Shown here: positions 1 to 64,000 of the stretch, piece by piece
Layout: each line of letters opens with the position of its first letter
Numbering within the stretch: the stretch's first letter is position 1
Assembly: GCA_965215605.1 (NCBI GenBank)
Contig: OZ244070.1
Location: forward strand, 2,112,001 to 2,176,000
Source of the DNA: an uncultured Candidatus Binatia bacterium
GTDB taxonomy: Bacteria; Desulfobacterota; Binatia; UBA9968; JAJDTQ01
DNA: 64,000 nucleotides
Reading direction: 5' to 3'
Program-made: the position numbers and the translations under genes
Notes under the pieces: model-generated
What the model was told of the DNA's origin: nothing
The model's input: the letters and a program-made list of their open reading frames with translations, nothing else
The model's database searches: none

Positions 1-180
1 CGCGACGTGTATGCGCGGGGCTCCGATGATGGTGGACCCGGGCTCGCGTCCCGTACCCTCGCCCGAGGGCTCGCGGTATTCGAAAACGGCGGCGCCCGGC
101 TGCCATTCGTTCGCGGTGGACGGTGGGACGAGCGCCGCCAACCCGGCGGCCATTAACGCAGCGCACAGCATCAGTCTCAT
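1..180 (-). CDS. Partial (runs off the window start) hypothetical secreted protein
   Basis: Manual translation MRLMLCAALMAAGLAALVPPSTANEWQPG...; signal-peptide-like N-terminus, GAGGA upstream, no stop before position 1. Confidence 0.55.
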   Translation of the reverse strand, partial: MRLMLCAALMAAGLAALVPPSTANEWQPGAAVFEYREPSGEGTGREPGSTIIGAPRIHVA

Positions 181-348
181 AGGGCCGTCCTCATCATCGC
201 GGGGTCCGGTCGTGGCTTTCCCCTGAGACAGGGAGCACCGGGCCGTTGAACTTGCCTGAAATCCAGAGTTCAGTTGTAATTTCCAGACGCCGATTATACC
301 ATCTTTTGCCCAGAGCGTTTAGAAGGGATCGAAAAAGAAGGGACCGAA

Positions 349-1212
349 ATGCCTTTTGTCGCCGCGTTGGCAGCCAGCCACGCTCCCAACATGCTACTGG
401 ACCCGGGCGCCGAGTGGGAAGAGTTCATGACGCTGCACTACCGCATGGCGCCACAGGCGGCCGGCGCCAAGCCGTCCCTGGAAGTGCAGCAGAAGCTGCG
501 GACCGATGCGGAGAACGCGTTCTCGGTGCTCCGCCGCGACCTCGAGGCCGCCAGGCCCGACGTACTGATCGTGGTCGCCAACGATCAGTTCGTGAACTTT
601 TTCTTCGACAACATCCCGACTTTCTTCGTCACCCTGTCGGACGAGGTCCACGGCCGGTTCACCCGGCACGACTTCCACTACCGGAATCACCCGGCGTTGG
701 GCCGGGCGATCCTGGAGGCCGGCGTCGCCTCCGGGCTGGACCTTTCCTTCGGCGAGGACATCGAGCTGCAGCACACCCAGATGGTGCCGCTGCATTTCCT
801 TCTGCCCGAGCCGGACATCCCCATCCTGCCGATCTTCGTCAACACGTGGATCGACCCCCTGCCCACGCCGGCCCGCTGCTACGCGCTGGGGAGCCTGATC
901 CGGCAGGTGGCGGACGCGTCTTCCGACCGGGTGGCCGTGCTCGCCACCGGCGGGCTGTCGCATTTCCCCGGCTCGCCGCGGATAGGCGAGATCGACACCA
1001 GCTTCGATGAAGGTCTGCTCCGGCAGATGCGGGCGGGCGCCGGGCCGGCCCTGGCCGAGTTGACGCTGGAGCAGTTGCGGCAGTCGGGAAACTCGGAGTT
1101 TCTCAACTGGATGGTGACGGTCGGGGCGGTGGGCGATGCCCCGGCCTCCGACAGCTTCTACATGCCCGACCACGTCGCCACCGGGTGGGGCTTCGTGAGC
1201 TGGAAGATCTGA
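349..1212 (+). CDS. LigB-family (class III) extradiol ring-cleavage dioxygenase, catalytic subunit
   Basis: SHAP, DVLIVVANDQFVNFF, LATGGLSHFPG and SGNSEFLNW motifs typical of the LigB/MhpB family. Confidence 0.85.
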   Translation: MPFVAALAASHAPNMLLDPGAEWEEFMTLHYRMAPQAAGAKPSLEVQQKLRTDAENAFSVLRRDLEAARPDVLIVVANDQFVNFFFDNIPTFFVTLSDEVHGRFTRHDFHYRNHPALGRAILEAGVASGLDLSFGEDIELQHTQMVPLHFLLPEPDIPILPIFVNTWIDPLPTPARCYALGSLIRQVADASSDRVAVLATGGLSHFPGSPRIGEIDTSFDEGLLRQMRAGAGPALAELTLEQLRQSGNSEFLNWMVTVGAVGDAPASDSFYMPDHVATGWGFVSWKI

Positions 1213-1457
1213 TGAGCCGCTACCACCTGAACCGGTTTCTTTTCGACCTGAAGATGAAACCGGACACCCTGAGCCGGGCGCGCACGGACCTGGACAAGGC
1301 CTTGTCGGACTATGACCTGAGCGCCGAAGAGATCGCCGCCCTGAAGAGCAGGGATCCGCGGCAGTTGCGGCCGCTGGGCGCACACGGGATGCTGTCGCTT
1401 TACCTGATGCGGCTGGACCCGGAGTTCGACGACAACATCTATTGGACACAGAAGTGA
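1212..1457 (+). CDS. LigA-like small subunit of aromatic ring-opening dioxygenase
   Basis: MSRYHLNRFLFDL...YDLSAEEIAAL...LGAHGML pattern; TGATG overlap with the upstream LigB gene. Confidence 0.75.
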   Translation: MSRYHLNRFLFDLKMKPDTLSRARTDLDKALSDYDLSAEEIAALKSRDPRQLRPLGAHGMLSLYLMRLDPEFDDNIYWTQK

Positions 1458-1523
1458 GTATCCGCCGGGACGGCGCTTTCAGGCCCGTCGTGCGGACACC
1501 CTAACCTGAACGAGGAGCTTTGG

Positions 1524-2315
1524 ATGGATCTGGGATTGGCAGGCAAGGTGGCGCTGGTGGGCGGCGCGAGCCAGGGAATGGGACGGGCCATCGCCAAGGG
1601 TTTTGCCGCGGAAGGCGCCAAGATGAGCATTTGCGCCAGAGGCGGTGACGCCCTCGAAAGCGCCGCGGAGGAGATTCGGCAGGCCACGGGCGGGGACGTT
1701 CTCGTCACGGTGGCGGACATGTCCAAGTACGACGACATCCGGAACTTCGTGGCCCGGAGCGTCGAGGCCTTCGGGCGGGTGGACGTGGTGGTGAACAACG
1801 CCGGCGGGCCTCCGTTCGGAGCGTTCGACGCGTTGAGCGAGGACGACTGGATGGCGGCGTACAATCTGAGCCTCATGGGCACGGTCAGGCTTACGCGGGA
1901 GACGGCGCCGCACATGAAGAAGGCGGGCGCGGGCCGCGTCATCAACATCACCTCCTACGGCATCAAGGAGCCCATCCCCGGCCTGGTCCTGTCCAACACC
2001 TTCCGCACGGGCGTGGTGGGCTGGGCCAAGACGCTGTCCCGGGAGCTGGCGCCCGACAACATCCTCATCAACACCGTAATGCCCGGACGCATCGACACCG
2101 AGCGCCATCACAACCTCAACGTGGCCCGGGCCAAGCGGCTCAACCTGCCCCTGGAAGAGGTCCAGAAACAGAGCAAGGCCGAGATCGCCCTGGGCCGTTT
2201 CGGCCAGTCCGAGGAAGTCGCGGACCTGGTGGTGTTTCTTGGCTCCGACCGCGCGAGCTACATCACCGGGACTACGCTCCTGATCGACGGCGGCCTCGTC
2301 AGGACACTCATGTAG
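1524..2315 (+). CDS. Short-chain dehydrogenase/reductase (SDR)
   Basis: GASQGMG Rossmann motif, [22 protein letters not shown]. Confidence 0.9.
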
Positions 2316-2382
2316 GATGGAGGCAGGCAGGTCGGAAAGGGTATGCGCGCGGCAGGGCAGGTAGGGTCAACAACACAAGGAA

Positions 2383-2721
2383 ATGCGAGTTATGGTGTAC
2401 TACATCGTCCACTGGGACCTGCCGGACCAGAAGGCCAACCTGACGATTTACAGCAACAAGGCCAAGAACGACTGGCTGCCCACGACGCTGGCGGCCCCAG
2501 GTGTCCGGGAGATCCGCAATCTCCGCAACCCCCTGGAGGTCAGCCCCCAGGTCGCGATCATGATCGAGTTCGAATCGCTCCAGGCGTGGTCGGGCTTTGT
2601 CGAGTCGCAAGACTACATCCGGATCATGCGCGAGTTGAGGATTCTCGGCTGCACCAACTTCAACACACAGGTGTGGGCCCCGTCCCGCTACTTCCCGGAG
2701 TCGCTGAAGCGGGACGGCTAG
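2383..2721 (+). CDS. Hypothetical protein, possible dimeric alpha-beta barrel (EthD/Dabb-like)
   Basis: 112 aa with PGV, IEFES and coding-like GC3 bias. Confidence 0.55.
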   Translation: MRVMVYYIVHWDLPDQKANLTIYSNKAKNDWLPTTLAAPGVREIRNLRNPLEVSPQVAIMIEFESLQAWSGFVESQDYIRIMRELRILGCTNFNTQVWAPSRYFPESLKRDG

Positions 2722-2773
2722 AAACGGCGGCCGCCTCGTTCGATCCTGACAGGGGGCAGAGAGGAGGATAACG

Positions 2774-3634
2774 ATGTTATCTTTCACGAACGTTAAGTCG
2801 TCAATTGAACTGAGCCTGCCGCTGGCCGCACGAGCGGCAGCGGTGTGTGCGCTCGCCTTGTGGGTCGGTACCCTTGCCGCAAGTCCCGCCTTTGCCGGGT
2901 TCCGGGAGGGCCGCGCCGCGTACAGGGCCAAGGACTTTGGGACCGCTCTGGAAGAGTTCCGCCGGGCCGCAGAGCGCGGTCATTCCGCCTCACAGTACCA
3001 TCTCGGTATGATGCACCGCCGGGGTCAGGGGATTAGAAAAGACTTCGCGGAAGCGGCGCGGTGGTACCGGAAGGCCGGAGAACAGGGTCACGTCCGGGCG
3101 CAGTACTGGCTCGGTGTGATGTATCGGCGGGGTCAGGGGGTGACCAAGGATCTTGCGGAGGCAGCGCGGTGGTGGAGGAAGGCCGCGGAGCAGGGGTATG
3201 CTGGAGCACAATACAATCTTGGTGCGTTTCTTCAGCGGGGGAAGGGCGTGAAGCGGGACTTTGCGGAGGCCGTGGTTTTGTACCGGAAGGCTGCTGAGCA
3301 AGGCCATGCAGGGGCTCAGAACCAACTCTGCTATTTGTATTCATTAGGCAAGGGAGTAGCGGAAAACAAGTCCGAATCGAGGCGGTGGTGCCTGAAAGCC
3401 GCGGAGCAGGGCAATCCCGTATCACAGTACAGCATGGGTTTGTTGTTGGGATGGGGCAGAGGCGGCCCGGAAGACGTCGTCGAGGCCTACAAATGGATGA
3501 GCCTCTCGCTGGCGAAAAAGCCGGATGAGGGGCGCGCGCATACCCTTGGCCGGTTGGAAGAGAAAATGACATACGCCGAGATCGCCGAGGCGAAGGAACG
3601 CGCGAAGAACTGGCGTCCCAAGAGGCGGAAATGA
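2774..3634 (+). CDS. Secreted Sel1-like repeat protein
   Basis: Signal peptide (…SPAFA) and repeated AQYxLGxMYxxGxGVxKDxAEAARWYRKAAEQG units. Confidence 0.9.
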   Translation: MLSFTNVKSSIELSLPLAARAAAVCALALWVGTLAASPAFAGFREGRAAYRAKDFGTALEEFRRAAERGHSASQYHLGMMHRRGQGIRKDFAEAARWYRKAGEQGHVRAQYWLGVMYRRGQGVTKDLAEAARWWRKAAEQGYAGAQYNLGAFLQRGKGVKRDFAEAVVLYRKAAEQGHAGAQNQLCYLYSLGKGVAENKSESRRWCLKAAEQGNPVSQYSMGLLLGWGRGGPEDVVEAYKWMSLSLAKKPDEGRAHTLGRLEEKMTYAEIAEAKERAKNWRPKRRK

Positions 3635-4356
3635 AGCCTCGCGCACGGTGGAGATCCACGACCGGGGTTCGCCTTGCCTCGTGGTTTCTGGCGTTTGTTT
3701 ACGCTGCGACCCCCGCCCTTGCCGGTTTCATCGAGGGCCGTGACGCGTACGCCAAGGGCGATTACGAGACGGCATATGCTGAGTTCCGCGAGGCCGCGGA
3801 CCGCGGTCATGCCGCGGCCCAGTATCACCTCGGTATGATGTACCGTCGCGCACAGGGGGTGAAGAAAGACCATGCGCAAGCCGCCCGGTGGTACCGCAAA
3901 TCCGCAGAACAGGGCCATGTCAAGGCGCAGTACTGGCTCGGAGTCATGTATCGTAGGGCTTGGGGCATAAAGCAGGATTACGCGGAGGCGGCGCAATGGT
4001 ACCGCCGGGCTGCGGAACGCGGTCATGCCGGAGCGCAGAACAACCTCGGGTATCTGTATAGCGCGGGTAAAGGGGTTGTGCGCGACGCCGTGAAGGCAGT
4101 GGAGTGGTATCGGAAGGCTGCGGAACAGGGTTACCCCATGGGCCAGTTCAACCTCGGGAATATGTTCGCGCACGGTAGAGGTGTCGCTCAGAACGACGTT
4201 GAAGCCTACAAATGGGTCAGCCTGTTCGTGGCGAAGAAGCCGGATAGCCAGCATGCTTGGATACTTGGCCACTTGGAAGAACGCATGACGCAGATGGAGA
4301 TCGTAGAGGCGAAAGAGCGGGCCAGGAACTGGCGCCCAAGCTCCCGCAAGTACTAG
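3631..4356 (+). CDS. Secreted Sel1-like repeat protein (paralog of the upstream gene)
   Basis: Same Sel1 units, signal peptide (…TPALA), ATGA overlap. Confidence 0.9.
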   Translation: MKPRARWRSTTGVRLASWFLAFVYAATPALAGFIEGRDAYAKGDYETAYAEFREAADRGHAAAQYHLGMMYRRAQGVKKDHAQAARWYRKSAEQGHVKAQYWLGVMYRRAWGIKQDYAEAAQWYRRAAERGHAGAQNNLGYLYSAGKGVVRDAVKAVEWYRKAAEQGYPMGQFNLGNMFAHGRGVAQNDVEAYKWVSLFVAKKPDSQHAWILGHLEERMTQMEIVEAKERARNWRPSSRKY

Positions 4357-4409
4357 CGACGTGCGCCTCAAAGCGTATTCGCCCTGCTTGCTCGCTGCCT
4401 CCTGCCGCC

Positions 4410-4994
4410 GTGGGTGCTACTCGACAAAGATTCGACATCCTCCAGACCCGGACGCCGAAGGCCATCGCCGGGGACGACTTCCGCCCGGCCGCCGTCCTGG
4501 CCCCGATACAGGAACGCCCGGACGGGGACCATCTTGTCCTGATCCTCCGTGCGGACAACCTGAGTTCCCACAGCGGTCAGGTTGCGTTTCCCGGCGGTAG
4601 CGTCGACCCGGCTGACCTCGACGCGTTGGCAACAGCGTTGCGCGAGACCGAGGAAGAGATCGGCGTGGACCCCGGCCACGTGCGCATCCTGGGACAGCTC
4701 GACCAGGTGTTTGCGGGCTACAACTTCCTGGTGACTCCATTCGTGGGGCTGATTCCCTACCCGTATGAGTTCCGTCCCGATCCACGGGAGACGGCGGAGG
4801 TGTTCTCCGTGCCGGTGGCAGCGTTGCTGAGGCAGGAGGCGCTCACGCTCGACTCCCGCCTCTCACAGAGGTCGGAGCCCATCTACCACTTCCAGTATCG
4901 GGAGTGGGACATCTGGGGGGCGACGGCCCGGATGGTCAAGCAGTTGCTCGAGCTCGTCTACGGTTACGAGGCGAGGGCGGCGAGGCCGTGGTGA
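4410..4994 (+). CDS. Nudix hydrolase, CoA pyrophosphatase family (start uncertain)
   Basis: AAVL, HSGQVAFPGG, ALRETEEEIG Nudix box, IWGATA. Confidence 0.85.
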   Translation: MGATRQRFDILQTRTPKAIAGDDFRPAAVLAPIQERPDGDHLVLILRADNLSSHSGQVAFPGGSVDPADLDALATALRETEEEIGVDPGHVRILGQLDQVFAGYNFLVTPFVGLIPYPYEFRPDPRETAEVFSVPVAALLRQEALTLDSRLSQRSEPIYHFQYREWDIWGATARMVKQLLELVYGYEARAARPW

Positions 4995-5030
4995 CAGGGA
5001 GCGGAAGGGAAATCCGCTTTCGCGGGAAGG

Positions 5031-5339
5031 TTAGTCGAGGTCGATGTCCTTGAGGGGCTTCTCGATGGGCTCGTCCTTGGCTTTCTTGAACAGCTCCTGG
5101 AACTTGCGGTCCAGCACCTTGCCCTTGTCCTTTTCCGCGTGGAGGATGTCGCGGTACTTCTGATCGCGCTGGGTCGCTTCTTCCCGGAGCAGGCGGCCGG
5201 CGTCCTTGAGCTCCGGCGCCTTGTGCGTCGGCGGCGGCAGTTCGTGCCGCAGCACCACCGCCAGCGACGGGTCCACGAACAGGGTTGCCCCGCAGCACGG
5301 GCATTCCAGCTTGATGGTCGTGGCTTCCTGGTCCGGCAT
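5031..5339 (-). CDS. Hypothetical protein with N-terminal CPCC zinc knuckle and coiled coil
   Basis: LECPCCGATLFVD followed by a charged helical region. Confidence 0.65.
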   Translation of the reverse strand: MPDQEATTIKLECPCCGATLFVDPSLAVVLRHELPPPTHKAPELKDAGRLLREEATQRDQKYRDILHAEKDKGKVLDRKFQELFKKAKDEPIEKPLKDIDLD

Positions 5340-5374
5340 GAGGGTTCCCTTGCTGCGCTGCGGCCTGCAGTCTG

Positions 5375-5743
5375 CTAGCCTCGCAGCTCGATCTGCTCGC
5401 CGTCGGGGCCGCCGAAGACGACCCGGCGCCAGCCTTCTTCCCGCGGCTCCCGCGCCGCGGTGCCGTGAGGCGCCCTCAGCAACGGCACGCCGCGCCGTTG
5501 CAACTCCGCGACGGTCTCGTCGAAGCTGTCGGTCTCCAGGCAGAAGTGAAAGCCGGCCATGGAGCCGTCGCTCCGGTGGGTCAACTCCAGTACCGTGTCA
5601 CCCAGCTTGAGGTAAGCGATCTGCATCCCCGCCGTCGCCTCGTGCTGGAAATACTTCCGGAAGCCGAAGTTCTCCTCGTAGAAGGCGATGGTCCGGTCCA
5701 GGTCCGTGACATGCAGGGCTACGTGGTCGATTCTCTTGAACAT
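5375..5743 (-). CDS. VOC/glyoxalase family protein
   Basis: IDHVALHVTDLDRTIAFY, FHFCL, GPDGEQIEL. Confidence 0.85.
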   Translation of the reverse strand: MFKRIDHVALHVTDLDRTIAFYEENFGFRKYFQHEATAGMQIAYLKLGDTVLELTHRSDGSMAGFHFCLETDSFDETVAELQRRGVPLLRAPHGTAAREPREEGWRRVVFGGPDGEQIELRG

Positions 5744-5850
5744 GCGATATCCTGCCGCGAATATAGCACGATTGCGGTTCGAAGTCGCAAACACGGTCCT
5801 CGCCACTCCCTTGCTTCCCTTGCCTCGAACCTGCACCATGAGTTCCATCC

Positions 5851-6543
5851 ATGCCCGTCTATCGCTTGAGCCGGGAGCTCGCCTTTCCTTCCCCGCAAGA
5901 GGCCGAACCGAGCGGGCTGCTGGCTGTGGGAGGCGACCTGGGCAGCGCGCGCCTCCTGCTGGCGTACTCCATGGGCATCTTCCCTTGGTATAGCCAGGGG
6001 CAACCGATCCTGTGGTGGTCGCCGGACCCGCGGTGCGTCCTCGCCCTGACCGACTTTCACGTCTCCAGGCGGCTGCGGCGCGGCCTGAACCAGGGGAAGT
6101 TCCGGGTCAGTTTCGATGAGGATTTCCGGGGCGTGATCCGCGCCTGCGCATCAGTGGACCGGCCCGGTCAGGAAGGTACCTGGATCACGCCGGAGATGGA
6201 ACGGGCCTACGTCCGCCTTCATGAGGCGGGGCTGGCGCATTCGGTCGAATGCTGGCTCGGCAGGCACTTGGTCGGAGGGATCTACGGCATCGCCCTGGGC
6301 AGGGGTTTCTTCGGCGAGTCGATGTTCCACCGGGAGGCGGACGCCTCCAAGGTGGCGCTGGCGCGGCTCGTGGACCGGCTCGCCGGCTGGGCCTTCCATT
6401 TCATCGATGCGCAGGTTACAACTTCGCATATGCTGAGCTTGGGCGCCCGGGAGGTCCCCCGCACGGCTTTTCTGAAGAGCCTGGAGGAAGCATTGCGCTA
6501 TCCCACCCGGCGCGGAAGCTGGCGGGGCGCTCACGAAGCCTGA
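5851..6543 (+). CDS. aat: Leucyl/phenylalanyl-tRNA--protein transferase
   Basis: GLLAVGGDL, GIFPW, LWWSPDPR, TWIT, AHSVECW, FFGESMF, ASKVA. Confidence 0.95.
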   Translation: MPVYRLSRELAFPSPQEAEPSGLLAVGGDLGSARLLLAYSMGIFPWYSQGQPILWWSPDPRCVLALTDFHVSRRLRRGLNQGKFRVSFDEDFRGVIRACASVDRPGQEGTWITPEMERAYVRLHEAGLAHSVECWLGRHLVGGIYGIALGRGFFGESMFHREADASKVALARLVDRLAGWAFHFIDAQVTTSHMLSLGAREVPRTAFLKSLEEALRYPTRRGSWRGAHEA

Positions 6544-6584
6544 ACGCGGAGACACGCGGACGACAGAGAAGGGAGGGGCCTCGG

Positions 6585-6770
6585 ATGGCCACGGTCAAGG
6601 AAGCGTTTACCTACAAGTACCAATCGACCAAGAACTCCGACATCGAGGAGTTCGAGTTCTCGCCGGGAGACGAGGTGGAGGTGGTGAAGGAGTGGAGCAA
6701 CGACATGTGTCTGGTGAAAAACGGCGACGGCGTGGTCTTCAACGTGCCGACGAAGAATCTCGATCTATAG
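6585..6770 (+). CDS. Small (61 aa) stand-alone SH3-like protein
   Basis: MATVKEAFTYKYQSTKNSDIEEFEFSPGDEVEVVKEWSNDMCLVKNGDGVVFNVPTKNLDL; GGAGG RBS; spacing matches the SH3 consensus. Confidence 0.7.
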   Translation: MATVKEAFTYKYQSTKNSDIEEFEFSPGDEVEVVKEWSNDMCLVKNGDGVVFNVPTKNLDL

Positions 6771-6797
6771 TGCGACCGCAGTCGGGCGGGCCGGCCG

Positions 6798-8030
6798 TCA
6801 CGCGCCGCGGAACTCTTCGGGGAAGAGCCGCACGGCGCTCTCGATGGGCGGGCCGGGCATGTTGATCAGGCTGCAGAACCCCTTCCCCTTGTTGAAGGCG
6901 ATTACCTTCCCGAACTGCTCCGTCAGCGCATCGCTCCCCTCACCCTGCTGAACCTTCTTGATCAGCGCCGCGAGCATGTTGGTCTCCATGCGGCAGGCCG
7001 GACATTGGCCGCAGGACTCTTTCGCGAAGAAGTCCGCGATCCGCGCCACCTCATCCACCACCGAATCGTCCTCGGTGAGGATCTTGACGACGCCGCACCC
7101 GATGGATGAGCCCGCCTCCCGCAAGGAGCCGTGATCCAGCGGCAGGTCGAGGCTGTCCGGCAGCAGGAACCCCGATGACGGACCGCCCGGGAGAATGGCC
7201 TTGATCCGCTTGCCGTCCTTCAGGCCGCCGCCGCATTCTTCCACGAGGTGGCGCAAGGGGGTCCCCAACGGCAGTTCGTAGACGCCGGGCCGTTCCATCT
7301 CGTCCCCCAGTGAAAAGATCATGGTGCCGGGACTGTCGCCGGTGCCGAAGGAGCGGAACCATTCCGGCCCCCTGGCGACGATGGGGGCGATGTTGGCCAG
7401 CGTTTCCACGTTGTTGACCAAGCTGGGCTTGCCGAACAGGCCCTCGGTGACCGGGAAAGGCGGCTTCTGACGGGGCAGGGGCTCCTTCCCCTCGATGACT
7501 TCCAGGGCGGCGGTGTCCTCTCCGGCCACGTAGTTGGACGGCGCGGCCACGATTACGAGCTCGACGGCGAAACCCGAACCGGCGACGTCGTCGCCCCAGT
7601 AGCCCGCCTCCCGGGCTTCGCGCATGGCGGTTTCCACCGCGCCGGTAGCGGCCCTATAGCCGTGGTTGATGTAGAGGTAGGCCTTTTCCGCCCGCACGGC
7701 GTAGGCCGCTAGAATGATCCCCTCCAGGAGGAGGTGGGGAACATTCTCCATGAGCACGCGGTCCTTCTTGCTGCCGGGCTCGTCCTCGCCGCCGTTCATG
7801 ACCACGTAGTGGGGCGTTTCGGGACATTCCAGGGTAAGGGCGAGCTTCCTGCCGGTGGGGAAACCGGCGCCTCCGCGGCCGCGCAGGCCGGAAGCCTCCA
7901 CTTTCGCGATGACGTCCTGGGGGGACAACTCCTTCAGCCGGCCGAGGGCGTCGTAGCCCCCTCGCGAGCGGTAGGCGTCAAGCCCCCCGAGCCCCTCCAC
8001 CACGCCTCGCGGGAACAGGATGCCCTCCAT
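6798..8030 (-). CDS. Stand-alone NuoF/HoxF-like NAD(P)H-binding FMN/[4Fe-4S] protein
   Basis: GLRGRGGAGFPTG, DEPGSKKDR, YVAGEDTA, NNVETLAN, CGQCPAC…C. Confidence 0.9.
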   Translation of the reverse strand: MEGILFPRGVVEGLGGLDAYRSRGGYDALGRLKELSPQDVIAKVEASGLRGRGGAGFPTGRKLALTLECPETPHYVVMNGGEDEPGSKKDRVLMENVPHLLLEGIILAAYAVRAEKAYLYINHGYRAATGAVETAMREAREAGYWGDDVAGSGFAVELVIVAAPSNYVAGEDTAALEVIEGKEPLPRQKPPFPVTEGLFGKPSLVNNVETLANIAPIVARGPEWFRSFGTGDSPGTMIFSLGDEMERPGVYELPLGTPLRHLVEECGGGLKDGKRIKAILPGGPSSGFLLPDSLDLPLDHGSLREAGSSIGCGVVKILTEDDSVVDEVARIADFFAKESCGQCPACRMETNMLAALIKKVQQGEGSDALTEQFGKVIAFNKGKGFCSLINMPGPPIESAVRLFPEEFRGA

Positions 8031-8035
8031 GACGG

Positions 8036-8359
8036 CTAAAAGACTCCGGTGTCGAGCAACTGGTAGATGAGTTCCTTGAGAGAGGGGTCGATCTTGTCCA
8101 GCCGGTCCACGTGCGGGCCTCCGGCTAGGTGCGCGACGACGTCGTCAACGTCCTCTTTCTTCACACCGGCGTACCAGAACCTGTCGGGGTAGACGACCAT
8201 GTTGGGGCCTTCCTGGCATGCGCCGAAACACATGTAGGAACGCACCTCCACGTCGTCCAGCCCCTTGGCCGCCACCCGCTCCTGCAGTTCCTTCATCAGC
8301 TCCTCGGAGCCCCGGCTCTTGCAGTCGACATTTTGGCAGACGAGGCAGAAACGATTCAC
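8036..8359 (-). CDS. Thioredoxin-like [2Fe-2S] ferredoxin (NuoE-like)
   Basis: VCQNVDC and CFGACQEGPNMVVYP. Confidence 0.85.
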   Translation of the reverse strand: MNRFCLVCQNVDCKSRGSEELMKELQERVAAKGLDDVEVRSYMCFGACQEGPNMVVYPDRFWYAGVKKEDVDDVVAHLAGGPHVDRLDKIDPSLKELIYQLLDTGVF

Positions 8360-8384
8360 AGGGTTTTCCTTGCTGGCGGGACGG

Positions 8385-8563
8385 GTTCATTTGAAGAACC
8401 CAGTCCTTGTCCTTGAAAATCTCGCTCAGGACACGCTTGTTCTCGGCGCTGGGAAGCGCCTCGGAAAGATGTTTCTCATATTCCGTCTCGGAGAGCAAAT
8501 TGTCGTCGACGCCGTAGTGAATGCCCGCGTGGTCGTCGATAGAGCGAACGATCGTTCGCTCAT
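8385..8563 (-). pseudogene. C-terminal remnant resembling a BoxB/PaaA-type diiron acyl-CoA epoxidase
   Basis: Frame reads RSIDDHAGIHYGVDDNLLSETEYEKHLSEALPSAENKRVLSEIFKDKDWVLQMN, preceded by an in-frame TAG; resembles the BoxB-family C-terminal tail (recalled, not searched). Confidence 0.5.
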
Positions 8564-8725
8564 GCTATTGCATCGTCGGCCCAAGGTCAACCCCCTTGGG
8601 GGAATGGCCGTTTTGCGGCGGCGGATTTCTCCCGCCTACCCTTTCCTTTGGGCCGGATTTGTGAAACAAGAAGAGTTTAAATTCAGTGGTGGCGTCTCGG
8701 GACGCGAAAGCTCAGGAGGCTCGCT

Positions 8726-9760
8726 ATGTTCAGTCGAATCTTACGTGCCGTCATGGTTTCGGCGCTTTTCCTTACGTTGGTTCCGTCGCTTGCCATGGGA
8801 GCGGACGACTTCTTCAAGGGCAAGACCATTCGTTTCGTGGTCGGTTTCTCTCCGGGCGGCGGTTTCGATACCTACACCCGGCTAATTGCCCGCCATTTCG
8901 GCAAAAATGTCCCCGGGAACCCCAGAACGGTGGTCCAGAACCGGACCGGCGCCGGCAGCATGATCGCCGCCAACTACATCTACGCCAAGGCCAAGCCGGA
9001 CGGCCTGACCATCGGCAACTGGATCGGCCCGCTGGTGCTGCAGCACGTGCTCGGCAAGAAGGGCATCAAGTTCGACGGGCGCAAGTTCAACTGGCTGGGT
9101 GTCCCGTCTACCGACGACAACACCTGTGCGCTCACCAAGGCCAGCGGCATCAGCAACGTCAAGGACTGGCTCAACTCCAAGAGGCCGATCAAGATCGGCG
9201 CCACCGGTCCTGGCTCGACCACCGATGACGTGCCCAAGCTGATCAAGGCCGCGACGGACCTGCCGATGCAGGTCATCGAGGGTTACGGCGGTACCGCCCT
9301 CATAAGGCTGGCGGCGGAAAAGGGCGAGATCGACGGCGGCTGCTGGGCGTGGCAGTCCATCAAGCCGACCTGGAGCCAGGGTATCGAAAGCGGCAACGTC
9401 AAGCCGGTCCTCCAGGTGGGTCCCGAAAAGCACGCTGACCTCAAGGACGTGGGGGTGGCATTCGACTTGGCCAAGGGTGACACCGGCAAGAAGCTGTTGG
9501 GGGTGGCCGCTGACGTCTACCGTGCCCTGTCGCGGCCCTACAGCCTGCCGCCCGGAGTGCCCGCGGACCGGGTCAAGACGCTCCAGAAGGCCTTCACGGA
9601 TACCCTGAAGGACCCCGAGCTGGTCGCCGCCGCCAAGAAGTCGAAGGTGGAGTTGAACCCGCAGGACGGCAACTGGGTGGCGAAGAAGATGCAGGGGCTC
9701 TACGATATGGACGACGCCACGTTGACCCTGCTGAAGAAGACCCTGTTGCCGAAGAAGTAG
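8726..9760 (+). CDS. tctC: Tripartite tricarboxylate transporter substrate-binding protein (TctC/Bug)
   Basis: Signal peptide, VGFSPGGGFDTYTR, VQNRTGAGS, AKPDGLTI, PPGVPADRV. Confidence 0.9.
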   Translation: MFSRILRAVMVSALFLTLVPSLAMGADDFFKGKTIRFVVGFSPGGGFDTYTRLIARHFGKNVPGNPRTVVQNRTGAGSMIAANYIYAKAKPDGLTIGNWIGPLVLQHVLGKKGIKFDGRKFNWLGVPSTDDNTCALTKASGISNVKDWLNSKRPIKIGATGPGSTTDDVPKLIKAATDLPMQVIEGYGGTALIRLAAEKGEIDGGCWAWQSIKPTWSQGIESGNVKPVLQVGPEKHADLKDVGVAFDLAKGDTGKKLLGVAADVYRALSRPYSLPPGVPADRVKTLQKAFTDTLKDPELVAAAKKSKVELNPQDGNWVAKKMQGLYDMDDATLTLLKKTLLPKK

Positions 9761-9984
9761 TTGTGTCTTGGATGGAGGAGATCGTTTCCCGGCAGCGCTC
9801 AGGCGTGATCCGGGCAACGGTTCCCTCCATGTGCCGGATTGGGCGGCTTTGGCGGACTGCCGTCAAGGCCGCCCTGCCGGAGGGCACGCGGGTTGTCTTG
9901 TGTGATTTTCTTCCGATCCATCCGGATCGGTTGCCCGGCCACTCCCTTTCCGGGCTCACCCCTTTTCACTGAAAGTCAGGGATC

Positions 9985-12006
9985 ATGGGCGAAATGGTTC
10001 AGGCCTTCGGGGCCGGCCTAGCACAGGTTTTCACGGCGACCACTTTCACGCTCATGATACTGGGTATCGTGATCGGCTTCGCCGTGGGCATACTGCCCGG
10101 GCTCGGCGGGCCGGTCACGCTGGCGCTGATGCTGCCGTTCATCTTCAAGATGGAGGCGGTGGAAGCGTTTGCCTTCCTTTTGGGCATGTCCGCCGTCACG
10201 GCCACTACGGGAGACATCACCTCCATCCTTTTCGGCATTCCCGGGGAGGCCATTACCGCGTCCACCATCGTCGACGGCCATCCCATGGCCAAGAAGGGGG
10301 AAGCCGGCCGTGCCCTCGGCGCCTCGCTCATGAGCTCCCTCATCGGCGCCGTCTTCGGCGCCTTCGCGCTGGCCCTCGCCATTCCCATCGTCCGTCCGTT
10401 GGTGCTCGCCATCGGTTCCCCGGAGTTCTTCATGCTGGCGCTCCTTGGGGTCACCTTCCTGGCCTCGCTTAGCGGCGAGGCCGTCATCAGGGGGCTCACC
10501 GCCGCCGCCCTGGGGCTCATGCTCGCCACCGTGGGGCTCGACCCCATCTCCGGCATCGAGCGCTTCACCTTCGACAACCTCTATTTATGGGACGGCATCA
10601 AGCTGGTCCCCGTGACCCTCGGCCTGTTCGCCATTCCCGAGGTCATCGAGCTCTGGGTCAAGGGGTCCAGCATCGCGGAGGAGAAGGTCGAGAAGCTGGG
10701 CGGTGTCATGGAGGGCGTCAAGGACACGTTCCGCCACTGGGGCTTGGTGCTGCGCTGCAGCGCCATCGGCACCTACATCGGGGTCATTCCGGGCATGGGC
10801 GGCGCGGTTTCCCAGTGGGTGGCCTACGCTCACGCGGTCCAGACCTCGCCCGACAAGGAGCGCTTCGGCAAGGGGGCGGTGGAAGGCGTCCTGGGTCCGG
10901 GGGCGGCCAACAACTCGAACCTCGGCGGCGCGCTGGTGCCCACCATCGCCTTCGGCGTCCCGGGCAGCGTCACCATGGCCATCCTGCTGGGGGCGTTCAT
11001 CATCCAGGGTCTCGTGCCGGGACCGCCGATGCTGGAGCCCGCCAGTCGGGGAGGGCACCTCGACCTCACGTTCTCGTTCGTGTGGATCGTGGTGGTCTCG
11101 AACATCATCACCGTCTCCGTCTGCTTCATCTTCCTCAAGCAACTGGCGCGTATCACCGAGGTGCGCGGCAGCCTGGTGCTGCCGTTCCTGGTGGTGCTCA
11201 TCTACCTGGGCGGTTTCGCCCAGAACAACGCCTTCGAGGACCTCATCGTGGTGCTGGCCTTCGGTCTGGCGGGCTGGGTCATGGTGCAGCTCGACTGGCC
11301 GCGCCCGCCGCTCCTGCTGGGGTTGGTGCTGGGCTCGCTGGCGGAGAAGAACCTGTTCCTGGCCACGGACAACTACGGCTGGGCATGGGTCGGCTTCCCG
11401 GGCGTACTGGTCATCGGGTCGATCATCCTGGCGGGCATTCTTTATCCGGTCTATCAGCGGCGTCGGGATGCGAAACGGAAACCCGCCGGAGACGTCCCCG
11501 TCGCCGTACCGGAGTTGGAACCTGCTGCCGAGGGCCCAAAGCTTGTCAACGTCTGGCACATCGTCTTCACGGCGGTGCTCCTGGCAGGTTTCGCATGGGG
11601 CGTGTGGGAGGCGAGGGGTTGGGGCTTCCGCGCCAGCCTGTTCCCCTGGGTCATCGGTTTTCCCGGCATCCTGCTCACCCTGGCGCAGATGGAGATCGAC
11701 GTCGCCGGACTTCTGAAGCAACGGAAGGCGCAAGCGCGCGTAGAAGGCGTGAACCCGGTGGTCGCAGGGCGGACGCTGTCCATCGTGGGCTGGATCCTCG
11801 GCTTCTTCGCTTCCATCTGGCTGCTCGGCTTCTCCATCACGGTGCCTCTTTGCACCTTCCTCTTCCTCAAGGTGGGGGCCGGAGAGAAGTGGTTCATCAG
11901 CGTCTTGTTGACGTTGATCGCATGGGCCGGCTTCTACTTGGTCTTCGACTACTCGTTGAGCCTTCCGTTCCCGCCTGGAAGCCTCATCGAGATGTTCACG
12001 GGCTGA
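9985..12006 (+). CDS. tctA: TTT permease, TctA fused to a C-terminal TctB-like domain
   Basis: GILPGLGG, SILFGIPG, DGHPMAKKGEAGRAL, AANNS, FGVPGS, then four extra TM segments ending LPFPPG. Confidence 0.9.
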   Translation: MGEMVQAFGAGLAQVFTATTFTLMILGIVIGFAVGILPGLGGPVTLALMLPFIFKMEAVEAFAFLLGMSAVTATTGDITSILFGIPGEAITASTIVDGHPMAKKGEAGRALGASLMSSLIGAVFGAFALALAIPIVRPLVLAIGSPEFFMLALLGVTFLASLSGEAVIRGLTAAALGLMLATVGLDPISGIERFTFDNLYLWDGIKLVPVTLGLFAIPEVIELWVKGSSIAEEKVEKLGGVMEGVKDTFRHWGLVLRCSAIGTYIGVIPGMGGAVSQWVAYAHAVQTSPDKERFGKGAVEGVLGPGAANNSNLGGALVPTIAFGVPGSVTMAILLGAFIIQGLVPGPPMLEPASRGGHLDLTFSFVWIVVVSNIITVSVCFIFLKQLARITEVRGSLVLPFLVVLIYLGGFAQNNAFEDLIVVLAFGLAGWVMVQLDWPRPPLLLGLVLGSLAEKNLFLATDNYGWAWVGFPGVLVIGSIILAGILYPVYQRRRDAKRKPAGDVPVAVPELEPAAEGPKLVNVWHIVFTAVLLAGFAWGVWEARGWGFRASLFPWVIGFPGILLTLAQMEIDVAGLLKQRKAQARVEGVNPVVAGRTLSIVGWILGFFASIWLLGFSITVPLCTFLFLKVGAGEKWFISVLLTLIAWAGFYLVFDYSLSLPFPPGSLIEMFTG

Positions 12007-12101
12007 CGCCGCCACGATTGACAGTGGCCGAGGGATGGGACTAGGTTAGGCGTTCAGCCTCGGCAGGCCGCCGTCCGCGCTCGCAAAGGAGATCAATCCG
12101 C

Positions 12102-13244
12102 ATGAAAGTCTACAACTTCGACCTTTTGGCCTATCCGGAGGTCCCCGAGGACGTCCCCGGGACCCCCGTGCCGAGCACCTATTTCGATCCGCCGGTGGGC
12201 TCGCGCAACTACCAGGAGCACCTGGAGGAGATGGCCTATTGCGAGGAGCTGGGGTTCGAGGGCGTAGTCTTCAACGAGCATCACTACAGCGCCTACGGCA
12301 CCATGCCGTCGCCCAACCTCATTGCCGCGGCCCTGAGCCAGAAAACCAAACGCATCAAGATCGGCGTCCTCGGCAACATCCTGCCGCTGCGGCAGCACCC
12401 CGTTCGGGTGGCCGAGGAATACGCCATGCTCGACTGCCTGTCCCAGGGGCGCCTGATCGCGGGATTCGTCCGGGGGATTCCCTCCGAGTACCTTTGGTAC
12501 AACGTCAAGCCCCAGGAGTCCCGGGGGCGGTTCGGGGAAGCCTTCGACGTCATCATGACCGCCTGGACCGAACCGGTCTGGAGCTACGAGGGCGAGTTCT
12601 TCCAGTTCGAGAACTGCGCCATCTGGCCGCGTCCGGTGCAGCAGCCGCACCCGCCCATCTGGGTAGCGGCCCGCAGCGCCGAGTCCATCGAATGGTGCGT
12701 CAAGCGCAAGATCCCCATCGCGCAGGTGTACCAGACCAACAACCAGATCGAGGACACTTTCAACTACTACCGCAAGGTGGCCAAGGAAGACGGCTGGGAG
12801 AGCGGCCCCGACAAGTTCGTCCTCTGCCGTCACATCTTCGTGGGCGAGACCGACGCGCAGGCCCAGGCCATTGCGGAGCCGCCGTTGCGGTATTTCTTCA
12901 CGTTGTGGAATCGCGGCTTCAACGAAGCCAAGACGGACGTCGCCATCGATCAGCGCAAGGTCAAGGAAGCCATGGTCAGCGACAGGTCTTCCAGCTACTT
13001 CCGCCCGGGCAACGATGAGCGGGTGAACTTCCATCCCATGAGCTGGGAGCAGCTCATCGACACCGGGTTCGTCATCGCCGGCAGCCCGGATACCGTGGCG
13101 CGGCAGGTCAACCAGCAGATGAGCCAGATCGGCGCCGACCATTTCATGGGCATGTTCCACATTGGCAACCTGGCTCACGACAAGGTCATCGACTCCCTGA
13201 ACCTCTTCCACAAGGAGGTCATGCCGCGGCTGAACGGCGCCTGA
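12102..13244 (+). CDS. LLM-class flavin-dependent oxidoreductase
   Basis: FNEHH, PSPNL, VAEEYAMLDCLSQGRL, WPRPVQQPHPPIW, AGSPDTV, EVMP. Confidence 0.9.
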   Translation: MKVYNFDLLAYPEVPEDVPGTPVPSTYFDPPVGSRNYQEHLEEMAYCEELGFEGVVFNEHHYSAYGTMPSPNLIAAALSQKTKRIKIGVLGNILPLRQHPVRVAEEYAMLDCLSQGRLIAGFVRGIPSEYLWYNVKPQESRGRFGEAFDVIMTAWTEPVWSYEGEFFQFENCAIWPRPVQQPHPPIWVAARSAESIEWCVKRKIPIAQVYQTNNQIEDTFNYYRKVAKEDGWESGPDKFVLCRHIFVGETDAQAQAIAEPPLRYFFTLWNRGFNEAKTDVAIDQRKVKEAMVSDRSSSYFRPGNDERVNFHPMSWEQLIDTGFVIAGSPDTVARQVNQQMSQIGADHFMGMFHIGNLAHDKVIDSLNLFHKEVMPRLNGA

Positions 13245-13313
13245 GCCACGGCAGCCCCGCGCATCCCTGAACGCTTGCCGTCGGGGCAGCGCGCCGGACG
13301 GATCATCCTGCCG

Positions 13314-14360
13314 ATGCTTTTCACCCGTATCGTCGCGACAGTCCTGTTGCTGGCCTTGGCGGTCGTCGCCGGCGGCGAGGCGTCCGCGCAGCAGGGCACC
13401 CTGACCTTTGTGGTCGGCGCCGGAGCCGGAAGCGTCTTCGACCGCACCACCCGTACCTTTGCCAAACACATCGTCCGCCATCTTCCGGACCGTCCGAAGG
13501 CCACGGTCAGGAACATGGTGGGAAGCGGCGGCAGCGTGGCGGCGGAGTACCTCTACCGCGAAGCCAAGCCCGACGGACGGACGGTGGGCAACTGGGCGGG
13601 CGACCTCATCTACAACCAGTTATTCGGCGGCAAGGGCGTGCAGCTCGACACGCGGCGGTTCGCTTGGGTGGGCGCGGTTTCGACCCTGCATCCGGTGTGC
13701 ATCCTGACCAAGACGAGCGGAATCGGCGATCTGGCAGCGTGGAGCGGCGCCAAGAGGTCCGTCAAGCTGGGAGGCATCGGCGGCAACGAGGCCGCCACCA
13801 ACATGTCACGGGTGCTGGGCGCCACCCTGGGCCTGCCCGTCAAGCTCATCAACGGCTACAAAGGCCCGGTCAACGTGCGTCTGGCTGCCGGCAACCAGGA
13901 AGTGGAAGGTGGTTGCTGGTACTGGCAGGCGGTCAAGCAGGCGTGGCGGAAGCAACTCGCGGCCAGAGAAGCGCAGGTCGTGCTGCAGGCCATGACCAAG
14001 CCGCATCCGGAGTTGCCGTCGGTACCCAACGCCCTGGATCTGGTCAAGTCCGAGGACGCGCGCCTGCTTCTCATGTACGGGGTCCACGACCCGGCGAAGC
14101 TGGCGCGCGCCTATTCCCTTCCGCCCGGGACGCCCGAGGCGAGGGTGACGGCGCTCCGCAAGGCGTTTGCCGACGCCGTGGCAGACCCGGCTTTCGTGGC
14201 CGAGGCCGACAGCCAGGGGCTGGAAGTCCGCCCCCTGGGCGGCGCGGAAATCGAAAAGACCGTGAAGGGCCTGTTCGCGCTGGATCCGAAGTTCATCGTG
14301 CAGCTCCGCAATCTGCTCTTCCCCGAAAAGCCCGCCGCCGACACGCGCGCCGCGAAGTAG
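13314..14360 (+). CDS. Second TctC/Bug-family substrate-binding protein
   Basis: Signal peptide, VRNMVGSGG, AKPDGRT, HPELPSVP, PPGTPEARV. Confidence 0.85.
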   Translation: MLFTRIVATVLLLALAVVAGGEASAQQGTLTFVVGAGAGSVFDRTTRTFAKHIVRHLPDRPKATVRNMVGSGGSVAAEYLYREAKPDGRTVGNWAGDLIYNQLFGGKGVQLDTRRFAWVGAVSTLHPVCILTKTSGIGDLAAWSGAKRSVKLGGIGGNEAATNMSRVLGATLGLPVKLINGYKGPVNVRLAAGNQEVEGGCWYWQAVKQAWRKQLAAREAQVVLQAMTKPHPELPSVPNALDLVKSEDARLLLMYGVHDPAKLARAYSLPPGTPEARVTALRKAFADAVADPAFVAEADSQGLEVRPLGGAEIEKTVKGLFALDPKFIVQLRNLLFPEKPAADTRAAK

Positions 14361-14369
14361 GGACGGGTT

Positions 14370-14837
14370 TCAAGCCTGCGCCTGCCCGTCCTTGCCGCGG
14401 ATCAAGCGTTTCACCGTGTATTCCATGACCGTCTCGCCGCGCTGGTTCTTCACCAGGTGCCGGCAGCGGACGATGCCCGCGTTGCGGGACTTGGTCCGGC
14501 GGCTTTCCAGCACCTCGATCTCGACGCCGATGGTGTCGCCGACCTTGACCGGCCGGAACAGCCGCATCTCCTCCAGGCCCACGAACGCCAGGCCCGTGCC
14601 GTGGATCATGCCGGTCTGAGTGGTCAGCCCCTCGGCCAGCGCGAAGGTCAGGCTTCCGGGCGCGATGCGCCCGCCGTACTCGGTTTGGTCCCGCATGTAC
14701 TCGGCATCGTTGAACAGGGGCTCGATGAGACCGGACAGATTGACGAACTGGACCACGTCGGTCTCCGTCACGGTGCGGCGGGCGGTCCGGTGGACGTCGC
14801 CCGGTCGAAACTCCTCGAAGGTCATCCCTTGTTGCAT
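14370..14837 (-). CDS. MaoC-family hot-dog dehydratase
   Basis: RTVTETDVVQF, RIAPG, FRPVKVGDTI, NQRGETV. Confidence 0.85.
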   Translation of the reverse strand: MQQGMTFEEFRPGDVHRTARRTVTETDVVQFVNLSGLIEPLFNDAEYMRDQTEYGGRIAPGSLTFALAEGLTTQTGMIHGTGLAFVGLEEMRLFRPVKVGDTIGVEIEVLESRRTKSRNAGIVRCRHLVKNQRGETVMEYTVKRLIRGKDGQAQA

Positions 14838-14870
14838 CGCTGATTTTCCTCGCCGCGGCGAAACGCCCGG

Positions 14871-16085
14871 TCACCCCGGGCGCCGACCGAGGGTTCCCCG
14901 GCTCCGAAGCGCGACGATGGCCTCGTCGTCCAGCTCCAGCCATTCCTTCAGCACCTGCTCGTTGTGCTCCCCCAGGAGCGGCGGCGGGAGCCGGACGGAG
15001 GCCGGGGTTCCGGAGAATTTCACCGGCAACCCCGCCATGCGCACCTTCCCGGCCGTCGGGTGATCGATTTCCCGCAGCATTCCCGTTGCCAGCACCTGGG
15101 GGGACTCGAACACCTCCCGGATGTTCTGGACCGGGGAGCACGGGACGCCCGTGCGGTTCAGGATCTCGATCCATTCGTGGCGCGGGCGCGCGCCGAACAT
15201 CTCGCCCAGGATTGCAAGGAGCTCGTCACGGTTCTCCACCCGGTGGGCATTGGTGTCGAACCGGGGGTCCGCCGCCAACTCCGTCTTGCCGACACCGTCG
15301 CAGAACCGCGCCCAGATCGCCTCATTGGCGACGGCGACGACGAGATGGCCGTCCGCCGTTGCGAAGCTTTGGTAGGGCACGATGTTGGGATGGGCGTTGC
15401 CCCAGCGTCCGGGCACCTCGCCGGTTACCAGGTAGTTGCTCCCGGCATTGATCAGGCTGGCTACCTCCGCCTCCATGAGCGAAGTCTCGATCCGTTGCCC
15501 CTCGCCCGTATTCTCCCGCGCATAGAGGGCCGCGGCGATGGATTGGCCCAGCATGAGGCCGGCGACGATGTCGACGATGGCGACGCCCACCTTCGTCGGC
15601 TCGCCGTCCGCCGGACCGGTGATGCTCATCAGGCCGCCCCAGGCCTGGATGGCCACATCGTATCCCGGCCGTTCCTTCAGCGGTCCGCTGGAGCCGAAGG
15701 CCGAGAGCGACGCGTAGATGAGCCCGGGGTTCCGGCGCCGGATCTCCGCCTCGGACAGGCCCCAGCCCGCCAGCGTGCCGGGCCGGAAGTTCTCCATCAA
15801 CACGTCCGCCTCCAGGGCCAGCCGGCCCAGCATCTCGATGCCGTCCGGAGTCCTGAGATCCAGGGTGACGCTCCGCTTGTTGCGGTTGACGCAAAGGAAG
15901 TACGCGCTCTCGCCGCCCTGGAACGGCGGTCCCCAGCTTCGCGTGTCGTCGCCCCTGCCGGGCTCCTCGATCTTGACGACCTCCGCGCCCAGGTCGCCCA
16001 GAAACATGGTGCAGTAGGGGCCCGCCAGCACCCGCGACAGGTCCAGCACCCGGACCCCGTGCAGCGGGCCGTTGGCCGCGCTCAT
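14871..16085 (-). CDS. Class III CoA-transferase (CaiB/BaiF)
   Basis: VLDLSRVLAGP, GDDTR, NRNKRS, ENFRPG, PGYD, PPLLGEHN. Confidence 0.92.
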   Translation of the reverse strand: MSAANGPLHGVRVLDLSRVLAGPYCTMFLGDLGAEVVKIEEPGRGDDTRSWGPPFQGGESAYFLCVNRNKRSVTLDLRTPDGIEMLGRLALEADVLMENFRPGTLAGWGLSEAEIRRRNPGLIYASLSAFGSSGPLKERPGYDVAIQAWGGLMSITGPADGEPTKVGVAIVDIVAGLMLGQSIAAALYARENTGEGQRIETSLMEAEVASLINAGSNYLVTGEVPGRWGNAHPNIVPYQSFATADGHLVVAVANEAIWARFCDGVGKTELAADPRFDTNAHRVENRDELLAILGEMFGARPRHEWIEILNRTGVPCSPVQNIREVFESPQVLATGMLREIDHPTAGKVRMAGLPVKFSGTPASVRLPPPLLGEHNEQVLKEWLELDDEAIVALRSRGTLGRRPG

Positions 16086-16456
16086 TTGAACTCGATGCCC
16101 TGCTCGCGCAGGATCTCGTCCAGCGTCTCCGCCCCGAGCCAGAGCCCGGGCATGCCCCCGGGTATCGCCGACACCTCCACCGCCTCCAGCACCTGCCGGG
16201 GCGTGGCGCCGAGCTTGAGCGCCCGCTCGCTGTGAAGCCGCACCCCCCGGGGGCGGTTCAGGGCGCAGGTGATGCCCACCATGATCAGCTCCTTGGTCTT
16301 CCGATCGAGAGCCCCCTCCCGTCCGAAGGTTCCGTCGACGAAGAGCCCCGTAAGGTGCCGCGAATATTCCGGGTCCAGCTCGGCGATGATGTCATAGGCC
16401 CTGTTGGTGGCCCCGAGCGATACGTCCTCGAAGGCCTTGCGCGCGTCGTCCGCCAT
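16082..16456 (-). CDS. Carboxymuconolactone decarboxylase (CMD/AhpD) family protein
   Basis: LDRKTKELI…H…ALKLGAT; AAGGAG RBS. Confidence 0.8.
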   Translation of the reverse strand: MADDARKAFEDVSLGATNRAYDIIAELDPEYSRHLTGLFVDGTFGREGALDRKTKELIMVGITCALNRPRGVRLHSERALKLGATPRQVLEAVEVSAIPGGMPGLWLGAETLDEILREQGIEFK

Positions 16457-16656
16457 GTCCAGTCTCCTTTCGGAATCGAGCCGGTGCGTGTCCGTGAGGC
16501 GAAGTGTTTGTTGCGTGTTTCCTTGTAACAGTACGTGCACCCGCGGCAAAGAGTCGCCCGTGGATCAAAGCCTTGGGCAATCAGGAAAGCACTCAATTGA
16601 CACCGTCTGGACCGCCCGTTAGTGTGAGGCAGCCTGAGCGCGGAGGAATCATCGCC

Positions 16657-17325
16657 ATGACCGGAAGGGAATTCGTCGAATCGCTGTGGAGCCGATACCA
16701 CGATGAGTTGGAGGGGCCGGTCATCGCCATCCGCAAGGCGCTGGCGGAGCTGGACCCGCGGACCGCTGAGTTCGTCGGCCTGATGCAGCGGCAGGCCAAG
16801 AAGGAGCTGGCGCACGGGGTGGCGTTCACCAAGGCGCTGCTGCAATACGGCGAGTTGGAGCCCCACGAGCGCGCCCACGTGGCGGAGCAGGCGGCCGACG
16901 AGTACAGGCACTATGCCTTGATCAAGGACTACCTCGACAGCCGCGGCGCCGCCGACGATATCCCCGCCGAGGCCTACGACGGCTACTTCGGGCAGTTCCT
17001 GACCGGCGACGTGCGGGCGTTCCGGCTATGCAACATCGCCGAGAAGTCCGCGGTGGTGTTCATGCAGCACCTGCGGGACGCCACTCCCGATCCGGTGGTG
17101 CGGCAACTCGCCAAGGACATCGTGGACGACGAGGAAGGCCACGAGGACATGGTCATGGAAAAGCTCGCCCGCTTTGCCGAGGACGATGGCAACCGCGAGT
17201 TCCTCGAGAACATGTTCGTCCAGAGCTGGGCCAGCCAGAAGGAAGGCGTGATCCGCGAAGGCCGGGAGCTGGGCGTCGACGTCGACGGCATCCTCCGCCG
17301 GTTCGAAGCTCCGGCCGGGGGCTAG
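16657..17325 (+). CDS. Ferritin-like (diiron-carboxylate) protein
   Basis: Two ExxH motifs (DEYRH, DEEGH) with intervening AEK; GGAGG RBS. Confidence 0.7.
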   Translation: MTGREFVESLWSRYHDELEGPVIAIRKALAELDPRTAEFVGLMQRQAKKELAHGVAFTKALLQYGELEPHERAHVAEQAADEYRHYALIKDYLDSRGAADDIPAEAYDGYFGQFLTGDVRAFRLCNIAEKSAVVFMQHLRDATPDPVVRQLAKDIVDDEEGHEDMVMEKLARFAEDDGNREFLENMFVQSWASQKEGVIREGRELGVDVDGILRRFEAPAGG

Positions 17326-17337
17326 TGTCCTGCCGGG

Positions 17338-17365
17338 GCAGGGGCGACCGGCCGGTCGCCCCTGC
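17338..17365. repeat. Perfect 28-bp palindrome (REP-like or bidirectional terminator) between convergent genes
   Basis: GCAGGGGCGACCGG|CCGGTCGCCCCTGC. Confidence 0.7.
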
Positions 17366-17388
17366 GGGTTCTCATTACGGCCGCGGCT

Positions 17389-18336
17389 TCAATGCCAGAA
17401 GCCGTGACGCCGCACCACCTCCATGTAGTCCGCGATCCCTTCTTCCAGGGAATACTGGGGCTTGTAGCCGAGGATCCGTTCCGACGCGGACAGGTCCACT
17501 CGGGGGCGCGCCTTCTTCTTGCCGGCCCCCGGGGCCAGCTTGACGTCCCGGCCCGGCAGCAGCCGGTCCAGCGCCCGGAGGAAGTCCGCGGGGCCGTAGT
17601 TCTTGCCGGCGCCCAGGTGGAAGGCTTTGCCGGGCGCGTCCTTGGCGGTGCAGGCCAGGGCGATGCCGCGGCCGACGTCCGCGGCGTAGACGAAATCGTT
17701 GGGTCCCACGTGCCGGTCCTCGAGTTCGATGGGGCCGTCGCCCGTGCACGCGCGCACCAGGTCGTTCATGGCGATGCCGCCGCCGGAGCCGCCGCGATAG
17801 TGACCCGGGCCGTAGACGCCGGTGGGCCGCATGCGGACGCACTCCATGCCGTAGTAGTTCTCGTACGCGTCCAGCAGCACTTCGTTGGCCACCTTGGTGG
17901 CGGGGTAGAACCGGTTGCCCCAGCGCGGGGCGTCCTCCCTGACCGGCCCCTTGCGGATCTGGTTCCAGTCGTAGACGCCGAACGTGCTGAGGTGCACCAG
18001 CCGCTTGATCCGGGAGATCTGGCAGGCCTCGAAGACGTTCACGGACCCCACGGTGTTGGTCTGGAAGCCGCGATAGGGCGGGCTTTCCACCTGGCCGCCG
18101 ATGAAACCGGCGGTGTGCACCAACACGTCGGGCTTGGCCTGGGCCAAGGCGCGAAGCAGATTGGGCAAATCCAGCAGATCGCCGCGCGACGTCGTCAGAC
18201 GCTTCTTCCCGGCGATGGCCGCGACGTAGTCCGGGTCGGGACTGAGGTCGTAGAGGTGAACGCTGTGTCCTTTCCGCGTGAGCTCCCTGGCCGTGTGGCA
18301 TCCGAGCATTCCGGCTCCGGTGATGAAAATCCGCAT
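17389..18336 (-). CDS. NAD-dependent epimerase/dehydratase (extended SDR)
   Basis: ITGAGMLG, YPATK (YxxxK), VYGPG, DFVYAADV. Confidence 0.88.
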   Translation of the reverse strand: MRIFITGAGMLGCHTARELTRKGHSVHLYDLSPDPDYVAAIAGKKRLTTSRGDLLDLPNLLRALAQAKPDVLVHTAGFIGGQVESPPYRGFQTNTVGSVNVFEACQISRIKRLVHLSTFGVYDWNQIRKGPVREDAPRWGNRFYPATKVANEVLLDAYENYYGMECVRMRPTGVYGPGHYRGGSGGGIAMNDLVRACTGDGPIELEDRHVGPNDFVYAADVGRGIALACTAKDAPGKAFHLGAGKNYGPADFLRALDRLLPGRDVKLAPGAGKKKARPRVDLSASERILGYKPQYSLEEGIADYMEVVRRHGFWH

Positions 18337-18620
18337 GAAGTCCTCCTGTTGGTTGTTGGATCGGCTGTGACAGGCCCGGTTTGATGCCCGCGGGCGCTCC
18401 GAGGTACCCGGCCGCGAAACCGTGAAATCTGTCACAGCCGGCGTTAAACCGTCAAGCACGCTCCAGGCGCGGACTTGCGTTCGCACCCGGGTCGAGGCCC
18501 GTGCAAACCTGCCCGAGGGTTGCCGGAAACCGTGCGTGGCAGGCCCTCCGCGGGCACGAAGTTATTGTTGACCTGCCCTGGGGCGCGGTATATTCTTGCT
18601 GCCAGCGAGGAAGAGGGACG

Positions 18621-19103
18621 ATGAGCAAAAAAACCACGATCGAACTTCGAGTCAACGGTGTCAACCGGACCGCCGAGGTGCAGCCACGCCTGCTGCTGGT
18701 GCACTACCTCCGTGACGTTCTCGGCCTGACCGGGACACACATCGGCTGCGAGACGAGCCTGTGCGGCGCCTGCACGGTCATGGTGGACGGCGCGGCGGCG
18801 AAGTCCTGCACCCTGCTGGCGGTACAGGCCGACGGGTGCGAGGTCCAGACCATCGAGTCGCTCGCCACCGACGACGGGCTCCATCCGATACAGCAGGCCT
18901 TCTGGGACTGCCACGGCCTCCAGTGCGGCTTCTGCACACCCGGCATGATCATGGCTACGCGGCAGCTCCTCCAGGAGAAGCCGAGTCCCTCGGAGGAGGA
19001 GATCCGCCACGGCCTCGAAGGCAACATCTGCCGCTGCACCGGGTACAAGCATATCGTCGACGCGGTGCAGCAGGCGGCGGAACAAATGAAAGCTGGGACG
19101 TAG
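18621..19103 (+). CDS. coxS: Molybdenum hydroxylase small [2Fe-2S] subunit (CoxS-like)
   Basis: GCETSLCGACTV, LQCGFCTPG, NICRCTGY. Confidence 0.9.
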   Translation: MSKKTTIELRVNGVNRTAEVQPRLLLVHYLRDVLGLTGTHIGCETSLCGACTVMVDGAAAKSCTLLAVQADGCEVQTIESLATDDGLHPIQQAFWDCHGLQCGFCTPGMIMATRQLLQEKPSPSEEEIRHGLEGNICRCTGYKHIVDAVQQAAEQMKAGT

Positions 19104-19105
19104 CC

Positions 19106-21433
19106 ATGCCCGTAAGCAAGCTCGTTGGAACCAAGGTGAAGCGGCGGGAAGACCCGCGTCTGGTGCAGGGCCTCTCGCACTACGTGGACGATCTCCGGAT
19201 GGCGGACGTGCTGCAGGTGGCCATCCTGCGGAGCCCCCACGCCCACGCCCGCATCAACGGCATCGACAAGGACGCTGCCCAGGCGCTGCCCGGCGTCGTC
19301 AGCGTCGTGACCGGCGCAGACATCGGCGACAGCGTGGGCTCGGTGCCCTGCGCGGCCGCCAACCCGACGCTGCGCACGCCGCCGCACCCGGTGCTGGCCC
19401 AAGGCGAGGTGCGCTACGTGGGAGAGCCGGTGGCCGCGGTGGTGGCCGAGGACTCCTACACGGCGCGGGACGCCCTCGATCTCATCGAGGTGGACTACGA
19501 GCCGCTGCCGGCGGTGTCGGACCTGGAGAAGGCGCTCCAGCCGGGCTCGCCGCTCGTCCATTCCCAGTGGGACAGCAACCAGGCCTTCACCTTCGAGTGC
19601 GGCACCGGGGACATGGACAAGGCCCGCGCCGAGGCGGACGTCATCGTCAAGCAGAAGTTCATCCACCAGCGGCTCGCGCCGATTCCGGTAGAGACCCGCG
19701 GCGTGGTGGCGCGCTATTTTCCGGGCGAGGGCGAGTTGACCGTGTGGAGCTCGACCCAGATCCCGCATCTGCTCCGGGCCATGCTGGCGCTGGTGCTCGG
19801 GTTCCCGGAACACCGCCTCCGGGTCATCGCCCCGGAGGTGGGCGGCGGCTTCGGATGCAAGCTGAACGTCTACCGCGAGGAGGCTCTGCTGGCCCACCTT
19901 GCGATGAAGCTCAAGGCCACGGTGAAGTGGATCGAAGGGCGGCGCGAGAACATGCAGGCGACCATCCACGGACGCGGACAGGTGGGCACCGTGGAGGCGG
20001 CGGTGAAGAAGGACGGCACCATCCTGGGCGTCACCTACGACAGCCTGCTGGATACCGGCGCCTATCACCAGCTCCTGACGCCGGGAATGCCGCCGCTCAC
20101 CGGTTTGATGATCAGCGGTTCCTACAAGATACCGACCCTGAAGTTCACCTCCACCGGCGGCTTCACCAACAAGGTGGCCACCGACGCCTACCGCGGCGCC
20201 GGCAGGCCGGAAGCCACCCTGGTCATCGAGCGTACCATGGACCTGATCGCGCGGGAGCTGGACATGGACCCGGTGGAGTTGCGCCGCAAGAACTTCGCGC
20301 AGCCGGCCGACTTCCCGCTCTCGGTGGCCACCGGGCTCGCCTATGACAGCGGCAACTACCAGGCGGCGCTGGACAAGGCGCTGGAAATGGCGGGCTACCA
20401 AGACCTTCGCGCCCAACAGAAGCGGCTCAGGGAGGAAGGCCGCTACATGGGCATCGGCTTTTCCACCTACGTCGAGATCTGCGCCATGGGTCCTTCCGCG
20501 GCGCTGCCGGCGGGCGGTTGGGAAAGCGGCACCGTGCGCATGGACTTCACCGGCAAGGCCACCGTGCTGACCGGCGTTTCACCCCACGGCCAGGGCGAGG
20601 AGACCACCTTCGCCCAGATCGTTTCCGACGATCTCGGCGTTCCCATCGAGGACGTTGCGGTGCTGCACGGCGACACGGCCGTGGTGCCCAACGGCATCGG
20701 CACCTTCGGGAGCCGCGGCATCTCCGTGGGCGGCACCGCGGTGTACATGGCGACCCAGCAGGTCCGGGAGAAGGCCGAGGCCATCGCCGCCAACGTGCTG
20801 GAGTGCAGCGCCGATGACCTGGAGTTCGAGGACGGCAAGTTCTCGGTCAAGGGCGTGCCGGACAAGGGCATCACCATCCAGGAGGTCGCGTTGCAGGCCC
20901 ATGTGGCCACCAAGCTGCCCGCGGGCATGGAGCCGGGACTCCAGGCCACGTCGGTGTTCGAGCCGTCGAACTTCACGTTCCCCTTCGGCACGCACATCTG
21001 CGTGGTGGAAGTGGACACCCACAGCGGCGAGATCGAGATCAAGAAGTACGTGGCCGTGGACGACTGCGGCAAGGTCATCAACCCGATGATCGTGGACGGC
21101 CAGGTGCAGGGCGGCATCGCCCAGGGCCTGGGGCAGGCGCTCCTGGAAGAGGTGGTCTACGACGAAGACGGCCAGCTCGTCACCGGCAGCCTCATGGACT
21201 ACGCCGTCGCCCGGGCCGAAGACCTGCCGCCCCTGGAGTTCGCCCGCACGGAGACCCCGTCGCCGGTGAACCCGATGGGTGTCAAGGGAGTGGGCGAGGC
21301 CGGCACCATCGGCTCCACGCCCTCCATCGTCAACGCGGTGGTGGATGCGCTGGCCCCGTTCGGCGTCAAGCATATCGACATGCCGCTCAAGCCCGAGAAG
21401 ATCTGGCGCCTGTGCCAGGGCGGCACGAAGTAA
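19106..21433 (+). CDS. coxL: Molybdenum hydroxylase large subunit (form II CoxL-like)
   Basis: REDPRL, VGGGFGCK, active-site AYRGAGRPEA (form II), GTFGSR, GVKGVGEAG. Confidence 0.9.
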   Translation: MPVSKLVGTKVKRREDPRLVQGLSHYVDDLRMADVLQVAILRSPHAHARINGIDKDAAQALPGVVSVVTGADIGDSVGSVPCAAANPTLRTPPHPVLAQGEVRYVGEPVAAVVAEDSYTARDALDLIEVDYEPLPAVSDLEKALQPGSPLVHSQWDSNQAFTFECGTGDMDKARAEADVIVKQKFIHQRLAPIPVETRGVVARYFPGEGELTVWSSTQIPHLLRAMLALVLGFPEHRLRVIAPEVGGGFGCKLNVYREEALLAHLAMKLKATVKWIEGRRENMQATIHGRGQVGTVEAAVKKDGTILGVTYDSLLDTGAYHQLLTPGMPPLTGLMISGSYKIPTLKFTSTGGFTNKVATDAYRGAGRPEATLVIERTMDLIARELDMDPVELRRKNFAQPADFPLSVATGLAYDSGNYQAALDKALEMAGYQDLRAQQKRLREEGRYMGIGFSTYVEICAMGPSAALPAGGWESGTVRMDFTGKATVLTGVSPHGQGEETTFAQIVSDDLGVPIEDVAVLHGDTAVVPNGIGTFGSRGISVGGTAVYMATQQVREKAEAIAANVLECSADDLEFEDGKFSVKGVPDKGITIQEVALQAHVATKLPAGMEPGLQATSVFEPSNFTFPFGTHICVVEVDTHSGEIEIKKYVAVDDCGKVINPMIVDGQVQGGIAQGLGQALLEEVVYDEDGQLVTGSLMDYAVARAEDLPPLEFARTETPSPVNPMGVKGVGEAGTIGSTPSIVNAVVDALAPFGVKHIDMPLKPEKIWRLCQGGTK

Positions 21434-21471
21434 ACGGATAGCGACAGCCAGACAGATAGCGAGAGCCGATC

Positions 21472-22329
<858 letters not shown>

Positions 22330-22389
22330 TATCCGCAAGCGAGGCCGGCCGCCGGCCGGCCTCGTATCGACTCCAGCAAGGACGAAACC

Positions 22390-22806
22390 ATGCCCAAGGC
22401 GCTCAGCGGCCTGATGGGAATGCGCCACATCGCCCTCAACGTCAAGGACGTCGAGCGCTCCAAAGCCTTCTACCAGGACATCCTGGGCATGGAGGTCGTG
22501 TGGCAGCCCGACCCCCGGAACGCCTACCTCAGCTCCGGGACGGACAATCTCGCCCTCCACGAGACCCCCGGCCACCGGGCGCCCGCCGCCACCTCGTCCC
22601 TCGACCACCTGGGCTTCATCGTCGCCGACATCGACCGCGTCCAGGAACTGGAAGCCGAATTCCGCGCCCGACAGGTCACTATCATCAAACCCTTCAAGCG
22701 CCACCGCGACGGCAGCGCCTCCTTCTACTGCGCGGATCCCGACGGGGTGGTCATCCAAATGCTGTATGAGCCGACGTTGAGCCGGCAGAAGACCGGCGAC
22801 GGGTGA
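22390..22806 (+). CDS. VOC/glyoxalase family protein
   Basis: RHIALNVKDVERSKAFY, LDHLGF, DPDG. Confidence 0.85.
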   Translation: MPKALSGLMGMRHIALNVKDVERSKAFYQDILGMEVVWQPDPRNAYLSSGTDNLALHETPGHRAPAATSSLDHLGFIVADIDRVQELEAEFRARQVTIIKPFKRHRDGSASFYCADPDGVVIQMLYEPTLSRQKTGDG

Positions 22807-22857
22807 CTGAACGGGAGGACAGTATCCGGTATCAGCAAATCCCGTCGTTTTGGACGA

Positions 22858-24327
22858 TCAGGTCCAGGAGTGGCGCGTCCCATCCGCAAACCTCTCCACA
22901 ATCCTTTCCGCGGCTGTTTCGCCGCTGGCGATGCAGTCGGCGATACCCACGCCACGATAGCTCTTGCCGGCAAGTGCAAGGGTAGGGAACTGGTTCAATC
23001 GGGCCTCGATCCTTTCCACACGATCCAGGTGCCCGACGTTGTACTGGGGCATGCTGTCGGGGTAGCGGGTGGTGCGGCAGAGCATCGGCGCGCCGGATAT
23101 GCCGAGCAGCGCCTTCAAGTCTTCCCGGACCTGGGCTTCCAGGGCTTCGTCCGTCTGTTCGAGCAGGCCGGGCTGCAGGGCGCCGCCGGCGAAGCAGCGC
23201 AGCAGGGCGACGTCTTCAGGAGCCCGGCCGGCGTATTTCACGCTGCTGAAGGTGCAGGCCATGATCTTCCGGCCTTCCACGTACGGGACCACGAAGCCGT
23301 AGCCGTCGAGGGGATGGGCGATGTCGCCGCGACGGTAGGCCAGGTTGACGGTGGCGGTGGAGGAGAAGGGGATCGCCTTTAGTTCCTGGGTCAGCTCCGG
23401 ATCGAGTGTCTTCACGGCATCTCCCGTGGCGAACGCCGGCAGGGTGGAGATGACGGCGTCCGCCTCCAGGCGGGCGCCGCCGGTTTCCACTCGCCAGCGG
23501 CGGGTGCCGGCATTCCAGGACAAGTCCCGGACCGTCTCGCCAAGTCGCACGGTGCCGGGTCCCAGGGCCTCCTCGATGCGGCGCACGAGCACCTCCATGC
23601 CGCCGTCGATGCTGACGAACAGGCTCCAGCGCGCCCCGGTTTCGTCCGCGGCCTGGGCGCGGCGTTTCTGTGCCCGGCGGGTGCCGAGGATGACGCTGCC
23701 GTGGGTACGCTCCATTTCCGGGAACCGGGGCATGGTGGCGGCCAGGCTGAGGTGTTCCGGGTCCGAGGCGTAGATGCCGCCGATGAGAGGCTGTGCCACC
23801 CGTTCCAGCACTTCGCGGCCCAGCCGGCGGCGCACGAACGAGGCAAGGCTCTCGTCGTCGTCGTCCGACCGGCGGAGTACCAAAGGTTCCAGCCCCATGC
23901 GCAGCTTGCCGCCCCAGGAGAACACCGGACTCCGCAGCACCGAGCCGACGCGGGTGGGGGCCATCAGCAGGAATCCTTCGGGGAGCGGCGCCAGCGCGCC
24001 ACGGTGAACGGTGTAGAGCTTCAACCCGGCATGTTGCGGCGCGATGAGGCGGTCGGTCAGTCCCAGACGTTCGCAGAGGCGCAGCGCGGCGGGCTTGTCC
24101 GTGATGTATGAATCCGGGCCGAGTTCCAGGAGGAGATTCCCGGTATGCTCGGTGGCGATGACGCCTCCGAGGCGATCGGAGGCTTCCAGCAGCGTCACCC
24201 GCAGTTCGCCGTGCCCGGCGCGGCGCAGTTCCGTCAGCCGGTGGGCGGCGGCAAGACCCGAGATGCCGCCGCCGATGACGATGATGTGTTTGGTCGCTGC
24301 GGTCGCCACCGAGGCCTCAAGGGTCAT
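22858..24327 (-). CDS. hemG: Protoporphyrinogen/coproporphyrinogen oxidase (HemY type)
   Basis: IGGGISGLAAA, ELGPDS, GYGFVVP, MPQYNVGH, GVGIADC. Confidence 0.92.
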   Translation of the reverse strand: MTLEASVATAATKHIIVIGGGISGLAAAHRLTELRRAGHGELRVTLLEASDRLGGVIATEHTGNLLLELGPDSYITDKPAALRLCERLGLTDRLIAPQHAGLKLYTVHRGALAPLPEGFLLMAPTRVGSVLRSPVFSWGGKLRMGLEPLVLRRSDDDDESLASFVRRRLGREVLERVAQPLIGGIYASDPEHLSLAATMPRFPEMERTHGSVILGTRRAQKRRAQAADETGARWSLFVSIDGGMEVLVRRIEEALGPGTVRLGETVRDLSWNAGTRRWRVETGGARLEADAVISTLPAFATGDAVKTLDPELTQELKAIPFSSTATVNLAYRRGDIAHPLDGYGFVVPYVEGRKIMACTFSSVKYAGRAPEDVALLRCFAGGALQPGLLEQTDEALEAQVREDLKALLGISGAPMLCRTTRYPDSMPQYNVGHLDRVERIEARLNQFPTLALAGKSYRGVGIADCIASGETAAERIVERFADGTRHSWT

Positions 24328-24373
24328 ATCTTGGATTAATCAGACCAAAAGACTGATTTAACGCAGGTTTCGT

Positions 24374-25408
24374 TTATGTACTGAGCTCATGCACCGCGTC
24401 CACCATGGCCCTCACGTGGTCCACGGGGGTTTCCGGCAGGATGCCGTGGCCGAGGTTGAAAATGTGACCCGGCCGGCCTTCGGCGCGTTGCAGGATGTCC
24501 TGGACACGGCGGCGGATCTCGGCCGGGGGAGCGAACAGGGCCACGGGGTCGAGATTGCCCTGGATGGCGACGTCATGGCCCACGCGGCTCCAGGCTTCGT
24601 CCAGGTCCACGCGCCAGTCCACGCCCATCACGTCGCTGCCCGCCTCCCGCATGAGCTCCAGCAGGCCGCAGGTGCCGGTGCCGAAGTGGATGGTGGGGAC
24701 CCCTGGCGTGACTTCCGCCATCAGGCGGCGCATGTACGGCAGGACGTGCTGGCGGTAGTCTCCGGGCGCCAGGCAGCCCACCCAGCTATCGAATACCTGG
24801 AGCGCGTCGATGCCGGCCGCGATCTGCCCGTTGACGTAGGCGACCGTGGCCGTTACCAGCCGCTCCATGAGCGCGTTCCAGGCGCCGGGATCGTTGTGGA
24901 ACAGCCGCTTGGTGTGGATGTAGTTCCGCGAGGCGCCGCCTTCGATCAGATAGGAGGCCAGCGTGAAAGGGGCGCCGCAGAAACCGATCAACGGCACCCG
25001 TCCGGCCAGCGCCTCGCGGGTGCTGCGGACGGCCGCGTACACGTAGGACAGCGATTCTTCCGGCGCCGGATCGCGCAGCCCGTCGACGTCCCGGCCCGTT
25101 CGCACCGGCCGCTGAATCTTTGGCCCGCCCTCGGCGTATTCCAGCCCCACCCCCATGGGCTCCAGCAACAGCAGGATGTCGGCGAAGATAATGGCGGCGT
25201 CCACGTTGAGGCGTTCCACGGGCGTCACCGTCACCTCCGCCACGAGATCCGGGGTCTTGCACAGCTCCAGAAAGCCGACCCGGGCTCTCACGTCGCGGTA
25301 TTCCTTCATGTAACGCCCGGCCTGACGCATGAGCCACACCGGCGTGTAGGGGGTCTTGCCGCGGCGGCAGGCGGCGAGAAACGGGTGTGTGGCGGGAGTG
25401 TCGTTCAT
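24374..25408 (-). CDS. hemE: Uroporphyrinogen decarboxylase
   Basis: PVWLMRQAGRYM, AIIFADIL, GAPFTLASY, QGNLDP, HIFNLGHG. Confidence 0.96.
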   Translation of the reverse strand: MNDTPATHPFLAACRRGKTPYTPVWLMRQAGRYMKEYRDVRARVGFLELCKTPDLVAEVTVTPVERLNVDAAIIFADILLLLEPMGVGLEYAEGGPKIQRPVRTGRDVDGLRDPAPEESLSYVYAAVRSTREALAGRVPLIGFCGAPFTLASYLIEGGASRNYIHTKRLFHNDPGAWNALMERLVTATVAYVNGQIAAGIDALQVFDSWVGCLAPGDYRQHVLPYMRRLMAEVTPGVPTIHFGTGTCGLLELMREAGSDVMGVDWRVDLDEAWSRVGHDVAIQGNLDPVALFAPPAEIRRRVQDILQRAEGRPGHIFNLGHGILPETPVDHVRAMVDAVHELST

Positions 25409-25423
25409 CGCTTCTGACCGAGC

Positions 25424-26545
25424 TCAGTGCGGGCGGTTCTTTCCGGCCCCCAGCGTGACCGTGCCCTCGCCGTACTTGTGCCGCAGCCGGTCGATGCCCT
25501 TGTAGAGCTGGTCCATGGAGGCCCGTTCGCGGTAGTCGAAGATGGAGTCCTGCCACCCTTCCGTGATGATGCGGCCGGTGCTGACGCCGAGAAGGCGCAC
25601 GGCCCGGTCCGGCGCCAGGTTCTTCGCCAGCAGGTCTCGCGCCACCTTGAAGATGTCCACGTCGAAGCAGGTGGGGGCGCGCAGGGTGCGGGAGCGGGTG
25701 ATGGTCTTGAAGTCGGAGTAGCGGAGCTTGAGGGTGACGCGCCGGGCGCGGCCGCCCTGGCGGCGCAGCCTTGCAGCCACCTCTTCCACCAGCCCTCCAA
25801 GCACCCGCTCCATTTCCGCCGTGTCCGTGAGCGGCTGCGACAGCGTGGTCTCGCTGCCGATGGAATGCTCGTGGACGTGTCCGCTCTCCGCCGGACGATC
25901 CAGGTCCAGATAGCGCGGCCCCAGCCGGGGGTGGGCCAGAAGCTGGGCCACCGTGGCGATGCCGCGGTCCAGCAGCTCACGGTGCGTCTTGGGGCCGACG
26001 CCAGGGATGACCGAGACGTCGAGGGGCCCCACGAAACGCTCCTCCGAGCCCGGCGGCACGTACATCAGCCCCCGGGGCTTGACCTGGGTGGCGGCGATCT
26101 TGGCCAGGGTCGGGTGGGTGGCGAGTCCGCCGGACGACGGCAGCCCGATCTCCTGCCGGATTCGGCCGATGATCTCGTCGGCCGTGCGGATCGGATGGCC
26201 CATCAGCCGTTCCGTGCCGGTGAGGTTCACCAGCCCCTCGTCGATGGAAAAGGCCCGGACATCCGGAGAGAAGGAACGGAGCAGGTCGAATACCTTCCGC
26301 GAGAACTCGCTGTAGACTCCTCGCCGGCCTGGAACGAAGATCCCGTCGGGGCAGAGCCGTCGCGCCTGGAAACCGGGCATGGCGGACCGGACCCCGTACT
26401 GACGGGCCTCGTAGGACGCGGAGGTGACCACCCCCCGGCCGGATCCTCCCCCCACCATCACCGGCTTGCCCTCCAGGGAAGGATCGAGAACGCGCTCCAC
26501 GGACACGTAGAAAGAATCCATGTCGATGTGCAGGTAGAAGGCCAT
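25424..26545 (-). CDS. dinB: DNA polymerase IV (Y family)
   Basis: LHIDMDSFYVSVE, SASYEARQYGVRSAM, SIDE, LKLRYSDF. Confidence 0.93.
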   Translation of the reverse strand: MAFYLHIDMDSFYVSVERVLDPSLEGKPVMVGGGSGRGVVTSASYEARQYGVRSAMPGFQARRLCPDGIFVPGRRGVYSEFSRKVFDLLRSFSPDVRAFSIDEGLVNLTGTERLMGHPIRTADEIIGRIRQEIGLPSSGGLATHPTLAKIAATQVKPRGLMYVPPGSEERFVGPLDVSVIPGVGPKTHRELLDRGIATVAQLLAHPRLGPRYLDLDRPAESGHVHEHSIGSETTLSQPLTDTAEMERVLGGLVEEVAARLRRQGGRARRVTLKLRYSDFKTITRSRTLRAPTCFDVDIFKVARDLLAKNLAPDRAVRLLGVSTGRIITEGWQDSIFDYRERASMDQLYKGIDRLRHKYGEGTVTLGAGKNRPH

Positions 26546-26551
26546 GTGCCG

Positions 26552-26565
26552 TGTTCATGTTAACA
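26552..26565. promoter_or_regulatory. Candidate LexA/SOS operator in the divergent dinB-radA spacer
   Basis: TGTTC-ATGT-TAACA near-palindrome 6 bp upstream of the dinB start. Confidence 0.4.
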
Positions 26566-26657
26566 GTCTTGTCGCTCGGGAGTCCATCTCGGGTGTCCGG
26601 ATGGAGCGTGAGTGGCATTCTTCTTGCCGCCACCCTATGATGGACGAGGGGGTCAGC

Positions 26658-28019
26658 ATGGCGCGAGCAAGGGTGGTCTACGAGTGTCAGAACTGCGGGT
26701 TCCAGTCCCCCAAGTGGCTGGGGCGGTGCCCGGACTGCGGCCGGTGGGACTCGCTGGTGGAGGAATCGGTCACCGTCCAGGCCCACGCGGCCAGGGACGG
26801 AGACGCCGGTCCGCCGCGTCCGCCTACGCCCATCCACGCCGTCACCGCCGAGACCGACAGCCGCCTGCGCTCGGGCATCGAAGAGTTCGACCGGGTGCTG
26901 GGAGGGGGCCTGGTGGACGGCTCCGCGGTGCTCATCGGCGGCGACCCGGGCATCGGCAAGTCGACGTTGCTGCTCCAGGCAGTGGCGGCGCTGAGCCATG
27001 ACGGGCCGCCCTGCCTCTACGTTTCCGGCGAGGAGTCGGAACAACAGGTCAAGATGCGGGGCCGGCGCATCTCGCTCGCGTCCTCGAGCCTGCTGGTGCT
27101 GAGCGAGACGTCGCTGGAGCGTATCCTGGAGCAGGTCAAGGCGGTCAAGCCCGCGGTGCTGGTGGTGGATTCCATACAGACGGTGCACACCGCCGCCATC
27201 CCATCGGCGCCGGGCAGCATCGGACAGGTCCGGGAGTGTTCGAGCACGCTGATCTCCCTGGCCAAGAAGACCGGCATCGCCACCTTTCTCGTGGGTCACG
27301 TGACCAAGGACGGCGCCATCGCCGGCCCGCGGGTGCTGGAGCACATGGTGGACACGGTGCTCTACTTCGAGGGCGAGCGCGGCCACAGCTTCCGCATCCT
27401 GCGGGCGGTCAAGAACCGTTTCGGCTCCACCAACGAGATCGGCGTGTTCGAGATGCAGGAAGCCGGCCTGCGGGAGGTGTCCAACCCTTCCGAGATCTTT
27501 CTTTCCGAACGGCCCTTGGGCGGGTCGGGCTCGGTGGTGGTGCCCAGCATGGAGGGCACCCGTCCGATCCTGGTGGAGATCCAGTCGCTGGTGACCCGTT
27601 CCTACCTCAACCTGCCCCGGCGCACCTGCATCGGCGTCGACGCCAACCGCCTCGCGTTGATCCTGGCCATCCTGGAGAAGCGCAAGGGGATGAACTTTTT
27701 CGACAAGGACGTGTTCATCAACGTCGCGGGGGGTGTGGCCGTATCCGAGCCTGCCGTGGATCTGGGTCTCGCGGTGGGGGTGGTCTCCAGCGCCCTGGAC
27801 CGGCCGGTGGACCCCCACATGATCTTCGTCGGCGAGGTCGGTCTGGCTGGAGAGATCCGCACCGTGACCCGGGCCGAGGCGCGGGTGGCCGAGGCGGGCA
27901 AGCTCGGGTTCCGCAAGTGCGTCCTGCCCCAGGGCAACCGCCGGCAGCTCACGCACGTCGAGCACCCCGAACTGCTGGGCGTCGCCTCCCTCGAGGAGTG
28001 CTGGGAAATACTGTTCTAG
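26658..28019 (+). CDS. radA: DNA repair protein RadA/Sms
   Basis: CxxC-CxxC zinc finger, GDPGIGKST, KNRFG, GEVGLAGE. Confidence 0.96.
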   Translation: MARARVVYECQNCGFQSPKWLGRCPDCGRWDSLVEESVTVQAHAARDGDAGPPRPPTPIHAVTAETDSRLRSGIEEFDRVLGGGLVDGSAVLIGGDPGIGKSTLLLQAVAALSHDGPPCLYVSGEESEQQVKMRGRRISLASSSLLVLSETSLERILEQVKAVKPAVLVVDSIQTVHTAAIPSAPGSIGQVRECSSTLISLAKKTGIATFLVGHVTKDGAIAGPRVLEHMVDTVLYFEGERGHSFRILRAVKNRFGSTNEIGVFEMQEAGLREVSNPSEIFLSERPLGGSGSVVVPSMEGTRPILVEIQSLVTRSYLNLPRRTCIGVDANRLALILAILEKRKGMNFFDKDVFINVAGGVAVSEPAVDLGLAVGVVSSALDRPVDPHMIFVGEVGLAGEIRTVTRAEARVAEAGKLGFRKCVLPQGNRRQLTHVEHPELLGVASLEECWEILF

Positions 28020-28125
28020 TGTCCTGTCTGGTCAATTGGCATCATAGGCTTGCCTTTTCCTTTCGTCTTTGGTTCCTTCGATTCATGTGGCGGCAGGTCG
28101 AACGGAGACCGGCGGGAGGCTCGCA

Positions 28126-28677
28126 ATGACGACCCAGTCCAACTCTGCCCAATGTACCTATCAGGACTATCTCGAAACATCCGATGACGTCCGCTACGAG
28201 CTCATCGAGGGAGAGTTGCTGGTTATGGAGCCGGCACCCGCCACGTTGCACCAGAGAGTCGTGGTCAATCTTGCCGTTCTGCTGGCGCCGTTCGCCAGGG
28301 ACCAGGGCCTGGGTGAAGTGCTCATCGCCCCCACGGACGTTTACCTTTCCGACGCCAACGTGCTGCAGCCCGACCTCCTGTTCGTATCCGCGGCGCGGTC
28401 GTCGATCATCACCGAACGCGACGTCCACGGCGCGCCGGATCTGGTCATCGAAATCGCGTCGCCGGCCACCGCGCTACGCGACCGCAACGTCAAGATGGAG
28501 ATCTACGCCCGCCACGGCGTAGCCGAGTGCTGGCTGGTGGACCCCGCGGCCGCCACCATCGAGACCTTCCGATCGGAGGACGGCCGGACGGCTGCCACCG
28601 GCCGCTACGGCCGGACCGACACTTTCGCCACCCCCTTGCTGCCGGGCCTGACTATTGATCCGAGGGTGGTTTTCTGA
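28126..28677 (+). CDS. Uma2-family putative endonuclease
   Basis: YELIEG, HQR, QPDL, PDLVIEIASP, WLVDP. Confidence 0.88.
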   Translation: MTTQSNSAQCTYQDYLETSDDVRYELIEGELLVMEPAPATLHQRVVVNLAVLLAPFARDQGLGEVLIAPTDVYLSDANVLQPDLLFVSAARSSIITERDVHGAPDLVIEIASPATALRDRNVKMEIYARHGVAECWLVDPAAATIETFRSEDGRTAATGRYGRTDTFATPLLPGLTIDPRVVF

Positions 28678-28704
28678 GGGGTGGGTGCACGGTTTCACAC
28701 ACTG

Positions 28705-29712
28705 TCAGCCCAGGCTCGGCATCACCTTTTCGGAAAACAGACCCACCGACCGCAGTGCTTCGTCGAGGGCGATGTCGCCGAACGCGAACTGGCCGATGAT
28801 GTAGTTGGCGCCGGCCGTTTCGGTCTGTGAGCGCAGGAACCCCCGGACCGTGTCCGGACTGCCGGCGATCCCTTGGCCCGAGGCCAGCACCCCGTCGAAG
28901 TCCGGCGGACGTTGATGCCTCGGGGCGCTTCCCCTGAGCCGGAACAGGTGGTTGAAGCTCCGGTGCCAGACGGGATAGGCCCGGTGGGCGATGCGGAGAG
29001 CCGTTTCGTCGTCGTCGGCCACCACCACGAAACGGCCGAGGCCGATCCTGGGCAGCGCCGCCCCGCCGTTTCCGTGGACCTCCTGCCACACCTCCCGGAA
29101 GCGATCGGTGAAGGTCCGGGTGGGCGCCGCCGGGTCGAGGCTCACGATGTTGAGCCCCCGGCGGGCGGCCCGCTCGGCGCTCTCCGGAGAATGCACGCCG
29201 TACCAGAGCGGAGGGTGGGGCTTCTGCAACGGCTCCAGCTCCATGGGCACGTCGCTGAAGTTGAAGAACTCGCCCGCGAAGTCCAGGGTCTTCCGGGTCA
29301 GGCCTTGCAGGACGAGGTCGAGGCCTTCCGTGTAGATGCGTTGCGCCTCCTCCGGGTCCTGTCCGTACACAGCCAGTTCGATGGGGGAGGAGCCGCGGCC
29401 GAAGCCGATGTCCAGGCGCCCGCCGCTCATCTGGTCGAGCATGCAGATCTCTTCGATGAGCCGTAGCGGGTGGTAGAGCGGAAGGGCGTAGACCAGGGGT
29501 CCGAAACGAAGGCGCCGGGTGCGTTGCGCCACCGCGGCAAGGAACACGCTGGGGGAGGGCGCCATCCCCAGCGGCGTCGAGTGGTGCTCCGCCACGTGGT
29601 AAGCGTAGAACCCCTCCCGCTCGTACGCCTCGATCAGGGTCAGCCGCGCTTCGTAGTAGTCCCGCAACGGCAGGTCGCCGCGGTCCAGGTGATCGAATAT
29701 GCCGTAGTCCAT
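28705..29712 (-). CDS. LLM-class flavin-dependent oxidoreductase
   Basis: AEHHSTP, APSP, IEEICMLDQMSGGRL, PLQKPHPPLW. Confidence 0.9.
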   Translation of the reverse strand: MDYGIFDHLDRGDLPLRDYYEARLTLIEAYEREGFYAYHVAEHHSTPLGMAPSPSVFLAAVAQRTRRLRFGPLVYALPLYHPLRLIEEICMLDQMSGGRLDIGFGRGSSPIELAVYGQDPEEAQRIYTEGLDLVLQGLTRKTLDFAGEFFNFSDVPMELEPLQKPHPPLWYGVHSPESAERAARRGLNIVSLDPAAPTRTFTDRFREVWQEVHGNGGAALPRIGLGRFVVVADDDETALRIAHRAYPVWHRSFNHLFRLRGSAPRHQRPPDFDGVLASGQGIAGSPDTVRGFLRSQTETAGANYIIGQFAFGDIALDEALRSVGLFSEKVMPSLG

Positions 29713-29971
29713 GTGCCGTGGAGCTGAGCGCAAGGACTCGTCGGCCCAGGACCTTGCCGCAACCTTTCGGAACGGATCAGACGCTACGATACATCCGGGA
29801 GGCTGTCAATGCGCCGTTCCGTGTCGGCTCCCGGGGGCGGCGTCCTCCTGGACAGCACGGGGAAAGCGTGCGATAAGTGGGGGAGAGTTCACCCCCGGTT
29901 CCAGCTCCCGACAGCCAATCCCCTACAGCTCCTGTCAACGGGTCCCGCTGAGGCGGGCGGCAGGAACTACC

Positions 29972-30787
29972 ATGCCCGACGTCGTCCTGTCCGAAATCGT
30001 CCTCTATCTCGTATCCGGCGTGGTGCTGGGCTTTCTGATCGGCCTTACCGGCATCGGCGGCGGGGTGCTGACGGTGCCGTTCCTTTTGCTCGTCATCAAG
30101 CTCGAGCCCATCGCCGCGGTGGGGACCGCCGGCCTGTACGGCGTGCTCACCAAGATCTGGGCCGCCGTGCGGCACTACCGGCAGGGAACGGTCAACCTGG
30201 ACGTCGGCGTCCGCTTCTTTCTGGCGGCGGTCCCCGGGATCCTGTTGGGCGCGCTGGCGGTGAAGTGGAGCCGGCTCTCGCTTTCTCCGAGCGGCGTGGA
30301 GACGCTTCAGGACGTGGTGAGCTACATGGTGCTGGCGTCCATCTGCTTCGCGCTGGTGGCGCTGCTGTTCGACTACGACCGATTGGACACCGGTTTCCTC
30401 TCTTCGAGGAGGGGCGCCGTGGTGAAGTTCCCGTGCCTCTTTCTCGTGGGCGGCGTCATGGGAATGACCTCCATCGGCGGCGGCATCCTGATCATTCCCT
30501 CGCTGCTGCTCTTCTACCGGGAGACCTCCCGCTACGTCGGCACCTCGATCTTCGTGGCGCTGCTCCTGATGACGGTGATGTCTTCCCTTTACGCGTTCAT
30601 CGGCCGGGGCCAAGGGGTTACGGACGTGGATCTCACCGCCGCCGTGTTCATGTCCGCCGGCTCCCTGGGCGGGGTCCACTACGGCGCCGCCCTGTGCAAG
30701 CGCATGCACCCGAGGCGGCTTCAGGCCGTGGTGGTCGGAGTGATCGTGCTTGCGATGGCGATGATGGCGGCGGACCGGTTCTGGTAG
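29972..30787 (+). CDS. TauE/SafE (sulfite exporter) family membrane protein
   Basis: GLTGIGGGVLTVP, AVGT, GMTSIGGG, VGTS repeats. Confidence 0.85.
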   Translation: MPDVVLSEIVLYLVSGVVLGFLIGLTGIGGGVLTVPFLLLVIKLEPIAAVGTAGLYGVLTKIWAAVRHYRQGTVNLDVGVRFFLAAVPGILLGALAVKWSRLSLSPSGVETLQDVVSYMVLASICFALVALLFDYDRLDTGFLSSRRGAVVKFPCLFLVGGVMGMTSIGGGILIIPSLLLFYRETSRYVGTSIFVALLLMTVMSSLYAFIGRGQGVTDVDLTAAVFMSAGSLGGVHYGAALCKRMHPRRLQAVVVGVIVLAMAMMAADRFW

Positions 30788-30891
30788 AGATTTGACCCAA
30801 GACCGCTCAGGAACTATTAGAATAGATTGATCGGGCACGGACACGTGCCGTGCAGGCTCGGGAGGGAGCCTGCTCCTTTCACCCTGACAAA

Positions 30892-32841
30892 ATGGCGACA
30901 AACGACAAGCCCGCGAATGCTCCGGCGTCCGGCAACGGCGCGGACTCCCAGCCCGGCAAATACGTGTACGCGCGCGCGTATTCCGGCATGGCCATCGACA
31001 AGGACCGCGACACCGGTGACGACGCGGCGGTGCTGTGGCGGATCTTCAAGCTCGCGGCGACGGAGCGGCTGCGGCTGGTGCTGGCGACGGTCGCGATCCT
31101 GGCGGCCGGGATCTTCCAGATCATGATCCCCCAGTTCCTGGGGGACGCCGTGGACGGCGCCCTCCGCCTGTCGGACAGCGCGTCGGTATCCCCGGAGGAG
31201 GCGCGGGATGCCCTCTATGGAACGGCGTTGATGCTGCTGGCCGCCGCGGTCCTGCGCGGCGTGTTCACCCTGACCCACAACTACTGTGGCGAGACGCTGG
31301 GCCACCACCTCGCCTACAAGCTGCGCATGGGCTTCTACGACAAGCTGCAGCACCTGAACTTCTCCTTTCACGACCGCGTCCACACGGGCGAGCTGATCAC
31401 CCGCGGAATGCTGGACCTGGAAGGGATCCGTTCCTTCATGAACATGGGGCCGTTGCGGGTGCTGCTGTTCTCGGTCCTCATCGGGGTTGGCGCCTACGTG
31501 CTGCTGTCCACGGACATCTTCCTCGGCGCGCTGAGCCTCAGCTTCGTGCCGTTCGTAGCCTGGCGTTCAACCATCGTGAGGCGCCGGCTGCGGGAGATGT
31601 GGTTCGAGCTGCAGGAGCGAATGGCCGTGCTCGGCCGGATCATGGACGAGAACCTCACCGGCATCCGGGTGGTGCGGGCGTTCGGCGCGGAGCCCCACGA
31701 GCTGGACAAGTACCAGAACGCCTCGGACCACGCCCTGGCGCTGGCGTTCCGGCGCATCCGCACCCGGGTGGCCGCCGCCACCCAGATGAACTTCGCGTTC
31801 TTCTTAGCCATGGGCCTGGTGCTGTGGGTCGGCGGACTGCGGGTCATCAACGGTTACATGACCGTGGGCACGCTGACCGAGTTCCTGTTCTTCATGATCA
31901 TACTCCAGCAACCCGTGCGTCAGCTCGGCATGGTGGTGAATGCGTTCGCCCGTGCGTGCACCTGCGGCGCGCGCCTTTTCGCGGTGCTGGACCTGGAGCC
32001 GCCCATACGCGACCACGACGGCTCCAGGCCCCTGGAGGTCACCGACGGCGTCCTCGAGTTCGAAGACGTGTCCTTCGCCTATGCCGGGGAAGCGTCGCCG
32101 CCGGTGTTGCGCGGGGTGTCGTTCCGCGTCGAGCGGGGCAAGACCCTCGGCATCGTCGGCCCGCCGGGCAGCGGCAAATCCACCATCGCCCATCTCCTGC
32201 CTCGCTACTACGACGTCACCGGCGGGCGCATCACCGTGGACGGCCAGGACATCCGCGAAGCGACTCTCGATTCCCTGCGCCGTACCGTGCGCGTGGTGCA
32301 GCAGGACCCGTTCCTGTTCACCTCTTCGCTCGAGAACAACATCGCCTACGGCGATCCGTGGGCCGAGGACGCTGCCGTCCACGACTCCGCGGCCACCGCC
32401 CAGATCGACGGGTTCATCGACCAGTTGCCGGACCGTTACGAGACCCTGGTGGGGGAGCGTGGGGTGTCGCTGTCGGGCGGCCAGAAGCAGCGGGTGGCCA
32501 TCGCCCGCACCGCCCTGTTGCAGCCCGCGGTGCTGGTGCTCGACGATTCCATGGCTGCCATCGACGCGGGTACCGAGCAGCGTATCCGCGAGGCCCTCAA
32601 GGAGCACACGAAGCGCTGCGCCACCCTTATCGTCTCCCACCGCCTCGGGGCGTTGCGCCACGCCGACGAGATCATCTTCATCGAGGACGGCCGCATCGTC
32701 GAGCGCGGCACCCATGATGCGCTGGTGGCGGGGCAGGGCAAGTACGCGGCGCTGTTCGCGCTGCAGACCCTCGACGGCCCGCTTCAGGACATCGTGGACC
32801 TGGCGGCGGAAGCAGGGGTCGCGGAGGGAACCGACGCATGA
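30892..32841 (+). CDS. Heterodimeric ABC exporter subunit (TMD-NBD, degenerate Walker B)
   Basis: GPPGSGKST, LSGGQ, LVLDDS. Confidence 0.9.
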   Translation: MATNDKPANAPASGNGADSQPGKYVYARAYSGMAIDKDRDTGDDAAVLWRIFKLAATERLRLVLATVAILAAGIFQIMIPQFLGDAVDGALRLSDSASVSPEEARDALYGTALMLLAAAVLRGVFTLTHNYCGETLGHHLAYKLRMGFYDKLQHLNFSFHDRVHTGELITRGMLDLEGIRSFMNMGPLRVLLFSVLIGVGAYVLLSTDIFLGALSLSFVPFVAWRSTIVRRRLREMWFELQERMAVLGRIMDENLTGIRVVRAFGAEPHELDKYQNASDHALALAFRRIRTRVAAATQMNFAFFLAMGLVLWVGGLRVINGYMTVGTLTEFLFFMIILQQPVRQLGMVVNAFARACTCGARLFAVLDLEPPIRDHDGSRPLEVTDGVLEFEDVSFAYAGEASPPVLRGVSFRVERGKTLGIVGPPGSGKSTIAHLLPRYYDVTGGRITVDGQDIREATLDSLRRTVRVVQQDPFLFTSSLENNIAYGDPWAEDAAVHDSAATAQIDGFIDQLPDRYETLVGERGVSLSGGQKQRVAIARTALLQPAVLVLDDSMAAIDAGTEQRIREALKEHTKRCATLIVSHRLGALRHADEIIFIEDGRIVERGTHDALVAGQGKYAALFALQTLDGPLQDIVDLAAEAGVAEGTDA

Positions 32842-34721
32842 CCTCGACCCACCCTCAAGCCCGGGACGGGCGGGCGCGTCCGCCCAAGGCCGTGGTAGGC
32901 TCGCAGATCAGCCGTGACGAGGAGATGTTCGGCGCCGCCTTCGACCGGCACGTGGTGCGGCGTTTCATGGCCTATGTCTATCCCTACCGGCGGCGCCTCT
33001 ATGCCGCCATCGGCGCGCTGCTGCTCTTCACCGGCGCGCAGTTGGCCATCCCCCTGGTCATCCGTTACGCCGTCGACCACCCCATCGCGCGTGGCGACGC
33101 CACCCTGCTGTGGCTCGTCGTCCTGGTCTTCGCCGCCCTGATCCTGGTGAACTACGCCGCCAACTTCGCCCAGGACTGGCTCGTGGGCCGCGCCGGCGAG
33201 CAGGTCATCTTCGACCTTCGCCGCGCCATGTTCGCCCACCTGCAGTACGTGGCCATGGCCTTCATGGACAAGACCGAAGTGGGCCGCATGATGTCGCGCT
33301 TGCAGGGGGACGTGTACTCCCTTCAGGAGTTCCTGGAGAACTCCATCACCGCCCTGGGCGACCTCCTGCTCCTGTTCGGCATCGTCGCCATCATGCTGTG
33401 GCTGGATTTCGAGCTGGGCCTGCTGACGTTGTCCGTGGTGCCCATCCTCTTTTTCGTGCGCATGGTGTGGCTGCCACGGGCACGGGCCGCCTTCCGCTAC
33501 GCCCGGGAGACCAATTCCATCGCCAACGGCGCCCTCGCCGAGGGCATCCACGCGGTTCGCACCGTGCAAGGGATGCGGCGGGAGGCCGTCAATTTCCATC
33601 TCTACGACGAGAAGGCGACGGAGAACCTGAATGCCCACCTGCGCTCGGCGCAGTACGCGCAGGTGATGGTGCCCATCGTCGACACGCTGACCGGAGCGGC
33701 GCTGGGCGTCGTCATCGTGGTGGGCGGCTCGCTGGTCCTCGACGGCTCACTGAACCTCGGTGTGATGATCGCGTTTTCGTTCTACGTGCAGCGGTTCTTC
33801 GACCCGATCCGCTCCCTCACCATCCAGTACAGCGTCATGCAACGGGCCATGGCCTCCGGCCAGCGCATCTTCGAGGTGCTGGACGTGCCGCTGGCGGTGC
33901 AGGACAAGCCCGACGCTTGGTCACCCGAGACCATCGAGGGCCGGATCGAGTTCCGCGGCGTCACCTTCGGCTACGAGAAGCACCAGCCGGTGCTCAAGGA
34001 CATCAACTTCATCATCGAGCCCGGGGAGACGGTGGCGCTGGTGGGACCCACCGGCTCCGGCAAGACCAGCAGCACCGCGCTGCTGCACCGTTTCTACGAC
34101 GTGTGGGAGGGCGCCATCCTGCTCGACGGACGCGACGTGCGGGACTACTCGGCGGCGGCGCTGGGCAGGCATCTCGCCATGGTGCTGCAGGATCCGTTCC
34201 TGTTCACCGGCACGATACGGGACAACATCCGCTTCCGCACCACCGAAGCCACGGACAAGGACGTCGAGCGGGCGGCGAGGATCGTCGGCGCCCATGAGTT
34301 CATCACGCGCTGGCCGGACGGCTACGACACCGTGCTAGAGCAGGGAGGCGGCAACCTGTCGCTGGGACAGCGCCAGCTCCTGAGCTTTGCCCGCGCGCTG
34401 GTGGCCGACGCCCGGGTGCTGATCCTGGACGAGGCCACCGCCAACATCGACTCCTACACGGAGTGGCAGATTCAGGTGGGTCTCGCCGCGCTGCTGGAAG
34501 GCCGCACCGGTGTCGTCATCGCCCACCGGCTTGCCACGGTGCGGGACGCCGACCGCATCATCGTCCTGCAGGACGGCCGGATCGTCGAGACCGGCACACA
34601 CCAGGAGCTTACCGCGCGAAAGGGCCTGTACGCACGGCTGTACGCTCTCAACTACACTTCCTTCGACGATCTGCCGGAGGACCTCATCAAGGATGCGGTT
34701 GGGGAAACCGCGCGTTCCTGA
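32838..34721 (+). CDS. Heterodimeric ABC exporter subunit (TMD-NBD)
   Basis: GPTGSGKT, LSLGQ, LILDEAT, AHRL; ATGA overlap with its partner. Confidence 0.9.
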   Translation: MTSTHPQARDGRARPPKAVVGSQISRDEEMFGAAFDRHVVRRFMAYVYPYRRRLYAAIGALLLFTGAQLAIPLVIRYAVDHPIARGDATLLWLVVLVFAALILVNYAANFAQDWLVGRAGEQVIFDLRRAMFAHLQYVAMAFMDKTEVGRMMSRLQGDVYSLQEFLENSITALGDLLLLFGIVAIMLWLDFELGLLTLSVVPILFFVRMVWLPRARAAFRYARETNSIANGALAEGIHAVRTVQGMRREAVNFHLYDEKATENLNAHLRSAQYAQVMVPIVDTLTGAALGVVIVVGGSLVLDGSLNLGVMIAFSFYVQRFFDPIRSLTIQYSVMQRAMASGQRIFEVLDVPLAVQDKPDAWSPETIEGRIEFRGVTFGYEKHQPVLKDINFIIEPGETVALVGPTGSGKTSSTALLHRFYDVWEGAILLDGRDVRDYSAAALGRHLAMVLQDPFLFTGTIRDNIRFRTTEATDKDVERAARIVGAHEFITRWPDGYDTVLEQGGGNLSLGQRQLLSFARALVADARVLILDEATANIDSYTEWQIQVGLAALLEGRTGVVIAHRLATVRDADRIIVLQDGRIVETGTHQELTARKGLYARLYALNYTSFDDLPEDLIKDAVGETARS

Positions 34722-34798
34722 GCGCGGCGCAAAAGGGAAGACCGTCCGACATCCGCCGGAAGCGACCGGGATGTCGGGAGCGGGCCGGTGACGGCTCG

Positions 34799-35386
34799 TC
34801 AAATCGGTGCGGGTATCAATGCGTCCGCCTGGCTGACGATGGACTGCAGCAACCCCGGCTCCGGACGGCTCCGGGCCAGGACCAGCATGCCGAGGAGCAG
34901 GGTGTTAAGGGATCGCGCGGTGGAATCCGCGTCCACCATGTGCGAGATCTCCGCGGCAGCCTGCCCCCGCTCGATGGCGATTCGGAAGAAGTTCTCTCCG
35001 TCGGCGAAGCCATTGGCCACAAGGGCTTCGATCTCGGCGTCGTGCGGCGACAGCTCCAGGGCCGTGTTGACCAGAAAGCAGCCATCACGGGAGCCTTGAT
35101 CGAGCACGTTGTCCGCAACGGCCTCGAACGCCTTCAGCACCGCCTCGCGTGGCGCCTTCGAGGTCGAAAGACCCGCGAAGCGGTTCGTGCGCTCCTGGTC
35201 GTAGTAGCGCAACGCCCTCAGAAAGAGGGAGCGTTTGCCGCCGAAGGTCCCGTAAAGGCTGCCCCGGCCGATGCCCATCCCGTCCACGAGGTCCTGTATG
35301 GACGTCGCCTTGTATCCATGGACCCAGAAGAGCCTCATGGCCTTCATCAAGGCCTCTTGTTCGTCAAACTCCTTCGGTCTACCCAT
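34799..35386 (-). CDS. TetR/AcrR-family regulator (NemR/ComR-like)
   Basis: MGRPKEFD…FWVHGY…TSIQDL…SLYGTFGGK; GCFLVN. Confidence 0.92.
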   Translation of the reverse strand: MGRPKEFDEQEALMKAMRLFWVHGYKATSIQDLVDGMGIGRGSLYGTFGGKRSLFLRALRYYDQERTNRFAGLSTSKAPREAVLKAFEAVADNVLDQGSRDGCFLVNTALELSPHDAEIEALVANGFADGENFFRIAIERGQAAAEISHMVDADSTARSLNTLLLGMLVLARSRPEPGLLQSIVSQADALIPAPI

Positions 35387-35694
35387 TACCCCTGCCCTTC
35401 ATACGCCCACCTCGTCGTCCACGGGAATGCGGGATACCCTTAGAATGGCTCACGAACTCACATATAACGAAGCATCGAACGAGATATTACAATAGTGATA
35501 TGCCTGTCGGCAAACGGCGAAATGCCCTTTAATTGCCGATTCGCGAAGCGACCATCCGACAGGCTTACGAAATCAATGGTTGCTTATTCGCGAAAAAGCG
35601 CACTGATCGGTTCCAGTTCGGTTGTTGAGCGGCGATGGCGGTCGGTCGGGAAGGTTGCGGTTTACGCCCCTCCGTGCAGCCGGTCAGAGACGGC

Positions 35695-36969
35695 TCAAGG
35701 GCGGCTCCCGTCAAAAGGACAGGGAAGGAGATGGGTTTCCGCGTTCAGGTCGTGGACCGAGCCGCAACCCAGAAGGCGCATGGTGTCTTCGATTTCTTTC
35801 CTGAGAATGGCGAATGTCTTGCGGACACCCGCTTCGCCGCCCGCGCCGAGCCCGTAGACGTAGGCCCGTCCGGCCAGCACGGCATCCGCGCCGTGGGCCA
35901 GCGCAATCACCACATCGGCGCCTGACCGCACGCCGCCGTCCAGCAGGATGCGGACCCCGGATCCCTTCAGGGCGGGCGCGATCTCCTTCAGCATGTACAG
36001 GGTCGGATAGACACGGTCCAGTTGGCGGCCGCCGTGGTTGGAGACGACGATGGCGTCGGCTCCGTGTTCCGCGGCCAGCCGGGCGTCCTCCACGCATTGC
36101 ACGCCCTTGACGATAACCGGCCGGTCCCCGCCCCAGACTCCCCGTATCCACGGCAGGTGCTCCCAGGTGATGGCGGAAGCGCGCAGTTGGGTGCCGATGT
36201 CGGTGTACGGCATGGGCGTGCCGTCGTTCTGGATGACGTTGCGGAACTGCATCATTCCGCCGTCCGAGGCGTAGCTCTTGAGCCAGGAGAGATGCCGCAT
36301 CATCTGGGGTGCGAACCTCAGTTTCTGGACCGGGGTTCCGTTGATGGCCCGCGACGCGCCCATCCACTCATGGTGCGCGCGGTTTCCGGGGACGGCGGTG
36401 TCGATGGTCAGGATGAGCGCGGAATAGCCGGCCTTCTTCGCCCGCTCGATGCCGCGCGCCGCGACCTCTTCACCGCCGATGAGATAGAGCTGGAACCAGC
36501 AGCGCCCCTTGGAGGCGGCGCTGACCTCCTCCAGGTCCGTTCCGGTGAGCGTGGAGAGTGTGCAGATGGTGCCGGCCTCGCCGACGGCCTTGGCCGCCAC
36601 CGCCTCGCCCCGGGGCCAGATCATCCGCGGGCTGCCGATGGGTCCCGCGATCACCGGCAGGTCGATCTCCTGCCCGAGGATCTCGGTATGCAGCTCCACC
36701 GACGGCAGCCGTACCCCGGACCTGGGCTTGAAACGTTCCCGCCGGAACGCTTCGACGTTGTCCCGGAGGGTGATCTCGTCGTCGGCGCCGCCGCGGTAGT
36801 ACTCCCTGACGATGGGGGGCACGCGCTTCTCCATCACCTGGCGGAGATGGTCCACCGTCACGCACCGTTCCACCTCTCTTGCCCAGCGCTTCTCGGCGCG
36901 AGAGTGGGCGCCTCTCAGGTAGGGTCCGAGCAGGAACATTCCAGGAAGGATAGAGGCCGTTGGCTCCAC
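35695..36969 (-). CDS. FMN-dependent alpha-hydroxy-acid oxidase/dehydrogenase (start may be 36939)
   Basis: GGADDEITL, WFQLY, VSNHGGRQLD, DGGVRSG. Confidence 0.9.
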   Translation of the reverse strand: MEPTASILPGMFLLGPYLRGAHSRAEKRWAREVERCVTVDHLRQVMEKRVPPIVREYYRGGADDEITLRDNVEAFRRERFKPRSGVRLPSVELHTEILGQEIDLPVIAGPIGSPRMIWPRGEAVAAKAVGEAGTICTLSTLTGTDLEEVSAASKGRCWFQLYLIGGEEVAARGIERAKKAGYSALILTIDTAVPGNRAHHEWMGASRAINGTPVQKLRFAPQMMRHLSWLKSYASDGGMMQFRNVIQNDGTPMPYTDIGTQLRASAITWEHLPWIRGVWGGDRPVIVKGVQCVEDARLAAEHGADAIVVSNHGGRQLDRVYPTLYMLKEIAPALKGSGVRILLDGGVRSGADVVIALAHGADAVLAGRAYVYGLGAGGEAGVRKTFAILRKEIEDTMRLLGCGSVHDLNAETHLLPCPFDGSRP

Positions 36970-37032
36970 ACGTCAATCCAGCACGATTCGTCGTCGAGTC
37001 TCTTGATGGGACGAGGTGTTTTCACAGGCGGC

Positions 37033-38277
37033 TCATACTGTTGAATTCAACTGCCTCCGTACCTTGCCGGTGCCGACGAATTGCGACAACAGGCGGTAAT
37101 TCCGCCGTTCATGCCGAACCCGGCCGGCGACGATGGCTGGATGAATCTGCGCGGCATTCGCCAGGCTCATGACGGCGAACGGCGTGGGTTGCTTCCGAAC
37201 ATCGGTTGTTTCCCAAACGTCGAGCGGGATGAACGCTTCTTCGGCCCATTGGTCGGCCTGCGTTTCTTTCGGGTCCGTCACACCGATCACGTTCCGGAGA
37301 GTCAGGTCATCAATGAAAGACTCGTCCTCATTGCCGTCAAGGTGCAGCCCAACGTGGGCCAGTTCGTGCATCAGGCAGAACCAGAAGTTGTCGATGCGGT
37401 CGTAGCGTAGCGTCAGTCCTATGACTGGCCTACCGCTGGCGAGCCGCAATGCAGCACCGTCAAGGTAGGTTCTCGGCAGGTGCCGCACAAATTCGATGCC
37501 GATGCCGTGCTCTCTCAGGAAGTCCCTTGCCTGGAGGGGGCCGTCTTCGTGGGGGCTGAACTGTGCGACACGACGGAGAAAGTCCATAGTGACGACACCG
37601 GGCTCGTAGGGGACCTCTGACTTCCGCTCGTTGGCCGAGGCCATTACCCGCCAGCACCATGCCTTGAGCGCGTATTCGTTGGTCTTGGCGTTGACTCGAC
37701 GGTTGTCGTTCTTCCGGTACAGCGGGGCGACGGCGACGGCGAACCCTCCCGCTCGACGGATCAGCCCGCCGATCAACTCTTCGGCATGATCGGTCAGGTC
37801 AGGCAAGTCCGGAATCCATCCCCGCTTCGCCATCTCCTTGAGCGGGAATCGGCGCGGCTCCATGTCATTGAAAGCAGCGTCCAGGTCGCTGCCCGGCTTC
37901 TGGAGCAGCACGTCGGCGGGTATTCCCAAATGTCGGTTGAGTGCCCGTGCCATCGACATGGTGATGTCCCGCTTGCCCGACAGGACCTCCGCGACTTTGC
38001 TGCGGCTCCCGATGTGGGGTATGAGGTCGCGCTGTGTCAGGGTCTGCTGGTCCATGCGATACTTGATGGCGGCGGCGGCGCTGGGAAGACTGAAGGGGTG
38101 ATGCCGTTCCTCGTAGAACTCCACCAGATCGGTGAGGACATCAAGCTCGACCCTGTCCGGGTCGTCGGTATCCTCCACCTGCCCCTCCGGACCCGACAAG
38201 GCATTCATAAGCTCGTCGATCCGAGCCAGAGCTGCGTCGTAATCCCCTTTGGTGCGGATTGGCTTGATGCTGGCCAT
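37033..38277 (-). CDS. higA: HigA-type HTH antitoxin fused to an ImmA/IrrE metallopeptidase domain
   Basis: IKPIRT…YE, HTH (IGSRSKVAEVLSGKR), RYDRIDNFWFCLMHELAH (HExxH). Confidence 0.88.
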   Translation of the reverse strand: MASIKPIRTKGDYDAALARIDELMNALSGPEGQVEDTDDPDRVELDVLTDLVEFYEERHHPFSLPSAAAAIKYRMDQQTLTQRDLIPHIGSRSKVAEVLSGKRDITMSMARALNRHLGIPADVLLQKPGSDLDAAFNDMEPRRFPLKEMAKRGWIPDLPDLTDHAEELIGGLIRRAGGFAVAVAPLYRKNDNRRVNAKTNEYALKAWCWRVMASANERKSEVPYEPGVVTMDFLRRVAQFSPHEDGPLQARDFLREHGIGIEFVRHLPRTYLDGAALRLASGRPVIGLTLRYDRIDNFWFCLMHELAHVGLHLDGNEDESFIDDLTLRNVIGVTDPKETQADQWAEEAFIPLDVWETTDVRKQPTPFAVMSLANAAQIHPAIVAGRVRHERRNYRLLSQFVGTGKVRRQLNSTV

Positions 38278-38278
38278 G

Positions 38279-38434
38279 TTACACCTCCTCCACATTGACA
38301 CGGTCATATTCGGTGTGGGTGCCGATAAACCGTATGTAGATGAGACGCCCTGGGTAAAACACCCTGACGATCATTCGATATTCGTTCCCTTTGAACCTGA
38401 AGACGACTCGGTCACTCCCGACGATGCTCCGGTC
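38279..38434 (-). pseudogene. higB: 5'-truncated HigB toxin (C-terminal half only)
   Basis: Manual translation SIVGSDRVVFRFKGNEYRMIVRVFYPGRLIYIRFIGTHTEYDRVNVEEV*, preceded in frame by TAA TAG. Confidence 0.85.
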
Positions 38435-38457
38435 CTATTAAGGACTCAAGTACAAAC

Positions 38458-39354
38458 CTATCTTTGTTTCGGATCCAGCGCGTCGCGGAGGCCGTCGCCG
38501 AGGAAGTTGAGGCTGAACAGGGTGACCGCGAGGAAAGTGGCCGGGAAGACCAGGGCCCAAGGCTGGGTTTCCATCTGGGTCGCGCCCTCGCTGATCAGCA
38601 CACCCCAACTCGTCATGGGTTCCTGGATGCCCAGGCCCAGGAAGCTCAGGAAGCTCTCGAACAGGATGGCGCGGGGGACGGTGAGGGTGGCGAAGACGAC
38701 CACCGGCCCGACGAGGTTGGGGATGACGTGCCGCAGGACGATCCACATGGACGGCGCGCCCATGGCCCGGGCCGCTTCCACGAACTCCCGGCGCTTGATG
38801 GAGAGGGTCTCGCCGCGCACGATGCGCGCCATGTCGAGCCATTCCACCATGCCGATGGCCACGAAAATCAGCACCACGTGGCGGCCGAAGTAGACCATCA
38901 GCAGAATCACGAAGAACATGAAGGGCAGGGCGTAGAGGATATCAACGAAGCGCATCATGAGGGAGTCGGCGACGCCGCCGAAATAGCCAGAGACCGTGCC
39001 CCAGGCGACTCCGACGAGGATGCTGACCACCGACGCCGCGAGCCCCACCGTGAGGGAGATGCGCCCGGCATATAGGGTGCGCAGGAACAGGTCCCGGCCG
39101 TTGGCGTCGGTGCCGAACGGGTGGCCGCCGGCCAGGGTGGGGCCGGTGCCGATGGCGTCCCAGAAGATCTCGTCGATGGCGTAGGGTGAGAGCGTCGGGA
39201 CGATTGCCGAGAGGACCGCAAGCACGCTCAACGTCGCCAGCCCGGCCATGGCTGCCCGGTTTCGCCGGAGGTGGCTGGCGGCGTCGCGCCAGGGGCTTCG
39301 GCCGGCGACGGTCGCTGCCCGGGGGCGCGGGGTTGCCGTTGCGGCCTCAGTCAC
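38458..39354 (-). CDS. oppC: Oligopeptide ABC permease
   Basis: HPFGTDANGRD, MRFVDILYALP, FVEAARAMG, LGDGLRDALDP. Confidence 0.92.
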   Translation of the reverse strand: MTEAATATPRPRAATVAGRSPWRDAASHLRRNRAAMAGLATLSVLAVLSAIVPTLSPYAIDEIFWDAIGTGPTLAGGHPFGTDANGRDLFLRTLYAGRISLTVGLAASVVSILVGVAWGTVSGYFGGVADSLMMRFVDILYALPFMFFVILLMVYFGRHVVLIFVAIGMVEWLDMARIVRGETLSIKRREFVEAARAMGAPSMWIVLRHVIPNLVGPVVVFATLTVPRAILFESFLSFLGLGIQEPMTSWGVLISEGATQMETQPWALVFPATFLAVTLFSLNFLGDGLRDALDPKQR

Positions 39355-40270
39355 GGCGCACCCGTGGATCCAGCACCCCGTACAGCAGGTCCACCGCGAG
39401 GTTGAGCGCGATGATGAGGGTGCCGTAGGTGACCACGACGCCCATCACCAGCGTGTAGTCGCGGTTCAGGGCGCCCTGGACGAAGTAGCGGCCGAGGCCC
39501 GGAATCCCGAAGATCTGCTCGATGACTACCGAGCCGGTGACGATGGCGGCGGTGGCGGGCCCCAGGTAGGAGACCACCGGGGTGAGCGCGTTCTTGAGGG
39601 CGTGGCGGAATACGATGCGCCGCTCCGTCAGCCCCTTGGCGCGGCCGGTACGGATGAAGTCGGCGGACAGCACCTCGATCATGCTGCCACGGGACAGGCG
39701 CGCGATGTAGGCCACTTGCGGCAACGCCAGGGAGATCACCGGCAGCAGCAGGTGCCGGATGCCGCCGTCGCCCCAGCCGCCCACGGGCAGCAGGTTCAGG
39801 TAGACGCCGATGACGAGCGACAGCAGCGGCGCCACCACGAAGTTGGGCACCGCGATTCCGGTCATGGCGAGGCCCATGACCAGATGGTCCGCGGCGGAGT
39901 TGCGCCGCCTGGCCGCCCAAGCGCCGAGGACGACCCCGAAGAGGACCGCCGTGACCATGGCCAGCAGGCCGATCTTGAGCGATACCGGAAAGCCGGCGGC
40001 GATCAGCTCGGTGACGGTGAAGTCGCGGTATTTGAAGGACGGGCCGAAGTCTCCGCGCGCGAGGCCCTGGAGGTAGCGGAGGAACTGTTGCGGCAGGGGT
40101 TCGTCGAGGTGGTAGACACGGTTCAGGTTGGCCGAGATCTCAGGCGGGACCACCCGTTCCCGGTCGAAGGGTCCCCCCGGCGCCAGCCGGATCATGAAGA
40201 ACGCGATGGCGATGATGATGAACAGCGTCGGCAGGGCCGACGCCAACCGCCGTATCACATAGGTCCACAA
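39347..40270 (-). CDS. oppB: Oligopeptide ABC permease (TTG start inferred)
   Basis: APGGPF, GDFGPSFKY, RAKGL, EQIFGIPGLG, LDPRV. Confidence 0.9.
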   Translation of the reverse strand: MWTYVIRRLASALPTLFIIIAIAFFMIRLAPGGPFDRERVVPPEISANLNRVYHLDEPLPQQFLRYLQGLARGDFGPSFKYRDFTVTELIAAGFPVSLKIGLLAMVTAVLFGVVLGAWAARRRNSAADHLVMGLAMTGIAVPNFVVAPLLSLVIGVYLNLLPVGGWGDGGIRHLLLPVISLALPQVAYIARLSRGSMIEVLSADFIRTGRAKGLTERRIVFRHALKNALTPVVSYLGPATAAIVTGSVVIEQIFGIPGLGRYFVQGALNRDYTLVMGVVVTYGTLIIALNLAVDLLYGVLDPRVRRD

Positions 40271-40317
40271 GGGAGGTCCACGATGGCTGGCGGCCTGACG
40301 CCCCGCACTCCGGCCGG

Positions 40318-41940
40318 TCAGGGCGCCAGCGACAGGTAGCGCGTCGGGTGCACGTCCATGACGTTGTCCTTCCACCCCTTGACCCGCGGGCTCACCAGGT
40401 GCTGGGTCGTATAGTGGTAGATGGGGATGATGGGGAGGTCATTCAACAGGATGCTCTCGGCCTTCTGCATGAGTTCCGCCCGGACTCCCAGGTCGGTTTC
40501 CGTTTCCGCTTTACGCATGAGGGCGTCGTACTTCGAGTTGGCATACCCCGCGGGGTTCATGGAGCCGACGCCGCCCTTGAGCAGCTCGAGGAAAGTGTTG
40601 GCGTCGTTGTAGTCGCCGATCCAGCCGGCCCGGAGCACGTCGAACTGCATGGCGCGGCGGGTCGTGAGATAGACCTTCCACTCCTGGTTGAAGAGCTCTG
40701 TCCGGACGCCCAAGGCCTGTTTCCACATTCCCGAGATGGCTATGGCGATGCGCTTGTGGTTGTCGCTGGTGTTGTACAGGATCTGCACCTTCAGAGGGTT
40801 CTCCTTCGAGTATCCGGCTTCGGCGTAGAGTTTCCTTGCCCGGGCGAGACGCTCGGCCTTGGACAGTCCCTTCCAGGGTACCGCGGCTCCCGCGTACCGA
40901 TGGACGCCCGGGGGGACCCAGGCGTAGGCAGGGATCTCGCCGCCCTTGGTGACCTTGCCGGTGAGGATTTCCCGGTCGATGGTCATGGCCAGCGCGTTGC
41001 GCAGCCCCGGGCGGTCGCGGAACGGTGCTTGGGTCAGGTTGAGGGCATAGTAGTAGGTCCCGAGATACGCGGTATTGTGGAACTGCGCCCCCAGGTTCTT
41101 CTCCACCCACGCGATCTGGTCGGGGGGCACGTCATAGGTGATGTCCAGCTCGCCGCTCCGGAACCGCTTGAGCTCGGTGCTCGTGTTCTCCGTGGGGTGG
41201 AAGACCACCGTATCGATCCCCACGTTGGCCGCGTCCCAATAGTGCGGGTTGCGCTCCAGACGGATGTGGCTCTGGGGCACCCATTCGGTCAGGCGGTAGG
41301 CACCGTTGGAGACCAGGTTGCCGGCCCGGGTCCACTTGTCTCCGTGGCGCTCCAGCGTCCTGGGATGCACGGGATACGCATGTGGGTGCGTGAGCATGCC
41401 GATGAAGTAGGGCGTCGGCGCCTTCAGGGTCACCTTCAGGGTGTGCGCGTCGACGGCTTCCACCCCGAGCCGGTGGAGCTCCTTGATCTTGCCCGTGGTG
41501 ATCTCCTCGCCGTTGGCGATGGGCCAGAGGATGAAGGCGTAGCCGGAGCCCACCGCCGGATCCACGCCCCGCCTCAACGCGAAGACGAAGTCGTGCGCCG
41601 TGACCGGATCGCCGTTGGACCACTTGGCGTTCCTGCGGAGGCGGAACGTGTAGACCGTGCCGTCATCGCTCAGGGTCCAGCTCTCCGCCACGCCCGGGAT
41701 CAGTGAGCCGTCGGCGGCTTCCGCCACGAGACCCTCGAAGAGGTCGCGTTGGATGCCGGCAGCAGGAACGCCCGACGACTTGTGCACGTCGAGGGTTTCC
41801 GGCTCTGCGCCGTTGCCCCGCTGGAGGGTGTTCTTGTCAGCGTGGGCGGAGGAGATCCCCAGCAGCAGTGCGGCGAAAAGGACGACGACCAGCGTTCGGG
41901 TGGATGTTCCGAGGCGATGCCTTGCCGTCGTTTCGAGCAT
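40318..41940 (-). CDS. oppA: Oligopeptide ABC substrate-binding protein
   Basis: NGAEPETLD, KWSNGDPVTAHDF, VSNGAY, RAGWIGDY. Confidence 0.93.
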   Translation of the reverse strand: MLETTARHRLGTSTRTLVVVLFAALLLGISSAHADKNTLQRGNGAEPETLDVHKSSGVPAAGIQRDLFEGLVAEAADGSLIPGVAESWTLSDDGTVYTFRLRRNAKWSNGDPVTAHDFVFALRRGVDPAVGSGYAFILWPIANGEEITTGKIKELHRLGVEAVDAHTLKVTLKAPTPYFIGMLTHPHAYPVHPRTLERHGDKWTRAGNLVSNGAYRLTEWVPQSHIRLERNPHYWDAANVGIDTVVFHPTENTSTELKRFRSGELDITYDVPPDQIAWVEKNLGAQFHNTAYLGTYYYALNLTQAPFRDRPGLRNALAMTIDREILTGKVTKGGEIPAYAWVPPGVHRYAGAAVPWKGLSKAERLARARKLYAEAGYSKENPLKVQILYNTSDNHKRIAIAISGMWKQALGVRTELFNQEWKVYLTTRRAMQFDVLRAGWIGDYNDANTFLELLKGGVGSMNPAGYANSKYDALMRKAETETDLGVRAELMQKAESILLNDLPIIPIYHYTTQHLVSPRVKGWKDNVMDVHPTRYLSLAP

Positions 41941-42042
41941 GTCCGAGGCCCTCCCAAAGGGGTTGAGTAGACGGAAGTGTGCCTTGCCGGAAGGTTAACA
42001 CGGCGCCCTCCGGTCGTCCATGCGGAGTCTCGGAGGGTTCTG

Positions 42043-42858
42043 TCAGAAGCTCCCGGGCAGCGGTTTGGGCGTCCCGGGAAACAAGCCGTGCTTGTCGAGG
42101 AACTCGATCATGAAGCGGTTGAACAGCCAGGGCTGCTCGATCTGGCAGGCATGCCCGGCTCCGGGCAGCACCTTCATTTCGCAGCCCGGTATCCGCTCCT
42201 GCAGCGCGGCCGCGGTGGGATGGGAGTTGTCCTCGCTGCCGCTCAGGATGGTGACCGGACAGGAGATGTTGGAGTGGTGGCCGTCGGGTTCCGGCGCCTG
42301 CATCGCCCGGAACTGGCGGAGGATGGTATCGACGTCCGCGAAGTCGTTGCGTTCCGCGAAGAGGTTGGCGAAGAAGTGCGCCATCGGCGTCGTGCGAAAT
42401 GCAGGACTCAGATCCTCGAACGTATACGCCCAGCGATAGCCGATGCCCTTGGCGCCGTATGCGGCGATGCGCCGGGCGGCGAACGCTTTCTCGGGCGTGT
42501 AGCCCGTTCCCGACAGGATCATCGCCGCTGTCCGGTCGGGACGCCGGTGATACATGTACGGAGCCAGGGAAGATCCCACCGAACAGCCCACCAGGATGGC
42601 GGTCTCGCCCGGCAGCGCGTCGTCGATGGCTTCCCAGCACCCGTCCGCCATGTCGTCCATGGTCAGCCCCTCCGCGGCCTTGGGCGACCGGCCATACCCC
42701 GGAATGTCAATGGCGATGCACCGGTACCACGTTGACAGGTGCGCCATCTGGAAGATCCAGCACGACTGGTCCATGGGGTTGGGATGGACGAACGCCATCA
42801 CGGGGCCGGTGCGGCCCATGCGCTCGTAGTAGAGGGGTCCTGCGATGTGGTTGGCCAT
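42043..42858 (-). CDS. Alpha/beta hydrolase fold protein
   Basis: DIPGYGRS, GCSVG nucleophile elbow, GSED, GAGH. Confidence 0.85.
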   Translation of the reverse strand: MANHIAGPLYYERMGRTGPVMAFVHPNPMDQSCWIFQMAHLSTWYRCIAIDIPGYGRSPKAAEGLTMDDMADGCWEAIDDALPGETAILVGCSVGSSLAPYMYHRRPDRTAAMILSGTGYTPEKAFAARRIAAYGAKGIGYRWAYTFEDLSPAFRTTPMAHFFANLFAERNDFADVDTILRQFRAMQAPEPDGHHSNISCPVTILSGSEDNSHPTAAALQERIPGCEMKVLPGAGHACQIEQPWLFNRFMIEFLDKHGLFPGTPKPLPGSF

Positions 42859-42902
42859 GGTGAGTCTCCTTCTGTATGGTTCGTGCCTTGGTTGATTTTC
42901 AT

Positions 42903-42926
42903 TGACTAGTCATATAGCCTGGTCAT
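42903..42926. promoter_or_regulatory. Palindromic operator for the phd-vapC pair
   Basis: TGACTAGTCA plus a degenerate second copy directly before the ATG. Confidence 0.5.
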
Positions 42927-43175
42927 ATGAGAGAAATCAATGCCTCGGAATTCAAGGCAAAATGCTTGGCCATCCTCGATGAAGTCGTACAGACAGGACA
43001 GGCGGTTACGATCCTGAAACGCGGCAAGCCGGTCGCCCAGCTTGTCCCGCCGGTCCCCAGGCAGCACCGCTATCCGCAGCATGCGCTCTTTGGAACGGTG
43101 GAGATACACGGAGACATCGTGGGGCCGGTCCTGGATGCCGACGTCTGGGAAGCCGAGGCGGGGAAGACGCGGTGA
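42927..43175 (+). CDS. Phd/YefM-family antitoxin
   Basis: INASEFKAKCLAILDEV…ILKRGKPVAQL. Confidence 0.92.
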   Translation: MREINASEFKAKCLAILDEVVQTGQAVTILKRGKPVAQLVPPVPRQHRYPQHALFGTVEIHGDIVGPVLDADVWEAEAGKTR

Positions 43176-43567
43176 AGGCGCTCCTCGATACACACATTCT
43201 GATTGACTGGATGGGCGCGGACCGCAGTCTTTCGTCGGAGCAGGAGGAAGTCCTTCGACAGGCCGGTCCCGAGAATCCGCTGTGGGTTTCCGACATCACC
43301 CTGTGGGAGATTGCCACGTTGTACAATCTCAAGCGGCTCTCGTTTCATTTGCCGCTGAGGGAGTGGCTCGAGGCCGCCACCGCGCCACCCTTGGTGCAGC
43401 GGGTCGGCATCTCACCCGCTGTTGCAGCGGTGGTGGCCGCCCTTCCCGCCGCCTTTCATCGGGACCCTGCCGACCGGGTCATCGTCGCCTCGGCGCAGCT
43501 TCTTGGCGCAACGGTGCTGACACGCGACGCGCGAATCATCCAATCCGGCGTCGTGCCGACGCTGTAG
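43172..43567 (+). CDS. vapC: VapC PIN-domain toxin
   Basis: LLDTHILI, SDITLWEI, HRDPADR, LTRD; GTGA overlap. Confidence 0.92.
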   Translation: MKALLDTHILIDWMGADRSLSSEQEEVLRQAGPENPLWVSDITLWEIATLYNLKRLSFHLPLREWLEAATAPPLVQRVGISPAVAAVVAALPAAFHRDPADRVIVASAQLLGATVLTRDARIIQSGVVPTL

Positions 43568-43601
43568 GCGCCTCATCGTTCAACGGGGCCGGCCATTCGC
43601 A

Positions 43602-46600
43602 ATGAAACGGACAGACGAATTCTTCGAACTCAGCGCCACCGACCTGGTTGCGTACCTCAATTGCCGCCACCTTTCCGAACTGGAGTCTGCCGCGGCAGAA
43701 GGTGTGCTGGCGAGGCCCGAGATATGGGATCCGTATCGCCAGATCCTTAGAGAACGGGGCGCGGCGCACGAGGAAGGGTACGTAGCGCATCTGACCGGGG
43801 AAGGTCTGGACGTCGTGCGCATCGAGGGCGTCGAAATATCCAATCAAGCAGTCTCCGACACGCTTGCGGCCATGAAGGATGGCGTCGAGGTCATCGTTCA
43901 GGGCGCTCTCTCCCACGATCACTGGGTTGGACGTGCCGATATCCTGCGCCGCGTCGAGGGCGCAAGCCGCTTCGGGTCCTGGTCGTACGAGGTGATGGAC
44001 ACCAAGCTCGCGCGGGAAACGAAGGCCGGGACGGTGCTCCAGCTCTGCGTCTATTCCGATCTGCTGGAGAAAGCCCAAGGCACAACGCCCGAATACATGC
44101 ATGTGGTCGTACCGTGGTCGGATTTCGAGCCCCGGAGTTATCGGCTCGCCGACTACGCCGCCTATTTTCGCAAGGTACGACGTGGGTTGTTGGCGGCCAT
44201 GGCACAACGCGGGACGCCAGCGACCTATCCCGAGCCGGTGGAACATTGCGACCTGTGCAGGTGGCGGGAGGCTTGCGACAAGCGCCGTCGCGACGACGAT
44301 CACCTCTGTCTCGTGGCGGGAATCTCGAAGCTGCAGATCAACGAGTTGAAGCAGCGCGACGTGACAACGTTGCGGCGCCTGGCCGGTATGCCCCTTCGGT
44401 TGGACTGGAAGCCGGACCGAGGGTCCCCGGAAGCCTACGGGCGCGTCCGCGAGCAGGCACGGGTTCAGTTCGAGTCCCGCGAGACCGGCGAGAAGACCTT
44501 CGAGCTGCTTCCGGTGGAGAAGGGCTTCGGCCTCTCTTTGCTCCCGGAACCGTCGGACGGCGACATCTTCTTCGACCTGGAAGGCGATCCGTTCGTGGGT
44601 GAGCACGGCCTTGAATATCTGTTCGGCTACGTGTCGATGAGCGACGCCGGCGAGCCCGTGTACCGCGGCGAATGGGCACTCTCGCGAACCGAAGAGAAAC
44701 GGGCCTTGGAGAATTTCGTCGACGTCGTCATGGACCGCTGGGAACAGTTCCCGGACATGCACGTCTACCACTACGCTTCCTACGAGCCGACGGCCTTGAA
44801 ACGTCTGATGGGCCGTTACGCCACCCGGCAGGAGGAGATCGACCGGATGCTTCGCGCCGGACTGTTCGTCGATCTCTACCAAGTCGTGCGGCGCGGCATA
44901 CGGGCCGGCGTGGAGAGCTACTCCATCAAGAGGTTGGAGCCGTTCTATGGATTCGAGCGCCAAAAGGCGTTGGCCGATGCGAATGCAGCCCTGGTGAGTC
45001 TTCAGGCGACCCTCGAACTTGACGATGCGCCCTCCGTGCCGGACCAGGTCAAGGCCACGGTGCTGGCGTACAACAAGGATGATTGCCTTTCCGCCTTCGA
45101 GCTACGCCAATGGCTCGAAACGCAACGTGGTGAGCTCGTGGCGGCCGGTACGGACGTACCCCGCCCGCAACCGGGAGAGCCGGACCCGAACGTAGGGATC
45201 ACCGACTGGCAGATCAAGACCGCCGCGTTGGTGGACAAGCTGACCGCGGACGTCCCCGTTGAACCGGAGGAGCGGGAAGAGGAGCAGCAGGCCCGCTGGA
45301 TATTGGCCCATGTCCTCGACTGGCACCGCAGAGAAGAAAAGGCCGTGTGGTGGGAGTATTTCCGGCTTGCCGGCCTTTCGGTGGAGGATCTTCTCGACGA
45401 GCGTGCCGGACTGTCGGGGCTGACCTTCGTCCACGAGGTCCCTGCAAGCGGAAGGCTGCCCGTACATCGATACCGGTTTCCGGCACAGGAGACCGAGTTG
45501 CGTGGCGGTGAAGATCTCCGTAGCGCGGGCGGGGAGCAACTCGGCTCGGTCGAAGCGATCTCGTCCGATGACTGCACCGTCGATATCAGGAAGCGGAAGG
45601 ACAGCATCGTCACGCACCCCGAAGCGGTCTTCGCCCATCTGTATGTCAATACGCAGGTCCAGAAAGAAGCGCTCTTGAGAATCGGGGAGTACGTGGCGGA
45701 GCACGGCATGCGTGGCGATGGGCCTTATCGGGCAGCGCGCGATCTCCTGCTCCGGGAAGTCCCCCGCGTCGGCGGGGAAGCGCTGCACCGTCAGGGGGAA
45801 ACGACGGTCCAGGCGGCTGTTCGGCTATGCAAGCATCTGACGTCCGGCATCCTTCCGATTCAGGGGCCGCCCGGGGCCGGGAAGACCTTTACCGGCGCGC
45901 GCATGATCTGCGAGCTGGTGCGGCAAGGCAAGACCGTGGGGGTTACGGCCAACAGCCACAAGGTCATCCGCAATCTGCTCGACGCAGCCCTGAACGCGGC
46001 CGAGGAAACCGGGGTGGACCTGCAATGCTGCCACAAGGCGGATGGAGCGGATAAACCCCGGGACGGTCTTTCTCTGGTCACGAAGAATCAGGACCTCTTC
46101 GACGCGCTTGAAGCCGGCGTATCCGTCGGCGGCGGCACCGCGTGGCTGTGGTCCCGCCCGGAGGCATTCGAGACGCTGGAGGTGCTGTTCGTCGATGAAG
46201 CCGCGCAAATGTCCCTTGCCAACGTCCTGGCCGTCTCGCAGGCGGCCAGGACCGTGGTGCTTATCGGCGATCCGCAGCAACTCGATCAGCCGACCCAGGG
46301 CGGTCATCCGGACGGCACCGGCGTGTCCGCCCTGGATCATATCCTGGCCGGCGACAAGACGCTGCCACCGGAGAAAGGACTGTTCCTGCAAGAGACCTGG
46401 CGGCTCCATCCCGACATCTCCGCATACACGTCCGAACTGTTCTATGAAGGCAAGCTCGGTTCAAGGGCCGGTCTCGATCAACAGGTTATCCACGCCAAGG
46501 GGCCGGTGAGCGGCTCCGGCCTGCGCTACCTGCCGGTTGAGCACCACGGCAATCAAAACTGTTCCCCGGAAGAGGCGGAAGTCATCGGCGCGCTCGTGAA

Positions 46601-47045
46601 CGGCATTCTGGAGGGTGGTGCGACCTGGATCGACCGCGACGGCCGGGAAAGCCCCGTCAGGCTGAAGGACATCGTGATCATTACGCCGTACAACGCCCAG
46701 GTCTTCGAGATCCAGCGCGCCTGCCCGGAGGGGGCACGGGTCGGCACCGTGGACAAGTTCCAGGGCCAGGAGGCTCCCATCGCCATCTACTCCACCGCCA
46801 CGTCAAGCCACGCGGACGCGCCGCGGGGAATGGAGTTCCTCTACAGTCTCAACCGGCTCAATGTCGCCACGTCCAGGGCCAAATGCCTGTCGATCCTGGT
46901 GGCTTCGCCGCAACTCTTCGAAGCCGAATGCCGTACCCCGAGGCAGATGCAACTGGCCAACGCCTTCTGCCGCTACCTCGAAATGGCGGAACGGTGTCCG
47001 CAGCAGGCGCCTTCCGGGACGGTGGAGGTCCACGGAAGAGTATAG
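43602..47045 (+). CDS. TM0106-type RecB/Cas4-like nuclease + RNase H-like exonuclease + SF1 (Upf1/DNA2-like) helicase fusion
   Basis: GRADIL…DTK…QLCVY; C…CxxC…C; FFDLEGD…YNKDDC; QGPPGAGKT, DEAAQ, GDPQQL, TVDKFQGQE, RLNVATSRA. Confidence 0.9.
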   Translation: MKRTDEFFELSATDLVAYLNCRHLSELESAAAEGVLARPEIWDPYRQILRERGAAHEEGYVAHLTGEGLDVVRIEGVEISNQAVSDTLAAMKDGVEVIVQGALSHDHWVGRADILRRVEGASRFGSWSYEVMDTKLARETKAGTVLQLCVYSDLLEKAQGTTPEYMHVVVPWSDFEPRSYRLADYAAYFRKVRRGLLAAMAQRGTPATYPEPVEHCDLCRWREACDKRRRDDDHLCLVAGISKLQINELKQRDVTTLRRLAGMPLRLDWKPDRGSPEAYGRVREQARVQFESRETGEKTFELLPVEKGFGLSLLPEPSDGDIFFDLEGDPFVGEHGLEYLFGYVSMSDAGEPVYRGEWALSRTEEKRALENFVDVVMDRWEQFPDMHVYHYASYEPTALKRLMGRYATRQEEIDRMLRAGLFVDLYQVVRRGIRAGVESYSIKRLEPFYGFERQKALADANAALVSLQATLELDDAPSVPDQVKATVLAYNKDDCLSAFELRQWLETQRGELVAAGTDVPRPQPGEPDPNVGITDWQIKTAALVDKLTADVPVEPEEREEEQQARWILAHVLDWHRREEKAVWWEYFRLAGLSVEDLLDERAGLSGLTFVHEVPASGRLPVHRYRFPAQETELRGGEDLRSAGGEQLGSVEAISSDDCTVDIRKRKDSIVTHPEAVFAHLYVNTQVQKEALLRIGEYVAEHGMRGDGPYRAARDLLLREVPRVGGEALHRQGETTVQAAVRLCKHLTSGILPIQGPPGAGKTFTGARMICELVRQGKTVGVTANSHKVIRNLLDAALNAAEETGVDLQCCHKADGADKPRDGLSLVTKNQDLFDALEAGVSVGGGTAWLWSRPEAFETLEVLFVDEAAQMSLANVLAVSQAARTVVLIGDPQQLDQPTQGGHPDGTGVSALDHILAGDKTLPPEKGLFLQETWRLHPDISAYTSELFYEGKLGSRAGLDQQVIHAKGPVSGSGLRYLPVEHHGNQNCSPEEAEVIGALVNGILEGGATWIDRDGRESPVRLKDIVIITPYNAQVFEIQRACPEGARVGTVDKFQGQEAPIAIYSTATSSHADAPRGMEFLYSLNRLNVATSRAKCLSILVASPQLFEAECRTPRQMQLANAFCRYLEMAERCPQQAPSGTVEVHGRV

Positions 47046-47167
47046 ATTGAGCCACAGGATGGCGGACGGCAAATGAAGAAGCGCCCCCACTTGCCGCCGC
47101 TCATGTCCGTTGTGCTCCGAATCGGGTCCTTACGTACTCCTTCGCATCCTCCTCCGACAGCCTCAGT

Positions 47168-47392
47168 GATGGCGTGTTGTTCGGCTCTGGGTGGGAGAGG
47201 CACTGTGCCATTCCGAACTTGATCAGGGCTGACACGTGGCATCTTCGTTCCATGGGTCAGGGTGTCAGCCCATCGGATGTATAACTCATTCAGTAAGGAA
47301 TAGAATACGTAACTCTGAGAATACGCCACGGTACGTAAGACGACTATCTCGCCGGTGCTGGTGCCGCTGAATTCCGGACGGGCCACCTTGTT
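47168..47392 (-). pseudogene. hsdS: Internal fragment of a type I R-M specificity subunit
   Basis: KVARPEFSG…EIVVLR…GTKMPRVS…VPLPPRAEQHAI (TRD end plus conserved PLPPxxEQxxI). Confidence 0.75.
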
Positions 47393-47589
47393 TCGCCCCA
47401 AAGGGCAAGCAGCATGGCGCCCTTCAAGACATAGCGCTCACGGTGCCGCGATTCTCCGAGGCGGTAGAGGAAGCGCTCTGCCGTGTATCGTTGCAACAGG
47501 GCCTCGAAGTTCTCGCCGGTTTTGCGGCTCCGATTCAGCAGCCTTGCACGTACCGACGCACCGACATTTCGGTATTCTCCAGGTGTCAT
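47344..47589 (-). pseudogene. abiEii: 3'-truncated AbiEii nucleotidyltransferase toxin
   Basis: ASVRARLLN…YTAERFLYRL…VLKGAMLL; similarity stops after about 65 aa, before the T-x-D-x-D catalytic motif; ATGA overlap with abiEi. Confidence 0.8.
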
Positions 47590-48194
47590 AGCCGAAGCGC
47601 CTCCAGGTAGGGCCGTATGACAGTCCGCGCGCGGCACGCCTCAGCCGCGCGCACGATCTCATCCACCGTGGCTGCTCCCGAGCGCAAGACGTCGTGCAGC
47701 GCCTCCATCGCGATGTCCAGACCGAACTTGTTCCGATAGCGAAAGCAATCCACAACGGTCCGGGCGGGCGAGGTCATGAGAAACGGGACGCCCAAGGCCC
47801 AATGGCGGACCACGCCGTAGGTGAGCCCTGCACCTGAGAAACGGACGACTCGCATACGGGCGGGAGGATGCGCCGGTTTGCGCGCTTTCCGATCGAGGGC
47901 GACCCAAACTTCGTACGGCAACTGGGTGCCGATATCGTGAAAATGGAGCGCTGTGACCAGACACATGATGGCGTTCGGGACCGCCGCCGCCACCATGGCA
48001 AGGGTCTCGAGTTCGGTGGTTTCCACTTCCGAGAGTCTATAGAGGCCGTCCCCGAAGTTCTCCACGGACCCGTCGAACACGAGGTTTTGAAGACGACGAT
48101 GGGAAATGCCGAGGGGTGCGATGTCCCGAGGCCGGAAGAAAGCGCCGACTCCTGCTTCCCGCAATATGTCAAGAGTGTCGAGAGCGACGGGCAT
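47586..48194 (-). CDS. abiEi: AbiEi type IV TA antitoxin
   Basis: N-terminal wHTH with GLYRL, CLVTALHFHD, RTVVDCFRYRNKFGLD, IRPYLEA. Confidence 0.88.
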   Translation of the reverse strand: MPVALDTLDILREAGVGAFFRPRDIAPLGISHRRLQNLVFDGSVENFGDGLYRLSEVETTELETLAMVAAAVPNAIMCLVTALHFHDIGTQLPYEVWVALDRKARKPAHPPARMRVVRFSGAGLTYGVVRHWALGVPFLMTSPARTVVDCFRYRNKFGLDIAMEALHDVLRSGAATVDEIVRAAEACRARTVIRPYLEALRL

Positions 48195-48207
48195 CCAACG
48201 ATGATAA

Positions 48208-48243
48208 CAAATGTCGGCACTTTAGTTCAAGTGCCGACATTTG
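48208..48243. promoter_or_regulatory. Perfect 15-bp inverted repeat: AbiEi operator and/or grdA terminator
   Basis: CAAATGTCGGCACTT-tagttc-AAGTGCCGACATTTG, 13 bp upstream of the abiEi ATG. Confidence 0.7.
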
Positions 48244-48253
48244 ATGTCCTCGT

Positions 48254-48724
48254 CTACCCTGCCCGCATCCCCGCCAACGCCCCCACGATCGCGTCCGCTT
48301 CCAGCCCCATCTCCAGGATCTCGATGTTCTCGGCGTACTGGTCGGGGTCGATGGCGGCTTTCACGTTGGGCTCGAAGACGTGGTAGGCCGGGAGGCCGAG
48401 CTCCACGCCGGCGAGGGGGCCCGCGTAGGAGGGGTCGCCGGTCGTGACGGTCTCGAACTGGACCTGGCTGCTCTCGGTGGTGGGGGCGCCGAGCAGCACG
48501 ACGATGCCGTCCTTTCCGTATTCTTCAGCGAGTTCTTTTATTCGACCTTGATCCTCAAGGTCCATGGCCCCAGCGGCTGTTCAAACGAAGCACTGGGTGG
48601 CGGCGTACGCGACTTCGCCTCCCAGTCCCGCGATGGCCTGCTCGATGACCGGGGCGGGGACGCCGTCCCGCTCGCCGAGGATGATGAGCTTCTTGCCGTT
48701 GAGGGTGATGGGTTGTGCCGTCAT
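48254..48724 (-). CDS. grdA: Glycine/sarcosine/betaine reductase selenoprotein A (156 aa, Sec at codon 48)
   Basis: [61 protein letters not shown]…ETVTTGDPSYAGPLAGVELGLPAYH; AAGGAG RBS. Confidence 0.93.
48544..48562 (-). promoter_or_regulatory. Bacterial SECIS-like hairpin
   Basis: GACCTTGA-GGA-TCAAGGTC, perfect 8-bp stem with a G-initial loop, separated from the UGA by 18 nt. Confidence 0.75.
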
Positions 48725-48807
48725 GAGAGTTCTCCTTGTTTGGTAGGGTCAAACCTTGAACTTGACTCTATTGGTGTAAAACTTCGTATGTTCGCGGGGG
48801 TTGAGAG

Positions 48808-50262
48808 CTACTGTCGCTTGTCGTTCCGCTCGATCAGCACCGACATGCCGTCCGTCAGCTCGGTCATCTGGCCGAGGAACAGGCTGGCGCGGGCCACCAG
48901 CATGCAGTTCCGGATGGCGCCCGCGGCCATCTCCCGGAGCGCGTGGGGCACGTACACGAAACCCGAGGCAATGTGCCCCTGGGTGGGGGCGTAGCCGCAC
49001 ACCCCCTTGGCGCGCGCAAAACCGGCGATGTCGCTCCGGTCGATCTCCTTGGCCATAGCCAGCATGGCGGCCATCATCTTGTAGTTCCGGGCGGCCACGT
49101 CGCCGGCCTTGGCGGACACCATGATGTCGGGGTTGTGCACCTCGGTCACCACCCGATCGAGCCGGTCGACGCCCCATTCTAGCCGCCGCAACGGCTCCAG
49201 GACAAGCTCCCGGAACTGCTTGTCGAGGGCGGCGCCGGCCTTGACGGGATGCCGTCCGACGGCTTGCAGGTTCACCACCGGGCTCTTGCCGTCGTCGCGG
49301 CCGATCCACACGGCCACCGCGGACAGCGCGTCTTCCAGCACCGGGATGCCTTGTTCGAGGTGGTATAGGGACTTCATCCCGAGCTTGGGAAGCGACCCGC
49401 CGCCCACCACGACCACGTTCTCGAACACGCCGCTGTCCACCAGCGAGGCACCGATGACCATGGCGGGAATGGGCGCGGCGCAGAAGTCCTTGATGTCGAT
49501 GCCGGTGCCGAGATCGCAGCCCGCGAACTCGGCGATGGCCTTGGCCATGTTGCCGCCGCCTCGCTGGTAGCGGTCGCCCACCGCCTCCTCCGAGCAGCTC
49601 AGCACCAGGTCGACGTCGCTCAGGTCAAGACCGTCTACGTGGTTCAGCAGCTCGTGCACGGACAGCGCGCCCGAAACCTTGCAGCAGAGGTTCTCCAGCA
49701 GAACTGTCGCCGAGAGCGCTTCGTCCTCGGAGTGGCCCGTCTTGACCACTCCCACGGGCGCGCCTTCGCCGCCGGCGAAGAGCGGCAGGGAATCGGCGGC
49801 CGCCAGTTCCTTGTCCAGTTGGGCGTCGTCCACAAGCGCCGGCGTGCGGGAGGCCAGCGGCGCCGTGAGCGGCGAGGCCGAGAGCGCGGGATGCATCTCC
49901 TCCCAGAACCGTTCCCGCAGCAGCACGTGCTTGAAGGGGTCCGCGCAGGCCAGCAGGGCGAGGAAACGCCGTTCCTCCATGATGTGCCCGAAAGGTGTGT
50001 CGGCGCCGTCGGCGTCGGCCAGCTTGTCGAACCAAGGCTGCTCCACTTCCCAGAGGCGGGCCGGCGCCTGGCTGCCGATGAACACCTGGTTGGGAAGGTA
50101 ACGGCACGCGTCGTCGTAACCCCACAGCCCCCGCGTCAGATCCGCCAGGAACTCCGGTTTGGCCTTGGCCTCCCGGAACGGCTTGGAGCCGTAACGGACC
50201 AGGCTCGGGGTGTGGGCGAGGGCGGTGGCGGCGCCCTTGATGACGGGTCGGTTCGTCGGCAT
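48808..50262 (-). CDS. grdC: Glycine/sarcosine/betaine reductase component C, large (FabH-like) subunit
   Basis: LAHTP…YGS, DEALSATVLLENL, CSEEAVGDRYQRGGGNMAKA, FCAAP, KLGM, HNPDI, GYAPTQGHIASG, SLFLGQMTELTDG. Confidence 0.9.
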   Translation of the reverse strand: MPTNRPVIKGAATALAHTPSLVRYGSKPFREAKAKPEFLADLTRGLWGYDDACRYLPNQVFIGSQAPARLWEVEQPWFDKLADADGADTPFGHIMEERRFLALLACADPFKHVLLRERFWEEMHPALSASPLTAPLASRTPALVDDAQLDKELAAADSLPLFAGGEGAPVGVVKTGHSEDEALSATVLLENLCCKVSGALSVHELLNHVDGLDLSDVDLVLSCSEEAVGDRYQRGGGNMAKAIAEFAGCDLGTGIDIKDFCAAPIPAMVIGASLVDSGVFENVVVVGGGSLPKLGMKSLYHLEQGIPVLEDALSAVAVWIGRDDGKSPVVNLQAVGRHPVKAGAALDKQFRELVLEPLRRLEWGVDRLDRVVTEVHNPDIMVSAKAGDVAARNYKMMAAMLAMAKEIDRSDIAGFARAKGVCGYAPTQGHIASGFVYVPHALREMAAGAIRNCMLVARASLFLGQMTELTDGMSVLIERNDKRQ

Positions 50263-50326
50263 GGAAGCGACCTTATAACGTCCGCGAAGGCCGGGCAAGG
50301 CTGCACGGCAACGCCGTCCCATGACC

Positions 50327-50425
50327 GTCATTCCGCGAAACAAGCTGTGTCAAAACCCCATCCGAGCGAGGCAACGACCCCCGAAATCGTCCTTCCCGCG
50401 ACAGCTTGTCCCGACCCCGATCCCC
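50327..50425. repeat. Degenerate REP/MITE-like repeat relic
   Basis: GTCATTCCGCGAAACAAGCTG… and GTCCTTCCCGCGACAGCTTGTCCCG resemble GTCATTCCCGCG-type palindromic repeats. Confidence 0.4.
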
Positions 50426-50480
50426 CTCGACGCGCCGCCCTCCTTGTAATATGATCCGCGCATGTCGTGAGGAGGACACC

Positions 50481-51926
50481 ATGCCGGATTCGAAGCAGAA
50501 GCAGTTCGCCATAGACGCCGTGGAGGAGAACGGGAACAACATCGCCCTCCTCGGCGACAACATCTTCTATTTCGCCGAGCTGGGGATGCAGGAATATCGC
50601 ACCACCGGGCTCATGACCGAGATCCTGGAGCAGGCGGGCTTCGAGATCGAGCGGGGCATCTCGGGGATGCCCACTGCTTTCATCGCCACTTACGGATCCG
50701 GCAAGCCGGTGGTGGCGCTCCACACGGAGTTCGACGCCACCCCGTCGAGTTCGCAGATGGCGGGCGTGACCGAGCAGAAACCCATCGTCGACGGCGCCCC
50801 GGGCCACACCGAGGGTCACAACGTCAACGCCGCGGTGATGGTCGGCGCGGCGGTGGCGGTGAAGAAGACCATGGAGCAGTTCGACATCGAGGGGACCCTG
50901 CGGGTCTACGGCGCGCCGGCCGAGGAACAGCTCGTGAGCCGGCCCTACTTCGTGCGGGACGGCTACTTCGAGGACGTGGACGTGGCGCTGCACGATCACA
51001 TCGGCTCCAACCTGGGCACCGTGTACGGCCTGCGGCAGTACGCGCTCATCTCCGCGGAGTTCACCTTCAAGGGCGAGAGCGCCCATGCCGCCACCTCGCC
51101 CTGGAACGCGCGCGACGCGCTGGACGCGGCGGTGCTCATGGACATCGGCTGGGACAAGCTGCGGGAGCATCTCGAGCCTTCCCAGCGCAGCCACCGGGTC
51201 ATCAGCAACGGCGGCGACCAGCCCAACGTCATCCCCAACACCGCCACCATCTGGTGGTTCTTCCGCGAGGCCACGGCTGAGAAGGCGCGGGCGCTGTTCG
51301 AGAAAGCCAAGCGCGTCGCCCAGGGCGCGGCCACCATGACGGACACCTCCTACTCGGTGAACGTGCTGAGCGCGGTGGCGCCCACCCGTTGCAACCAGAC
51401 GTTGGCCGAGGTCATCCAGAACAACATCGAGGCCGTGGGCATGCCGCGGTGGAGCGAAGCCGAGCAGAAACTCGTCACCGACCTTCAGACCAAGGTCAAC
51501 GTCAAGGCCACGGGAATGCCTACGAAGGTGGCCCAGCTCCGCGAGGCCGTGCAGTCCGTGTCCGCCAACGACTCCGGCGACGTCTGTTGGGTGGTGCCCT
51601 CGGGCGTGGTGAACTTCCCGTCCAACATCCCGGGCATCGCCTACCATCACTGGGGCGCGGGCGTCTCCCTGGCCACCTCCGTGGCCCACAAGGGGGCGGT
51701 AGCCGGCGCCAAGACCATGGCCGCCTCCGCCGTTGACCTGCTGATGGACCCGGAACTGGTGGCGCGGGCCAAGGAGACCTTCAGGGAGGAGATCGGCGAC
51801 GTGGAGTACCGTCCGTTGCTGCCCGACGGCCAGCAGCCGCCGCTGGAGCTCAACCGCGTCCTCATGGAGCGTTACCGCTCCGCCATGGAAGCGCACTATC
51901 CCAAGGAGAAGCCCGCATTCAGCTAA
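50481..51926 (+). CDS. M20-family amidohydrolase (AbgB-like)
   Basis: AELGMQE, GMPTAFIA, EFDA, GHTEGHN, PAEE, GESAHA, GGDQPNVIP, AHKG. Confidence 0.88.
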   Translation: MPDSKQKQFAIDAVEENGNNIALLGDNIFYFAELGMQEYRTTGLMTEILEQAGFEIERGISGMPTAFIATYGSGKPVVALHTEFDATPSSSQMAGVTEQKPIVDGAPGHTEGHNVNAAVMVGAAVAVKKTMEQFDIEGTLRVYGAPAEEQLVSRPYFVRDGYFEDVDVALHDHIGSNLGTVYGLRQYALISAEFTFKGESAHAATSPWNARDALDAAVLMDIGWDKLREHLEPSQRSHRVISNGGDQPNVIPNTATIWWFFREATAEKARALFEKAKRVAQGAATMTDTSYSVNVLSAVAPTRCNQTLAEVIQNNIEAVGMPRWSEAEQKLVTDLQTKVNVKATGMPTKVAQLREAVQSVSANDSGDVCWVVPSGVVNFPSNIPGIAYHHWGAGVSLATSVAHKGAVAGAKTMAASAVDLLMDPELVARAKETFREEIGDVEYRPLLPDGQQPPLELNRVLMERYRSAMEAHYPKEKPAFS

Positions 51927-51949
51927 CGCTGCCGCTTCAGGGGCCGGAG

Positions 51950-53422
51950 GTGCGGCTACGCGCGATGCTCGACCGCGCCACCTCCGGCGAGAGGATCCAC
52001 GGCAGGCCCCGGCTTCGCCCGTCGCTGGTCGACAAGGTGCTGCGAGACCCGTTCTGGGTGTGGTGCCAATACCACGCACCCCGTGGCGAGGCGGTGAGCG
52101 AGGTCGGCCGCTACGAGCGGATGCGCTACCGCCGCGGCGTCGAGCACGAGGACGCCTGGGTGGCCGCGCACCATCCCGACGCCCTGGCGATCCGGCCCGA
52201 CTTCGGCTACGAGGCCCTGGCCCGCACCCTCCGGGCCATGCTGGATGGCGTTCCGGCCATTCATCAGCCGCAACTGTGGGATCTCGGGCGCGACGTCTAC
52301 GGCCGGGGCGATCTGCTGGTGCGCGACGACAGCCACGGCTCGGACCTGGGCCCCTACCACTACCGCGTCATCGAGATAAAGCGGGCGCGTAAGCTCCGGG
52401 ATGCCTTCGCGCTCCAGGCGGCCCTCTACAACCGGACCATCGGCGCCATCCAGGGCTACACCCCGAGCCAGGTGACGGTGGCGCTGCGGCACGATGTCCA
52501 ACCGGTGGACGTGTCGGGGCTCGGGCGACGGATCGACGATGTCGTGTCGCGTTGGGCCGCGCTGCGGGACGGCGCGGTGGAGCAGCCCGAGACCAGGCGG
52601 CCGCCCGACGTCACCGACTCGCCGTGGCGGGTGTACGGCAACAAGCTGGTACACGAGCGCCAGCACCTGGTGTTGCTGGCCGGGGTGCGGGCGCCCGAGC
52701 GGGCGAAGCTGCGCGCCGCCGGTATCCACGGTGTGAATGATCTATGGAGCCGTTCGCCGGAGGAGATCAACGAGATACTTGGTCCGCACCACGGCTCTAC
52801 GGCCTACCACGTGGCCCAGAGCTACCGGACAGGACAGCCCGTTCCCGGGCCCGGCCGCGAGCTGCGGATACCCCGGGCCAAACGGCTCCTCTACTTCGAC
52901 TTCGAGACCTCCGATGACGTGCATCCGACCCTGCCGCCCCACGTCTACCTCATCGGTTGTTGGGACGGCTCCCGCGACCAGTTCGTCAGGTTCCTGGCTC
53001 GCGGCCCCGAGGACGAAACTGAGATCTTCGAGGGGTTCCTGGACTACGTGGGCGATGACATGGAAGCCGTGCGCCTGTACCACTGGACCGACTACGAGGT
53101 GTGGCAGATGAAGGCGGTCATGCGCCGCTGGCCGCGGCTGGAAGGAAGACTGGCGCGCCTCATCGGCTCCTGTGTCGACCTGAAGCAGTGCATCCAGGAC
53201 GCGGTCTACCTGCCGGTGCCGAGCTACTCCATCAAGAGCGTCGCTCCGGCCCTGGGTTTCAACTGGCGGCAGCAGAGATTCGGCGCCTACGAAGCGCTAC
53301 TGTGCTACTGGGATTCCATCGAAACCGGCGACAGGTCCCTGGCCGAAAAGGCCGTCCGCTACAACGAGGACGACTGCGTCGCCATGTGGCACGTGGACCA
53401 GAGGCTCGCCGGCGGCGCGTGA
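51950..53422 (+). CDS. TM0106-type RecB-like nuclease + RNase H-like exonuclease (no helicase)
   Basis: GRGDLL…EIK…QAALY; YFDFETSD, HWTDYE, VDL, SYSIKSVAPALGF, YNEDDC. Confidence 0.85.
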   Translation: MRLRAMLDRATSGERIHGRPRLRPSLVDKVLRDPFWVWCQYHAPRGEAVSEVGRYERMRYRRGVEHEDAWVAAHHPDALAIRPDFGYEALARTLRAMLDGVPAIHQPQLWDLGRDVYGRGDLLVRDDSHGSDLGPYHYRVIEIKRARKLRDAFALQAALYNRTIGAIQGYTPSQVTVALRHDVQPVDVSGLGRRIDDVVSRWAALRDGAVEQPETRRPPDVTDSPWRVYGNKLVHERQHLVLLAGVRAPERAKLRAAGIHGVNDLWSRSPEEINEILGPHHGSTAYHVAQSYRTGQPVPGPGRELRIPRAKRLLYFDFETSDDVHPTLPPHVYLIGCWDGSRDQFVRFLARGPEDETEIFEGFLDYVGDDMEAVRLYHWTDYEVWQMKAVMRRWPRLEGRLARLIGSCVDLKQCIQDAVYLPVPSYSIKSVAPALGFNWRQQRFGAYEALLCYWDSIETGDRSLAEKAVRYNEDDCVAMWHVDQRLAGGA

Positions 53423-53660
53423 AATCAGACGTTCATCGCCGCCGGCGGCGACTGCCACCAACCCACCTCAACGCCGGCGGCGCGGCTATCCCAGCCAAAG
53501 AATCACACCACTCGTTGGGAGACATCGTCTGGACACCTATGGGGTTGCACAGTACCAAATGGCTCCTGCGAGCCGCATCCACAGGATGCTGAATATCGAA
53601 GCGAATCTTGTTCCTCCTCGCATTCAGCGAACCTCATTTTCCCCGCGCGCCATCACAGTC

Positions 53661-54185
53661 TCAACGCGGCCCCGCCCACTCCTCCAGGACAAACTCCGCG
53701 AGCACTCCGTCCAGCCACTTCTTCGTATAGTGACGTTCGAGGGCATTCCTCGGCCGATGACCCGCGTCGACGAGCAACTCTTCGAGAGACACAAGCCGTT
53801 CCCGAAACCCGAGATTCACTCCGCAACGCAGACTAGCTTTGTCGGGACCGCACAGGAACCATCCGTCATCCCGCCCCAGCGCGTGCGCCCAGAGCGCCTC
53901 CTCACCCTTGTCCAACGCGATGTCCTGAATCCGAACCAACAGTCCGGCGCGTTCCCTGTCGCCAACATGATGCACCGCCGAGAGCGAGCCCCTTAGCTCG
54001 CTGGCAATGATCGACTGCTCAGACCGTCGCAACTGGAAGCCCGTCTGCGTCTCCGTCACGCAATCTTCAACGGTTTCCACCCGATAGCCACCAGCCAGCG
54101 CCTGCCACGAACTCGTCCGATGCGACTCGATGATCGTATTCGTGTCCACGAGCAGCGCCGTCTCGTGGTCGACCCTTCTGCTCAC
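53661..54185 (-). CDS. PIN-like domain protein
   Basis: LLVDTNTIIE, LDKGEEAL, CGPDKASLR; GTGA overlap with the upstream gene. Confidence 0.7.
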   Translation of the reverse strand: MSRRVDHETALLVDTNTIIESHRTSSWQALAGGYRVETVEDCVTETQTGFQLRRSEQSIIASELRGSLSAVHHVGDRERAGLLVRIQDIALDKGEEALWAHALGRDDGWFLCGPDKASLRCGVNLGFRERLVSLEELLVDAGHRPRNALERHYTKKWLDGVLAEFVLEEWAGPR

Positions 54186-55285
54186 AGCCCAATCGCCTGA
54201 TCTACGCCATGGGCCGCAAACAGTTCTTCCAGGTCCTCGATCGGCAGCCCGACCAGCGCCGCTGCACGCCGAACCGAGACATGGCCTTGGTCGATGGCCT
54301 TCGCCACAACCTCCACGAATGCGCGTGAGAATAAAGGCGGAGGCTCCGAGGAGTCCTCGCGACCGTTGTTCCGCAAAGCGGCTTCCGGAATTGCTCGCGC
54401 CTGCCCCTTGGGCAACTTCCGGAGAGCGACCAAACGCCACCTGAGGGCAGACGAGGTCACACACAATTCGTCGGCCGTAGCGTTCAATCGGGTGATCAAG
54501 CTATTCACGTCCAGCCGCCCCCAATCGTCAAAGGAGTCAAGCGCCGCCTTCGGCATCAGCACGGCGGCCGCGAAGTTGTTGGCCAATTGCTCCACCCGAT
54601 TACCACTGAAATCGCTGGCATCTTCCGTGTGCTCCGGCGGCATCGCTTCCCAAGTGAGGATGTGAAACAGTTCATGCGCAAGGTCGAAGTTGCGGCGCCC
54701 CGCCACTTCTCCTCGTGCGACCAGCACCGCGTCGAACTCGGGCAGACGGCACGCCGCTCCAGAAATACCTCGGTAGGCGTCCACCATAAGCACGAGTATC
54801 CCGAACCGATCTTGCATCGCCGCAGCGAGACGTTGCGCCGGCACAACCCCGAGTTCGAACTCCGTAACAAACCGCTCGCCGGCGTCCGTTGCGTCCTCGA
54901 ATCTCGACACCTTCGTCAGCCCAAGGGCCTGCCGCATCAACGGCGCCCGTTGACCCACCTGCGCGGCCAGGATCCGGTACGCGCCGATCCAGCGACCAGC
55001 CGTCCGCTCATACTCGCCAAGCTCCGACGGTCCGACGCCCCCCTGTCGCCAGGAGAACAGCGCCTCGCCGTCCAGCCGAAAGGGGTCGGTGAAATAGTCG
55101 AGCGGGACACGCAATTTCTCCACGGCGAGCAACAGTTCCTCCGCAGTCACACGTCGTACGCCGTTCTCTATTGCCGACACCGTCTGTCGATCCTTGAAAC
55201 CGAACAAACGCGCCATTTCGTCCTGAGAAAGGTTCCGCGCCTGTCTCAACGCCTTGAGTCGTGTACCGATGATCTGACCCGTCAC
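54182..55285 (-). CDS. XRE HTH-ImmA/IrrE metallopeptidase fusion
   Basis: RLKALRQARNLSQDEMA…VSAIENG; RRNFDLAHELFHIL (HExxH), EQLANNFAAAVLMP. Confidence 0.9.
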   Translation of the reverse strand: MTGQIIGTRLKALRQARNLSQDEMARLFGFKDRQTVSAIENGVRRVTAEELLLAVEKLRVPLDYFTDPFRLDGEALFSWRQGGVGPSELGEYERTAGRWIGAYRILAAQVGQRAPLMRQALGLTKVSRFEDATDAGERFVTEFELGVVPAQRLAAAMQDRFGILVLMVDAYRGISGAACRLPEFDAVLVARGEVAGRRNFDLAHELFHILTWEAMPPEHTEDASDFSGNRVEQLANNFAAAVLMPKAALDSFDDWGRLDVNSLITRLNATADELCVTSSALRWRLVALRKLPKGQARAIPEAALRNNGREDSSEPPPLFSRAFVEVVAKAIDQGHVSVRRAAALVGLPIEDLEELFAAHGVDQAIGL

Positions 55286-55304
55286 CGGACCCCCCTTCTT
55301 CTAA

Positions 55305-55328
55305 TCTTGCATATATATAATCGCAAGA
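55305..55328. promoter_or_regulatory. Candidate XRE operator
   Basis: TCTTGC-N12-GCAAGA in an AT-rich spacer upstream of the XRE-ImmA gene. Confidence 0.45.
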
Positions 55329-55510
55329 AATATATGCGAAGAACGATTCGCGTGCAAGTCTTGGGGAAATATGTTGACGAAGATGCGCAGGAATTTTTAT
55401 TGTCGGCAAGGCGCGATGACGAGCAGTGGCGTGTACCACGCGAGGAAGAGCAACGCAGCCGACGGCGAAAAGGACAAGCAAATTATCGCAGGAATTTGCG
55501 GGACAGGACG

Positions 55511-58500
55511 CTAGAGTGGGTTCTCCCGAACATGGTCCGGCTGCAGCGCCGCCGGGTCCTGCTGGGGCTCGGTCGCGGGCGTGGCAGTCCCGGCGGCGTC
55601 CGCCGGCTCGCCGGCGTGGGCCTTCCGCCACACCCGTTCCCGCACCGACGCGTAGAGCACCGGAATCAGCACCAGCGTCACCAGCATGGACGTGATCAGG
55701 CCGCCGATCACCACCCGAGCCATGGGTGCCTGAATCTCGCCGCCTTCGCCCCATGCCAATGCCAGCGGCACCAGTGCGAGGACCGTGGTCAGGGTCGTCA
55801 TGAGGATCGGGCGAAGACGGGTGCGGCCCGCGAGGACCACCGCGTCGACAACGCTCAGGCCCTCCTCGCGCATCTTGAGGTTGATGTAGTCCACCAGCAC
55901 GATGGCGTTGTTCACGACGATGCCCACCAGCAGGATGATGCCGATGTAGGAGTTGACGTTGAGGCTCGTCCCGGTCACGTGGAGCGATGCGAGCACGCCG
56001 ATGGCGGCGAAGGGAACCGCGAACATGATCACCAGCGGATCGAGCAGGCGCTCGAACTGGCCCGCCATGACCATGTAGACCATGAGCAACGCAAGGAGCA
56101 GGCCGATCCGCAGCTCGCCGAAGGCCTTCTGCTGTTCCTCGAAGTCCCCGCCCACCTGGAGGACCATGCCCTGCGGCAGCGGGATCTGTGCCAGCGCCGC
56201 CTGAATCTCGGCCACGGCGCCGGCCATGTCGCGTCCCGAGACCTCGCCGGAGATGGACACCACCCGTTCCTGGTTGAGGCGCTGGATCGACATGGGTCCG
56301 CGGCGTTCCTCTAGCCGGACCAGGTTCTTGAGCGACAGCACCCGGCCCGAGCCGTCGGAGACGCTCTGATCCAGTAGCCCGTCCAGCTCGGCGCGGTCGT
56401 CGCCGCCGAGACGAACGCGCACGTCGTACTCGTTGCCGCCCTCGCGGTAGAACGTCGCCCGTATGCCCCCCAGGCTCGCTTGCAGGCCGCGGGCGATGGT
56501 CTCCACCGGTATGCCGAGGCTTGCCGCCCGCTCCCGGTCCACGTGAATGCCCATTTCTGGCTGTCCGGCCTGCCGGCTGATGCGGACCCCGGCGACCCCG
56601 TCAACGCCGTCCATGGTGTCCTTCACCTGGCGCGCGACCCGCTGTAGCTGGTCCAGGTCGTGACCGCGCACCTTCACGTCGAGGTTGTCGTTGTCGGTGA
56701 ATCCGAGGCGTCTGAAGATCCACAGCCCGGAGCTCGCGCGTACGCGGGCGCGCATCCCGGGAACCTCGCTGACCCGCCGCCGCAGGACTCTGACGATGTC
56801 CTGATCGGACCGTTCCCGGGTGTTCCTGGGCCCCAGCCACACGTACACGCGCCCGTTGTTCTTGCCGCGGGCGCGCCAACCGAACTGGCCGAAGCGGGTG
56901 AAGTTCCGGTGCGGCTCGGTGACCTCCTGTTTCACGATGGCCTCGAGTTGCCGGAAGGCGCGGTCGGTTTCCTCGATCTTCGATCCGGCCTCGGTCTCCG
57001 CGATGATGATCACGTTGCCCTCGTCGGCACGGGGCATGAACTCGCTGGCAATGCCCTGGTAGAGGAAATAGCTGCTTGAAAGCAGGATCGCCGCGGCCGC
57101 CACCACGGTGAAGCGGTGGCGCAGGCTCCACCCCAGCAGTCCCTGGTAGGCCTTGTCCAGACCCGTTTGGGAACTCGAACCCGCGCGCGCGAGACGCGAC
57201 AGGAAGCGCCCGGTGCGCGCACGGTCCGGCCGGCCCAGGAGATGGTGCGCCAGCACGGGGACCACGGTGAGGGCCACCACCAGGGAGGCCGCGAGGGAGA
57301 AGAACACGACCCACGCGAGCTGTTGGAAGAGGATGCCCGCGGAGCCGGGGACGAAGATCAGGGGCAGAAACACCACCACGGTGGTCAGGGTGGACGCGGT
57401 GATGGCTCCCGCCACCTCGCGCGTGCCCCTGAGGACGGCCTCCCGGCGCTCGGTGCTGGCCTCGTGGTGCCGGAAGATGTTCTCCAGCACCACCACGGAG
57501 TTGTCCAGCAAGAGCCCTATTCCCAGGGCGAGACCGCCGAAGGAGATGATGTTGATGCTGAAGCCCTGGAAGTACATGAGCGCGAAGGTGGCGACGATGG
57601 AGATGGGGATGGCGGTGCCGATGACCACCGTGCTGCGCACGCTGCGCAGGAAGAACAGCAGCACGGCCAGGGCCAGCAGGCCGCCCCAGACCGCGGCCAG
57701 GGTCACGTTGTCCACCGCGTTGCGGATGTAGTGCGCGTTCTCGCGCAGCACGGTTACCCGGATGGCGGGGAGCTCCCGATTGATACCGTCGATGGCCTGT
57801 TTCACCCGGTCCACCACCGCGATGGTATTGGCGGAAGGCTGCCGCCGCACGGAGATGACCACGGCGTGGGCCCCATCCATCCGCACCGCGTGGTCCAGGT
57901 CCTTGAAGGAGTCCTCCACCTGTCCGAGGTCCTTGACATGGATGGGGATTCCGTCGCGGGAGGCCACCACCGTGTTGCGCAGTTGATCGAGATCGGTGAA
58001 CTCGCCCAAGGTCCGTACCGATACCTCCAGGTGGGCCCGGCCGAGATTGCCGGCGGGCAGGTTGATGTTGCTCGCCCGCAGCGCCCGGACCACCTGGTCC
58101 ACCGAGAGATTGAACGCCTTGAGCCGGTCCAGGGACAGGTGGACGTGGATCTCGCGTTCCAGTCCGCCGCGCACGTCCGCCGCGGCCACGCCGGCGACCC
58201 GTTCCAGTCGGTAGCGGACCTCCTGCTCCACGAAGCTCCGCAGCGCCACCGGGTCCATCTGTCCCGACACGCCGATGAACATGATCGGCGACGCGTTGAC
58301 GTCGTACTTGGAAACCACCGGGGCCTCGGCTCCCGGAGGAAGATCGTCCCGGATGCGGTCGATCCGTGCGCGTATGTCGCTCACCGCCACTTCCAGGTCC
58401 TTGTTCCAGCCGAAGCTCACCCGGACCTGGCTGCGGCCTTCGACGGAGATGGAGGTCATGTCCTCCACGCCTTCCACGGAGCTCACCGCCTTTTCGACCG

Positions 58501-58696
58501 GCACCGTCACCAGCGTCTCCATCTCCAGCGGCCCCACGTTGCCGTAGTTGGTCGAGATGGTGACCCTGGGGAAGGTGATCTCGGGCATGAGATCCACCGG
58601 GATCTTGAGAAACGACACCACCCCGAGGATCACGACGATCAGCGCCGCCATGCAGGTGGCCACCGGGCGTCTGAGACAAAGCGCCGTGAGATTCAT
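55511..58696 (-). CDS. RND efflux transporter permease (AcrB/MdtB-like)
   Basis: RRPVAT, IGLLLDNSVVVLENI, GIVVNNAIVLVD, RLRPILMT. Confidence 0.93.
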   Translation of the reverse strand: MNLTALCLRRPVATCMAALIVVILGVVSFLKIPVDLMPEITFPRVTISTNYGNVGPLEMETLVTVPVEKAVSSVEGVEDMTSISVEGRSQVRVSFGWNKDLEVAVSDIRARIDRIRDDLPPGAEAPVVSKYDVNASPIMFIGVSGQMDPVALRSFVEQEVRYRLERVAGVAAADVRGGLEREIHVHLSLDRLKAFNLSVDQVVRALRASNINLPAGNLGRAHLEVSVRTLGEFTDLDQLRNTVVASRDGIPIHVKDLGQVEDSFKDLDHAVRMDGAHAVVISVRRQPSANTIAVVDRVKQAIDGINRELPAIRVTVLRENAHYIRNAVDNVTLAAVWGGLLALAVLLFFLRSVRSTVVIGTAIPISIVATFALMYFQGFSINIISFGGLALGIGLLLDNSVVVLENIFRHHEASTERREAVLRGTREVAGAITASTLTTVVVFLPLIFVPGSAGILFQQLAWVVFFSLAASLVVALTVVPVLAHHLLGRPDRARTGRFLSRLARAGSSSQTGLDKAYQGLLGWSLRHRFTVVAAAAILLSSSYFLYQGIASEFMPRADEGNVIIIAETEAGSKIEETDRAFRQLEAIVKQEVTEPHRNFTRFGQFGWRARGKNNGRVYVWLGPRNTRERSDQDIVRVLRRRVSEVPGMRARVRASSGLWIFRRLGFTDNDNLDVKVRGHDLDQLQRVARQVKDTMDGVDGVAGVRISRQAGQPEMGIHVDRERAASLGIPVETIARGLQASLGGIRATFYREGGNEYDVRVRLGGDDRAELDGLLDQSVSDGSGRVLSLKNLVRLEERRGPMSIQRLNQERVVSISGEVSGRDMAGAVAEIQAALAQIPLPQGMVLQVGGDFEEQQKAFGELRIGLLLALLMVYMVMAGQFERLLDPLVIMFAVPFAAIGVLASLHVTGTSLNVNSYIGIILLVGIVVNNAIVLVDYINLKMREEGLSVVDAVVLAGRTRLRPILMTTLTTVLALVPLALAWGEGGEIQAPMARVVIGGLITSMLVTLVLIPVLYASVRERVWRKAHAGEPADAAGTATPATEPQQDPAALQPDHVRENPL

Positions 58697-59994
58697 TGGT
58701 TCCGCGTCCTTTCCGCTCGGCCGCGACCCCCGCCGGGCCGGCCTTCCCGCCCGGCTCCCCGCCGCCCTCGGCGGGAACCCGCGCGCGGGCCGTCACCAGC
58801 GATCCGGATCCGCTGGCCGTGGCGCACGAGGCTGCTGCCCAGGGTGACGACCTGATCACCTCTGCGCAGGTCTCCCGTCACCTCCACCCAACCGCCGTTC
58901 CGGAGACCCGGCGTGACCTTCACCCGCTCCACCTTGCTGCCTTCGTCCGTCAGCCTGAACACGCCGTACCCCGCCCTGGTCTTCACCGGTGAGGCTTCCG
59001 GAACCATCAGAACGCCGCGTTTGCGCTCCACCACGATGGTGGTACGCGCAAACATGCCGGGCTTGAGCACGCCGTCGGGGTTGTCGAGCTCGATCTCCGC
59101 CTCGGCGGTGCGAGTCTGCGGGTTGAGGATCGGCGACATGCGCGTGATGGTGCCGTTGAACCGCTCGTCCGGGTAGGCGTCGACCTTGACGGCCACCGGC
59201 TGTCCCAGGGAAACTCTGCGGTAGTCCCCCTCCACCACGGCAATGCCGACCTTGACCCGGTCGATGTCCACGACCTCGAACAAGGGGGTGCTGGCACTCA
59301 CGAGGGCGCCGCGGTCCACCATGCGGCGGCTCACGTGACCCGCGAACGGCGAGCGCACCTCGGTGTGCGCCAGGCGGATGCGGGCGTTGTCCAGGCGCGC
59401 CTGCATTTGCAGCATCTGGGCCTTGGTCAGGTCGACCTGGGATTCGGCGGACAGGACCTGGGTCTCCAGGTTGTTCACCTCCTCCCGAGACACCAGGTCC
59501 TTGCCCGCCAGGACCTTGACGTTCTGCCGGCGCCGTTCGAGGTTTTCCAGTTCCGCCTGGCGGCCCTTGAGCGTGGCCTGGGCCACGCGAAGCGATGCCT
59601 GCGCCTCGCGCAAGTCTTCCGCCAGCTCATCCTTCGCGAGCTGCCCCAGCAGTTGGCCCTCCTTGACGCGCTCGCCCACGGTGACGAACAGCTTGGCGAC
59701 CCGGCCGGAGGTCTTCGGCGCAATGGTGACCGCCGCGTTGGGTGCCAACGAGCCCACGTAGCTCAACGTCGCCTCGACGTTCCCCATCCGTACCTTTGCG
59801 GTTTTGACGGTGACCGCGCGGCCCGCGCCACGGCGTCGCCCTTGGTTGGCCTGTCCGGAATTGCGCTGTTCCGGCTTGTTCCTGGCTGCGCCGATTTCAA
59901 ACGGCCCGAGGCCGAGTGGAGGCCCGATGCCGAGGTAGTAGAGCACGCCGACGGCAATCGCCAGGACGACGAGAGTGGCAGCCACGCGTTTCAC
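58693..59994 (-). CDS. RND periplasmic adaptor (membrane fusion protein)
   Basis: N-terminal TM, SGRV…GERVKEGQ, RSPFAG, LKPGMFA. Confidence 0.92.
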   Translation of the reverse strand: MKRVAATLVVLAIAVGVLYYLGIGPPLGLGPFEIGAARNKPEQRNSGQANQGRRRGAGRAVTVKTAKVRMGNVEATLSYVGSLAPNAAVTIAPKTSGRVAKLFVTVGERVKEGQLLGQLAKDELAEDLREAQASLRVAQATLKGRQAELENLERRRQNVKVLAGKDLVSREEVNNLETQVLSAESQVDLTKAQMLQMQARLDNARIRLAHTEVRSPFAGHVSRRMVDRGALVSASTPLFEVVDIDRVKVGIAVVEGDYRRVSLGQPVAVKVDAYPDERFNGTITRMSPILNPQTRTAEAEIELDNPDGVLKPGMFARTTIVVERKRGVLMVPEASPVKTRAGYGVFRLTDEGSKVERVKVTPGLRNGGWVEVTGDLRRGDQVVTLGSSLVRHGQRIRIAGDGPRAGSRRGRRGAGREGRPGGGRGRAERTRNQ

Positions 59995-60270
59995 GGACGA
60001 AACCCCTGTCTCCGGGCCACGGCGGGTGCGGCCCGCTGCGGCTGGCAGGGCCGTGGCTTGCAGGTTGAGGATGAATCTGACGGGCCGTCCGGCTGGGTGT
60101 ACATAACCGTGAACTGCGCCCCGGCTTTCTCTGGAATAATCACGGATCCGCCGTCAGGCAGACCGAACCACCTATTGGACTCGCCGGGGTTCCGCCTGAT
60201 CCGTGCGCGACGGCAGAATAGCTTTCCGCGGACTCTACTGCAATACGCGAGCGGCGGGCGGGATGCGACA

Positions 60271-60876
60271 CTAGCGCGAACTGTCCAGGGCGATGGCCCG
60301 GGCCTCCTCCAGGTCGCGGCCCCCCGTCAGGCGGAGGATTTCGGCTTCGTACTCCGGCATGAGCGGCGTGAGGATGCCGCTCTGCCTGGCGTCCATAAGA
60401 TAGCGGATCCCGTCCCTCCCCACGGCGCCCGAGGGCGCCGCGGCGCTCGCGATGGCCAGACGAGCCAGGAGTTCAGGCGTCGGCTCTTCGACGTTCGCCC
60501 GCAACGCCGCGTGGAAAACCACGTCGAGCCCGGCGAAGCCGACCAGCCTCCCCAGGAAGGCGCTGTCCGGGTTGGCCGAGTCCACTTCCGCGTAGACATC
60601 GCCGCTGTCCACCCGGTTTCGCTCCCGCCGGTAGAGCATGTCCCGGGCGGCGGTCTCGTCCACCGAGTCATGCAGCACCAGCACCACCCCGGAAACGCGG
60701 GCGCCGCCCCGCTCCACCGGCACCAGCGTCGGCGCCCCGTCGCGCACGCGGCTGCTGCGGGAGAACTCGATCCTGAACGGCGTCTCCACACCGCCGATCC
60801 GGCGCACCGTCACCGGCCCGATCTCCGCTCCCGGATTGGGAATCAGCGAACCATACGCGAGAATGCCGATGGTCAT
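60271..60876 (-). CDS. Gamma-glutamylcyclotransferase/ChaC-like protein
   Basis: ILAYGSL, APTLVP, RRE, GIRYL. Confidence 0.6.
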   Translation of the reverse strand: MTIGILAYGSLIPNPGAEIGPVTVRRIGGVETPFRIEFSRSSRVRDGAPTLVPVERGGARVSGVVLVLHDSVDETAARDMLYRRERNRVDSGDVYAEVDSANPDSAFLGRLVGFAGLDVVFHAALRANVEEPTPELLARLAIASAAAPSGAVGRDGIRYLMDARQSGILTPLMPEYEAEILRLTGGRDLEEARAIALDSSR

Positions 60877-61081
60877 TGGGCGTCATTCTTGCAGCGCGCC
60901 CGCCGCGCTGCAAGGTCCGGTTGTATTGGATGCAAGTGGAAAAGCGCAGCCGGCAATTCTTGGAAACCGGGTATTCAAACTCCTGAAATTCAGGAGTCTG
61001 ACTTCCTGAATTGTCGAAATATGGTGGAGTTCCAAAAGGGGAACTGTCCCCGTATTGCGGTTTGGGAAGTCTAACGGATTG

Positions 61082-61118
61082 CTATAAGTTGATATGCTAT
61101 AAGATGTCCTATAGGATG
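61082..61118. promoter_or_regulatory. Three imperfect direct repeats (CTATARGWTG), likely a TA operator
   Basis: CTATAAGTTG, CTATAAGATG and CTATAGGATG immediately upstream of the PIN ATG. Confidence 0.45.
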
Positions 61119-61123
61119 TCGTT

Positions 61124-61543
61124 ATGAGGCTGGTGCTTGACACCAATGTTATCGTTTCTTCTTTTCGGAGTCGTCGAGGTGCCAGCAATTTGCTCCTTGG
61201 ATTGGTGGAAGCAGGGCATGCGAAGTTGTTGTGCTCTACGGCGCTTTTCCTGGAGTACGAGGCCGTGTTGAGCCGTGCAGAAACACTTGCCGTCACCGGA
61301 CACGATCTAGGTGAAGTTGCCAGGATCACGAACGCCCTTGCTGCCGTGAGCGAACCCGTGGACATTTCTTTCCGTGTACGTCCGCTACTACCCGACGCAG
61401 GTGATGAAATGGTTCTCGAAGCGGCTGTGAATGGAATGGCTGAGGCTATCGTGACTTACAATGTCCGGGATTTCGGTCCGGCAGGCGGGTTCGGGATAGA
61501 GGTTGCGCCGCTGAACCGCATCATAGGGAGATTAACCGTATGA
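61124..61543 (+). CDS. PIN-family putative toxin
   Basis: LVLDTNV, LEYEAVL, DAGDEMVLEAA, IVTYNVRDF. Confidence 0.88.
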   Translation: MRLVLDTNVIVSSFRSRRGASNLLLGLVEAGHAKLLCSTALFLEYEAVLSRAETLAVTGHDLGEVARITNALAAVSEPVDISFRVRPLLPDAGDEMVLEAAVNGMAEAIVTYNVRDFGPAGGFGIEVAPLNRIIGRLTV

Positions 61544-61803
61544 AGAGTACACCACGATACAAGTACCCGTTGCAGCTACCGGCCTCGTTGAAAGAAGCCG
61601 CCACGCGATTGGCCAAGGAGGACGGTGTTTCCCTCAATCAGTGGATCGTCGCGGCCGTCGCGCAGAAGGTTGGAGCGATCGAAACCGCGAAGTCATTTCT
61701 TGCGGAGCGTGGCGCCAGAGCGGTTGAGGGTGATCCCAAGCGTTATCTTGACAAGGCGCCGGACGTGCCACCCGAGCCGGGCGACGAATGGCCTGAGCGC
61801 TAG
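61540..61803 (+). CDS. Ribbon-helix-helix (HicB-like) antitoxin
   Basis: YPLQLPASLK…AKEDGVSLNQWIVAAVAQK…PDVPPEPGDE. Confidence 0.85.
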   Translation: MKSTPRYKYPLQLPASLKEAATRLAKEDGVSLNQWIVAAVAQKVGAIETAKSFLAERGARAVEGDPKRYLDKAPDVPPEPGDEWPER

Positions 61804-62054
61804 TGAAGGCGGGTGGAAGATGTTCTGGACCGGTTTCCGTCGGCCACTGGCTCGTTCAGCACCCTTTGCCCGCGGCGCGACTCATGGCTAGAACTTCTCG
61901 GAAGCATCAGGTCGTAAGCCCGGTCAATTCGTCGAGGTTCTCACGTCGCGACACGCCGTTCCCGGGCTCGTCGCAATCAGTGGTAGGGGCTTCTTGACGG
62001 TTGGCCTCTCGGCGAAGTGTATATGTAGAGGCGGCGAAGGAGGACACAAGGCAA

Positions 62055-64000
62055 ATGGACGCCGACGAGTTCAAGGTACAAGACATTCTGAGCCGTAATG
62101 AGCGGTTTATCGTCCCACTTTACCAGCGTCAGTACCAGTGGCATGACAGTCGCGACGGAAGCCGGACTCGTGCTTTCTGGCAGGACGTTGCGGCCAAGGC
62201 GGGCGACGTGCTCGATGGTCGCGCTCGGTTCGAGCATTACATGGGGGCTCTCCTGCTCGCGCCGGGGGCCACGCAACGTTCATTCGGTACGACACCGGTC
62301 GCTCAGGTCGTCGACGGTCAGCAGCGGCTCACCACATTTCTTGTCTTACTTTCTGCCATACGTGAAACTGCCAAAGACAAGGGTTTTGACGACATCGTCG
62401 ATGAGTGCCAGAAATATCTTTTCAATGAACCCGGAAAATCCGACACGGACGAGCTTGTACGATTCAAACTGACACCTACCCCTGTCGATCGCGAGGTTTT
62501 TTTCGACCTTCTCGACAAGGCATTGGTTGAAGTGCGTGACAAGTATCGGGCCCGGGGTGCTTACTGGGGCGTTGGCGTACCCAAGAACACGCAATTCCGC
62601 GCGCTACGCGCCTACGAATTCTTCCTCGCGCAGGTCGCCGACTTTGTCGCCAGCGGTCCCAGCGATGATACCGAAGTGGATATTGACCGGGACGCCCCAG
62701 AGAGCGCTCTTGCGGAAGAGGAGCGGGATTGCGACATTGCTCACCGTCGGCTGACGGCTGTGCTTGAGGCGCTCGTTTTTCACTTGAAATTGATCGTGAT
62801 CACGCTGGGTGAAGAGGACGACGCGCAGGTCATCTTCGAGACATTGAACTCAGCCGGTCAGCCACTTCTCGCGATGGATTTGGTCCGTAACAATATCTTT
62901 CACCGAGCGGAGGCTCAGCATGACGATCGGGGCAGAGCACGTGAACGCGCTGAACAGCTATATGGCGAGGTCTGGGCACCCTTTGACGATGCGTGGTGGC
63001 GGACGCCAGCGCCTTACGCTAGGCCACAACGACCGCGCATTGACCACTTCCTCGCCAATCTTCTGACAGCAGAAACCGGTGAGCGTACGACGGTGCGAGA
63101 ACTGTACGCTGAATATCGATCTTGGGCCACACCCAATCGCCGTCCTCGCTTCGACGCTGTCGAGGACGAATTGGCCGTTCTCCAGAGGCACGCTCCCACC
63201 TACGAAATACTTGAGGGACGGCTGGACAGAGACGGTACGATGGCTTGGCTCGGCGGGCGACTCCGGATGTGGCAGCACACGACCGCGTACCCAATTGCCT
63301 TCCAAATTGCACGGGAGCAGGTTGACCAACACACACGCGAAGGCATTGCGACCTTACTCGACAGCTATCTCACACGCCGTGCGCTTTGCGACTTGACCCC
63401 TAAGAACCTCAATCGACTATTTCCGCGATTGGCGAGCGTCCTCCAGCGAGAGGGCGTGTCGGTGGAGACCGTGCGCCGGTTCTTCGAGGGGCAGGACAGC
63501 CCCACGATTCGATTTCCAGACGATGATGAACTGCAGTCTGCTATCCTCGAAAAGCGTGCCTACGACCGAATCCCCTCCCGTATCCTTTCGGATATCCTTT
63601 GGAGGCTCGAACTCGAAAGCCGAAGCGCGAAGACGGAGGCTACAGCGCGTCCATCACTACTGTGGGTAGAACATGTCATGCCGGTGTCTTGGAAAGAAAA
63701 TTGGCCTCTGCGCGACGAAGTAGGGGAAACCGTCGGCTTTGAGCACCGGCACTACTGGGAGCGGCATTGGAAGAGGGAGACGGCGATTCATACTCTCGGC
63801 AATCTCACCATCGTGACGAGCACCCTTAACAGGTCACTCACGAACCTGGGCTTCAATGAAAAGAAGATCAAGCTCATCGAGCACTCGAATCTGACCCTTA
63901 ACCGCCGCATAGCCGAGCGCGATGACTGGGACGAGTCGGCTATCCGTGAGCGTGGTGAAGCACTCGCGAGGCTTGCGTGTGTGCTCTGGCCGATTCCGAC
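62055..64000 (+). CDS. DUF262-DUF1524 (GmrSD/SspE-like) modification-dependent nuclease, runs off the window end
   Basis: Manual translation: VPLYQRQYQW, VVDGQQRLTT, IFETLNS, VEHVMP, HTLGNLT…LN, all in the frame of the ATG at 62055. Confidence 0.88.
   Translation, partial: MDADEFKVQDILSRNERFIVPLYQRQYQWHDSRDGSRTRAFWQDVAAKAGDVLDGRARFEHYMGALLLAPGATQRSFGTTPVAQVVDGQQRLTTFLVLLSAIRETAKDKGFDDIVDECQKYLFNEPGKSDTDELVRFKLTPTPVDREVFFDLLDKALVEVRDKYRARGAYWGVGVPKNTQFRALRAYEFFLAQVADFVASGPSDDTEVDIDRDAPESALAEEERDCDIAHRRLTAVLEALVFHLKLIVITLGEEDDAQVIFETLNSAGQPLLAMDLVRNNIFHRAEAQHDDRGRARERAEQLYGEVWAPFDDAWWRTPAPYARPQRPRIDHFLANLLTAETGERTTVRELYAEYRSWATPNRRPRFDAVEDELAVLQRHAPTYEILEGRLDRDGTMAWLGGRLRMWQHTTAYPIAFQIAREQVDQHTREGIATLLDSYLTRRALCDLTPKNLNRLFPRLASVLQREGVSVETVRRFFEGQDSPTIRFPDDDELQSAILEKRAYDRIPSRILSDILWRLELESRSAKTEATARPSLLWVEHVMPVSWKENWPLRDEVGETVGFEHRHYWERHWKRETAIHTLGNLTIVTSTLNRSLTNLGFNEKKIKLIEHSNLTLNRRIAERDDWDESAIRERGEALARLACVLWPIP

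Follow-up and report, generated by a model that had tools for sequence, protein, structure and literature searches.

Two short neighbouring reading frames of 47 aa (48581..48724) and 103 aa (48254..48565) appear in the translation table 11 ORF list on the reverse strand of the analysed DNA, and the locus raises the question of whether they are separate genes or two parts of a single grdA gene in which an in-frame UGA codon is read as selenocysteine (Sec). A further question is which kind of reductase complex such a gene would serve. The analysed DNA, referred to below as the window, is a 64-kb stretch covering positions 2112001-2176000 of contig C1 in the 4.06-Mb assembly (8 contigs, 65% GC) of an uncultured member of the Binatia. 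The assembly is of the metagenome type, with a completeness of 97.08% and a contamination of 5.74%.

Structure and Family Assignment of the grdA Gene

Translation with TGA taken as selenocysteine (U) gave one frame that passes through GERDGVP and TQCFV, meets the TGA (48583-48581) at codon 48 and continues to a TAG at 48256-48254 (Table 1). The read-through protein contains the motif C45-F-V-U48. A preliminary description of this DNA had reported a start codon (ATG) at 48724 preceded by the ribosome-binding site AAGGAG, the GERDGVP…TQCFV signature followed by the in-frame TGA and the resulting CxxU redox motif, and had pointed out that the ORF track hides the full gene. All of these elements were found at the described coordinates, with the two table 11 pieces standing in place of 156 codons.

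The proposed identity of the product as GrdA was supported by family-model matches along its whole length. The read-through protein scored 204.8 bits on the Pfam model PF04723 (cut-off 22) and 207.1 bits on the NCBIfam GrdA equivalog NF040748 (cut-off 130), the latter match spanning residues 8-154 and profile positions 1-147 of 151. A search of the PDB with the GrdA sequence returned matches at chance level only (E of at least 0.19), and so no solved GrdA relative was found by sequence. UGA-encoded GrdA with a CxxU motif is a textbook selenoprotein, and the protein appears in a table of PMC13188914.

Table 1. Coordinates of grdA, its sequence signals and associated genes. Positions refer to the window unless a contig (C1) or another locus (L) of the same genome is named.
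Feature	Position	Strand	Remarks
grdA coding sequence	48254..48724	-	156 codons and a TAG stop; selenocysteine is codon 48; translated with TGA=U
Shine-Dalgarno AAGGAG	48732..48737	-	7-nt spacer to ATG 48724-48722; direct sequence reading
CxxU redox motif	48581..48592	-	TGC (Cys45) TTC GTT TGA (Sec48); Sec codon 48583-48581
Putative SECIS hairpin GACCUUGA-GGA-UCAAGGUC	48544..48562	-	starts 18 nt after UGA; apical loop 26 nt after UGA
Perfect 14-bp palindrome	48209..48242	-	12 nt after grdA stop, no U-tract; possible transcript-end hairpin
grdC (reductase complex component C, beta subunit)	48808..50265	-	83 nt upstream of grdA; start ATG 50265 inferred
M20-type amidohydrolase	50406..51926	+	divergent from grdC-grdA; TIGR01891 205.6 bits
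selA, selB, selD	C1:1984272-1988572 (loci L002, L005, L006)		side by side, about 124 kb before the window
tRNA-Sec	C1:259405-259495		73.1 bits against a gathering score of 47; ARAGORN: tRNA-SeC, anticodon TCA
grdB-type genes	L083 7607-8890; L084 7256-8554; L085 8884-10209		TGA at ST/SA-U-GT

In public collections, the N-terminal part of grdA is present as a 47-residue protein belonging to a cluster of 21; the 15 members that were listed are all 47 aa long, and two of them are named 'betaine reductase'. The exact full-length GrdA (with C for U) and the 103-residue part were not present in the public protein collection searched. Calling the gene hidden is fair with regard to automatic gene calls because public collections hold only this 47-residue N-terminal part, and surveys that use such calls consequently under-count Grd systems in Binatia. 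The preliminary description correctly picked out a gene whose kind is already well known and which automatic callers split into two, and the selenoprotein call matters mostly for annotation. A literature search combining Binatota or Binatia with Grd or selenocysteine gave no report of grdA in this lineage among the matches listed, and in sponge-associated Binatota grdH was not detected, according to the available part of PMC9999580. The gene adds a member to the known GrdA family in a lineage for which no printed report was found, and its novelty in itself is low.

Conservation of the UGA Codon and Selection on GrdA

Relatives of the gene were taken from a scan that included one genome per species and comprised 48 loci. 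The closest 22 loci (85-97% identity) mostly belong to genomes titled Candidatus Binatia, some of them carrying older deltaproteobacterial labels, and the remaining ones (45-75% identity) come from Acidobacteriota, Desulfobaccales, Bacillota, Chloroflexota and others. Exactly one in-frame stop was found in each of the 48 relatives, which span several phyla; it is always TGA and always at the homologous codon, which lies inside an invariant stretch beginning with QC[F/Y]. Among the 101 sampled genomes of the Binatia class, GrdA passed the cut-off in 10, each with one TGA.

In comparisons with six relatives, dN/dS was about 0.13-0.33 before the TGA (codons 1-47) and 0.17-0.28 after it (codons 49-156). 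In the 23 closest sequences, 22 columns of codons 2-47 showed synonymous changes only and 15 showed a change of amino acid. Purifying dN/dS values in both halves, together with the synonymous excess, indicate that grdA is one continuous frame under selection.

Selenocysteine Machinery and Other UGA-Containing Genes

The preliminary description had predicted selABCD elsewhere in the genome and had held that the locus would be a pseudogene if this machinery were absent. The profile search of the same genome found selA (580.2 bits), selB (380.1 bits) and selD (374 bits), all above their cut-offs, as well as the tRNA-Sec. Four further UGA-containing selenoprotein genes were read in the genome, namely selD and three genes of the grdB type that carry the TGA at its canonical site. 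The selD product is itself a selenoprotein (KAAG-U-AAK), and its gene has one TGA and a 7-bp hairpin with a GUC loop 33 nt after the UGA.

Two readings compete at this point with translation through the UGA. In one of them, the locus is a pseudogene or a split gene: translation ends at the UGA and yields a peptide of 47 residues, and a second product of 103 residues may be made separately, starting at ATG 48565. It is true that gene callers cut grdA at this codon and that the exact 47-aa fragment with its cluster stands in public collections, but termination would destroy the redox motif, and it is difficult to reconcile with a TGA kept in 48 of 48 loci, with purifying selection on both halves of a continuous frame and with the complete Sec machinery of the genome. 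In addition, a reading of the sequence before ATG 48565 revealed no Shine-Dalgarno sequence at a workable distance. We regard the split gene as very unlikely. Still less credible is the possibility, already considered in the preliminary description, that a TGC was turned into TGA by a sequencing or assembly error and that the locus encodes a cysteine form of GrdA; nothing in favour of it was found. The codon is genuine because the related loci all share it, in 48 independent assemblies, and TGA is also found in all 10 GrdA matches over the cut-off from the Binatia class; moreover, Cys homologues of GrdA were not known according to the available part of PMC1088965. Read-through is thus the reading that we adopt with high confidence: 48254-48724 of the reverse strand is an intact, functional grdA gene, whose UGA is predicted to be read as selenocysteine, probably with the aid of a SelB-bound hairpin.

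Putative SECIS Hairpin

Downstream of the UGA, a perfect 8-bp stem with a GGA loop, GACCTTGA-GGA-TCAAGGTC, was found at 48562-48544; the hairpin alone folds at -9.5 kcal/mol. According to the legend of Fig. 2 in PMC13188914, a bacterial SECIS element (bSECISearch model) has a loop of 3-9 nt with a G in position 1 or 2, a stem of 4-16 bp, a UGA-to-loop distance of 16-37 nt and a minimum free energy of at most -7.5 kcal/mol. The grdA hairpin lies within all four limits, with its 3-nt loop (G in positions 1 and 2), 8-bp stem, distance of 26 nt and the folding energy given above. The preliminary description was therefore right in reporting a perfect hairpin 18 nt after the UGA and in considering it consistent with the bacterial SECIS model. 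The four other UGA genes read in the genome have the same design, namely a perfect stem of 7-8 bp and a 3-nt loop located 18-33 nt after the UGA. The loops are GGC, GGC and GGA in the three grdB-type genes and GUC in selD, and the stems of grdB1 and grdB2 are one complementary swap apart. An Rfam scan of positions 48100-48900 at E<=10 gave no SECIS family, only sub-threshold miRNA-type matches on two hairpins.

Perfect 8-bp stems with loops of 3-9 nt are rare, with 30 register hits in the window versus 7-26 in ten first-order Markov simulations. By an arithmetic estimate, there is a chance of about 1% that such a stem begins within the approximately 22 nt that give a permitted distance from a chosen codon. 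The codons that form the hairpin are rare. In this genome of 65% GC, their shares among synonymous codons, based on ten window genes with 5645 codons, are 6.7% for CTT, 8.9% for GGT, 3.9% for CGA and 20% each for CAA and GAT.

Pair counting in 49 aligned sequences, 42 of them distinct, showed that 81.3% of cells are paired, in comparison with at most 55.1% in slid controls, and that no pair is altered on both sides. Shuffling provided no informative control, since the columns that vary do so on only one side of a pair. The stem coincides with DLEDQG, an invariant peptide encoded by codons that are in part self-complementary irrespective of selection, and covariation cannot confirm the hairpin because the stem sits on this strictly conserved peptide.

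The same circumstance allows another interpretation, in which the gene is GrdA and the UGA encodes Sec, but the hairpin is mainly a by-product of DLEDQG coding and SelB recognises a different or larger fold. The lack of compensatory double changes agrees with it, as does the loss of three of the eight pairs in half of the distinct sequences (21 of 42), which can form only shorter 5-bp hairpins shifted by a few nucleotides. However, the rare codons (CTT, CAA, GGT and, in CGA, the C) occupy precisely the positions needed to complete the stem, and codons 53-61, nine in succession, constitute the longest run without a synonymous change in the 23 distinct sequences of the closest clade. Minimum-free-energy folds vary among the sequences outside the core, and the folding energy of the 60 nt after the UGA is unremarkable (z-score of -1.08; equalled or bettered by 25 of 200 shuffles), which again fits a by-product, whereas the stem-loop design common to the other four selenoprotein genes does not. 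Also contrary to a by-product, the identical 19-nt hairpin is found in four Acidobacteriota rows whose GrdA proteins are 45-49% identical; in the 49-row GrdA tree, the 8-bp hairpin needs three changes, although the well-supported branches alone are compatible with a single origin. Taken as a whole, the by-product interpretation appears improbable to us, and the hairpin at 48562-48544 is quite probably the SelB site. With regard to the bacterial SECIS consensus, the grdA hairpin conforms to its constraints, whereas relatives in other phyla use the shifted 5-bp hairpins.

Neighbourhood of grdC-grdA

The gene upstream of grdA was identified as grdC, since its product scored 511.5 bits on NF040746 (cut-off 450). 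The same gene order was found in 46 of the 48 related loci, where grdC lies directly upstream of grdA; it was not found at L051 or at L075, and in the latter grdA is located at the contig start. An M20 amidohydrolase gene is adjacent to the pair and divergent from it in 19 of the 22 closest loci (L029-L050). A consensus scan for promoters and terminators revealed none in the gap upstream of grdC (50266-50405), and no terminator was found. The palindrome downstream of grdA drew sub-threshold matches to Rfam miRNA models. Its assignment to a repeat family was rejected, as the window contains no further copy of either arm.

Genes of the TM0106 family, encoding RecB-like nucleases, flank the grdC-grdA region on the forward strand at 43602-47045, where the nuclease is fused to a helicase, and at 51950-53422. 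The second of these genes is conserved beside the amidohydrolase in most Binatia loci, and the region downstream of grdA varies among relatives. An AbiEi-like ORF (47586-48194, reverse strand), whose 22.0 bits fall slightly short of the Pfam cut-off of 22.2, and a regulator gene with HTH and Peptidase_M78 (IrrE-like) domains (54182-55285, reverse strand) hint that genes of a mobile or defence type lie close to the grd pair. Further along the reverse strand, an RND efflux pair (55511-59994) consists of an AcrB-type permease (ACR_tran, 862.8 bits) and a membrane-fusion adaptor.

Grd Modules Elsewhere in the Genome

Outside the window, the genome contains three grdE-grdB modules and one lone grdE-type gene. 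The three GrdB-type proteins pass only the broad subfamily model TIGR01918. They remain below the models of glycine GrdB (404.7-455.3 bits, cut-off 602.2), sarcosine GrdF (404.9-485.7 bits, cut-off 800) and betaine GrdH (382.8-444.2 bits, cut-off 775). The residues that follow U are TSTRSG (no cysteines), TCTRCG and TCSRSG, and both cysteines are kept in only one of the three.

Directly upstream of one grdE-grdB module, a gene of 522 aa for a DUF255 thioredoxin-like protein (Thioredox_DsbH) was found (L083 4645-6210). No trxA or trxB was detected among the window ORFs scanned around grdC-grdA, and the DUF255 gene product could be a reductant partner that replaces TrxA/TrxB. The fourth GrdE-type gene (L086 6378-7676) is located about 14 kb before the window and has no grdB beside it; its neighbours encode a TauD-family dioxygenase, a molybdopterin oxidoreductase, a short-chain dehydrogenase, an Amidohydro_2 protein and a TctC-like protein.

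Searches for GrdD, AckA and Pta

GrdD is the PlsX-fold alpha subunit of protein C and forms acetyl phosphate. The GrdD model NF040747 had no match in the genome at E<=0.001, and the GrdD protein of a Desulfobaccales genome, used as a query, gave a single match of 18.9 bits, to the housekeeping PlsX (364 bits on FA_synthesis). Acetate kinase (AckA) and phosphotransacetylase (Pta) likewise had no match in this genome. In the 101 genomes of the Binatia class, GrdD did not exceed the cut-off in any, and GrdA and GrdC passed in the same 10. Judging from these searches, the pattern across genomes argues against an assembly gap as the reason for the missing GrdD, an absence that at 97% completeness is not proof. 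Among five other genomes with the grdC-grdA arrangement, GrdD was found in one, where it belongs to a separate operon. This context, lacking GrdD, AckA and Pta and accompanied by non-canonical B modules, is a less ordinary part of the system than grdA itself.

Proposed Mechanism and Significance

In known Grd systems, the amine is bound by a substrate-specific protein B, and the Sec of GrdA takes the carboxymethyl group; the selenide-sulfide then closes, the two-carbon unit passes to protein C and thioredoxin re-reduces GrdA. The reaction scheme is partly restated in the available portion of PMC13188914. For the gene described here, with its motif, conserved UGA, constrained hairpin, Sec machinery and partner genes, we infer a corresponding course of selenium insertion and, by analogy, of GrdA chemistry. 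During translation, SelB carrying Sec-tRNA(Sec) would bind the hairpin, and the ribosome would thereby read the UGA as selenocysteine, producing the C45-x-x-U48 redox centre. Sec48 would accept the carboxymethyl group split from an amine substrate by a substrate-specific selenoprotein B module. Cys45 would then close the selenide-sulfide bond, the two-carbon unit would be passed to GrdC, the product of the neighbouring gene, and a thioredoxin-type reductant would presumably re-reduce GrdA.

Taken jointly, the data allow a tentative reading, which we consider possible while leaning slightly against it: a shared GrdA-GrdC module may serve three or four dispersed, non-canonical B modules without GrdD, AckA or Pta, the C2 unit leaving as acetyl-CoA or acetate, and the enzyme may have a scavenging role. 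If this is true, the two-carbon unit on Sec48 would exit GrdC as acetyl-CoA or free acetate, with no acetyl phosphate, and the system would carry out nutrient-scavenging cleavage of C-N bonds in contrast to an ATP-yielding Stickland reductase. The amine substrate could in that case come from the divergent M20 amidohydrolase, for instance through removal of the acyl group from an N-acyl amino acid. More widely, a large and mostly uncultured bacterial group possesses selenium-dependent Grd-type reductases without the energy-conserving subunit and the kinases of the textbook enzyme. Among the papers listed by a literature search, none appeared from its title and abstract to describe a Grd system without GrdD, and one of them describes a cluster that includes grdCD.

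Comparison with Known Grd Systems

The GrdA encoded in the window resembles known GrdA proteins in its size of about 150 residues, its end-to-end alignment, its CxxU motif formed via an in-frame UGA and the stem-loop just downstream; the presence of grdC and of grdB/grdE-type partners in the genome is likewise shared with known Grd systems. The arrangement of the genes is different, since a grdA-grdB operon is described in the available part of PMC13188914, whereas the window contains an isolated pair of grdC followed by grdA.

The separate operon with GrdD mentioned above (L088, in the Desulfobaccales genome G102) contains grdA, grdE-like, grdB-like, grdC, grdD, trxA and ackA genes. Its GrdA and GrdC belong to the same families as those of the window pair. 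However, this canonical operon includes GrdD (510 bits), thioredoxin and acetate kinase, which constitute the branch leading from acetyl phosphate to ATP, while the genome of the window has no matches for GrdD, AckA or Pta. Both types of cluster are found in G102, the canonical one at L088 and one of the grdC-grdA type at L055 with no grdD nearby, which makes this genome a natural control for comparing the two designs of Grd cluster. The hosts differ as well: the textbook clostridial glycine reductase belongs to a Stickland-fermenting Firmicute, and the grdA described here to an uncultured member of Binatia with a GC content of 65%. The complex that the window GrdA serves is not that textbook enzyme.
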